Positions 1 to 64,000 of a stretch of DNA of 64,000 nucleotides are shown here, piece by piece. Made by a program: the position numbers and the translations under genes. Under the pieces are notes generated by a model that was given only the letters and a program-made list of their open reading frames with translations, searched no databases and had not been told where the DNA came from. Within the stretch, counting starts at the first letter, position 1. Each line of letters opens with the position of its first letter. The stretch is from assembly GCA_051362555.1 (NCBI GenBank), contig CM120649.1:1426001-1490000 (forward strand), given 5' to 3'. Origin of the DNA: Lingula anatina. Its lineage: Eukaryota; Animalia; Brachiopoda.

Positions 1-1033
1 AAAGGCGCAAATATACCATACAGCGTACCCTGATGGTTAAAATAAAGTATAATTTAAAGCAAGAGTCCCCGTAAGGGCCAAAGAGTTGATGAGCCTTTAC
101 CACTTGATCCTGTTCTGATAGTCATTTTCCCAGTATGTTTATTCATAAAGCTCAGATCAGCCAACTGTTGTATGTTGATGTGGAAGCTGAATTAATATTA
201 GTATAGAGTATAACTATTGTATAAGATTATCTACAAGGTCACATACGTTCAACCCGCCCTTCTCTTGTTGTGAAAAAATCGCATTTAGGCATTAGCTGCG
301 TCCCATATTGGCTGTTGAAACTACATCCAACTTTGAATTTGCCTGATACATTCGTTCATTCCATGTAATGTAATGTATATGGTGTTCGGCATGTGTGCTG
401 TGCATGTGAATCCCAGAAGAAGGCCTAGGGACCGAATGCTTGGATTAGATATGACATCTTTATAGTAAATCTTCATAGATGCATCTGTATAATTACTTAT
501 TAACTGCATATGTGCAATGTATATGGTGTTCCATTGGACTTGCCCGAGATTCGTTTACGGTAATTAAATGACGCGTTTACAGACAAAGACACGTAGCGTG
601 TTTCGTTAGGATTCAGTTACTATTAGCTGTCAGCCAGAATTTGTACGCACTTTATCAATGCGTATTGCATATATTCCGCATAGTCGTACTACCTGCATCA
701 ACCTAGGAATACTACTGATTACTGATGTGGCAGCCAGGCCAACGTCACCAGTAGCAAATACTGAAACTGGTTGTTGTATTTTAGTTGTCCTATTCATCTA
801 TCACAAGCATATTCACCATCCATACTCGCTGTTTACCTACAAGAACCGTTTACTCTAACATCTGATACGCACCTGCGTACATGCTTGTTCATAGTTATCA
901 ATAAGACTTTTTAACGCGACCAGTTGCGAAACTAATGTCAACACACTGTGTATACATTTTCCGGATGACGTCCGCGTCAAGTAACTCGCATCGACATATT
1001 TGTGATTGCCTGAAGTCGTAGAACAGCCTTCAA

Positions 1034-1300
1034 GGGACCATTCCCAGACCCTATTGTGCTAACCGTGGATCGATCCATCTCCGAGGGGATTCTCGCTAAA
1101 TTGCAATCAACTTAAACGGCTAAGATGTCTGTCAGACCTACTAAAGCTGCAAGCTACTGAAGCTGCTTAATTATTGTTTAGCAGCTTCAGTAGGCGTGCC
1201 AGACATCCAAGCTGCTTAAGCTGAAAGTAATTTAGCGAGAACACCCCCCCCCCCCACTTGGATCGATCCTGTTAGATCGATAAGGTATGGGAACCCACTC
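1034..1300. mobile_element. Palindromic MITE, family A
   Basis: Internally inverted (ggatcgatcc, ctcgctaaatt and ctactgaagctgc arms); near-identical copy at 29253-29509; flanked by caa...caa. Confidence 0.75.
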
Positions 1301-1851
1301 CAAGATAATACAGCGTGTACACAGATTCCGGCTTTTAACACTCGCTACTGTTTGTTCAGGATGTTGCTAACTGTCAAAGATGAAATACACATGCAAGCCG
1401 ATGACAGATACTGTCTACGAACATCAAAGGGATAATCACAGAAACGAACACCGTGTTTTTTCTCAAGGGGAAGACATCTTAGAAGCACATCAGTGAAAAG
1501 GCCTACTCTCTTTCTGCCAGATGGGAATGAACGGAAAGAGAAATCACCTGAGATTTTAACCACAAGTGAAAAAGCCTACAATCACTACGCCACTGACGGT
1601 GTCATTATTTTCGTCAATTACGTGTATGGTAAGCAAGTGGTGAAATACCAGAAATAATAGTACGATTGATTTAAATGACGCGTGAGTCAGGTTGTGCCAG
1701 TGCCTGTGCTCGGGACACTGTTCTTCACCTTATTTGTTTGGAAAACAACTTGACTTAATTCGCTACCATCTTTCACCACAGAGCCTGTGCTCGTGATTTC
1801 TTATGCAAAGTTTTAAACCTGATTTCGATAATATCGATCGCACTATCGTGT

Positions 1852-1886
<35 letters not shown>

Positions 1887-1951
1887 GGATAGAACAATAG
1901 ACAGATAGATAGATAGATGGATAGAACAATAGACAGATAGATAGATAGATA
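1852..1951. repeat. (GATA)n compound microsatellite
   Basis: Direct reading. Confidence 0.9.
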
Positions 1952-4900
1952 TTGTAAAATAATTGTAAAACTTATATTATGTTTTGACGCATGTTGCAGG
2001 GGTGACAGTTTTTAAAATTATGCCTGATTTCAGGATTTTCAATCTTCTACATGGTCTCATTGCGATAAGAATTGCAAGCTAAGTTCTCGAGGTTTTCATT
2101 TTTTTACAACTTTCACCCATCAGCTTGGCCTTCAGTTGTCTGTGCTCTTGACAGGATCGATGGCGATCTAAACGCCTACGTGTAAATGGGCCTCCAAAAC
2201 GCATTGATCAGTCAAAGAAGGCTACAGATAAAGATGATTTCCCACCAGATTACTTTTGTCACAAAGCTAAAAGCAAATGAACCAAATGCGATCTCGTTTT
2301 GACATATAGAGCAATTGCGCTATTGTTTTGGAAGGTTTCCGTAACAGTAAATGGGTTATGGATAGACGGATTTTCGATCACTTTGTGTTGATTAGAATTC
2401 AGGAAACTGATAATCCGCCATCAACCGACACAAAAATGTTGAGTTGTACTTTCATGGAAATCTAGAGCGGAAATACTAGACAGGTTTTACATGTTTTGTT
2501 TTCTACTTTAAGAAGTGTCTCATCTGTATTAAAGGGCAAATTTTGCTTATAAATCAATTACCAACTCTTTGGTGAATGTCAGTTTCCACCATTTTTAATT
2601 TGTTTGTATGTACGTACTTGCGCGTGTGTACGTGCGTGCGTACGTGTGCGTGTGTGTTTTGTAAAGTCTCCTTCAAAAACTTTGCAAGTGACGTCACTTA
2701 TCGGTTAGCGCAATTGCCGTTAACGGTTTTCAACTTTATCGTGTTAGGCCGAGAACACCGATGTCCAGTCTTGTATTCTGGTTATGTTCTTTAAAAAAAA
2801 TGGGAAAATCCTTGTTGACGCCAACATTGCGACCTTTCCACCACCCCAAATAATAAGATACATGATAGGCCTTAAAGTTTCTTTCTTTCTTTTTTTACTG
2901 TATTTACAATACTGATACTTGACAGCAATCGTTAAAATATCCGGTTTTAGCCTAAAGACATCCCCTTGTTCAAACCAGTATTCCGTTATTTGTTTAACCT
3001 CTGTAATATACCGTCATGTTCAATAATATAGGCTGTGGATTAGGGCTTAAGACTTGCACTCCAAGGAGTGAAGACGAGGATGTCTATCATCGCCTTGTCT
3101 GGGTTTCCCATCTTTCTTAGGCATTAAGTCATGAAATGGGTGCTTCTGAACAGTCTAAAGGTTTATTAGTCCAGATTTTCTTTATTTTTATCCAAAGGTT
3201 CTTCGGTTCAAAGAATCTATGGTTTAAAGGTTTCCTGGTTTTGATGTTTTCATATGTTTTGGCAGAGGACTGTTGTTTTGGAATCCAATTGCATTGGTAT
3301 AGCAGAGAACAGGAACGGGTTCACCAGAGGCATTGTCAAAAATTATGCTTCTTGAAGTAATTCCGGCGATTGAACATTCGGAATACTAGACGGATCATAA
3401 AATATTGTGTTTCGGGGCTATTTCATCTTCCAACCAATATTAATGAGATTTTATCTACCTCGGGACCGTCGCGGATCCGGGAAAGGAAGTTCTTTAACGA
3501 AAGACAAAGGGATTATTATATCATATTTATAACTAACTTCATAGGCCTATATTTTTACTTACAGACTAAGTACCCATTTTCATTCAATGTAGGTATTATG
3601 TATTTTAGAATGCTACGGTATATGCATTCAATAATCTTCATTTATAAATATAAATCACTGCTAAAAATCATTTTTGAAACTACGAACTTTGGCTACAGGC
3701 ATGTGCCTAGACATTGGAGGCACCCTGTATTTTCGTATTGAAGATCAAGGCCGTTCACCAAACAGGTTCACAAAACCTGCCAGCACGATTCCTTGTACGT
3801 TTAGAACGCTCACACAACCGGCTTTTGTCTCAGGTGTGTTTCCGCGTGTTAGCGTACCTCATTAATTCCCACGTCCCAGCAAGCTATCTCTTTCTGACAT
3901 ATTCTGTCAGCATGTCTTCTGTCCGACCTTTACGATACTACTGTGGGGTCAACGAGATCACAGCTGTAACTATGCAGGAGACGGCTGTACAGAAGAACGC
4001 AATATACAAAGTCGGGCTTCAGTTAAAGTCCCAATGTATTAATCTGTTTTGTTTCGAGATAACCAATTGTCTACTATAAAATATTCTGCCTGGTATATAA
4101 AGTAATAAAAACGGGGCTATGTTACAGAAAAATATTAGATTTATGGGGTTATAATGTAGTAAAGTAAAGCAGCTTTTTTCTCTTAAAGTTAAAACCGACA
4201 TTTGGTCTTAGTTCGTTTGTGATTTTGACCCCTGGACTAATAATTTGCATTTATGTGTCCAGACTTCACAGGAGTCTCTGTGGTTGGTTTGCCGACAACA
4301 TTCGGCCTTATAACACAACAGAACCATATAACTGTAGATTGGAAATGTCATTTTATTGACACTTGTGCTTTGCTTATTGCTCAAAGTACGAATAATTAAT
4401 ACTGATAACTGAATGTATATCTGTAAATAATGACCATATGTATGGTAATTCATTTCCAAGTTTTAAGGATATGTTTAAAGTTTCAGCAAAGATGGAGGGA
4501 GATAGAGGCTGTTAACTGCCTGTATGGTTCAAATCTTATCACTGCGCCATCATCATATAAAACCCACTTGCCAAAACCATGTATAAGGAATGTTATATCT
4601 ATATCTTCATAATTTGACTGCAATATAAAACTAGTAAATGAAATACCAAGCGCAGAGGGATTTCACAAGAAAATGCTCAGCACCAGCAGATTCATTGGAA
4701 TGATGATTTAGGATACAATTTTTATTCCAAATTTAGTTAAACTGTAAAATATACTACACGAACTAAAATAACGTCTTATATTTTACTCAATTTTTGTAGT
4801 AGTTGGAATACAAATATATCAATGTCAATAACAAATATCAATAGAATGAGCAAAATAAACAGATAAAATGGCACAAACCCACTAGAGCCAAGGGGTACTT

Positions 4901-7900
4901 TGAATTCCAATTGGGGTCGGGCAATGAATATTTTCAGACGCTGCATGTAGTTAGACATTATCAAAAAATCAGACAGTGATGGCAAGGAAAGAGAGTCATA
5001 AGACAACAAAGAGAAAACACATATATACAAGATATACAAAATAAACAAGATGATACAAACGCACTGAAGCAAAGGGGTTACTTTGAGTTCTACATGGTAT
5101 CGCTCACTGAATATAAAATATCTTGATTTGTAGTTTGACTTAATTCAAAAGCCAGACTGTGTCAGACCGTGACCGGCAGTTGTGCCAAAACTTCCTCGTC
5201 ACACTGTGAGGTCTATTCCATAAATGACAACCGATGCTAGATAGATAGATAATTTATTCCAACGTGAGTAAAAAGTACAAAGTATTTTCACAAGTCCAGA
5301 ATATACATAATATATATACAATCAGCGTAACAAAAACAAATTCATAATTATTCTCAAGTTGGTTAGGTCAGTATGGCCTTAATATATGTTAATAAAACTA
5401 ACTTAATGTTAGCACTGGAAAATAAACAGTTTACGGCATGTATCAAATGACACACATCGTGCTGTTCTGACGTCAGTTTCGAAGTCAGTGAATGGAACTA
5501 AGGTAACCGGAATCCTAGGTACTCACGGGTCTAAAGATATGCCATCAGTCACCCAGTGGTGGAGGAACAAAATGTCACGAACTTATTTTCTTTATCTTGA
5601 AAGTGCAAATCCTTCTTTCCATGCTGTTGCTTCTTGCTTCTAGAAGTTCTTGCTTTAGTGCACCTGTAAAAAGCCATTCTCATAAAATGCAAACTAGTGT
5701 TTTCTACCTGGCAAGACAGAAATTCCAAGTATGATGATAGTCACATCTTCAAGGTGATTTCAGGTTCTCAATTTTAGTGTGAAACTATCCAAGCCATATA
5801 TATACTTTAAATAAAGGTCCCTTGTTCCTCTGAACAGATATTTGCAAAGAAACCAAACAATTGTTGGAAGAGGCACATCATTTCATTAATATTGTTGGTG
5901 TTATTTATTGTCATTAAATGTGGTTCATTCGTAGATGCTCTTAGAAATAACAGCTACTAAGCAAATTCCATTATAACACCAACAGCGGTAAAAGTTGTAC
6001 TTGGATATCACGGTAGCTTAATAGAGTGAATATTTTTACATTCTTAAATTATTCAAGATATCTTAATGTAATGGTAAATGGTAAAGAGGGGTTTAATTGA
6101 TTTAATACCACGGAGACCAAATTGGTGGACAAAAATAAACCTATCACTCGTTTTCATTTTTGTAAGTTTTCAATAAAATGAAAAGGAAATGTCCGTTTTT
6201 ATTGTGTCACAAACAATAACCAAGGGGATAATGAAGCTATATATAAGTATCAAAATCAATCCACTTCGAAATGCCATAATACAAATCTTTTTAATGAATT
6301 AATGCCCTGTATTGATCCTACGACGTCGTGACGGTCCATTCGCGGGAATCGGATTTTCCAAGTAGCATGTCTGGGATTTTACCGATCACCTGAAATGCAC
6401 ACCACGGTCATTAAAAATAAAGCTTGGTTCCAATTCGAATCGCACCATGACTCCAGCAAAGCCAATGCTTTTATACCAAGACACCGCCTTCTCGGCACAT
6501 CTTTAAATCGCACCATGGCATGAACGCAGGCATCAGCCAGTAAGGTCGTTCACCTGGTACATGAATACGCCGAGAAACGCAATCAGAGGCAAAACGAACA
6601 GGAGAACAATGCCAATTAGTGTGACTTTTTTGTCAGTTTGACGTCATTTGTGTGACATTTGGCTTCGTTAAAAATGATGGACGGTCCTCTCTCGGGTTTT
6701 GTCACATTACACGATTTACTTGGCATACACACGAAGGCGGATCTAGAGGAGTGTTCAGAGGGCCTGTGAGAGATCTACTTCACAAATTATATCCTCCCAA
6801 AAACAGTATAACAAAAAAAATGAGAATTAGAATTAAACGCGTCAAAACAAAGCGATTTTCTATCACTGACCTCTACATGCTGAAATGGGGGTGTCTACTA
6901 TTGATTTTAGCGAAGCGACGCAAGGAATTATTTTTATCTTTGACTGCCTCCCTACCCCTCTCCCCCCAAAATCCTGGCTCTTCCATTGTCCTCGTCATAT
7001 CTTTCCACTTTAAGGACAAACTACAACAGCGGTGTGTTTTTTTATACGTGTGAATCATTTTAACAATGCATTTTTGAAAGGCCAATGTATTTTTGTTCAT
7101 GCGTTTGCAGGATACTGTTGGTCCTCTGGGACGATGTTTTCAATCATATGGAACCCACTCCTTGAAGAAGGAAGTACTTCTCCGTCATGCAGGCAACAAA
7201 TACAGTTATGTTATTACGTTTCACTGTATGTGATTTTACATAACAATGCAGACATAAATGTCACTTTTTGATTGTCGATCAATAAGGTTAAGAAAGGGTT
7301 TGTCAGGGAAATTATCCAATTCACTGTCCGATGTGCTAGGTTGACATTTTGGCGCCAGATGTGTCAATTTAGGAACGGCGTTTGAATAAAAGTAACCGAA
7401 AAGTACGCGTCTCCTTTAAAGAAATTGGACATGACCCCTCATTCTCAAAATTGCCTTATTTAAGAGAAAGAGAGCAAATCAAGGAGACGGCGAACTTTTC
7501 TACATGTAGGCGTATTGCGTGATAATTTGTAGAGCAGTTTGCAAAAAGTCACCTCTAACAACTAGAGTAACCATTTTAACAAGCGGCTATTTATACTAAT
7601 GAGTCTGGTTCATCTAAGAGGAACAGGGCGGTGTTTTCGTCTTGTCTTTAGATCTGGTGAGCTTTGAAATGGATGTCTTCGTTTCCTAGAGCGATGAAAT
7701 ACGATAGTTGCTTCTTTCTCATCTACTGAAAACTAATAAAATAGCCATGGGGAAGGTACATTTGACATATACCATTATTTTACCATCGTTGAATAAAGTT
7801 TAAAAACAAATTAATACACACATACAAATGAACAGATTAAGGAGAGAGAGAAAGAGAGAGAGAAGAGAGAGAGTCAAATGCGAATTAAAGACGCGCAATA

Positions 7901-8197
7901 CATCGGCTTCTATTTGGTCATTTTGAAAATGGCGTCATGAAAATACCAGTTCCCATTGATTGTATTGAAAATTTGCAAAAATAAAAATAGCAATAAATAG
8001 GTTTAAGTTCAATCTGGCGAGTGTTTCTCCATGGCAATGAAATCAATTGAATCCCGCTTTACCAATGACGTAATGCAGAAGAAGCAATACGGTGTACAGC
8101 CGAATTAATCAGTTTAGTGAGATCATCTTCCAGTAAGAGCTTTACTCCGATGGGATAACATACCAAAGTGATCGCTATGCACTGGAATGGGGATTAA

Positions 8198-8412
8198 GAC
8201 CCCATTCCCACAGGTTTTAGATCGATCTATCCCTGTGGGGAGTCTCACTAGATTATTGTCAGCTTAGCTGGCTTAAACGTCTGTCCCGCCTACTAAAAGC
8301 TGTAAGGGGGTAATTAACTACCGTGCGCGCTCGGCTGACAGCAATTAAGCGTGAACCCCCAGAGAGTTAGGTCGATCTAGATGGATCGATCTAAATCTAT
8401 GGGAATGCACTC
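8198..8412. mobile_element. MITE family B, PIF/Harbinger-like (TAA target duplication)
   Basis: taa|gaccccattccca...tgggaatgcactc|taa; homologous to the copies at 41978-42370. Confidence 0.75.
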
Positions 8413-9701
8413 TAAGTCACCCTGCAGGAGATTCAGGCTCATCATGTGCAAAAAAAAGAAAAAAAACCCTTCAGAATTCGATATTTGCAATTCATCACTT
8501 TCTTCTTGTTGCAACCGTTGTTATTCGATAGCATGACTGAACTATTATCCATGTATCTATGTATGTTGACTGCAGCGTATTATTCCCACCTGTCTTGGCT
8601 TATTCCCCATAACCGTCTTCACCATCAGAACTCTTCATTCCGACCGTGCTCTGTTATTCTACGTTTGATATATATTAATGCATAATTAGCGCCTCGCCAG
8701 AGAGATTATGAATTAGCTAAACACATCGATCTTTTTCACTGGAGATTGGCATCCAGTCCCCGTATGTTACTGTAATTCACGAAGCGCCTGGAATTGTACG
8801 TGAGTGATCATGCAGTCTCTACACTGTAGAATTCTCCCATTGTTAAGAGGATTTGTGGCTTCGGGCACTTTAATGGACCATTTGGTTGGGATTTTGAGTG
8901 CTGAGCATGTTTACTTGTCTGTATTCTTGACGACAAGACTGTAGAGCCAAAACTTCATTATTATTATCATTATTAATATTGTTATTATTATTATTTAGAA
9001 GTGGTCTTGCCGAAGTCACAGAACGTTATGAATGTATTCACTTGGCGTCACGTTTTTTGACGTCACGTGTTGTGGCTTTCCTATTATGACGTTTAATTCA
9101 TATGACGTCATAGATAGTCCGTGCGTCTTCGCAACGTACAGTTACAATCAGTCGTTCGGAATATAACTTTACGAGGATTCAGATAATGTTGGCCGTGTGT
9201 TAAAATCAGATATTGTATTTGTCATTGATGGTTGATTATTCATTTCAGCCTATAAAGTATAAGTCTCCAACAGTTGCTGTTCACGACTGTTCTTTCAAAT
9301 GGAGAGTGAACAGTTTACGGTATGCACGTTTCTAAGCCCAAGTAGAGTATGTTTTATTGTAGCCTCATCGACAACAATCAATGCTGACCGATGATTGTTT
9401 TATGACAACGTTATCTGACATATTGCCGCTTTAATTATCTTTTCTGCCTTATTATACACGTGTACCGTTCATTATGTCGGTATTACGGTGCCTTCGTAGG
9501 ATCCGTAGGAATTATTTCTTTTGTTTTCTTTAGTTTTATGTTATTGCTTTCCATAATCGTAGACACTTCAGGGTATTTCCCCGGGTCCTGTGTTATTAAT
9601 AAACGTTGTTAACCTGCCCTTTCTGTGGCGATATTAAAAGAAAATATGGCGATAATGCGTATGTCACGCGAATTATACATGTATAAAAGGAATTGTATTA
9701 C

Positions 9702-12275
9702 TAGGGGTGGGCAAATGACAAAATTTTTTTAAAACAGGTGGATTCTATGGCCATTTTTGCTGCTGAACACAAATCTGACAATATTTTTTACCAAAGCTAA
9801 AGATTTATATTGGTATCTGCTATTTGTTTGTGAAAAAAAGGCAGGAAATCGCTTTTTGGCCATATTTTCACAGTAAAGTACATAAAAATTATGTGTAATA
9901 TGTCTTTCTATATGTTTTGAGGGTTGCTGAGTTCAAATATGAGCATATTCAAGACATTGGCAATATTGTTAGGGTGACATCTGTAAAAATATGTTATTTA
10001 CAACAAACATATACATAAAATACACACTTCGAGCCTAAGATAAATATAAATAATGGCCATTATGTACATACTGAATTCATGGATTACAGTTTGGTATAAA
10101 ACCAATGCTGAAAACACCTTCATGGATGTGTACCAACAAATTTTATGCTGTATAATTTTCCTTTTCTTCAGAACAGGTAAAACTTTGTCAGGTGACATCA
10201 ACCTCTTACAACCTCTAAGCTCTTGACCTTGGAATAGTACTTTAGTTTCAGTTGCGTAGTTTAAGAGTATCTCACCACCACCATGAAAGCATCAACAAGA
10301 AATATACTGAGACCAGAAGACACTGTAAAGCCCCCTGTCATACTTATTTGGAATCTGAAGTAATCAAACAGAATGAGCCATAATGAAGAATTTTCAAAAT
10401 TCGCGACCACATTAGTTGGGTAATATCAAATTGACCTTAATTCCAGTAAGAATACCTCAGAATGCGCTTCGAACCCACCTGGAATGATTCGTACACATTT
10501 CGGTTGTATTGTATTAGCTCTCAAATGCAGCTCGAATGTAGTTGGAACACATTAGGAATATTGTTAATGCTGTCTAAATATAGTGAGAATATTAAGAATG
10601 CACTTCAAATGCCATACAAGTGTGGTTTCATTGCTGGCTAAATTCCGGCCTGCAATCAAGATGCATTCAAGTTGCATTCCTGCTCATTGGAGGCACAATG
10701 TGGAACATTCTGACAAGATTTGAAGCGCCTTGCCATTTCGGTTCTCCCTCGAATGTGATCAAAATGTTTCGAATGCTGTTGGAATTTCGTAAGAATCTTA
10801 AGAATGCGCTCATAGTGCAGTTAGAATACACTTGAATGCCATTCGATATTTTTCCACTTGGAATGCATTCGAAAGTTTTGAGAATGAGCAAAACATTTTA
10901 ACAGGGCGCAAGAATGGACCCAAACATTTAGAATGCGCTTAGAATTTTTAGATACTTCAAATATCCAGGAATAAACAAGAAATTTTCATTCCGACTATAC
11001 ATTCTAGCTCATTCCGCCTCTAGTGTGACTAGGTAATAAATGAAGACAATAAGGATATTGTCACCGTTCAACCAAAACTCCTTATTTACTGCCTTACAAA
11101 CATTCTTTTTGGTGATAAATAAATTTTCAGTGTTCAGTGATTACATTAATTAACATTTACACATGTCATCTTACGGGTGACGGCATAATTGCAGTTTGGG
11201 GGTAAAAACTGAAAAATCAGTTTCTCAAATTTCTGTTTTACCTGAACACCCGTGATCACTATTTCAAAGCCAATTTAATGACACCATTTAGTACCCCAAA
11301 ACCCTGCCAGCGATTTTTAAAGCCTTAGTTCAGATTTGATCGTTGATAAAGCAAAATAATACCTTTGTTTTTAGAAGATCTGTCAATACGGACTCATAAC
11401 TCCATAACAAAAGCATTTAAACCCAAACGTTGGCATGGGATTGTAGCTCATGCCCTTGTGGTCCATTGGCCAATTTTCGTGATAAAATCTTGTTCAGGGA
11501 TGAAGTGAAGCCCCATATGGATTGCTAACTTATCTCAAAAAAGAAAGCTGTTAAATAGATGATTAAAGCTTGGAGTTGCTTATGCTTATACATTGCAATG
11601 AAAAAATATAAACGCCGATATTTCATATTTTCAAGAGTTTTTTCATTGTTTCAAAGCAGCACAAAGACAGATACATTATTGAATAATTAGATGCAGGAAA
11701 AAAACTCATTTTCGGTATCTGGATGGTAATAAAGAGTAACAATATCCTTAATGCTCTGCTACTGAGTGTGCTACTGTAAATATTCCCATATGTAACTAAC
11801 ATTATGCCTATTCTATATGTCAAAACTTTTCAGTTTCATATGATCCTTGAACAATATTGACCATATTTGTTGTATTATTGTTTTTCCTAATTTAAAAGCC
11901 ACAGTTGCATATAAACATTTGACCAATGGTGATTTTGGGGTGATTTTTACCTCAAAATGACCAAAAAATCCTCTTTTTAACCCAAAATGAAGTGACCCAA
12001 CTGAAATGATATATCTATTTGTGCTCATTGATCATGAAATCATTTGGTTAGACATATAACAAGCCATCTTTGAACTGATATTTAAAGATTTACATGAGAG
12101 ATATGTGATTTGAGGGAGCGTTTGGTGGCCATTTTGAAAAATCACTTGATACCAATATCAGATCTAATTTAAAATGAAAATACTTATTAAATTTGTATTC
12201 AGCAGCCAAAATGGCCATAGAATCCACTTGTCTGAAATCAAATTTCCCAAAAAAGCATTCATTTGCCCACCCCTA
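9702..12275. mobile_element. Non-autonomous hAT-like DNA transposon, about 2.6 kb
   Basis: Perfect 17-bp TIR TAGGGGTGGGCAAATGA / TCATTTGCCCACCCCTA plus an inverted subterminal block (ggattctatggccatttt.gctgctgaa.acaaat); no transposase ORF seen. Confidence 0.75.
10329..11036. mobile_element. Nested GAATG/CATTC-rich element (possibly Harbinger-like) inside the hAT-like element
   Basis: Dense gaatg/cattc motifs; degenerate ends gccccctgtcatact ... agtgtgactagg; TAA on both sides. Confidence 0.4.
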
Positions 12276-12411
12276 CTAATAACTAATGATGTGCTATCCT
12301 TTTGTATGAGCATTATTTTTACTTTCCGGCATCTCCGTAATAGTATTACGGAGATGCCGGAAAGTAAAAATAATGCTCATACAAAAGGATAGCACATCAT
12401 TAGTTATTAGT
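12275..12411. repeat. Perfect palindrome, 68-bp arms with a 1-nt spacer
   Basis: 12275-12342 is the exact reverse complement of 12344-12411. Confidence 0.95.
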
Positions 12412-15400
12412 TCGTTAAAAACACATGAAAATTACAAATGTGAAATAAATAAAATCGAGAAGTTAGGAATCGTGCATTCCTTTTCTATGAATGTATATAT
12501 AGCTCTTTATATCGTGACGTCAAATTTGAATTTTCTTATGACGTCACCATATGCCGTATGCAACGCCATATGCGATAGCTCTTGGGCCAGTTCGCTGTCA
12601 CCATGCGCATTTGACAAGCGCATGTGCTTTACAATTAAAATCAATTGATATGGAATCAATAATCGACAATATGCAAAAATTCAAAGCAATAGAAAGTATT
12701 AAGCCGTTTATGTTTGAAGAACTTTTTAAGATACAGTGGTACAGTAGAAGCGCCGACAACCTCGTCTCCGTTTATATTTAGTATGGGTAGCCACAGATGA
12801 GAATCGAAAGATCTGGAGATGTTTTGTGTTTGTATCCATCATTCAAAATAACGAATGACATGTTTTGTGACAGAAACGCCAAATAACATCTAAGCGTAAA
12901 ACATAACCAATGTACAACAATCGACCTCATACGATAAAACTGCCAACATCTCATAAATGAGATTCGACGGGCTTCCCGCCCCAGGCGAATCAGAATCGAA
13001 ATCCAAATTTGTTTCCCTACGTTTCGCTACGATATGCATGGGTCGCAGTCACAAAGTGTTATTAAAGGTCATGATAGCAACCAGTAAAATGACATTCTTT
13101 TTGATCTCACAAATGCGGATGTGGAATGGTAAATAATTATTCCTTTTCTAATATCGTCCACCAATGTCGCGATTCAAGGACGCTGATGTCGATCCACTTG
13201 GCTACTGGGTTGCTTTAATTAAGCCAGTAACCATGGCAACTAAGTATGATTATTGGCCGAGCCTCCCGTAGAATTCTACTATAGATTTCTCTGTTGTTGA
13301 ATTTGAAACGCCGTTTCAACAGCTCGAAACTTGTTAACCGCTGTTAAAATTCCGTATGCTGTTACACTTCGTCATTTGCATTTAGTTATTATATTCTTGG
13401 CGTTCTTCCCTACGTGTCTGGTTCAGTTTTCACACATTTGCCTCTTTTTTTTCTCTTCCTGTGTTCTCTGTTTCTCGTCCTAGTCTCATTTCCTTCGGTG
13501 TTACATTTCTTCACGCCATTCCCTTGTGTCACTTTGTAATTCGACTCGATTAATTTTCCCAACATTTGGTGTCACGCTAACTATTCAATATATCAAAAAA
13601 CATCTTCAAAAAACCTCAAAAATGGGTTCTTGAAAATGTGGATTATTTAGGTACGCGTAGTTTTCATTTCCGATCTAGTAACATATTCAGCCAGCATCAC
13701 TAATTCTAGGGCATGCCATTGTATTGAAAGATCGTCAAGAGATTTGAGAAAAGCATTCATGTACAAAGCAATTTATCGGTTTGATAACCTCCATGGAAAG
13801 TTTAATTCACCCCCCCCCCCCCCCACAAAAATAATAATGATAATAATAAATAAATAAATAAATATTTCAGTGTACTAAAGAGGAAGCATGTTATGTAGCC
13901 GTGGTGCGTGAAGTACCATATTTTGTGCAGTGAAATCAAAGCAGTCCGACCTGCAACAGTTGGCTATCACTCTGAATTTTAGGGTACCACTGGTGACTCC
14001 CCCCCCCCCCCCCCACCACCACCACCACCACACCGCTTAACGTAACTAAACAGAGAAGTGGTTATTCGACAGATTATAAAACTACCAGTAGACGCCATTT
14101 ACGGTAATCACGAAAATAATAAAGCTGCATCGAGCAGAAATCAATAGGAATGCGAAAGGGTCTTTCTGATCGAAGGTCGAAAGGCTTAGCTTAAGTCTTT
14201 TGAAGTAGGTACCTCTTTGATTTAAAGACTGTACGACTATCCCCCTGGCACTTCATCCGCTCAGAGGCCTCGTTATCGCTTAGACACATGCTGCAGTACA
14301 AATTGCAATCTGTGAACAACTCAGAAATAATTTGTCAATTGATCAGTCTCCATGACGTTCGAGGAGTATCAAACATGCGTGTATGTCTTCATTAGTCTTA
14401 TCTTCAGCGTTTTTATGCAAGACTTTTGGCTTTTGCGTATTTGATGTATGTCTTTTTGTATCGGATGCCGCGCAACTGTTATCAACGACAGGTTATAACG
14501 TGTTGAGTATTCAGTACATTTTGATCATTTGGACCATGTGACATAAAAAAATTGGTGTTTGTACCTCTTTGTTTCCGTCCATCCGATGTATGTTTTGGCT
14601 GGTCTCTGTGCAACGCAGATGACTTTTCATTCTACAATATGTATTTATATCAAACCCATTGACAACGACTATGTTCACTTCCGAAGCACTGTAGAACATT
14701 TTTGTTAAGTAGGCCTACTATTGAAACCAAAGAAGAGAGAGAGAGAGAGAGAGAGAGAGATGTTCGTGGAAGGAATAAAGATACTCTACTTCTGTTTCTG
14801 GCCGCTTACTATATACTACATTGCGATAGCCGTAGTAGAACAAAGGGATCAGTATGTAATTACACCTTGTTTTGTATAACATATCTGACTACAAAGAAAA
14901 AGCTCCACACAACATGGACACGATAAAATATGAAGCAGGCGACGTCTGTACCCGTTTGAAATCAAGTTTCCAATATTCCACACAGGAAAAAAAAAAACGG
15001 CATAAAATACGGGGACCAACCAAGGAGGCGTGTGATCTGTCATATTTGTCCCCCCCCCCCCCCAGCCCTTTAGCCCGGCATATATCTCCAATACCTTCAA
15101 ATTTTCCAAGGAGTAAATCCTCCATAACAGCAACAGTATTGACAGAACTGAAAGCATGCTAATTACAGTACGAGTATCACTGCTTCACCATGCAGCGTGT
15201 TGTCGAATTTGCAAAATCAATTTATCAAGTTCGGTTTATCAGACAAAACACGCGGTGGAAAATGTCAAGCCGCATCAAACTTTTTTTTTTCTTTTTTTTT
15301 TTTTTTTTTTGGCTATTAAAAAAAGGCATATTGGAATAGGGCGACTTAAAACACAGCTATAGTTTTTCTACGCGTAGGGTGCTCCAAACTTCATCATTAA

Positions 15401-15606
15401 TGAATAGCAAGGTAAAAGAGCGGTCAAGGACTGGACATTTAAATGGATTTTGCATGTCGTCTCGTGCAGACATGTCAATTACAACGTGATTGTCCCATTT
15501 AATTGATTGTTTTTGAGGGCATCGTTATAATGAGGAACACAAGTCAAATAGCAACGCACAGTGTGCTGTATACAGATGTCAACAATATAGGCAGGCAAAT
15601 ATCAAC

Positions 15607-15650
<44 letters not shown>

Positions 15651-17087
15651 GACGGAGGTTTTAAACTACATTTAGGTCCTATGATATATTGATACTTCTA
15701 TTTAGCTAAATGTACTTTACAGACCATGGGATTCAACAATGGCGCTTTTCACGATGGTACTGAGCGAAAGTCTGCATAAAAGAGTTAACATTCAAAAGCC
15801 AGTTAATCGGGTTTCGTGACACTTTCTCCAAGAGGATCAGAATCATTTCTGCCATTTTTCTTTCCCTTATTGGCTCTCTCATATTGCTGGAAATGTGCTG
15901 ACAGTCCGCACCCGAACGTAGATTAACACTAATGGCGGCTGGGCACAATTGAGTCTTATAATAGCACGTTAGTTTCTTTGATCTAGTAAGGTCGTACGGA
16001 AATAATTTTCTCAATTATTCGCAGTCTATCATCTGTGTGTTTCATGGTTGATCAGATAGCCTACAGGTGTTAGCAGTCACACCGTAAAGAGGAAATCTAC
16101 AACCGTATCTCCCTGGTTGCTCTTTTACGCGGGGTATAATTTGACACAAAAATGAAGGAAAGGAGATTTACAACACACGCGGTTAAGATTACGCAGTCGG
16201 AGAGACGAGAGGGACTTTAGTCTCCTAGTGCGCGTTCAGTCTCCCTGCCACAGCTTTCCACTGTCGAACGGAAAGCTATTTTGTTATCACCGGGTTCTTT
16301 ACATCATGCATAATTTACAAAATGAGGAAAAAAAGACTAACATAGGCTCAAAGTGTGGTAGAGATAAGGATCAGTGTGACGCAGTGAACTGACATCGCTC
16401 ACGGGGCGTTCGGACAATGATAAACTTTGACTAGACCTAGAACCCCTAGGCTATCTAGTCGGTTGCCTGAAATTTATTCAGTTAGTTGAAGATCACACCT
16501 GATTGTAGTTTGAAGATTTTAATGCAATGTACAGCAACACAGCACAATACATAAACAATGGTTATGTATTGAGAGATTGCTGTAAGTACTTTTTGGCATC
16601 GTTAAAAAGAGGCAGAATTTTTGAAAATACGATTGCTAGAAGGCTGTGTCGTTCACAATTTACAATAGATAAATAAATGAATGAATAAACCATCTGCAGA
16701 TCTCATAACAGCGAAACATAACTACATATACATGTACACTCATATCTCAGTACCTAGCCCCCCCCCCCCCCCCCCCCCCCCCAGTTTGACGTGTGCACAT
16801 TTTCAAACCAGAAGGTAGAAAGACCTGAGATCTCGCAACCGCCACACGAATACTATGTACATACATGTATGTACGCGTATAACACCACTCTCTCTTTGAA
16901 TTCTCCGTTCAACATTCTCTACATATCTAGTTGCGCATCTTCTCCGCCAGGTGCATCTTTTTTCATTGATGTTTTTTCTTTTACAAGCTGAACATCTGCT
17001 TGTATGGACTTAGGTACTATAGCCAAAGGCCGACGCCATTATCTGCTTTTAGCTCTTTAAGTTCCCATGATAAGAAAAGTCGACATA

Positions 17088-17256
17088 CAGGGGCGGACGG
17101 GGGCTGTCTTCTGGGTCTTCTGGATGACAGTCAGAATCTTTCAGTTTACATTGTCCGGCATCTAATTTTTTTCTGTCGGAAGACGGTCAAATATGGAAGA
17201 TGGATCACAAAAGTTAATTTGGAAGATAGTCAGAAATATCTCTGGATCCGCCCCTG
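17088..17256. mobile_element. MITE family C (CAGGGGCGG...CCGCCCCTG)
   Basis: Terminal inverted repeats; homologous copies at 50715-50870 and, inverted, 52630-52789. Confidence 0.75.
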
Positions 17257-17891
17257 ACATGGCCATGCAATTTTTTGGCATATAGGCGTCCATTATTTAA
17301 GATAAAAGAAAGGCAGGTTACCATGGAATATATGCTGTTTTACATGAAGCCTGGTCCCGGTTTCAAAACAAAACAAAAACATCTTAAGTCAGTTCTCTGG
17401 CTAAGGATGTGTGCGTGTGTCCATGAGAGTGTTGTAACACTGTTCCTGATAGGGTAAGATGTGTTCATGTGTCCATGAGAGTGCTATAGCACTGTTTCTG
17501 ATAGGCTAAGGTGTGTCCATATGACCATGTAACATTGGTAACAAATATTGTAGCCACTGAAACGTTTTTTAAGATTTATTATTATTTTTTATTGTAAAAC
17601 TGGGGCCAGGTATTCAGGATGAAGCCCTTATTACCGTTTGGTAGCTCGTTCTTATATCCATTTCTAAATTGCCTGGGTAATTAACTGCAGATATCACGCT
17701 ACATATTCATCGGTTCCTTTTATTTACATTACTTTTTTGGCGTATATCTGTAGGTGTTCAATTTAAACGAAATAGAAAGCAAATTTGCAGAGCAAATAAG
17801 TGAGCGCCAGAAACCAAGGTGAAAAACTTATGCAAGCAAATAAAAGCTAATAAGAAATCGTGGCTGTATATATATAACTACATGTCTGTGT

Positions 17892-18177
17892 CAGGGCCGT
17901 AGCCTCCGGGGGGGCAGGGGGGGCAGCTGCCCCCCCTGGGATTTGAGGTGCAAAAGAAATAATCGCAAATGCAAAATGAACCCACAATTTCTGACTTCTG
18001 ATTGAGCAATAAATAACAGTTAAAATGCACCAGAATGCAGTATTATACATACAGTTTTTAAAATTTTTCCACACCCTGGGAGGGGGGCAACCCCTCCCAC
18101 CCCCCCCCCTCAGGGGCTTCGCCCCCTCGTATCCGCTTACTGCCCCCCCCTGGCATTTTGCTCAGGCTACGGCCCTG
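17892..18177. mobile_element. MITE with 14-bp TIR CAGGGCCGTAGCCT
   Basis: Perfect TIR, G/C-run subterminal repeats, tgtgt on both flanks. Confidence 0.75.
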
Positions 18178-20399
18178 TGTGTATACTGCAATCTCCTTAG
18201 TTCGACCACAAAGTGTATATAAAACTTACAAGGGTGAACGTCCTCAGTCGTCCCAGTTTATATTTTACTTCTCCGCCTTGTAGACACATCTCTAAAGGCC
18301 AAGCTGTGAGCTAGTGTTGAGCACGGCGACTGGCAATCGTCATTTCTGTGTTTGGTTAACTTATTGATGCACTGGTATTCATTTTGCGGTGTATTTTTAC
18401 AAGAAATTGCTCGTTTATATATTTAAGTTACTGATACATTGGTTCTTAAGGTGGTGGTAGCTTAATCTACGAGTATAAAGGAGTGACATTCCCGTGCCTT
18501 GTAGCAGACGCTGTTCTTTCGTTCTTTCTTTATTTCATTTATTATTTTTTTTCTTTGCATCTGGGAGACATTCACTGCAGAAATATTTCAATTTATTAAT
18601 ATTTAATTTTTTGATGTTAGATAAAAATTTTACCGTATGGAATACACACGCACATAGGATATAAGCACGTGTGCGCGCGCACGTGCGTGTGGTATTTCTT
18701 ATCATTTATTTGTGTATTGTTATTTTTCTTTCTTTCTTTCTTTCTGAGGTTGATAAGAACATTATCATAACATAGCATGATAATAAAGCTTCAATTTATC
18801 ACAGTCAGACGTCTGTACATGTCTCCTACTTATGGCGGATTTTACCTGCAGAAAAAGATTAAGATTCCAGAGAGACACATCTGTCACATACATTATAAGT
18901 CTTTGGTATACGGACTTGATCTTCTGAACACGGAACGACGAACCAAGCCCGTTTAATTTGAAGCTATTTTGTACTCAGAACACTATTATCCTAATATACC
19001 ACTCAATTGACTGGTGCAGATTGCCTGATTCATATATTTAAGACTTAGTTTACGACCTTTGTCTGCGTATTACCGTAAAGGACGTTGGCATCATAATGCA
19101 ATGAACACGGGGTCAATATTTCAGTTGATAGACACAATAAGGAATGCTAAGAGTACAAATTGCAGCGTTTCAGAGACGGGACTGCCCTTCCAGCGAATTA
19201 ACCTGCTTGTGCAGCTAGAAATTACCTAACTCTAAAGGGAAATCAAAATGTTGTTTTGATTTTGTTTGGTGACGGCTTGCAATAACAGAGAAAAACAATC
19301 TAATTGCACTTGTAGCTCATCGGTCTAGGTAAGGTCCCACAATGAGGTAACTTCAAATAAGGACGTTAACCCACCGTATCATTTTAAACCATGTAGAAAA
19401 AGCAGGTGGTGATATATATATGTCGGTAAAACCTTGCCAAAATGTTATTTGTTATTTTCATGGATTCAAATCATGCTGAAGTTCTCTAATGAGGCATATG
19501 GATGAAACGTCAACGAGTGTTTTTTTTTCAATTATCAGATCGAGTGTTTTTCTCTGCTTCCTTTTCCTTTTTTTTTTTTTCAATTTAATGAAAATCGCAG
19601 TTTTAAGAACAGGAAACAGACACTTTCCTCGGAGTTGGAAAAAACACGTGAATTGTACCTGCTGATGACTCATAAAACTTGTTTTGTTAGCAGGATTCAT
19701 CTACTCCCGATTTGTTTATCTAAATTTCATGGAAGTCCTAAATATTAGGTTATTGGCATCAAGAAGTCACGAGATGCAATATTATACGTATGCATTGAGC
19801 CAATTTTCACCACGTAAATAGTTTTGAAAAGAATTTTTTCTAAGGGATTGGCCGTGGATTTAAGTAACGGGAGTGGGGGGGGGGGGGGGGGGGGGGCGTA
19901 GCTTTTGGCTGAAAGAATTCTCAATTCCGGTAGAAAGGATTGAGCAAAAGGTCACCGGAATATCATATAGATGCAAATATTTGCCCTTTTCATAAGCTGG
20001 CATTTTAAATTCAAGAAATTGATATATCCTGCGTGTTGCATGCGTTCTATTTATAAACGTGTCACCTCTGTCATTAAAAAATGCCAGTAAACTTTATATG
20101 CGTTTATCGTGGATTTCTGTCTGTGTTATTTATTCTAACTCGCTGTCATAACCAACCTTATTGGTCGACCACTGCTATTGCAATTACTTTCACTAAACAA
20201 TAGCTTAACTTTGATTATCCTACCTTCCGTCTAAAGTGATCGCAGGTGAGGTATGCCTTCAAAAGTGGAGCATCACGGAAAAGGGTCTTAATAGTAAGCC
20301 CTGTTCCCAAAGGTTTTAACTTACACGCGTACAGTTTAATTTTGGGTCGCAGAGGCTTGATGGCAACTCCCTACACGTATATGCTTTGAACAGAAACAT

Positions 20400-20725
20400 A
20401 AGGACAGGGAATATAAGGATAAGGGATAACAGAGGGGATAGTACGTGATGGATAAGGGATAACAGAGAGGGAGGGGGATGGATAAGGGATAACATGTAAT
20501 GGATAGGGGATAAAAGAAGCGATATATAATGGATAAGGGATAACAGAGGGATAGGTGATTGAATAGTTGTAACAAAGACGTTGGATAAGAGGTTCATAAC
20601 TGGTTAATAAGGGATAGCAGATGAGTGGATAAGGGATGCCAGAGGGGATGGATAAGAGAGAACAAAAGGGATGGATAACGGATAACAGGGGAGGAATGGA
20701 TAACGGATAACGTAAGGGATAACAC
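20400..20725. repeat. Purine-rich minisatellite (ggataagggataacagagg-like, about 21-23 bp)
   Basis: More than 10 degenerate copies of GGATAAGGGATAAC. Confidence 0.85.
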
Positions 20726-23087
20726 AGAGGAAGATCATTATCAATTCACCTTCTTCCTGAACTTCAACTTAGGACATTTAAGTCATAATCGATGTGAACA
20801 GAACTTCACTTGCTTACACAACATACATAGATATACGTGTCTTTTAAAGAAGAATATAACCAAATAATAGGAACCTATTTGCGACTAGGACTTCATTTGA
20901 TTACACAACACAATGATATATATAGGCCTATATGAGTCTTAAAGAAGAATATGATTTGTAGCGATGGTTCGATCGACACTTCAGTGCCATTGTTGAGCGC
21001 CTCTCGTGCGCGCTTGAATGACAAATCCCCTTCGACTCATAAACCTCAGAAATCTTAGTAATTACTATAGAGTTCAAAGAAAAACCTACGGACCATTAGA
21101 AAATCGATCAGTAGAACACGAGGATCAAGTAATGGTCAATATCTGCATTACTTGGCGGTAGGGAAGTGTTTGGCTAGTTTCACAGATGTGGCGGATCGTA
21201 GGGGAAAACTCGCAAGGGGGACATATAGGGAGAAAAATCGGAAGAAACATACCCCAACGTTGAGTTCTAACTTAAGTGAAGATTATCAGTTAAACAAAAA
21301 GGGAATCTGTTTCAACCTTCCTGTTGACGCAAACGGAGAAAACGATGTAAGTGCTTTTTATCCTTAACAACATAACTCAGTTATTGTGCGAGGTGAATTG
21401 TGGGGAAAATACTGTGCTATTTGTTATGTCAAAACGTTTTTAAAAACATTTAACATTTCTCGAGATTACGCTAATCAGTAGAAACGCCGCCGCAGTGTTT
21501 ATTTTTTTTTCACCGTGCAAAAAAGAAGCTCGGTCTACCCTCGTAGATGGATTGTGGTTCCGATAGATTTCTACCTGTGGAGAACCAGTAAACAGCTAGA
21601 AATTGGAAGTAATTTATCTTGAAAGGCACTGATGTTGACTAGGTAAGGGAACGGCGGGTTATTTTACTGTCTTTTTTGTAGGTGAGACGTAACGCGCAGA
21701 AAAAGGATGAATGACTAAGATGAAAGGAAACCTTATATGTTGTTTCATGATTTGGCAAGGCTTTCTTTTCAAATCAGGTTTCTGTCCGTTGACGCGTGAA
21801 TATTTGAAATGCTGGTATATGCGTGTCGTGGCCAAATATATTAGTTACTTCTTTGTCCTGAATAGAGAGCAGAGAGTTTATCCATTTATTTATGAAAAGT
21901 ATACAGTATATACGTGGATTACTGGTGTAATATGTCATGATGGAAAACATGTTGTGAGGGTTTTCTTGCCGCAACTGTTTTTTTTCTTATCCTTGAAAAT
22001 CGCCTGCCCAATGTTTTTATGCCGCTGTGCTAAATAAATATGGGGTGATCAGGCTTTCCATTGCCGTCTGTATGACAATGGCGAACAAGTAAATCGTTTC
22101 TACAGCTACTCAACGTGCAGTTTTACTCATAAGGCTTGACACGGTAGCTCTTCATTAACGTCATGCTTCATAGGTTTAAAAAGCAAAGAAAACAGGCTTA
22201 GCTTCTTAAAAACGATTTACTTTTCCACTACGTAAATATCGATTTTTACGAACCGTTAACAATAATCGTAGATTTTCAAAGGAGGTAGTTCGACAAAGAT
22301 GTACTGTTAATGGGCCTAGTACGGTAGTTTTATGTCTCGCGTGCGCTGATAGCCTACGTAGGCTTTTTAGTACCAAAAATGGCTATAAAAACTATGCTGA
22401 CAAGCAATTTGTGCCTCTCTGATAGAATAATTTCACGTAGGCCTACTTCCACATACTTGTGTCAATGATTTATAAATGACATTTTTTTTTTTTTTGTTAT
22501 ATCGTCTTCTTTCTTTTGTGGTCTTTCTATCTGTATATCATAACTGCAATAGAAAAAATAATTTAATTATTAATTTTGATATTAATTAAAATTAAAATAT
22601 TAATTTAGCTAAATGTTGTTGTCTCTGTTTAAATGCCAATTTTTGCAAGATGTATTTAATGCTACTGAAAAATTTTGTTTTATTCTGGTAACAGTGCTGT
22701 TTTATGACGTCACTGATGGCCTTATTGTCATTGTTGACGTCACCAAGACGTTAAAACGTCAGTGACGTTGCGCAATAACGCGGCGATGTGCGCTAACCGT
22801 CACGACGTGGTTACCACTTTCTAACTAACGCTTGAGCCTCTCGCAAACAGACACACGAGGGATATTAAGCGCCTACGTGTTTAATATGACCCTCATCGAC
22901 AGGAAAATTTTAAAAGGTAGATGATATTTCGTTTCCAGCCCGTAGAAATCAGCTGCCTCTAATGCAGCGAGCATCTGCTGAAGGTTACGCAGACCAGTGA
23001 AACGGAATGGAAGGTTGAAATTGTAAATATCGCTTCTTGGTAGGTGTCGTAAACTTTAAGAAATCGGATTCTGTTTATTCTTTCAGC

Positions 23088-23259
23088 ATGAGTATGCACA
23101 AATGGAAAACACGGTGGCACACGATGCTAGGACATAGGAAAGAGATGATCTCTAGGCATAGAAGTATAGGAAGGATATGCAGTTTTATCCTTATCTTAGC
23201 AGTCATTGGAACATTTTCTTTTCCTCTCAAGAGTCACGCTAGTCCTAGCTTAGATACAG
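23088..23259 (+). CDS. SLC24 coding exon 1 (signal/TM0)
   Basis: tttcag|cATG, MSMHKW...[16 protein letters not shown]...LDTG, donor G|gtaagt. The acceptor just before the ATG implies an unlocated upstream non-coding exon. Confidence 0.75.
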
Positions 23260-23796
23260 GTAAGTGTTTGCGTTGAAATGCGTTTCTGTGAATATGGGCG
23301 CGTTATCTGCAACTTCACTTCGCTCAGGCAACCCGGTCCTGCTGAACAGAATGTAATCATTTGTTTCCATTAAAGTCATTTTATACGTCTTAACTAGAAC
23401 TGATACTGTGAGAAATCCAACAGCGTGCGCACGAGTCTAAATATATGTGTACCGGGCGTTGATCCAATCTTCAAGACAAATAAGTCTGATATAGGGTACG
23501 TTGTCTTAATCATTTAGGGAGTTAATAAGGGAGCTTCCCATCAACGAGAAATTTGGTTCATTTATTTTTATCACGAACGGTTAATTTGTTTTCCAGGAAG
23601 CCAGTGGAAATCTAGGCATTTATTATCAGTGTCATCCGATAATTCGTCGGCCAACAGCACGTTCAAGGAGCATGTAAGGCATTGTGAATTGGAACTACAA
23701 GGCCTTCCAGGACTATGGGTAGCATTCTACTTCTTTCTTATCATTGTGTCATTCACAGGTGAGATATACAAGAAAATAGGCCTATACATTTGTCTT

Positions 23797-23833
<37 letters not shown>

Positions 23834-26202
23834 AAAGGCCAAACGCCTTGTGTATAGCTTGTATAAATTAAGTAACACTCTGTTACCAAACATGTACTTT
23901 TGAAAGACATCTAAAACCAAAGAAATGCACGAATAATAAGATATCCACGATAAAGCCTATCTCACGCAAACTACTGTCTAGAAAACGCCGACATTTGAAC
24001 GAGTTGCGAACACGACTTTTAACTGGAGAAAACATTCCGTTATAGTACACTCTTTCTCTAGAACAGAATGTCAGACACCTTAGATATCCAGGCACTTCAC
24101 TTCGCCACCTGGGAGTATTAAGAATCGCAGTTAAGCGATCGGCGTTGCTTCGGATTACGGATTGGAGAAGTCTGTAGCCTCCAGGGCTGTTGAGATGTGC
24201 CGAGATTTGTAACCCTTCGCATTTCAGATCAGATAGAGCAGGTTGTCGAACGAGAGAATTGCAAATGAGGACATCTTAGCATTAATCTTACCAACCTGAA
24301 ACATGTTCCCATTGTCATACATTTATTTGTTAATCTGGTTATTATATATTCGTTATGTTTTTTTTTTTTTATTATATCCATTTATTTATTTATTCGCTTT
24401 ACTTTCATTAATTCGTGGTGTTAGGCTGCTTATGCGATCACCTCCAAATTGATTTGAATGGTGTTTCAGATGCAGTCATGTTTTGATAACTTTGTTAATC
24501 GGAAGGTTAATTTAAACCTAAATGTGATTCATACTGTGGCATGGACCTACCAATTGGAAAGATGACAAACGCCACATTAATGGGAACGAACCAACGGTTT
24601 TTCAGGGCGCTCCTGAAAACTCTGACCTTTAAATATGACCGGAGTCTCCCATGATTGCGATCAAAGTTCTAAAATTAGACTATCACGGCAACCGAGCGCT
24701 ATCGATTATATTTTAGAAGATAATTAATTTGAATTTAGACAAATGGGAGATCCCTAAGGGCAAAACAATACAGGGACTTGATTATAAAGCCTGATTTTGA
24801 GAGGCTTTTAATTCTATAGACTTTTATGTGAAAAATATCGTATTGGACTCTGGTTGCATTGATGCTGCATTACCATGTGCAAATTTCCTTGCTGTTCAAA
24901 CCCCTTTTGGGATTTAAACGGACTTCATCAACTGTCATGTTATGGATTTTCATTCGTAAATCCAAGACAACGGCATGTCCATCGCGCTTTTTTTGTTGTG
25001 TGTCAATTTTCAAAGTATTTTCCCCGCTTGGTGTGTTAAATGAGCAGAGCTAAAATTAGTTTATCTTAATTGCTTATCCGAAAATTTGTCCGGAAGTGGA
25101 AATACTTCGTGGAAGAGTAAAAACACACCTTAGGAAAACATCCACTTTTCTGTATAACGTGGCAAATAATAGTGGCATCTGTTAGTCTCAAAGTAAGGTA
25201 GGGCAGTAAGTCATTGGGCAAATGATGAATATCATTCATATCGTGAATAATTAGGACAGTACAAATCAGTTCGACCTATATTGAAGATTTAGAGCAAATG
25301 ACGTTAATTAAGAACAATACTCTAACCAGCTGCACATGACGTTGATGAGCAGATACTCTGTGTGTAGATAAATCAATGAAGATAAATTGAAATAATGTAG
25401 AAAATTCCACGATTGTAATGACGATATTAACCATGGTACCTTTATGCCTTAGCATGTGTATACTAACATGCGACTTTTGATGCACAAGACATTTTATAAC
25501 ATGTGCTCCTTTATTTCTGTTTTCATTACAATCAGCAGTATGCGCGTTGCCTAAAAGGTGCGTTGGAACGTCTTAAAAACAGAACGTGCTAATTTGTCTA
25601 GTTGCCATTTTTATCAGAGACAGAAAGCTAAGCATTTTAACAGGACGACGATCTGGATAACATGGTGATTTTGGCTATTCATCAAAATTTGTTTCTCTTG
25701 GCATTGATAACATCACTGCCAATGGCCAGTAGGGAAAATATAATATACTCTTGGGCTAATTTGAGAGACGAGATGATTTTTAACGAATGGAAAGCAATCG
25801 GCAGTAGCCACAAGGCGGTTTTGATTTTACACGAATGCAATTGACTCACAGTTGAGATAATATCGAAAGACTGATGGCATCTGAAATCTCTCCCTCTCAT
25901 TATTTTGTCTCGTTGGCCATGCCATTAAAATGCTTCCTTCATTCTTACCTTGTCACTAAGTCATTAAAGCCCCCCTTTACACTGGACGGCGTCCTCTCTG
26001 GGTCCATGAAATCGGCATCGCTGTGGTCGTAGAAAGGCGGCACAAGTTTCGCTTTGGTTGCAGAATGAATGCTCAATGATTGGCCAGTTGTCGGCACGTT
26101 ATATTATTATTTTTAACTCTTAAAGCGGGGTCGCACTACGGAACGCAGAAAGGACGTCGTCCAGTGTAAAGGGGGCTTAAGCCACTCCCTCTTTCTCTTT
26201 AC

Positions 26203-26245
<43 letters not shown>

Positions 26246-28308
26246 GCACACACACACACACGCACACTGTGAGTTGCATATGCTCATCACATGATGATGT
26301 AGCGCAGACCATTTTCATTTTATTAAACATAATCTAATTTATCTCTTACAGCGCTTGCCATAGTTTGCGATGACTTCTTCGTTCCCTCTCTCGAGATCAT
26401 CTCTGAAAAGTTAGACTTGTCGGAAGATGTCGCTGGCGCAACTTTCATGGCCGCCGGGTCGTCTGCTCCTGAACTGTTCACGTCTATCGTTGGTCTCGCC
26501 ACAGACAATAATGACGTTGGAGTTGGAACAATTGCTGGGTAAATTTTCCATTCGTAGGCTTTCAACAATTAATTATCTTTTAAACAAAACAAAGAGTAGT
26601 GAAGCTGACTTTTTGATGTAATTTTCATTTGGACCCAGTTTATATTAGAATTAGGCTAAGCTTACATCCATCGACAAATCAACGATGTAGATGCATGCTA
26701 CTAATAGTATCGCCAGTTTTATTGCAAACAACACGTCTGCCTCAAAAAGAAAAAAAAAAGTGTAGCAGAGGTAACAAATGCCTAGTGATTTCTAGTGAAG
26801 TCGATGTTTCGAGTATGACACTTTATTACTTATCACAATGGAAAAATCAATATCAATTTTCGTGTGCTACTGGTAAATCGATATGTCCATTTAATATTAT
26901 ATCACATATATTTCCATGTTTTCAAAGTGACGTTAGATAATCGCTAACTTCCCTCTGAAGTACAATTACGATACATGCTGTATTGTCACTAATTTTCACC
27001 AAGCATCAATTACTCATGGCGTCGTTTCAAAAATATTTAATATTTTACGGGTTTGCCGTCTGAATGAAATTTAAACGGTAAGTAAGACAATAAGGGGAAT
27101 ACATAAGGCTAGGAAAATTACAGTATTTGTTTTCCATCTTCTATCGTAAAACAATAAAGATTAAAACAAGATGGTCTATATGATAACTTATAAGAAGTAA
27201 TATCGATAAGGTTTGTCCGACATGTATGGTATTTGAAGAATACCTAGAAACATAATGTGTTCAGGAAAAACGGTTATTAAGCCCCACCTTCAGTAATTGC
27301 TTTTTGGCTAAATACTGATAGTAATCAAAATCATTTCCCGTGGTACCATTCTGATGCATTCCGGTGACCCCCTCTCTCCACATTATTTCATCAATTGAAC
27401 AAAGCAAGAATTCAAAGTTTAATTACCTATTTCGATTATGAATAGAAATTGTATTTATAAATAGAAATTATATTTATGAATAGCATTTAAGCTATTGTGA
27501 ACATATTGAACAAAGATTAACAAAATGTTCCAGAGTTTTTCATTTTATATCGTGTTTATGCCTGTATTTTCTCTCTTTTTTTCAGTTCCGCCATGTTCAA
27601 TATTTTGATAATCATTGCCCTTTCGGCTGCCTTAGCTGGTCAGGTGAGTTATCTCTTTTCATCGGTCGATTTAACTGCAAAAGAGAGATTGAAGAGGGGT
27701 GAGTGGGGGGGGGGGGGGGGGGGTACAGATCACCTGACCGTCACAAGACTTTTCGGTAACCTACCTATTACTTTTGAATAGTTATTGGTCTACTGACCAA
27801 ATTCCTAGCTAGAAAGGAAAAATGAAGTTTTTTTTCGGCGTATCTTAGGATCTTTTCTTTAGGTGACCCTGTTGAGTAATAGCCAAGTTGTTATGTTGTC
27901 CATTCTCTCAGTGTATCGGGTTTAAAAGTATACTGCTGTTAAAAAGCACCCATAATATATCATCATTGTCTACGTATACATGATAAGGTCACTCTATCTC
28001 ATCCATGAAGTAATCAACAAATCGTCTCTCTTTTGTGAAGTAATTTCCTAACATTAGTTCTAATAGTAGGATTTGTCTGCAAGGCCTTAAATATTTGCAA
28101 GATAGAATACGACACTCTCAGCGTACCACAAAGGGAAAGTAATTGGCAATTTCTTTCTTTCATTGTTCTTCGACACGAGTAGAACGGCTGTGTGTTTCAT
28201 AATCGATTTGCTGATTCCTACCTTATAGGAAGCCCAAGTACTTTGATTAGGCGATTAATCAGCTCAGCGTATGATTTGCGTGATTTAAGCCATAAAGTAC
28301 AAAATAAG

Positions 28309-28345
<37 letters not shown>

Positions 28346-30721
28346 CAATAGGAAGCCGTTTACATGTATGTAGGTCTGGTACTATTTGCTGATACTTTAT
28401 GTTATTGAACGAGTTCACAATACAATAAATGATCGCTGCACGTATTTATCATACCCGAGTCTGTGGCATTCATATATCAAAATTTAATCTTCAGAAAAAC
28501 GTTGCAAATCTCACCTGTTTTTTCTTTGATTTCTGAACAGGTCCTATATCTTGACTGGCGGCCGTTAATAAGGGACTCCATCTTTTACGCCACTTCCGTT
28601 GGCGTCTTCATAGTTTTTGCCTGGGACGGCAAATTAGAGCACTACGAAACGGCCATTTTGCTTTTTCTGTATATTTTGTATATAGTTCTTATGAAATTCA
28701 ATATACAAGTTATGGAATGGATGGCCGGATGGAATTTTTGGTAGGTTACTTACTGCTGTCTTTGCTTAATGTGATTTTCGTTATTTTTTTCTTTATTTTT
28801 TCTTTCTTTCTTTCTTTCTTTCTTTCTTTTATTTTATTTATTTAATTTTTTTTTGTATCAACATTCATACATATTTAAATACGTAAGAGCCAACTACATA
28901 TTCGAACTTCCTTAGGTAAAACTATCTCAATTAATGAGAAACGACACCTTAAAGCTTGGTGGACCTCCTTAATAAAACGAAAAAATAATATTGATATGCA
29001 GTCACAGTCATTTTATCATTTTTATCAGTGCATTTTCATCATTTTGGGGGTTTAGGAGAGAAGCGCCCCAATACCCATAACTCTCGCTTCTCTATCTTTA
29101 ATCCCTGAAGTGAACATAATGAGCAGGAAATGACTGCAAATGACCAGATATTATCGTTTTATTCATTAAAAAAAAATCTCGGTCAAGTTATAACGCCTAT
29201 ATTTGCTACAGCACTGAACTTGTGACCCACTACAACTTGATGGGTCCTCAAAGGGACCATTCCCAAATCGTATCGTACTAACTGTGGATCGATCTATCTG
29301 CAAGGGGATTGTTCCTAAATTGCAATCAACTAAAGCTGCTTAGATGTCTGTCACGCCTTCTGAAGGTGCTAGGAGGTAATGAATTATCGTTTAGCAGCTT
29401 CAGTAGGCTTGCCAGACATCTAAACTGCTTAAGCTGAAAGCAATTTAGCGAGAAACCCCTTGGAGATGGATCGATCCTGTTAGATCGATCTAGGTATGGC
29501 AACCAAGTCATAGACTGCATATATAGTGGAGTTCTTCTTGTTAATATTAATGTTTATGTTCATATTTCACGCAGTCCATGTCTGTGTCGACCTGTCATTG
29601 TCCCCACAGTAGAAGATACAGCTGCGGGGGCACAGGACTCGGAGGATGACATCCACAATCATAAAAGTGCCACCTTGCAGTCTGGCGATCTGCGAAAGGT
29701 AAAAATAGGGGTGTTTTCTATTTTTTTCTAAAAATTACCATTTACAGACGTGCTGTGCTTTACATCGTTTGAGAACAATCGGGGTTTTGACAAAACTGGC
29801 AGAGACAGAAAATATATGCAGCTTAAAAATGCACCTTTTGGGAAAAACTGCAGGAAGGTTTAGAATAATCAATTGAAAAAAGGCACGTTGACATATTGAC
29901 AGCATAAAAATACAGCGTATGAGACAACAATTGCTAAAACGCTATGAATAATCAAGAGATCCAGACTGGTTAGAAATTTGGACAGACCTGCATATTAGAC
30001 AGCCAGCTTTTGAGGAAAACCTGGCGACAAGTACATATGAATTAAATCTTCGACTTGGCAACGTCTGCTAAACATTTGAACATCTAATAAGCTTCTTTAT
30101 TCAGGCTACTAAAATCGAATACCGGAGGTCTACTGTTTCCTTCCAAAACGAACACTTTACAGAGAAATTATTTACCTTTGTATCTGTACTGTGGATCTAA
30201 TTTTTTCTTAAACTGTTTTGTTTTCATCCCCCTCTCACGTTCACCCTTTTTTCCCACCAAATCTGATTCTTTTTCAATTTCCTTTGGAATCCCTTCTTTA
30301 TTATTCATGTTTCATATTTCAGCTGTCAATGGCGGGCGGCCATGCTCGCCGTCTGTCAATCATCTCAGGAAGATCCAATCCCGACACGCACCACGATAAA
30401 CACTTTCATCACGTCCACCACGGCTCCCTGTCCGGAAACTTTGTGAGTTTTTCCAAGTTACTGTTCATAAATTAATACATCAGATATTCTTTGTTCTTTA
30501 TTAGAGATTTTTTTTTTGTTTGTTTTCTTTTGAAGATTTTTTTAAATTTAATTTGTTGTCTTGTTTTTGGTAATTAAGATAAAATGTTTTGTTTTGAAGA
30601 GGGTTAATTTTTGGCTTAGAGACCAAATCACGAATGTCGTGTAATACTGTCGATCCACCGTCACTTTGATCACGTAAATGGTGATTTCGAGACTGAATGT
30701 GACACAAGGGATCTGGAAAAC

Positions 30722-30768
<47 letters not shown>

Positions 30769-33700
30769 TTTGTGTGTTGGGGTTGATAAGGGGGGGGGAG
30801 GGGTCTGATATAAACAGCCTTGTGCACTTTCCTTAACTGCTTACGTAAAGCCAAGACCCAAGACCGTTTATCTTATTTGGAGATGGCTGAAAGAAATCTT
30901 TCTCATTTCTTTCGTGAAAATTATGTTCCTTTTTAAAATACTTTCTGCCATTCTCCTCCGGTTGCATAATTTTCTTGGGTAGCTTCCAACGTGCCTTAAG
31001 TGTCTGTGCGTAATGCACAAGATACGTGCTTCACTGTTGTGATTCAAGAAAAAAAAAGCAGACAATTTTTGCCCCAAGGGTATTAGATCACTTTATGTTT
31101 GCAAAAGTAACTAAATTAACGTGTACGTCTCAAAAGTTCAAGTAGCTTTTAAGTAACATTACCACTTTTCCCTAGACATCCTATACCATTTTCATAGTTT
31201 TAATAAATATCAGATAACTTTGTGAATCACAGTCTCAAATTATATTTGTACGGATATGAAGGTTTACCATAGACCTGGCGCTAAAAAAATTAGATTTGCA
31301 ATCCCAGTGTGCAACATTTGATGATCAATCTGTTAATCAGCAATGCAAAGGTCAGATCGTCTGAAACCATTTGATTATGACAGAAATGATGCCGTTTCAC
31401 TGGCCTCGAGCTGAAAAAAAAAATGCTCAAACCTTGCAGTCATTTGACGGATTTAATCACACCGTATCTTAAAATTAATACCACTACCATGGAATTTACG
31501 ATACATATTTGAGTATTGTGTTGTGTGTATTGTTTCTTGGAAGTGGCTATCTTCAGGATTTTGCTCATTTATATTGTATTCCGTACTCTTATTATCAAAT
31601 TTTGTAAAAAAAAAAATGTAATGTAGTTCTCAAAGGTTGTTGCGTTTGTCGTGAAGAGTAATATATCAAATATAAGAACATGCTTCGATTTGTCAGTAGC
31701 GTACGTTACAGCCAATTATTAGGTTTTGAATTAGCTTTGATGGCTGGTTTGTTCAGCATAAGGTTTCTATGAATTGATTGAAATATTGCATGTCCCTTTG
31801 CTTAGACCAAATACCAGTAGAGTAGGGTTCCGAATGAAAGCCTTGGTTATTTAGGCCTATTGGCAAATGGTAGATCTTGACACTGATTAGAGCCTAGTTT
31901 CACGAGGGGTTATTTTACCGAAGTCGGTCAAGAATTTGGCATTACAGCATGGATTTACAGATGCTTAATCCCGTTTCTTATCCGACTTAGGTAAGAACTT
32001 TAAATATGCATTCCTGAGAAACGCTGGGCGGGAGTTATTACTAATATGTTACTGCCTCCATTTCTTGTTGCAGAATAACTAACAACATGTTTCTTCTCTT
32101 TTTTCTCCCCCTTTTGGCTTGCTTATATCTTCTGCTTTCCATGTTCCTTTCCCCTTGTTTATTGCTTATTTTCCTGTTTTACTCTCTTTTATCTTGTTTC
32201 CGATTTCTGTTTGCCAATCCTTCTTCGATTTGGTAGTCGCAGTCGCCACCTGGTAGCCCGAAATTAAACCACAAAGATAGCGGGTATCACAGTCACGAAA
32301 CTAGTAATCAAACCAGTCAGTCGGAGCTCCGTAGCTATCGAGTGAATTCACTCGGGCATCAAGATACTTACAGGCATCGTAGAGATTCGTTGGGCATATT
32401 AAATACGCACAGGTCTTTTAAAAACGGATCCGTTCTGACAGCGGAAGATCCGTGTATAGAGAGGGTCCGCTGCAACTCTGCCGTTTCCAGCTCCAATGTG
32501 GAGCCAATAACGGAAGAGAGGCCCCGAGACGGTCCCCGAAAACCTCTCTCTGATAATTGGACCACTGAAACTGAGACTTCCCTCAATGATCAAAATTCCA
32601 ATGTGACTAAGAGAACAGACAGTAAAAATAAGCCACCGTTGCAAAAGAAAGGTTCTTTGCCGCCATTGCAGATGAACCAAAGGCTAAGCGAGGTGTACGA
32701 AATGGCGCCTTTGTCCCCTGTAAAATTGCCCCCTATAAAAAGTGAATGTAACATCTCCGCTGATGACAATTCCTCGGAAATAAACGGCTCGAAAACGCCG
32801 GACAGTTCGAAGGCTTTGATAGCTAACGAAAACGGGCAGTTACGGAAAAACCAGGACTACGCGACTACCAAAGAGAGCCACTGCAACCCTGCCGCTATGC
32901 TCCCTCCCGACTTCTCACCCACATTTTCTTCTAATCCTAATTTATCGTCGGTTCCTCCTTCCTCTCCCATGTCCCCTGCTTCCCACCAGGCCACCAAGAG
33001 GCTGTCCGTGGTCTATAGCTCCAGTAGTCATTCGACCACCGTCAGACCCAGCGTCCATCATACCGAGCCGCCGATTCCAGAGGCCGATTCTGAAGAGAAT
33101 GGGATGAAGCCCGGGTCACCAAATGAGGTAAGACTGCAATGTGCATTTGTTTTATTACATTATATTGAGTTCTTTTAAAAAATAGTAAAAATTAGGGGCT
33201 GGGGACAACAAAAATAGTTTAAGAGTCATAACCGAAACTCCCCTACACCTAATAGCGTGCTGTATACGATTCTGTGTGCTCTTTTTTTTTTTTTTTTTTT
33301 GACTCGTGATTCACTTCATTCGATTTCTACTTTATTGGAGACAGACGTCTATGACATTAAATTCTGCATAAAAATTGAAGCTCTTAATGCTGGAGACTCG
33401 CGTGAATACAATATTTTACAGCATGGACTTCGAAGTGTCGTCTATACCCATGGACATCATCACGAAACTGCCCTCCTTGTCACTGTTGCCATGTATGTTA
33501 CTGGATGACTTATCATATACACTTTGACATCAAAACCTTCTTTCTCAGAACTGATTATAAACATAAAACACACATCACACGGCTGTTAGCAACTATTTAC
33601 GTTGCTGAAACTTTTTATCAGGTACTATTTGCGTTTGACGGTCTTCATACATGTGTACTGTAGATAATGGTTGGTTTGACGGTTTTGAACCCGTATTATA

Positions 33701-34386
33701 TTTTGTCTTGCTTATCAGTTGGGTAAAAGTCGCATATTGGATTTGTGAAGACCCAACATGTCTGAAAAAAAAAAAAAGAGCAAAGAGCATCTTTTAGGTT
33801 TCGACTTTATGAAAAGCGCAATTAGGTAACAACGAAGACACTCAAGAATCCAAGATCTGTCCAAGCGTTTCACAGACGTTTTCCGTTAAAAAAACTCTCT
33901 TTAGATGATTTAATATTGATTTCTTTCCCGTTTATCAGTTTGCTACCCTGCGTTTCAAGGAACTCACAGTGACTCTCCACCCTGTCAGTAGGCTATACCA
34001 TGATTGATGCTAGGAAAAGTCACCGCGGTTCGCAGGGTGCAGTTTATGTAAAAAGAATAGATTTTCGCATTTATTTGTATCGAGTAAGATGTAATCGTTA
34101 CGGTCTCCTTTCTTTCATGGCTTACGACAGCCACCCTGAGCTTCAGTGAAGAGGTTAGTGTCAAGTTATCTCTGAAGCTCAGGGTGACGACAGCCGACAA
34201 CGTTCGTGTATAAGAGCATGTTTCAATTACATATGCTTTAGGTTACTAAATGTACATGAAGAAGCTGCCCCAAAATTTTAGTCAAAAATAGGGCAAGGCA
34301 CCCTGTAAGGGGTAGGGCGTCTAATTTATTTGCCGGGTTACCATATTGAAGATAAAATTCTCTCGTGCGCGCGAGAACTGACTCAT

Positions 34387-34423
<37 letters not shown>

Positions 34424-36882
34424 CGCTCCAACACTGCGACAAACATTTACTTCCTTTATTTACTAAAAATATTGCGCCATACTACGAGAGGCTGGAGTAA
34501 AAAAAATCTTAGTCGGACCCGATGTGCTGCCGGCTATAATAACTGAATACTCCCTGTAATATCCCGGTATTTTTCACAATAATCTAGTTCAGAGTCTCAA
34601 CCATGAGCGACTTAGTAATTTAAAGAAGTACACTCTCAATGGAAGAGAAAGAGGTGCCAAACACAAATGTGATGAGGATGACGTCAGCGATGAAAACAAC
34701 GAAAAAGAAGAAAAAAAAGAGTTATCCTACTGATATTTATTATAGACTAATATTTCTGTTTCATTACAATTAAATTTATCGTTGTTCCGTTCATCTTCCA
34801 GGGATCAATAGTAGAGATTGAGCCGGAGATGTACATTTTCCCGTGTCTTCCGCCTCTCAAAATGGCTCCCCCAGATTCCTCAGAAGCCAAAGAAAAGGGC
34901 GGATGTTGGCTGTGGTCGAAATTCATTTTAAAATGGGTTCTCTTCGTGATCTCCTTTCCCTTTGTGGTCCTCTTCACGTGGTCTATACCCGACTGCTCTA
35001 AAGATCACCTCAAGTAAGTAGCACCGGTAACTTAAGAAATTTTAAGATCGTGATAGGTGTTAAATTTCAGTCCGTACAAGGTAACTACGCTGTATTAATT
35101 GCATCCGTGTTGGCACATCCAAATGCTTTCTACTGGATATTTGCCATTGTGTAGGAGGCCTCATCGTTTTGATTAATTTAGTCCTACTTTTTATTTTTAT
35201 GTAACTTTCTTAGCGAGTATAGGCAACTTTCTTTAACATAATTTTATATATCTTGGAACATATCCAGAGGGCCGAGCAGCAATATTATCATTGTAGTCCT
35301 ATTTTGGTTGTATAATTGACGTCAAATGTATTTATTTTTTTGCCTTCTTTCAGGAAATGGTTCTGGTTCAGCTTCTTGATGTCGGTTGTGTGGATTGGAC
35401 TGCTGAGTTACGCCATGATCGTGGTAGTAGAAAGAATGGGCTGTATCCTGGAGATTGATACCTTTGTCATGGGGCTCGTCTTCATAGCCATCGGGACGAG
35501 TGTGCCGGTTAGTTCTGGCGATTTTGATTTTAAGGCCCTTAGTTTGGCTAAGAGAGTCATCGACACAAAACACCGCCCTCGACGCCGCCATTGTGCCGGA
35601 TTAAATTTGATTCCACATCCCCTTTTAATGTAATTTCTAATTTCATTTCAAAATACCTAACAGAAAAGCGTAGCCCACCACACGATGGGAAGGGTTAAGG
35701 TAAAAATCAAATAAAGTTGCTGTGGAAAATTAAATTTGATTAAAGCATTGGAAAAGAAAGGTAAAGCACACAAACAAAAATTGATTACCCGTTTCAGAAA
35801 ATAAAAGTGAGTAAGATTAGTGATTAACGAATGAACAAATGAGTAAAGATAAATTTTGTCAAGAGAAATTCACCAGTCCCTATGCCAATTACGAAATTTA
35901 AGTGACGCAAAATCTAGTAATTTGGAACTAAAAAAACGAGTGTAGAGATCATAATTCCATGAATAGGTTTGGATATGTTTTACCTAATTGTTTAAGAAAA
36001 AAGTGTCGAAACTAACAAAAAAAATGCTATATAAAAGTCTAACTTGCATTGTACACCTCTAATGACTGGCCCAATCTATCTCTGCGTCTATTTCACCGTT
36101 ATCTATAAAATATATCATTTCAGGATGCAATGAGCTCCATCTTGGTAGCCAGAGACGGGTACGGAGACATGGCAGTGTCCAATGCTATAGGATCTAATGT
36201 CTTTGACATCAACCTGGGCATTGGGCTGCCTTTTCTTATCAAGGTTATCATACAGAGTGGAGCACCAGTGTATCTGGTTAAGCCCGGTGTAAGTTTTTTT
36301 TTTTACTTTTTGCCGGGTTATCTGTGGCAGTAGCACAGGTGTAGAAGCGAGGGGGCAGATGGGGGGGGGGAGCCTCTCTTCTGCTTTCAACCATTTTATT
36401 CATCACCCTCTACCTGTTGCTTTTTTTTTCTTGAATGATTAAGACCTAACGGTTATCAAAAACGAAATATGTGACCTTAATGAATTATTGGCCTTAGTGA
36501 AGCATATTACAGTATCGGAAAATCACAAAGAAACCTTTATTAAAAAAGAAACGATTTTGCAGGTTTAGTGAAAAAAAATCGTCGACATCTTTCAAGTGTA
36601 CATGGTTAAATTCAATTTTATTTTAACAAATATATATCAAATTATTACAAATGAAGTATTCCTTCTCCTTTCCAGGAAACATTCTTATACATAGTGCCCC
36701 ATGTGAAGTTCGGGTTCCTGCTGCTGTTGGTCTTGTTGATAACTCTTGGCGTCTTCATGGGATCCAAGTTCGTCTTGAACAAATTCATCGGGTTCAGTTT
36801 TGTAGGAGTGTACGTCTTATTCTTAACCTATGCATTCATCCAAGAGTTGATCTGCCGCAAGCAGTTGAACACTTTCTGTTAA
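23088..36882 (+). CDS. SLC24A: K+-dependent Na+/Ca2+ exchanger (SLC24/NCKX family), 12 coding exons, about 883 aa
   Basis: Exons 23088-23259, 23597-23758, 26352-26538, 27586-27643, 28541-28740, 29575-29698, 30323-30442, 32237-33127, 34802-35013, 35354-35507, 36124-36288 and 36676-36882 join in frame (2652 nt) with GT-AG introns. Alpha-1 repeat [14 protein letters not shown]...[20 protein letters not shown]...GSAMFNIL; alpha-2 repeat GTSVPD...[16 protein letters not shown], which has the Asp typical of K+-dependent NCKX rather than NCX. The paralog number cannot be assigned. Confidence 0.95.
23597..23758 (+). CDS. SLC24 coding exon 2
   Basis: ttccag| [10 protein letters not shown]...[16 protein letters not shown] |gtgaga; RxLL motif and TM1 as in NCKX proteins. 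Confidence 0.85.
25968..26177. mobile_element. PIF/Harbinger-like MITE (about 27-bp TIR, TAA duplication) in SLC24 intron 2
   Basis: taa|agcccccctttacactggacggcgtcct ... aggacgtcgtccagtgtaaagggggct|taa. Confidence 0.8.
26352..26538 (+). CDS. SLC24 coding exon 3 (alpha-1 repeat)
   Basis: ttacag| [63 protein letters not shown] |gtaaat. Confidence 0.97.
27586..27643 (+). CDS. SLC24 coding exon 4
   Basis: tttcag| [19 protein letters not shown] |gtgagt. Confidence 0.95.
28541..28740 (+). CDS. SLC24 coding exon 5
   Basis: aacag| [16 protein letters not shown]...YIVLMKFN |gtaggt. Confidence 0.95.
29253..29509. mobile_element. Palindromic MITE, family A (SLC24 intron 5)
   Basis: Aligns end to end with 1034-1300. 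Confidence 0.75.
29575..29698 (+). CDS. SLC24 coding exon 6 (cytoplasmic loop)
   Basis: cgcag| [15 protein letters not shown]...GDLRK |gtaaaa; phase 2 in and phase 0 out, bridging exons 5 and 7. Confidence 0.8.
30323..30442 (+). CDS. SLC24 coding exon 7 (His-rich loop)
   Basis: tttcag| [40 protein letters not shown] |gtgagt; 120 nt, symmetric phase 0. Confidence 0.85.
32237..33127 (+). CDS. SLC24 coding exon 8 (large Ser/Pro-rich loop exon)
   Basis: 891-nt open frame after a long pyrimidine tract; tandem in-frame acceptors at 32236 and 32242; donor GAG|gtaaga. Confidence 0.8.
34802..35013 (+). CDS. SLC24 coding exon 9
   Basis: ttccag| GSIVEIEPE...[27 protein letters not shown] |gtaagt. Confidence 0.92.
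35354..35507 (+). CDS. SLC24 coding exon 10
   Basis: tttcag| [15 protein letters not shown]...[14 protein letters not shown] |gttagt. Confidence 0.95.
36124..36288 (+). CDS. SLC24 coding exon 11 (alpha-2 repeat)
   Basis: tttcag| [37 protein letters not shown]...KPG |gtaagt. Confidence 0.96.
36676..36882 (+). CDS. SLC24 last coding exon
   Basis: ttccag| [21 protein letters not shown]...[24 protein letters not shown]; AATAAA at 37420-37425. Confidence 0.9.
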   Translation, partial: ETFLYIVPHVKFGFLLLLVLLITLGVFMGSKFVLNKFIGFSFVGVYVLFLTYAFIQELICRKQLNTFC

Positions 36883-38622
36883 CATTTAGACGCGTGGCTA
36901 TAGTTACCTCAGAGGTGAGTTCCAGAAACTCTGGGACACTTTATCCGAGACGCCATTTTAGACCGGTTCAAATCTGGTTTGGTTTGTGTGAACGAGTCCC
37001 GTTCGAACCAGTTTAAGCTCAGGCGGACTTTTTTATGAGCGATATGTCAAAAACGATGAGTATATCATAACTTTATACAGGTAATTGAACATTAAGCAGA
37101 AAAAGCGATATTGACGTTTAATCAAAGCGCATGTTCTCCATTATCATCGTCCATTTTCACCATTAGATCTTGTGACTGGAAATTGCGGTGTAACTACAAA
37201 ATCAAGAAATATTTATTTGATTTTCAAGTTATTACTTACGCATTTATTAGACTGACAAACACTGTGATATATGTAAAGATGAAACAAAATGTCTGTCGCT
37301 GCGCTGATTCTATTAACTTCGGAATGAAGAGTTTGGTTTTCGTAATGTAAATATGATAATAATACATTGTACTAGAGTCGTGCTAATTTATACATCTGTA
37401 AATAGAGAAAGCGTCTTCAAATAAACTGTGTTCATTGTATGTTCAATATATGGGTTATTCTTGGGTAGAAAAAAATTGATTTATTATAGCACTGATGTTG
37501 GCAAGAACTAATGTTTGACATCATTTTCTGACATACAAAAGATTGCCTTAAAAAGTAGCTCTAAGATGTATAGGCCTACTTTATTAGGAGTCAATGTTTA
37601 TGCGATGACAATTGAGTGAGAAAGACAACAAGAATAATGACCCTGTGACGGGTGACTCTACGAGAAGCTGGGAAATTTGTCGTTGAAGATATTGGAACAA
37701 GAGGAGACGACAATATTTGTGCTCATATCTCTTTATTCTGTATTGAAGTGATCTGACTTGATAGAGATGGAGGTGATGTTGGAGATAATGTCAGAGATAA
37801 TGGTTCAAATGTGCAAAAATATACAAAACATATGCTTATACGACTACTAAATAATGAGCACTTTTATACCGGTATATGTATAAATATATAGATAGATATA
37901 GAGACATTTAACACATTTAAATGAAAGAAAATAACTGACAAATGACAAATTAATCTATGATTCAAATTAACTTTACTTTACAAACCTACACGCCACGTTA
38001 TGTCAAACTGATACAAATAAAATGCTTACAATATATGTAACTAAATATGTCTATATGCCATGTCTGCTACTTTATAAATGACCAACTACCTCAACATAGG
38101 AACAAAATTATTACATTTGACTGAACTGAGCTGACAGCCACATCTTAAAGGTACATACGAACCGATCATTGGTGGAGCGTGGATTCCCAGTAACACATGT
38201 AAACCACTTCTACTAGTTTCTTATAAGACTCTAGTAAATTCGACTGCCAAGGGATAAACTGAATAAATCACCCAATCAGCCATAAAAGAGCTTTAGAGTG
38301 CTCCTTTCTTTAAAATTTTGGTTGTCAATTTAACCTACTTTTGTGACCTACTTTTCTGCCCCATTGACATACAGCATAGAACGCTAGCAGAAAAATCTGT
38401 TCAAACATCACTTTCGGGTAAAATTAAACAATGCATTTTGGTAATTCTCTTAGTTATACTACTTGAAACTATATGCTGGCATTTGGTTGGTTTTTATGAC
38501 AAAAAAATGACCTTGTATGTATCTGTAAGCTACATTCATTAACACTGTAAGCAGTAATTTAATATTAAATATATTGGCATGACAGCTACTGCTATTAATA
38601 AATCACATCTGTTTCCTCTTAA

Positions 38623-39047
38623 CAGGGGCGGATCAAGGATTATTTGAAGGGTGTGGGGGTCCGCGGATGCCTAACTTTATGTAAAAATGGAGACTGTGTG
38701 GACATCTTGTACGGCCACCGTCAAGTCCAATGTGTTAGGTGTTACGTACTGGCTGTGGTTAAAACGGCGCTTATTGTGTTAGTTGTGCTGACTGCGCAAT
38801 TCCGAGACAGCAGGGACATTTCCTTCAGTGTCTCGAGGATGTGTAAGATTTTGTTAAACTCCTTGCAGGCCTCCACCTGTTTAATCCCACGGGCCTAAAC
38901 ATGGGACAAAATAAACATTGGTATTTTAGACGGCGAACGGTATCATTTGATTCAGCTAGTCAAAATTCTTATTTCAACAGGGGACCAGAATTCGAAGGAG
39001 GGGGGGGGGGTCAGGACCCCCTGACCCCCCCTCTAAATCTGCCACTG
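38623..39047. mobile_element. MITE family D (CAGGGGCGGAT...ATCTGCCACTG)
   Basis: TIR-like ends; 3' part shared with 44555-44825. Confidence 0.7.
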
Positions 39048-39605
39048 TGCACACACGAACACATACACACCATACGTAAAGCTCTACAATGTATGTGACC
39101 TTCTCACGTGCTTAAAACTTAAATGAAAAAATGTAACTCTCAAGTCTATTTTAATAGACTAAATTAAATTAAAATTACACATTTGTTTTTATTAATCCAA
39201 GCAGCATCTTACGATAAATGTGAAAATTATAATGTGTTTTATGTGAAGAACACGAGTTTTAATTTTGTAAAATATGCGTATCTAAGAGCCATTTTAATGT
39301 TGATATTTATGAATAATATAGATAGGTATAAATAGCCGCATAAACTATCTTCGGGACGTTGCATGACCAAGCCTTTATTATGCTCCTCAAAAACCTGCAA
39401 GGCACCATATTACTAAGTACTGTACACAATATATAGGCCTAATGTTATGTTGAATATTTCTATGTAGGCCATAGCGTGCTAAAACACCGTAGGGCAATTG
39501 TAAGCATTTTATAAATCAAGTTACTCGACGGGGAAGAGTAAACTATGCCCAAGTAAAATACAGCGCCATCATTGTCTCCATAGCACGGTTATTTACGGTG
39601 TAGAA

Positions 39606-41623
39606 CTAACGCGATTTGGCTATAATATTAAAATGTTTAGGGTGCAGAACAAGCCCGGGTTCAGGAGCCAAATCATAAGTTTCCCCGGGTACTTTCTCAA
39701 AATGACAACGTTGAACAACAGTTGCCACAAAAAGAAAAAGTTCCCATCGGGCCTGTAATTCCCCTAAACAGCGCCTTTTGCCGGCACTAAATGGGAGGAA
39801 ACTCTTGGCGAGCGTCTCGTTCACCGTGTTCTCTGGCGTTAAGAAGCGCTCTGGTCTGAAAACATGGGGGTCCGACCAAATTTTTTCATCGTGACTTATC
39901 GAAAACAAATTCGGTATCACCCACGTCCCTCTAGGGATATGATAGCCATACAGAGTAGTGTCCTTGGTGGTAGCATGAGGCAAGGACAGTGGGGCAATTG
40001 AGGATTTCCTCAGCGTCTCCAAGATGAACGCCTCCGTGTACGGCAAAGACCCCATGTCATCCAGTCGCGGATTTCGCGCTGGGCCGATGACGTCATCGAC
40101 TTCGTTTTGCAGACGTTCTTGAATTTTGGGATCCATTATCATGTAGAGCAGAGCCCATGTTAGCGTCACTGACACAGTGACAGTGCCTGCTCGTAGTAAA
40201 TCTGCAGCTATGTTAGTTATATGCTCGTCTTTGAGTTGCACTTCTTGTTTAATTTCTTCGTTCATTTCACGGCAAGTTTTAATGAAGGAATCCAATATGT
40301 CCCTCACGTGACCTTCCTCAAAAGTTGCGAGGTGCTCTCTCTCTTGTCGACTTAGAATGGATTGCAGTGTGTTATTCACTTCAATGAAACTTTTCAGTTT
40401 GTCTTTCCATAAATATCGAAGCCATGGCAAAATATCAACCAAATTACACGCTGCAACATTCTGAGTAAAATCGCGGACGCTTTTTATCAGTTTCAGATAT
40501 TCAGCATCGCTGCGGCCTAACGTGTGATCCGAGAAACACAGACCGAATGTTATAGAACCAAGTGAAAGATATACGCTGTTTTCTGGATTGAAAGGCTTTC
40601 CGCTATTTCCCAAGAACGTCTCTACCAGATATATTGCTTCTTCCGTCATCGCAATCTCAACAGGGTGAACCTTGTCCTTTAAAAACGCATGCAGTCCGTT
40701 TAAGGCAATGGTTCTTCTCACTTTCCAACGAGGACCAACATCGCAGAAGGCCATGCTTTTACCGTTTTCAATGAACTGAAACGTATGAAAACTCGGCCGT
40801 CCTACAATAAAAATTTAAATATTACAAAAATAAAATGCTTTTAGAAGTACAAGTCTATTGCAATTCTTCATTACATTTCAGCGACCTGCGCATGCTAATC
40901 TACACGTTAGTTATTCTACCTTGACTCTTTTTACACAGACGGCGCATTTCACATTGCAACCAACACGAAAAGCTGCATACGATGGAAAAGATGTTCGCAA
41001 ATCACAACAAATATTTATATGTATTGTCATGGATGCATGGTTTCAGTTTTTCTCTTGTTGTTGACCACTATGCAAATCAACCAATCAGATTTCTGAATGA
41101 ATTCTAAAATGTATCCCAATTTATTAAAATGAAGTTCTGTAAGGCTACTAAAGCAATAACCTAACAGTTAATAGTCAGACTGTAATTCCACATATAAGAT
41201 GCAAGATTTTAAGTAAACTAATAGATATGAAATCACCCACAACTGTTTCCTTTGATCTTTAAAAACTGAAATGATGTAAGACATCTAGGTCCCAACCCAA
41301 CAGGTGTCTTTCTTACCTGCAAAGTTTTCCCCTAGTTGAACTAAGGCGTGGCGAACGGTCTCCAGTCCATTCAGAACGACGGCTCTATGCACTCCTATTT
41401 TCAGGCAATACACGTCGCCGTACGTCTTCCTTAGCTCCGTTAGAACAAGGTGCCTGTTCGTCTTCAGTTTAGGGAGATATCCAATAAATGGCCACCCCCA
41501 AGGACCAGGAGGGAGCAGTCTGAAGATTCTGTACCATTTCCATAATCTGAAGATAATAGAAGATGACAGACCCACAATAAGTGCCGTAACTATCGCCTGG
41601 TACAAAACTTCGTGATCGTCCAT
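39606..41623 (-). CDS. Cytochrome P450, clan 2, CYP1-like; two exons (41623-41317, 40801-39606), 500 aa
   Basis: N-terminal TM plus LPPGPWGWPFIG hinge; FAG|RP spliced across a phase-1 intron (G|gtaaga...ttgtag|GA); K-helix ETLR, PERF, and heme motif FSAGKRRCLGE resembling the CYP1 family. Confidence 0.93.
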
Positions 41624-41793
41624 ATTTTCTTTTCGTTTTGCCTTCGTGTGACACCCTCCTTGGTTCAGCTCAGTTCAAATTTGCATGACACTTTAGATGT
41701 AAGCAGTCCCGCAGGCGTACCCATGGACGCACTATGCGTGTAAAATTTAATTTGCCTTAATGGCCTTATTAGGCGATAGATACAGTACGAGTC

Positions 41794-41876
41794 GCCGAGC
41801 TGTACGTGAAATATTACGATTGTAGAGCCACAGGCGAAACAATTAACACACGAGTAATATTCACGTACAGCTCGGC
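41794..41876. repeat. Inverted repeat (about 23-bp arms) about 170 bp upstream of the CYP start codon; probable MITE core
   Basis: gccgagctgtacgtgaaatattac ... gtaatattcacgtacagctcggc. Confidence 0.7.
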
Positions 41877-41977
41877 AACGAGTGTTTTATATGGCTTGAA
41901 CAACGACCTCTGATTGGCTACTACACTGCCCTTGCGATATTTTATTCATACATATTAGGGGCCCTTGTGGTCCCTTA

Positions 41978-42370
41978 GACCCCATTCCCAGAGCTTTTAG
42001 ATCGATCTATCCCCGCGGGGGGTCTCACTAGATTACTGTCAGAGAATCCGGCTTAAATGCCCGTCCCGCCTACTACAAGCTGTAAGGGGGTAATTAACTT
42101 TCGTGCCCGCTCGGCGTTAGGGAGTTAGGTCGATCTAAAGTAGATCGATCTAATCTCTGGGTATGGGGTCTTAGACCCCATTCCCACAGATTTTAGATCG
42201 ATCTATCTCTGTGGGGAGTCTCACTAGATTACTGTCAGCTTAGCCGGCTACTAAAAGCTGTAAGGGGGTAATTAACTGCTGTGCGTGCTCGGCTGGCTGC
42301 AATTTAGCGTGAACCCCCAGGGAATTAGGTCGATCCGGATAGGTCGATCTAAATCTCTGGGGATGCACTC
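41978..42370. mobile_element. Two tandem family B MITEs (41978-42170, 42174-42370) separated and flanked by TTA
   Basis: tta|gaccccatt...tatggggtc|tta|gaccccatt...gatgcactc|tta. Confidence 0.8.
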
Positions 42371-43786
42371 TTATTCCTGTGTTGCACGATGGAGGACAAG
42401 GCTGAACACGCCTTTACAGACCCCTCGACCAACCCAGCCGCTTAGGGCAGCAGCAGTAGCAACAGTTTAGATACTGAGAAGTTCCCCCCATAAAGAAGAG
42501 AAAAAAAAACACTACTTCTTCTCCCCGTCATGTAATGATATTAAGGATACCTTGATACTTCATGTGCCTTCACAGATTAGGAAAATTGTCATTGTCAAAG
42601 AAGGTAGGAAATTTACTTTGGAAGTTTAGATTTCTAAACTTTCGTTTTCACATTCTGTATTGTGAGTAACTTGTCGTTCAAATTCGAAAACGGAACATTT
42701 TTCGGGGGTTAATGCTGTTCCATGATATCAAAAGTTTGAGAAACGACTTTTTTGCACTGTTGTCTGTTCCGTGGTGGGTGCTAGGACCCGATATACACGT
42801 AACTTGTATGTCGAATACAGCACGGCCGAGTCTTTTGTTCTACGCGCTAGCTGTGGTTTAAAGGGTATGACAGCTCTTCAAATGAGATTCAAAATTCCAC
42901 AATAAATACATTGAAAACAACACATCCATAGAAATATAATAAAGTCAATTTTACCACCAAAAAGGCGGTTAACGCAAGTATTCTGATATCTGTGCTCGAC
43001 ACTGGGCCACGTGGACCTTCATAGATGGTTATCATCCGAAATACTCTTAAGATTAAAAAAATAATAGATAAATAAATAAGACAAGAGAAAAACAAATTAA
43101 AAAATCGACTAACTTCGAATATCGAAACGGATTGATTAATCTTAGGTAAATGTGTAAGCATTGTCGTTTACCCCAGGAAAATCTGTCTCTGCCGATTTTC
43201 CCGTCAAAAATGAAAGAGTTGTTATCCCTTTAACTTCATAATGCAGGCCAGTGTTTCATTCGTCCGAGTTAAAATCAATCAATTTGTTATCACTGCAGTC
43301 TGACATTTTGACAAAACAATTTTCACTGCCAGATATATTGAATATATATAATAAACCACAAGAGTTCTATATTTATCTCCGTTTTCAGAGAATTGAATAT
43401 TTTTTAATACTTTTGCCGGGCATACTGCTACTTAGCCAGCTAGCTCATGCGAAGATATACTGTAAAGTATACCATGTAAGGCTTAACGCAGTGCATTGTC
43501 TGTTTTATTTATCTAGCATGGGTTTTAACCCAGGTCACGTCAGGTCAGGCCAACACTAGTCAGTAGCTCCCTGTACCTGTTCGCCCTGACAATAAGGATA
43601 ACTGCAACAAAGCCAGCAGTGCAAGGCGAAACATTTATTTCAAGTGCATGTCGATTATCTAAAAAGGGGTCAGTGCTTTCATCTCAAGTTTCATTCTATT
43701 GTGCCATTATATGTACTTTTCGCGTCCCCTTGTACAACTAAACGCAACTTCACTTTCCAAATGCAGACCTTAAAAACGATAAGACT

Positions 43787-43838
<52 letters not shown>

Positions 43839-44554
43839 AAAATAGGGCTACATGTAACTAACATCAAGGCCAGTTGTAAGGAACTGAATCAAGCCTACCC
43901 AACTACCAGACTCGGCACCAAATAATCCCGAATTCGCCGGTAGATCGGACCACACTACCCGCATTCAAGGTGTGCGTCAGTACGCGCTTCGAAGTATCAG
44001 TCGCTACACCGCTCTTGCCTAGTAGGCCTACACGGTGTGATAGCGATGATTCTGAGCGGGATTGGAAAGTAGTGAATCTCATCTCAAAATTCATATCCTT
44101 TTCTTTTGAAAAATGCATATTTTGGTCTAACTGACTGGCCGGTTGTAATTAAGGCACTGTATCATTTTGACAGGGCTGGGTCGAACAATGAATCGTGAAC
44201 CGCAGAAATTCGTTTCCTTAAATATTTCGAGGAAAATTCGGTTTGGCAGGAAAATTCCAAAATACACACTGGGGATAAAATTGCAAACTTTCCTTTGATT
44301 AGGCCTTTCAACCAGTTTTATAAGAATAAGAATAGCAATCAGATAAACTTAATGTAAACTGATGCGATGAGAAATGCTGTATATATCCATATGGATACCG
44401 CATTATCAGTGAAACTGGCCAAGAATTCGAAGCAAATCTCTTCTTCTCCCCAGCCTATCATACCTGTAGTTGCAGCAATGATATCCGTGAATCACTGAGG
44501 TAATAAAATATATATAAATATAATCACGACAAGTTGTCGCAGACTCGTGTGCAT

Positions 44555-44825
44555 CAGGGGCGGTTCCAGGATTATTTGAAGGGAGGGCGGAGGATGCGAA
44601 ATCGCCCCCCCCCCCCCGCCCCACTTGGCGTGGGGTTCGGGGCCCTTCAGCGTGCTTCGAAAAAAGCATTGGTATTTTAGAGGGCGAACGGTATCATTTG
44701 GTACGGTTTAGTACTATGATAAGATCAGCTGGTCAAAATTCTGATTTCAAGGGACCAGAAATCGAATCGAAGGGGGGGGGAGGGGGGTCAGGACCCCCCT
44801 GACGCCCCCTCTAAATCCGCCACTG
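44555..44825. mobile_element. MITE family D copy
   Basis: Shares cattggtattttag..ggcgaacggtatcatttg...gggtcaggacccccctgac...ctaaatccgccactg with 38623-39047. Confidence 0.7.
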
Positions 44826-45503
44826 TATCATCCACATGACATCAACAGAAATGAAGATTATGATTAGAAGGAGAAAAAAAGAAAAGAAAAAAGAAAACCA
44901 ACAGTTAAAGTACGCACTCACATCGAGAATCTACATGTACGTATGTCCACAGACTTCAAATTAAACTTTGTAAGTGTTTAATCACCGATAATTCAAATCT
45001 GGAAAACTTTTAAAACAATTTTACACTGGTTAAGAGTCACGTCACAAAATGAACATCAGAATGCAGAATGTTTTGCATGTACGTCACGTGCGAAGGTCTT
45101 CATGCAAAATGTGCAAAATATCCTTTCTTTAGACGAATTAAGTACACGGGAGAGATTTTCATTTAGCAAGTGGTCAACCCATGGGCAGAAATAATTAACA
45201 ATCTTTCTATGAAATGATAAATAAATAAATAAATAAGTAAATAAATAAAATAAGCTAACCTAAAACTTCTCTAGGAACATTTAGTCCTCCCGGACCTAAA
45301 ATGAACTAATTAAATATAAATTAGATATAAATGTGTTTTTCAGTGCTACAAAGTACACGTAGGCTTAAATTGGCTCACTAGATTGAAACCAGGATGTGGA
45401 ATGTCGTCATCTAACTATAGCTTACGTTTCCTTAAAATATAGAGATTAAATATGTAGATATATTTAAAAATTAACTGGGGTGTTGCATTTTGTAATTAAT
45501 TGT

Positions 45504-45505
<2 letters not shown>

Positions 45506-45584
<79 letters not shown>
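45506..45584. repeat. (AAT)n microsatellite
   Basis: Direct reading. Confidence 0.95.
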
Positions 45585-45585
<1 letters not shown>

Positions 45586-45968
45586 GTTCAATGCAGATAT
45601 TTATATATTATATATATGAATGACATATCAAAAACTTTATTACTCTTTTTCTCTAAGTGTGCCTCGTTCAAGCGAAATTCTGCAAATGTTCTTCAAGAAG
45701 TGACATATAAAAGATTTAGCCTACATGCTGTGTAAATGTGGAAATGAACTCCCTATAGAAACATCTAGCGGGCCTCTGCAGGGCCTCACGTAGACTAAAG
45801 CTAGGGTAATCTTGAAGGAGAGAATTGTAATTTAAACGTCACTTTAGAATAGCAAACTTACCCTGTCTTCTGTCAGTTTAAAAATTATTCAATGCGTCAT
45901 CGTCATGTGCACTTAATGTTTACTTGTACATGTAGATACACGTCAGATTTAAAGCGGGACCCTTAAAT

Positions 45969-46002
45969 TATAAAAGCATTTGTCTAATGACATGTCGTCA
46001 TT
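45969..46002 (+). promoter_or_regulatory. Putative core promoter of scramblase gene (TATA plus Inr)
   Basis: TATAAAAG at 45969-45976; TCATT initiator-like motif with A at 46000, 31 nt downstream; strong donors follow at 46011|gtaagc and 46021|gtgaga. Confidence 0.5.
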
Positions 46003-46297
46003 AAGATTAAGGTAAGCACAGGTGAGAAGTCATTTTTCTTTCTTTTTTATTATATTTGTTTAAGTAATGATTTTTATTAAAGTGAAACATTTAGAGTTTA
46101 GCCGTTCTGTCAATGTTTAACCACCTTTGTTGACAAATCCACGCCCATGGATGTTTACGGTGTTCCGTCGATTGTTGTCTATCATAAAGTTCTACATATA
46201 TTTAGGCAATGGGTTGATAAAATTTTCTGACTGAATGATATTTTTGTTCTTAGTTCTAACTGCTACATGCTACATGTTCTGACTATCTCTTTCCTAG

Positions 46298-46465
46298 ATA
46301 AATTCGTACAGACAAAGCTGTACAGACAAAGCTCAAAGATTGCAAAGGGAGGATAAACGAAAGAAGTAACAGCATTGAAGAAATATAGGTCAATTGAAAG
46401 CGAGACTAGTTTAATCCTCACTGAAACTTACGCATTTCACCTGCAAAAGGAAATAATTTAAACAG
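46298..46465 (+). other. Putative 5' non-coding exon of scramblase
   Basis: ctctttcctag| ... aacag|gtaagt; no ATG seen inside. Confidence 0.5.
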
Positions 46466-47552
46466 GTAAGTGAACCTATTCTGCTTTGATTATATCAATA
46501 TTATATTTTAATGTAAATCTTGTGTGTCTAATGTATTTAACTAAGTAAACTTGAAGAATCGTGAACCACTAACGCGCCAGAGTTTACTGAGCAGGCATCG
46601 TGATGGTGATGATGGTTTAAAATACCCTAATATTTCTCTCGATCATACGGGTGGGTTGGGTTTGTGGGGTGGGGTCGTCTTAGGTAGTCAGAATCTGAAT
46701 CGTGCCAGACCATATATGATGTAGGCTTTAACATGTAGGGGATATAACTGGAGAGAATAGACCCCGGTACATGGAAGACAAATTCATGTAGTAGCACTCC
46801 CACTTAAAACTAACTCATGAATTTTCATACTACCGCTAGCAGAGGAGATCAGCATTTGTTTAGATTAGAAATGGAAATGGCATTTGTTTAATAATGAAAA
46901 CTGATTTTATTTTATTTATTATCTTTATTTGTCTCTGGGTGTCTTAGCCATGTATCTTATATTTTAGTTACTGTACATTCTGTTTTATGATGGCTGGACA
47001 TGAGAAGAAAGTGATATTCACTCTCAACTTGAATTCAGCATGCCGATAGATTTAATAAAATGAAGCTGTCTTCATTAGTTTTTGCCCCTGATGTAAACAA
47101 CAGTGTTGTGGATGTTTAAAAGCACTGGGAATATTTGTATGCTCCCTGAAATCCCCTGTTGTCAGATTTATATTTATCACAAACAGGAAAAGATCACAAC
47201 CTCTAGACATATAAAGTGGCCAAGGTTAGATCTTCAATATTGGTTTATATATGTCAAATAGGATTTGTTTGATAACATAGCTTCTTTGAACAGATGTTTC
47301 AGTATATTTGATCAGATATATTGATGTCAGTGGCATCATTGCTGTCAAATATACTTGGCTAATGATATTTATATTGATTGAGGTTAAGCCTAATCTTGAT
47401 TATTAGTCATTGTGGCAGCAGTGAATAACATTAAGAGTATAAGCTTGATTTATCGATGTGAAGTACATGTTACTGATGTGAGTTTTATCAAGTTGCTGAG
47501 AGCTGCTAGTATCTGATAAGTTATCTAGATTCAGAGTTATCCCCTCCCCCAC

Positions 47553-47594
47553 CTCTCCCTCTCTCTCTCTCTCTCTCTTTCTCTGTCTCTCTCT

Positions 47595-47641
<47 letters not shown>

Positions 47642-47762
47642 CTTTCTCTCATTCTCTCTCTCTCATTCTCTCTCTCTCTCTCTCTTTCTCTTTCTCTCAT
47701 TCTCTCTCTCTTTCTCTCTCTCTCTTTCTCTTTCTCTCATTCTCTTTCTCTCATTCTCTCTT

Positions 47763-47819
<57 letters not shown>
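47553..47819. repeat. (CT)n-(CA)n compound microsatellite
   Basis: Direct reading. Confidence 0.95.
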
Positions 47820-47820
<1 letters not shown>

Positions 47821-48037
47821 TTAAAGAGTTGACAGATTTCATAGGAACAGCTTTGATTTATTTTATGTTTTCCAAATAATGAATCTTCTGTAAAACATTT
47901 TGAAAGTTGATTCCTTTGGGTATAAATGCAAGTTAAACTCGAAATGTTTTTGTGGCAGACTGCAAATGTTTGTGTGAAAAAATTAGACATCAAAATGAGA
48001 AAGGCTGTTGAATTTAATGATTATTTTGGTAATTTAC

Positions 48038-49400
48038 TTTTTATGTACAGACACAGATGTGTCTGTACATATAGCCATCATCTGCGTCTGTCGTCGCCGT
48101 CGCCGTCGTCGCTGTCGCCGTCGTCGCCGTCGTCGCCGTCGCCGTGCACTTTTACCGATAACACGATAAGTGGAAAACCATTTTGCCTTTTGATTTGAAA
48201 CTTGCAGAACTGATGAATATTCATAATACGCAGGTCAAGTTCGAAAATCAGCATGATCGGGTCACTCTTAGGGAATTTATGCTGTTTTTTCACTTTTTTC
48301 AACATATATGCAGCACCGATAACACAATAAGTGGAAAACCATTTTACCCTTTGGCTTGAAACTTACAGAACTGATGAATATTCATAATATGCAGGTCAAG
48401 TTCGAAAATCGGCATGATTGGGCCATTTTTAGGGAATTTATGCTGTTTTTTCACTTTTTCAGCATATATGCAGCACCGATAACACAGTAAGTGGAAAACC
48501 ATTTTACCTTTTGGCTTGAAACTTACAGAACTGATGAATATTCATAATATGCAGGTCAAGTTCGAAAATCGGCATGATTGGGCCATTTTTAGGGAATTTA
48601 TGCTGTTTTTTCACTTTTTCAGCATATATGCAGCACCGATAACACAGTAAGTGGAAAACCATTTTACCTTTTGGCTTGAAACTTACAGAACTGATGAAAA
48701 TTCTTAATACGCAGGTCAAGTTCGAAAATCAGCATGATTGGGCCATTTTTAGGGAATTTATGCTGTTTTTTCACTTTTTTCAGCATATATGCAGCACCGA
48801 TAACACGATAAGTGGAAAACCATTTTACCTTTTGGCTTGAAACTTACAGAACTGATGAATATTCATAATACGCAGGTCAAGTTCGAAAAACAGCATGATT
48901 GGGTCATTTTTAGGGAATTTATGCTGTTTTTTCACTTTTTTCAGCATATATGCAGCACCGATAACACGATAAGTGGAAAACCATTTTACCTTTTGGCTTG
49001 AAACTTACAGAACTGATGAATATTTATAATACGCAGGTCAAGTTTGAAAATCAGCTTTATCGGGTCATTTTTATGGAAGTTATGCTATTTTTTCATTTTT
49101 TTAGCATATATGCAACACTGATACACGATAAGTGAAAAACTGTTTTACCTTTTGGCTTGAAACTTACAGAACTGATGAATATTCATATTACATAGGCAAA
49201 GTTTGAAAATCAGCGTGATTGGACCAATTTTATGGAAGTTATGCTGTTTTTTTCACTTTTTTCAGCATGTATGCAATACCGCTAACACATTTCAAGAAAA
49301 ATCAATTGGCCAATTGTCTTGAAATTTACAGGGGAGATCAGTCTTACTGAAATACAGATGGAGTTTGAAAATGGTTCAGTTTTGGTGAAGTTATGCCTTT
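48038..49400. mobile_element. Helentron/HINE-like non-autonomous element carrying a tandem array
   Basis: T-run, then a 14-bp-stem hairpin (tatgtacagacaca-ga-tgtgtctgtacata), a (GTC/GCC)n microsatellite and 160-161-bp tandem units; the right end was not resolved. Confidence 0.55.
48154..49290. repeat. Tandem repeat, about 161-bp unit, 7 full copies plus a degenerate partial
   Basis: Unit start accgataacac recurs at about 48154, 48315, 48475, 48635, 48796, 48957, 49117 and 49277. Confidence 0.95.
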
Positions 49401-50714
49401 TTTTGTATATAAGTGTTTTTTTTTTCCTTTGATTTAATTCTTAGGCATGTTAAGAATCTCCTCTGTGAACTAATTAAATATGTAAAGGTGTTCTTTTGAC
49501 ATTTTCTGCATCTTAACAATATTGTTAGTTGATTATATAAAAAAGATGGTTAACCTGTTATTGTGTATTATATAAGAAAGTGTCAAAAATGGAAATAATA
49601 ATAAACTCATATCTTTACAGTTTGTCAGATTCAATCATTCACCATGTTCAGAATCTCAGAATGGAGCAAAATGGCAATTTAAAATTGTTCTATTGATATT
49701 TTTCCTATGACAGCAATTTTCTTAGTTGTTCATTTAAAAATGACAGTAAATTGATTATTTTGTTATATGAAAAAAAGATGTTGAAAATGGAAAGAAAATC
49801 AATTCAATACAGTTATCTTTTGTTTACATTTTAGCATTTTGAAAGTTTGACTCTGAACTTCCATGGCCTTGAAGACATTTCCATGTCACATTTTCTGTAA
49901 ATCCATGATACTTTTATTTTATTATTAAAAATTAATGGTCATTATATTATATTGCATAAAAGTTGAAGAAAACCCTAATTTTGGAAATGGCTGCCGGAAT
50001 GACCATTAAGGAAAAACCATGTTACTTATGATACTCAAACTTACTGAAAAGTTTCGTAAGACTGATGTGCAGTTTGTGTTGGAAAATCAGTGTGATTGTT
50101 TTCCGTTTTGGAAGCAATGTAGCTCTATAGAGTGCTATATGGGGCTACTGTGTATGGATGGTGGTAATTGCCCCTTGGGATAGTCACAAGCTAAATTCAG
50201 AGCTATAAAATCATTTGCCTAATTGATTTCCAAGTGCCCATTAAATAAGATTACATAAAACACACGCTGAGACTTCCCAGTAAAGTCCCATAGGTTAAGC
50301 TCTCTTAACTGTGTCACATAATTAGGAATCTATGATAATTATGCAGGTAAATGTTGTTTAATATTGCAAATAAGTTAACAAAACAAAACAAAAAAATAGA
50401 TGAATAACAGTGTCTTATTATCCTCAAACACATTGGGGTTATTCATATCATGTTATTACAGCAAGATTAAAAGTTTGAATAGTAGCTTTAATGGGATATT
50501 TTTGTGTTTTCTTTTTAATTTTTTTTTTCAAACACTGGCATTTTCAGCTCCCATCCACCTGAAGCTCTTCACATTTTCTGTATTTCCACATAAGCAGTTG
50601 CATTGGTTTTTATGTCTTTAAACATTATGTAATATTATTTTATGCACTGTCATCATTATTTAGATATTGGGATTTTCATTATGTGAATTTGGTCCTGAAA
50701 CTGTAATCTTATTG

Positions 50715-50870
50715 CAGGGGTGGATTGAGGCCATCTTCTGGGTCTTTCAGATTTTAAAGTTCACATTGATGGGCATCTCTTTTTTCTGTTGGAAGACCAT
50801 CAAAAATGTAGGATGGATCAACAAAGATAATTTGGAATACTGTCAGAAAATATCTCTGGATCAGCTCCTG
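50715..50870. mobile_element. MITE family C copy (PLSCR intron)
   Basis: Aligns with 17088-17256, with CpG-to-TpG changes. Confidence 0.7.
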
Positions 50871-51670
50871 TTATTGATGATGTCACCTGTTGTGCATGAT
50901 TAAATTTCAGCGTTGATTGACAGTGCTATTGTAGGCATCAAAATTGACAAAATGAACCATTTTCTGCATTTTTATTTTGTGTTTTTGTCTGTACATTTGA
51001 CAGCTTTGCTGCCTTGTTTAAAAACTAGTACTAGTAGCCATGTGTTATAAAGGCCCCCTGCTGGTTACTCTGTTGACCAGTATCACTTTCAACTAGAAAT
51101 TTTTGATCTCTTAGTTATGTCCTATCAGCCCTATGCCCAACACTTATGTAATTTAATTCCTAACATACCAGATAAATGCACCCGTTCTGTATCATATAGT
51201 TAGTCCAGGTATTCCTATTTGGCGCCATTCAGATATTTATCACATATATATCTGTTACAAGAGCTGCATTGGGCAGTCAGCTTGGAAAATCAAAGACTGT
51301 TCTGTGGTACTTCCTCATAAAATTTGTATGTACTAGTACCTAACTTAAAGTAAATACATGTAATTTTTTTGTTCAAAAAATTTGCACACTCATCTTCTTC
51401 AAATATCTTTGAAAAAAAAAAATCATTTTGCTACTAGTTACCCAAGAAACATTTTTGTTAATGCTGAAAGTAAAATGAATATATCCATGATATGTGATCC
51501 ATGTATGACCTACACAAAATAAGAGCAGAGAACCCCTAATCTTTTATAAGCATCACAGGTGTCTAAAATGTGCTTTGTTTAGGGTTAAGCTAAATTTTTT
51601 CAGTTTATTTTAGATCACTGTTTAATATTTTTAGGTAGTAACCAATACGAGGCGGACAAGAGCAGTCAGG

Positions 51671-51701
51671 ATGCAGCAACCAGTGATGCAGCAGCCAGGA
51701 G
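51671..51701 (+). CDS. PLSCR coding exon C1
   Basis: Acceptor ttttag at 51634; [10 protein letters not shown] then G|gtcagt; phase 1 matches C2. Confidence 0.65.
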
Positions 51702-54531
51702 GTCAGTACTAGTACTAGTATAGTACGGGTATAGCACTAACACTGGTCAATTTACTAACTAGTAGCCAAATGCTAAAACTGAATTAAGTTGGCTAAACCG
51801 AGGACATATATTCAATATACGTGACCCTTGGCTAAACAAAATGGGGGTGATTTGACTTGTTTTAGTCATATTTAATTCATTTGAAGAAGAAAGTACTTGT
51901 GATAGAAAAGTAATTTAGTAGTGACTTGGCTAGGTGAAAAAAACTGCTAGTGCTGTCCCAGTTTTGTCAAATTGGACAGTTTTTAAAATTAAATGGGAGT
52001 TGTAGATGAGACAGTGAGAGAGACTTATCTTCATTACCAATCACCGATTTAACCAAGAAGCCCAAACTTATTTTTCAAAAGTGGGAAATTCATGCCAGGG
52101 GAATTTTTTTTTTTCAAAAGTGGAAATTTATGGTAAGTAGAGAGTCTCTCCCTCTCTCTCTCTTTTTTTTCCAGATTTTGTGCTTAGATTGGTCTTTATA
52201 TTAAGCATCCTACAATGTCCATAAGATTAATTTTTGTCAGTCTGCATTTCATTTCTTATTTATTAGATTTTTTATGGCTTTATTACAGCTACTGTATAGA
52301 TCTGTGGACTGTTACACCTAGAATAATTTCACAAGGTCTATGTTATTTCAACACGGAAACATTATCCTTGATATCCTATCCACCTGCTTTGCTGCTTTTC
52401 TTTTCTTTATCAGCATTTTAAAGTGAATTTATCATATTCTTGACCAGGATGTGGCTTTCAAGCGAAGTTAAAGAGTGTGATAAGACCATTTCTTATACAT
52501 CCTGCTTTGAACGTTTTGTTTTTCATGTGTAAGAAAAAAAATCCAAGACTTCCTCTTGGTAACTATGTAAAAATGCTTGGGAGCTGCATACTGTTCTTGC
52601 AGTTTGTTATAAATCTAGAGGACCTACTGCAGGGGTGGATCCAGAGATATTTTCTGACAGTCTTCCAAATTATCTTTGTTGATCCAGCCTCCATTTTTGA
52701 CCGTCTTCCGAGAGAAAAAATTAGATACCCATCAATGAAAACTTGAAAATCTGACCGTCTTCCGGAAGACCCAGAAGAATCCGCCACTGTACTATTAACT
52801 AGTATGTTCCAATCTTTTTTCTTTTCTTTTTTAATAGACCTTATTCTTGAACACCAAAATGTGGATAATGTTACTGACATGTAATCAAAGTCACTAGGGT
52901 GGAAAGCGGCCACACCCTTTTGCATGAAAGACCATGACAATTTCCTAAATAGTTGCAATCATAAAAACTCTTTTCAAAATACACATTATACTAGTATGAG
53001 CTGTCTTTGTTATCTAGACTTTTTTCCTATTGAACAATGTGCTACATAAGGCAAAAGAGGGACATCCATTCCTTGACCTAGTTTTGTTTGAATTTTGTAC
53101 TCTCAAACCTGTTTGAAACTTGATCACAGATTTATCATCGGTAGCTAAAGGGCCATGCCCCCTTCCCCCCCCTCCCACCCTCCCCGATCTTCTTCCCTTT
53201 GGGTCATCTTTATATGATTAAAGTGAAGGCTTTTTTTATGTACATGTATTTTCATGTTTTAATTTACTAGCTTCTAATTTTTACCATTAGAGTGAACATT
53301 AATTATTACTAGAACAATAGACTTTCTTTCAGAATATGTTATATATCAGAATGAAATTTAGTGACTGTGGCCTAGAGTACTTTAATAGGGTTGGGTTTGC
53401 TTAACCTTATACTGAATAAGCAAATATACATTATATACTATTCTTAATGTACTAGAACTAAGATTTCATCAGTTCTAGTTTTTCCTGTTTTTTTCTGTAG
53501 TCACAGTGGATGATAAGGTATTGCAGATTATTTCATATATCATTTCATTTGCCTTTGGTTCTAGGTCAAATATTTTCCTTGATAAAAATAAACAGGGTGC
53601 CATGATGTCGATGTGAATGTACTGAGATTTCATCATTAGTCATATTTTCTGTTTTTCTATCTTATATCACAACAGATTGAAATTTGTTTTATATATATTA
53701 TTACCTCTGACAAGGATGCGAGGTTTTGCTTGTCATTTGTTTGTCTGTAGAAAGCATTACTAGTATGCAAAAAGTCTTGAATAAATTTTGATGAAATTTT
53801 CAGGATGGGCCACAAATGGGCTAAGTAGGAAATGGTTAGATTTTTGTGATAGTCCATTAATTGATTAATTAATAATTTATATTTTCATGCCAGCCCCTGG
53901 GGGATGGATGGTGCAGCCCCAGGTCCCCGTTGGCTGTCCTCCTGGTCTGGAGTACCTTACTCAGGTAGACCAGGTGCTAGTCCATCAACAGACAGAGCTG
54001 CTGGAAGGTAAGACTAGGCTCTGTTCACATTCAACTTGAGCCGGGCCTAACTGAGCCATGGCTCAAATATGGCCCAACCCACTTGAAAGCATGCTATTAG
54101 TAAGATATAAATTATTGCTCTACGCCTGTAGGGATGGTGCGTGTGGAAGGTGGGAATCCATTGTGAAGTGCATGCCATATTTGATGCAAAGATCAGTTGC
54201 TCCACAGATCAACTGATTGTGAATATAAGCTTAGGCTCTTGTTTTTGTAGACAACCTATAAAAAGGATTACAACTGTTCTTATGACATTCACATTTCACA
54301 ATGAATACATTATAAAAGCTTACACACACTTACACATATGTGATGTAAATTTATGATATATTTATTGGGATGAAGTACTAGTACTACTTCCACAACTTTT
54401 AAGAACCTCTGTTTCTGTAAATTACTCTATGGTCAAGTTGCAACCTAGTGTTAAGGGAGAATGCAGCACTGTTGATATTAATTTAATGATGATCCATTGG
54501 CAGACATTGTTATTCAAGAAGTAAATCCCAA

Positions 54532-54586
<55 letters not shown>

Positions 54587-56796
54587 GTGTTTTGAACCTC
54601 GTCGTTGCAGCATTTACTGGTTTTGAGACCAACAACAAGTACGAGATCAAGAACAGCATGGGACAGAGGGTCTACTTCGCCGCAGAAGGTGAGATAGTCA
54701 CTAGTACTTGTCAGGGTGTGATTGGAAGTTGAATCTAATTTGAGAGAGAGAGAGAGAGAGAGGCAAACAGCATGGGACAGAGGGTCTACTTTGCCGCAGA
54801 AGGTGAGATAATCACTAGTACTTGCGAGGGTGTGATTGGAAGTTGAATTCAATTTGAGAGAGAGAGAGAGAGAGACGAAAAGCATGGGACAGAGGGTCTA
54901 TTTTGCTGCGGAAGGTGAGATGTGTGGGTGAGATGATCACTAGTAGGTGTGACTGGAAGTTAAATTTAGAATTTGGATTACAAGAGTTAGAGAGAATATG
55001 GAGGAGCTCTAGTTCTGTGTTGTAGAATTAAAAGGAATAAGGGAGTGTAAAGTGTATGCTTTGCGAAGAGAAAGTTTTGGGATATTTCAAGCCGAAATCA
55101 AAGAATAGTAGTTTGAATATTCTCTCCCATTAGTCTAGAGAAAGTTCATGTTGAGTGAATGTATTCTTTGTTAATGTAGTTAAAAACAAAAGATTTATTA
55201 CTTTGTTTTCTTAACAGAAAAGGACTTGGGGATGTCATTTTGCCAGATACAATCATTTGCGTTGATCAATGCAAACCCCTTTGATTTTTCATATTGATTG
55301 ATTCATATTTTTCATGTTGCTTGTGATGTCCTGAAAATTGTCAAGTATTATTTGTGCTTTGTAACAAACTAACCTCTGTAATGGCTTGTTTTCCGTCTGC
55401 ACCTGAAAGCTGGTGGATGTTGTTCGTGTTGTAATCGTAGCTGCTGTGGCTCAGCACGCGGGTTTGACATCCGTATCGTGGACACCAGCGGGCGTGAGGT
55501 CATCCATCTAAGACGCCCCTTACGCTGCAGCACGTGTTGGTGTCCATGTTGCTTACAGGTAGTGGTTGCTTTTCGTTGAGTGCTTTGTTGATGTTGCAAG
55601 GTGTTGTCTTGATGTTGAAGAGTGTTGCTTTGATGTTGGAAAGCACTGTGGTAATGTTGCATATTATGTTGTGTTGATGTTGTGGAGTATTTTGTTTGGT
55701 TTGGTCTTATGTTGTGTTGGTTTTGAACTTATTTAATTGCATTGTCTTAATTTCAGAAGAGAGTTATTTATTTGCTAGATGTTATTTGCCTCCCCGCAGT
55801 CTCCACTCTTCAGATGTCACTTGTATCAAGACAAGCCGCATCCCGATTTATTTATTTATTTATTTATATAATTGATGTTTTGTATACATTTTTTAGACAC
55901 TGATTGCTGCACGCGGAACATTTGTGGAAACGGTCGACCATTTGACATGAAAATCATGGACAATGTCGGTAAAGAGGTCATCCATTTATCCCGTCCCTTG
56001 AGATGCAGCACTTGCTGGTTTCCATGTTGTTTACAGGTACAAATGAACAAAAATGCTATTTGACTGCATATTTCAGAACCTTTTTGCAGTAAGGCTAGGC
56101 CCTTGTAAGTAAGTTAAACATTTTTGTATTACTTAAGAGGACTTAACCTAGTGTTTAAATACAATAAGCGTGTATTGGTTTCTTTTTTGTTTACAGGTAA
56201 GAAAAGCTAACAAACAAACAAACAAATCATAATACTTATAGTTTGTTCTTAGAAAATTCAACTTTCCCTTAAAAAAGTTGAACATATTTGATTTGAAGAT
56301 TGCTGTTTTATTTTTTCTGTGTTATTTTGCCTAATTTTTTAATTTGTATTTGTCTATTGGGGTGTATTGATGCAGTGGATACTTCTTATTGAAATGTAGA
56401 TTTGTATCAAATTCATGAGAATGCCTTTTTCTTTTATTGCAAAATTCTATCAAAAATAATGTAAGTAATATTAATGATTCAGGACCTACTGAATGGAGAG
56501 AGATAACTGAAAAAGTATAACCATAAAATCTTATGTTTAAAATATGCTTGAATTTTTATGACTGATCAGTCATTATATTATAAAAGAGAATTGCATCTGC
56601 TAGCTATGCACTGTAGAATTGCAAATTAAATCTACACGAAGCTCTACTAATTGATTATCAGTTTTTAAGATAATTGGAATAATTTTTATAGCTTTTATAG
56701 AGAGGAACAACAAAGGGAAACGAAAGCCCAATTTGATATCTCATTCTAACTGAATTGTTTGCTTTTCGTGTAATGATCTCTTCCTAGTATTGCTAT

Positions 56797-56827
<31 letters not shown>

Positions 56828-59800
56828 TTTCCCCATAGAGAGTCACCGTGGAGGCTCCCCCAGGCCAGGTGATAGGCTATATAAAACAAGCCTGGAGTAT
56901 CTGCAAACCCAAGTTTTACATCCAGAATGAACATGGAGACGACATCCTCAGAATTGACGGCCCCTGCTTTACTTGCAACATCTGTGGAGACGTGCAGTTC
57001 CAGGTAATACATTTAATACGGAGAATTTGGCCCCATTCAGCATAGGGGACTAACTAGTCCAAGGGTCAAATATGGCCGACCCACTTAAATACTTCCCCAT
57101 GGGATATCTATTCAGAGTCTATTAGCCGATAGCGGATTAGATGGCAAGCTTTGTAGTGGGTAATAACAGTGATTGCAGTAAGGGAGAATCTCCCGTAGAT
57201 TTGGATCGATCCAGCTAGTAAGATAGGTTTATCCCTTTGATAGGTGTATCCGTTTAGGTTTATCCCTTTATCCCTTTGCATTTTCTAGGTCCTGTCCAAG
57301 GACGGGAGCGCCCAGGTGGGTCAAATCTCAAAACAGTGGTCAGGGATCGTCAAGGAAATGTTCACGGACGCTGACAACTTTGGCGTGTCTTTCCCCATGG
57401 ATCTGGATGTGAAGATGAAGGCAGTCATGTTGGGAGCCGTTTTCCTAATTGTGAGTATTCTGCTCCATAGGTGGCGCTGTGGTGCATATAATCAGCTTAC
57501 CAGCATAAATGTTTCTGATAAATGAATCCAATGTTTTTGTTATCGAATACGAGAAATTAAAAAAAATATTTTTAAATGAGAGCACTACTTGGTACATAGT
57601 ACATTGCATACATTTGGAAATCATTATAGGAAAGGGTAGTGTCCTCAGTTTGGGGATATTTTTTAGTATGGAAAAAGATTTAATCCTTTATTTTTAGTGA
57701 AAAGAATGTAGAACTAAATGTTGAAAAGGAATTTTTCAAAATGGGAGCTTCAGAAGGGATTTTATATGCATGTCAATTATTTTTTTTACCATCCCTGTTA
57801 GCCTTTGTGAACATGTTCTCACGTGTCAATTAGGGTCATGAATGACATTTTCATTTAAAATTTTTAGTTTTTTTGTTGTTAAAAGTTTATTTGTTACCTA
57901 TTTGAGTTGATTAGAATTTACATTTTGGTTTAGGACTTCATGTTTTTTGAACAATCTGGAGGTGATAAAGAGCAGCAAACTGTAGGAATGCTCTAGTGTC
58001 ACAGGTAAAGGTCAAGGTGAAGGTGAAGGTCAACATTCTCTTCCCATGGATCCTACTTTTAACTGTTAAAATATACTTATGGTTTATTTATTTATATAGC
58101 TATTGTTTGCATGGGGCAATATGGCTTATATGTAATTATTGTTTGTTTTGCAGCACATAGGGGTTTGCATGTTTTTCATTGTTTTATTTTAATGGCCGTT
58201 ATATATTGATTATGTCACAGTGCACAAAAAACTAGCAAAGCTTAATAACCACAACTATTTCTTAGGAACTGGAACTTCTTTGGGTATCTGACTGATGCTT
58301 CCGCTTTTATAGTTTCTAGGAAACATAATAAATGTGGTGGGTTGTTTGTATAATATTCAAAATGTAGCTGCACAGCTCTCTGCTTCCAGATGGTACTGCT
58401 TTAAAAATCTTTTTATCTCTTCTTAAAAAAGAAAGACTTTTCATCTCTCATGCTTCTTTTCAGTGGTCTATAGACTTGCTTTCTTTTGCTTGTACATCAA
58501 CATATTCAACTGATATATGTGCTCAAATGGTATTATAATGTTTGCAGCAGTTATGTCATTATCCTTTTGCAGCACATTTCATACCTTTGGTCATTCTGTA
58601 TTTCACTTTCTCTCAGTATGTTACATCTCCTGTGTATTTTTCTCTCATCTACACTTTTCTTTATCCAGGATATGAAACGGCTAAAAGAGTTGGACACCAT
58701 AATTATCATTTCAGTCTCCTCTCTATTCTCTGTATCATTGCTTCCCTTGGCTGTATATTTCAACTGTTTTCCTCAATTCTAAATCTTCTGTGTTTTTCCT
58801 TTCAACTTTTCTTCTGCTGTATAGGACATGATGTACTTTGAACAGAATACAGATAAGGCCAAAAGAGGGGGACACCATCACCACTAAGCCAAGAAGACAC
58901 TGTCAGGTACCTTCTGGCAAGGAATGCTGCAGCTCTGTTATAACAGCTGTTTCTGAAGCATTCAGCATTGCATGGCACTTTTATATGCATCATGCTCTGG
59001 TGATTCCCCTCCTCCACCCCCCTCCCCCCCTCCACTTCCCTGCCACACACACACACACACATACACACACACACATCTTTCACACTCTTCATTAAATTGG
59101 GTATGGTATAAACTACATGCATATGTCAATAGAGCCTCTCCTCTATTCTAGATCAGAATTGCATATTTATACCCTAGTGTCCAAAAGGGTTTTAAGATTT
59201 CTGAAGCCCTCAGTGGCCCACAGAGGTATTGCAATATTGCCCAAAGTGCACTTTTATAGAAAAGAAACCCCCTTCTTGACAGGAAGAGCTACGGATGAAA
59301 ATTGTCCGTAAGCCTTATTGGAATACTTTGAACCTGCCTGCAGGCAAACTGCTAACACATGTTTAGCAATGGGCACCTTTCATTTCCAACCCCCATTGTG
59401 ACCTACTTATTTGTAGCATGGTTAAAAGGTCAAAGGTGATGACCTATGACCCGACCTGACCTAATTATTGCATCCTTTTTTCCTTTCAGGACTATATGTT
59501 CTTTGAACAGGCAGGGGACAAAAAGCAAGACAGTGTTGGAAATGTTATCTAAATGATTCTACAGAGAGCTTCCACTTGGAACAAAATTAATGCAGGCATG
59601 AATGTTAAAATTGTGCGATTAATGGAAAAGAAAAATATGTCAGAATAGAAATAAAATAAATGATATCTGTGTACATCATTTAACAAATTATTAATGGACT
59701 AGCATTAAATAAATGCAAAGTGATCATTTAGCGCCAGTAATCAAATTTCAAAAAGTCACGAGGAAAATATAATAGTAAGCAGCATGTAAATTTTGTCAGT

Positions 59801-61388
59801 GGGACATTTGTAGAAAGTTAAATGCAAAAGAGGCCAGTTATAATTTTGCTCATTTGTCATTTTTTTAAACAAAGAACAGAATCACATAAGAAATGATGAA
59901 ACTTGCATATTTGGCCAAAAACAGGATTATTAAAAATGATGAATAATTTTATATTGCCTTTTATGTCTATAATGGTTTACTACTGTTACTACTTAGTTTG
60001 TATACTTTTATAACTTCAAAGTTTCTGAAAATGGGCAGGGTTCAACATGCTTGAAATGTTTTAAATATTTAAAATTGAAATAAATAGATAATAACACCAC
60101 ATAGGATTAGTGCAGTGTCTGTTGCTTTGGTCAAGATGTTGATATTACATTGTATGAATGTAAGCCTACAAATCGCAAAATTAAGTTATTTTTCAAAAAA
60201 TAGAAATATTGTTATTAGGTCAATTTAAATAAAACAACTTTTGAACCACCATACACAAGTTATAATTGGAATATATCTGAAAGTATTAAAGTTATTCATT
60301 TGACAATCTTAAGATACAAAGAATGCTTTTGTATTTAAAGAGATTTGTAAACAACTAAGAAAAATATGTTTGAAATTAAAAGAAAATCGAGCCTTGCTAA
60401 AAATGAGGTTAGTATAAAGTGTGCCTTTATTATTAGAGTGAAGCTATTTGAATGTTCTTCACATTCAAATCTCTTGTGTGATCATAAAATGCAGTGTGAG
60501 CTTGTACTAGAGTCTAATTTAGTCAGTCTACCCTTTTCTCTGTTTATTTGATACATTTTAAGCTTCTTATTTCCACTTAACTTCAAAATAACCTCTCACT
60601 GTTTCATTATCATCTTTTCCTTTTTTGTGGTCAAAACACATTTTTGTGTATAATGAAATAAGTCATTTTTGGAATATTTTAAGTTTGTTCCAGTGTTGCA
60701 TTGTGGGTGGGACGGGTTGGTCAAAATGTTCCCATTATAGCCCTCATAAGTTCTGTTCCTACTAACAGTTTTACTTCAGGTTCTTGAATTTTCTCTCTCG
60801 TCTTCTTAAGTTTCACTATTCCAGTTTTGACTTCAGTGTTGGCTTCAGTTTGGCTTCAGTTTTGCACTGAGTAAATCTGAACACTTTTGCAGTTGCCTTT
60901 TATTCAGGGTGTAATTCAGTTTCTTAATGTCTTCTCACTTTTTCAGAATATTAATCAACTGTAGACATAAAATTGTCTGGATATCATTTTGAAAGTTGAT
61001 GTACTTTTATCTCACGTGTAGTAATTCAGATCCAACTTAACTTAATGCCACCTAACAATTTCAGATTCATTAACACTTATTTCAGATTTAACAATATTGA
61101 TACTTTGTGATTTTACAGCTCATTTGATTAAAACTTTTCAGGTGTCATAATTTTATTAAATTTTCTTTAAGTGTACATATAACTTTATTCCTGAAACTGT
61201 TATAAAATTTTTTCAACAATCAGTGTACAGTGATGTTGATTTTGTGCTTTGCATTCATAATATTTTTCATATGATTTTGTTGGAAAAAATGGGCTGATAT
61301 GTTGACATTTTCTGTTTTCTGTTTCTAGGATTACATGTTCTTTGAGAAGTCACAGAATAAAGAAGAGGCTAAAGTTGGAATGGCATAA
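51671..61388 (+). CDS. PLSCR: Phospholipid scramblase (PLSCR family), about 250 aa, with alternative internal and terminal exons
   Basis: Coding exons C1 51671-51701, C2 53894-54007, C3 54611-54688, C4a 55410-55558 or C4b 55897-56036, C5 56839-57003, C6 57289-57450, then one of several last exons. Motifs [35 protein letters not shown]..CWx[12 protein letters not shown] and [34 protein letters not shown] match the PLSCR family. Confidence 0.96.
52630..52789. mobile_element. MITE family C copy, opposite orientation
   Basis: Reverse complement aligns with 17088-17256. Confidence 0.7.
53894..54007 (+). CDS. PLSCR coding exon C2
   Basis: gccag| [38 protein letters not shown] |gtaaga. Confidence 0.95.
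54536..54580. repeat. (TA)n microsatellite just upstream of the PLSCR C3 acceptor
   Basis: Direct reading. Confidence 0.9.
54611..54688 (+). CDS. PLSCR coding exon C3
   Basis: ttgcag| [26 protein letters not shown] |gtgaga. Confidence 0.95.
54652..54960 (+). repeat. Triplicated 112-114-bp unit: 3' half of PLSCR exon C3, its donor and (GA)n
   Basis: agcatgggacagagggtcta.tt.gc.gc.gaag|gtgagat ends at 54688, 54802 and 54914. Confidence 0.92.
55410..55558 (+). CDS. PLSCR alternative exon C4a (duplicate of C4b)
   Basis: tgaaag| [50 protein letters not shown] |gtagtg; open frame with the same phases (1 in, 0 out) as C4b; the AAG acceptor is weak. Confidence 0.8.
55897..56036 (+). CDS. PLSCR alternative exon C4b
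   Basis: ttttag| [47 protein letters not shown] |gtacaa. Confidence 0.95.
56839..57003 (+). CDS. PLSCR coding exon C5
   Basis: ccatag| [19 protein letters not shown]...[15 protein letters not shown] |gtaata. Confidence 0.95.
57289..57450 (+). CDS. PLSCR coding exon C6
   Basis: ttctag| VLSKDG...[44 protein letters not shown] |gtgagt. Confidence 0.96.
57934..57996 (+). CDS. PLSCR alternative last exon C7a
   Basis: gtttag| [20 protein letters not shown]; AATAAA at 58327. Confidence 0.88.
   Translation, partial: DFMFFEQSGGDKEQQTVGML
58669..58782 (+). pseudogene. Frameshifted duplicate of PLSCR last exon C7b (possible fifth terminal exon)
   Basis: atccag|gatatga...gctaaaagagttggacaccat aligns to C7b (gacatga...gccaaaagagggggacaccat) with 22 nt missing; reads [37 protein letters not shown]. 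Confidence 0.5.
58825..58887 (+). CDS. PLSCR alternative last exon C7b
   Basis: Pyrimidine tract plus gtatag| [20 protein letters not shown]; ATTAAA at 59091. Confidence 0.75.
   Translation, partial: DMMYFEQNTDKAKRGGHHHH
59490..59552 (+). CDS. PLSCR alternative last exon C7c
   Basis: ctttcag| [20 protein letters not shown]; AATAAA at 59650. Confidence 0.88.
   Translation, partial: DYMFFEQAGDKKQDSVGNVI
61329..61388 (+). CDS. PLSCR alternative last exon C7d
   Basis: tttctag| [19 protein letters not shown]; AATAAA at 61518 and 61563. Confidence 0.88.
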   Translation, partial: DYMFFEKSQNKEEAKVGMA

Positions 61389-63807
61389 ATGTTCCTTCTG
61401 ATGGTGAAGAAAATACAAAACACTAGGTGGCTTCAGACGTTCTACTAGATGGCAGCAGTGTTGCTTACCCTAAGAATCATAGGCCTCATTGTGACCTTTC
61501 ACCTTATTTGCTGCTACAATAAACTCTGTGAAACATGGGGTAAACCTACTTTTGGTGTTGTCAATAAAATGCAGTTTCTTTTGAAATGCCAAATACCCTC
61601 TAGGTTGCCTTATTATTTTAAATCAATAACTTAAAACTTTTATTTTAAAAATAAAGATGATGCCATATTCTCAAGTCTGTTTATTTTTATATTGAAATAT
61701 GAAAATGTTGAACTAATTTGCAGTCTCTTAGTTTGATTTGGCACATAAAGTTTAATACAATTATTATATATTAAAAAAAAAAACATGAATATTGCAGTTG
61801 CGTGCCAAGTTAATTATTTGGGCATTATTTGGATTGATGATTTGTAACAAAAAGTAAAATATTGTTTATTATGCTGGAAAGGAATAGATTAATTATTATT
61901 ATTACTGATTTTGAAGTCTTAATATGCATTTTTCTCTAATATCTAATCTAGGAGTTTTCTGTAACAAATGATGTAATATCAGGTTATTCAGATCTTTATA
62001 ACTTAGTCTGTTGGTGTCAAGCTATAAGTTTAAGTTGTCTGTTATTTTAATTTACATAATTTCTATAATAGTAAGAAAATATTTGTTACTGTACCAGTTT
62101 TTGCACACTGAAAAATTGGAGAGAAGCGGGGCACAGAAGAAAAATATTAATGTTTTAGTGCATAAAGGACAGATAGGAATATTGAAAGGCAATGTAAAAT
62201 GAATAATCCATATCCAGCTTGTGTATAATGAATGTTTTTATCCTAATAGCTTTGAAAACTATATCAGTGTGTTTGTCTCATTTGCCTTCCAATGTAAATA
62301 TCAAGGCTTATTTTTAAAATAATTTTTATGAAAAAAGGGAGCAGAAATCTAACACTTTTCTATTTTGTATGTGTAACTTTTAATCATTGGGACACTTGAA
62401 GTTTGGCCCTGCCTTCACGATTATTATAGGCTGCCATTTTAGCCACAAAAATCTCAAAAATTTTAGAAAAGCATGGTTTGCGACATAAACAAACTGAAGT
62501 GTGGGAAAAATATAGAAACTTCTTGTAAATTAAAACTAACTGATGCCTTGTAGGCTGAATGCAGGGAAAGGAGGTAGATAATTAAATTTAATAAGAAAAA
62601 ATTGGAATCGAGTGTTTTGCGTGTCTTAAATAGGAATGCAGTCTGTCCCAGCCATACAATGTGGGGTGCGTGACAGCTGTGAAAAAAGTACAAAGTTTGT
62701 TTATTTTTTAGCTTTTCTTGTAAAGAGGGTAAAAAGGAATGTGTTAAGGTAAGAATAAGTGCTATTCTTAGTTCATAAAGTACATTATATCTTCAACAGA
62801 TCGTATATAAAATAGTCATAAATTGGTCCATCTTCAGAATTTCCATGCATCCTACCTACAGAAGTCCCCATTCCACCCTCGATCTGTTAGATCTTTAAGT
62901 AGTCCAATCCAGACTTCACATAGTTTATTATTATTACCTCCACCAAAAAACGTATGTTTTTGCCAGTATTGATTTGTCTGTCTCTTTCAATAATTGTAGT
63001 AACAATATGGAAGGAAGGATTTTGATTGATTTCTTAGGAAAGGCCAGAATTAAAAAGAAAGAAATGTTCATTATTGTATCATAATTAATCTCCTGCTCAA
63101 GTTATGGAGTTATTGCCTTAAAACAATACAGATTTTTGTGGAATGAAATATTTGTTTCTCATTATAATATTAATTATATGTATGTTTGTTTTATACCCTT
63201 CAAACCAGTCAAGTTGCATGCATATATATTTTCTTGCATTAATTATCTTTATATTTTGTTGAAATGAAAGTGAATAAAATGGAAATATATTTAAACTGAT
63301 AAAATATAAAACTTAAAATGATAACAAATACAATTAGTTATAAGTATCAGTTCATCCAGAATATTACTTTAATTTTCTGGTAACTACTCATACTTACAAT
63401 TAGAAAAGTTTTATAGTTTTTATTGGAATATTTTTTCTCCACAACATTGCAAATTCTTAATATTTTTTCTAGCCGTTTGAAAACAACATGTATCAGAATT
63501 TTTTAAAAATCATTTACAGAGGTATTGTGGCTAATGTTGTGTTGATAGCTGCTTTCTTGTCTACATGTAGTTGATTTTTTGAGTTGATGCTCCTGTTTGA
63601 TGTAACAATACTTGATATAATCATTGGTCTGAAAAAAAATTGCAATGCCTTTCTTAATTGTTTAAAAATTGTTTTACATCTTGTACATAAAAAATTATCT
63701 AATGTAAGTATAGCTGTACTTTGTTAAATTAGACCTAATGGATAAATAAATTCATTGCTACAGATATGTGTAACTTGTTTTTATTGGTCTAACATCGGTT
63801 TATTTTT

Positions 63808-63844
<37 letters not shown>

Positions 63845-64000
63845 CAACAAATTCTACAGTATTGCTAAATTAAACTAAATGGTTATGTCTTACATATACC
63901 ATTTTAAATAAACGATTAAACATGACCAGACGTCAATACGTTAATATGAAAACATTAAGGGAAAAAAGATTGCCTGAATGTCCATTTGTCAGATTCGGCG

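Follow-up and report, generated by a model that had tools for sequence, protein, structure and literature searches.

An unannotated but intact copy of exon 4 in the phospholipid scramblase 1 gene of the brachiopod Lingula anatina

The phospholipid scramblase 1 gene of the brachiopod Lingula anatina contains two homologous copies of exon 4 in tandem (C4a and C4b), and only the second of these was seen in spliced RNA. Our leading reading, held with middling confidence, is that C4a is an old copy of the exon that has been kept by selection, that is likely to be mutually exclusive with C4b, and that is spliced either rarely or in contexts outside those sampled.

Gene organization and the two copies of exon 4

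The gene lies on the + strand of the window (the whole 64,000 nt stretch of DNA that was analysed, to which all coordinates refer). Its model was built from a reading of the DNA, the joints found in RNA reads, and the NCBI protein phospholipid scramblase 1 isoform X1 of L. anatina (P0272), to which exon C5 is 100% identical. Isoforms X2 and X3 belong to the same protein cluster as P0272, and P0272 scores 312 bits against the Pfam Scramblase family (PF03803; cut-off 25.4 bits). Exon C1 ends at 51701, C2 spans 53894–54007 and C6 spans 57289–57450, all three placed on the + strand by DNA, RNA joints and P0272. The constant exon C3 (54611–54688, +, 78 nt) is fixed by the joints 54007→54611 and 54688→55897 and by a translation equal to that of P0272; it exits in phase 1, and the GT immediately after 54688 is the donor to exon 4. 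C4a (55410–55558, +, 149 nt, 11 Cys) is unannotated and was recognized by its open frame, AG/GT borders and match to PF03803, and C4b (55897–56036, +, 140 nt, 7 Cys) by RNA joints and NCBI isoforms X1–X3. The following constant exon, C5 (56839–57003, +, 165 nt, phase 0), is the acceptor for either exon 4, and the loose ends of reads behind 56036 read into its start.

The two copies are 338 nt apart and each has its own splice dinucleotides, an AG at 55408–55409 and a GT at 55559–55560 for C4a, and an AG at 55895–55896 and a GT at 56037–56038 for C4b. Since C3 leaves one base and the lengths of both exons are 2 mod 3, either exon alone restores phase 0. When spliced in silico, the form with only C4b encodes 250 residues and that with only C4a 253, and both reach the normal stop; the form with both copies has its first stop at nt 52 of C4b, and that with neither at nt 90 of C5. 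The original prediction had described exons of 149 and 140 nt with entry in phase 1 and exit in phase 0, a frame broken by the inclusion of both or neither, peptides with 11 and 7 Cys, and well-diverged DNA copies with open frames. The sequence agrees on each of these points: the early stops bear out the expected break of the frame, and 90/141 nucleotides (64%) are identical between the copies.

The C4a peptide, which has three extra residues at its start (9 nt) compared with C4b, matches positions 63–106 of PF03803 with 42.5 bits, and the C4b peptide positions 62–106 with 52.8 bits (cut-off 25.4). Of 4506 intronic frames of 150 nt in this gene, only 166 (3.7%) are open. The pair shows the adjacency, the homology, the encoding of the same part of the protein and the separate, same-phase splice sites that are expected of tandem mutually exclusive exons.

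Tandem exon copies are used elsewhere in the same gene, namely at the last coding exon, where three of the four copies are in use. The four lie in tandem downstream of C6 (57934–58004, 58825–58906, 59490 to about 59565, and 61329 to about 61530), encode D-F/Y/M-M-F/Y-F-E..., and each is closed by a stop codon of its own. NCBI isoforms X1, X2 and X3 correspond to copies 1, 3 and 4, and the joints found in reads of this region are 57450→57934, 57450→61329 (45 loose ends in run X4), 58004→59490 and 58004→61329. Copy 2 has four His residues at its end; it is unannotated and is covered at low depth only, with no joint listed.

Three further features of the region were noted. A 114 nt unit occurs as 2.4 tandem copies at 54652–54921, and every copy ends in a (GA)n run; the unit includes the last 37 nt of C3 and its GT donor, so the C3 donor is found twice more within the intron. 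No joint was listed for these, and a few reads of run X3 fall at 54888–55070. A 28 nt stretch at 56172–56199 (TTTGTTTACAG followed by GTAAG...) is 79% identical to the 3' end of exon 4 and its donor, and may be what is left of a third copy, or may match by chance. Within the C5–C6 intron, 57032–57161 is covered by reads in both orientations, with 'opposite strands' joints at about 57073–57161 and loose ends that vary between runs; it resembles an inverted-repeat element of which other copies, located elsewhere, are transcribed as well.

Transcript evidence for the use of exon 4

Raw reads were taken from eight of nine RNA runs filed under this species label, belonging to three studies and to unspecified tissues. 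About 6–30% of each run was read, and reads resembling human DNA were dropped. Runs X7–X9 differ from the window by 1–5%, and of these only X9 was placed at 90% likeness. The joint from C3 to C4b (54688→55897) was found in every run, with 44, 49, 45 and 55 reads in the set X1/X4/X7/X8, and 22, 26, 56 and 35 in the set X2/X3/X5/X9, so that all 332 of the listed junction reads from the C3 donor lead to C4b (eight runs, 6–30% of each read). C4b is likewise the copy present in each of NCBI isoforms X1–X3, which are distinguished solely by their last exon.

Neither a joint to 55410 nor loose ends at 55410 or 55558 were listed in any of the eight runs, in a listing where joints with 2–4 reads do appear elsewhere in the gene. 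Depth was zero over the 5' part of C4a, in the bin 55259–55509 for X1, X4, X7 and X8, and in the bin 55376–55436 for X2, X3, X5 and X9. A few reads lie further into the exon, from X5 over 55437–55619 and from X3 and X2 between about 55545 and 55690; as they run across the C4a donor into the intron, they are unspliced. The original prediction had pointed to junction reads 54688–55410 against 54688–55897 as its check, and the count was 0 versus 332 in the eight runs. It had also named, as the first half of what would speak against it, a lack of reads using the AAG acceptor at 55409, and no read was found to enter C4a there in these runs. The occurrence of both alternative transcript forms, each with one copy or the other, is a further mark of such exon pairs; in Lingula only the C4b form was observed in the eight runs (6–30% of each read). 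The idea of a mutually exclusive pair therefore stands in its anatomy and frame logic but not in the use of C4a in Lingula (0/332 C3 junction reads).

In the study comprising X7–X9, nearly all reads over 53900–58000 are 95–99% alike to the window, with many fixed differences (for run X7, 14 reads at 99+ versus 214 at 95–99 likeness). These animals carry the same species label and appear to represent a diverged population or a sibling species.

Age of the duplication and selection on C4a

C4a and C4b share 30/47 amino acids, and their pairwise comparison gives a pS of 0.73, a pN of 0.26 and a dN/dS of ~0.11. Over the C-terminal 31 codons the corresponding pairwise values are 0.57, 0.19 and ~0.21. 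The flanks of the two copies have no similarity beyond the exon, which, together with the saturation of silent sites, indicates that the copies are old. When the 51 nucleotide differences were placed at random, 0 of 100,000 replicates kept 30/47 identical residues. The skew of the differences across codon positions (12/15/24) is not significant (chi-square p 0.10), and the signal of constraint lies in the packing of differences into few codons.

In a nine-row alignment of exon 4, C4a retains 21 invariant columns, among them all seven exon 4 residues that do not vary across 44 scramblases, and it is 74% identical to the Tubulanus exon. The D-T-x at the start of the exon, kept by nearly all relatives, is lost in C4a. 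Its composition is exon-like, with a GC of 0.557 and a CpG o/e of 0.96, compared with 0.34–0.38 and 0.37–0.45 in the flanking introns. This conservation and composition make C4a unlike a copy that has been drifting since so old a duplication. Judged by dN/dS values of 0.11–0.21 for the pair, C4a has been kept as coding sequence by selection. For C4b, all nine variable places listed in the RNA runs (9/9) are synonymous third positions, which places this exon under present-day constraint.

Twin exon 4 copies in bryozoans and searches for C4a-like exons

Among 33 loci from a metagenome scan, four (L002, L005, L006 and L013) hold two copies of exon 4, 619–677 nt apart, with L005 and L006 carrying the same pair. 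Each of these copies is 140 nt long, has AG/GT borders and is in the same phase, and on contigs L005 and L013 the first and then the second copy follow C2 and C3 and precede C5. Among named organisms, the closest to the twin-exon contigs are two bryozoans, Bugula neritina and Watersipora subatra. In W. subatra, isoforms X1 and X2 (XP_067949126.1 and XP_067949127.1) differ at 12 residues, all of them within exon 4; in B. neritina, P0273 (KAF6020102.1) and the cDNA-derived P0279 differ in exon 4. The cDNAs P0153 and L004 are identical in the 33 residues before exon 4 and in about 100 after it, and differ within the exon; outside it they have three differing residues near the C-terminus. The exon swap is displayed by the protein pairs P0155/P0266, P0273/P0279 and P0153/L004, and the swaps in Watersipora, Bugula and P0153/L004 indicate that twin copies of exon 4 are mutually exclusive in a neighbouring phylum.

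The bryozoan scramblase 1-like genes resemble that of Lingula in family, exon, neighbouring exons, tandem arrangement, phase and a length of 2 mod 3. The divergence between copies is also similar, with nucleotide identities of 0.60–0.70, 31–35/46 identical residues, pS of 0.76–0.90 and pN of 0.17–0.26 in the bryozoan-like twin pairs, and values of 0.64, 30/46, 0.72 and 0.26 in the Lingula pair. They differ in that both bryozoan copies are found in mRNA or annotated isoforms, whereas only the second copy is found in Lingula, and in that both bryozoan copies are 140 nt long, whereas C4a exceeds this length by 9 nt and contains two additional Cys.

In an exon tree (47 columns, 33 rows), first copies from different bryozoans cluster together (support 94/91), second copies form a separate cluster (84/71), and both Lingula copies fall in a polytomy. 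In AU tests on this 47-column exon alignment, none of three groupings was rejected at 0.05: joining C4a to the first copies of bryozoans gave a p of 0.07, joining C4b to their second copies 0.28, and pairing C4a with C4b as sisters 0.33.

A C4a-type start, defined as the three extra residues and a CCSCC beginning, was sought more widely. Among 5.8 billion protein clusters, a search by words gave two matches out of three candidates, from Tubulanus and Biomphalaria, and these had the canonical N-terminal half. A phmmer search of 1.84 billion representatives yielded 379 matches at E <= 0.001, the best 150 of which were used; among 74 exon 4 segments parsed from 73 of 152 proteins, none had a C4a-type start. 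No C4a-like exon was present at the 33 metagenome loci. Both Watersipora isoforms share one 90% cluster, and since isoforms differing in one exon merge in 50% clusters and may do so at 90%, these blanks for the C4a-type start carry little weight.

Splice signals

The putative 3' splice region of C4a (55369–55409, +, from a reading of the sequence) consists of a CTAAC branch-point-like motif (55369–55373, 37 nt upstream), a pyrimidine-rich run and the AAG acceptor. No other AG lies inside the open frame ahead of the conserved residues, and the phase of this acceptor is as required. Among the ten acceptors of the gene it is the sole case with a purine at -3, the other nine having C or T; it is the weakest in the gene, and the original prediction had already called it weak.

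Just past the C4a donor, Tandem Repeats Finder detected GU-rich, degenerate repeats of 21–22 nt (55588–55732, +). The C4a–C4b intron has 3.55 TGTTG per 100 nt, against 0–0.42 in the two neighbouring introns and 0–0.59 in the bryozoan-like loci. By their sequence, the repeats are a possible candidate platform for the binding of a splicing regulator. As a conserved element they were discarded, being absent from the bryozoan-like loci, and comparison thus lends them no support. Exclusion by docking and selector RNA pairing was also considered and set aside: the 11 inverted-repeat pairs in 54689–56838 gave no convincing link between a site beside one exon copy and a shared docking site. These pairs are mostly AT-rich and 70–86% complementary, except for two short overlapping palindromes (14 nt, 93%; 12 nt, 92%).

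Cysteine motif and predicted structure

In human PLSCR1, the motif CCCPCC occupies residues 184–189, and mutation of all its Cys residues abolishes palmitoylation and makes the protein nuclear, according to a review (PMC11854935). This agrees with the premise of the original prediction, that palmitoylation of this motif sets membrane versus nuclear localization of PLSCR1. In the Pfam Scramblase family and in vertebrate-like matches such as P0036, CCCPCC lines up with C-x-x-C-W-C/F-P-C-C, the last part of exon 4. Lingula thus has a Cys cluster homologous to that of human PLSCR1, which differs by one residue between C4a (CWCPCC) and C4b (CWFPCC). The human motif is palmitoylated; the Lingula motif, with its difference of only one Cys between copies, is a candidate for acylation.

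CWCPCC is present in 12 of 19 single-copy exons; as the commonest form in other animals, it makes C4b, not C4a, the copy that departs from the common form. Across seven twin pairs, the first copy keeps CWCPCC in all seven and the second has lost one or two Cys in five. At the level of sequence this pattern fits the idea that exon choice might tune acylation, with the qualification that the bryozoan pairs are not independent of each other and that the same positions vary in single-copy genes. The larger Cys difference between C4a and C4b falls at the N-terminal end of the exon, in a cluster for which we know of no evidence of acylation. By analogy, the tuning of acylation and localization by splice choice in Lingula is a candidate idea and not a demonstrated switch.

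A structure model of isoform X1 has a mean pLDDT of 78.7. Exon 4 (residues 86–132) is predicted to form a helix at 90–98, strands at 101–106 and 112–118, and a loop of lower confidence. The first Cys cluster would lie on the exon 4 helix, followed in the model by two barrel strands and the Cys-rich loop.

Discussion

The main rival to a rarely used exon is a recently silenced relic: C4a would long have served as an alternative exon and would now be unspliced in L. anatina, its decay pending. We consider this possible, if somewhat doubtful. It would account for eight libraries from three studies without a spliced C4a read and for the lack of an annotated isoform with C4a, and it is consistent with an acceptor that is the weakest in the gene (a purine at -3 where 9/9 others have a pyrimidine), with an end branch in the exon tree that is longer for C4a (0.43) than for C4b (0.27), and with the missing D-T-x start. 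However, C4a retains an intact frame, its AG and GT and every residue that is invariant in the family, and its GC and CpG show no drift towards those of the AT-rich, CpG-poor introns. Given this intactness, silencing must be inferred to be very recent relative to the (undated) duplication. The absence of C4a from steady-state poly(A) RNA could also be explained by decay if it were a poison exon, whose inclusion with C4b shifts the frame and, through nonsense-mediated decay, lowers the amount of scramblase. Double inclusion does produce a stop at nt 52 of C4b, but a poison exon needs no conservation at the protein level, yet C4a keeps its invariant residues at a dN/dS of ~0.1–0.2, and not even rare C4a reads were seen; we regard such a role as very improbable.

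That C4a is a neutral pseudo-exon, its frame open by chance after the duplication, has barely any likelihood, and we take it to be rejected by dN/dS, the Monte Carlo result and composition. An open frame alone would not be surprising, as about 16% of random-substitution replicates stay open, as do 3.7% of intronic 150 nt frames. With silent sites saturated, though, a neutral protein would be near random, whereas C4a has 30/47 residues in common with C4b, a figure reached by 0/100,000 replicates, and 74% identity to the Tubulanus exon; it also retains splice dinucleotides and an exon-like composition. Diverged silent sites speak against gene conversion as the means by which a neutral copy stayed similar. 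A wider conjecture, to which we give a low probability, is that exon 4 is a lophophorate-wide switch exon, duplicated before the brachiopod–bryozoan split or repeatedly, with versions that set the number of acylatable Cys residues; C4a would then provide an 11-Cys isoform for a rare cell type or for a stimulus such as infection.

If C4a is a rarely used exon kept by selection, it would still be spliced in somewhere. By default it would be held off by the weak AAG acceptor, perhaps together with the GU-rich repeats, until a regulator switches it on, and the frame break followed by nonsense-mediated decay would clear the products of double inclusion and of skipping. The protein made with C4a would have a changed short Cys-bearing helix, barrel beta-hairpin and Cys-rich loop, the latter aligned to the palmitoylated motif of PLSCR1.

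The IIIb and IIIc exons of FGFR2 are homologous and mutually exclusive, and exclusivity is enforced by reading frame and nonsense-mediated decay. Like C4a and C4b, they are adjacent, have lengths that are not multiples of three, and break the frame if both or neither are included. In the case of FGFR2 the two forms are known, as are the regulators, whereas in Lingula only C4b has been seen in RNA. In the portions of the literature searched, we found no description of alternative exon 4 copies in scramblases, whether of Lingula or of bryozoans.

For genome annotation, C4a would be an example of a selection-kept exon that was missed by standard RNA sampling and by reference annotation. The scramblase family has been studied mainly in mammals, where one Cys-rich motif sets membrane versus nuclear localization. 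If the exon carrying this motif can be swapped in an animal, it would offer a natural pair of isoforms for testing the role of the Cys residues, and the isoforms of bryozoans already supply such a pair.
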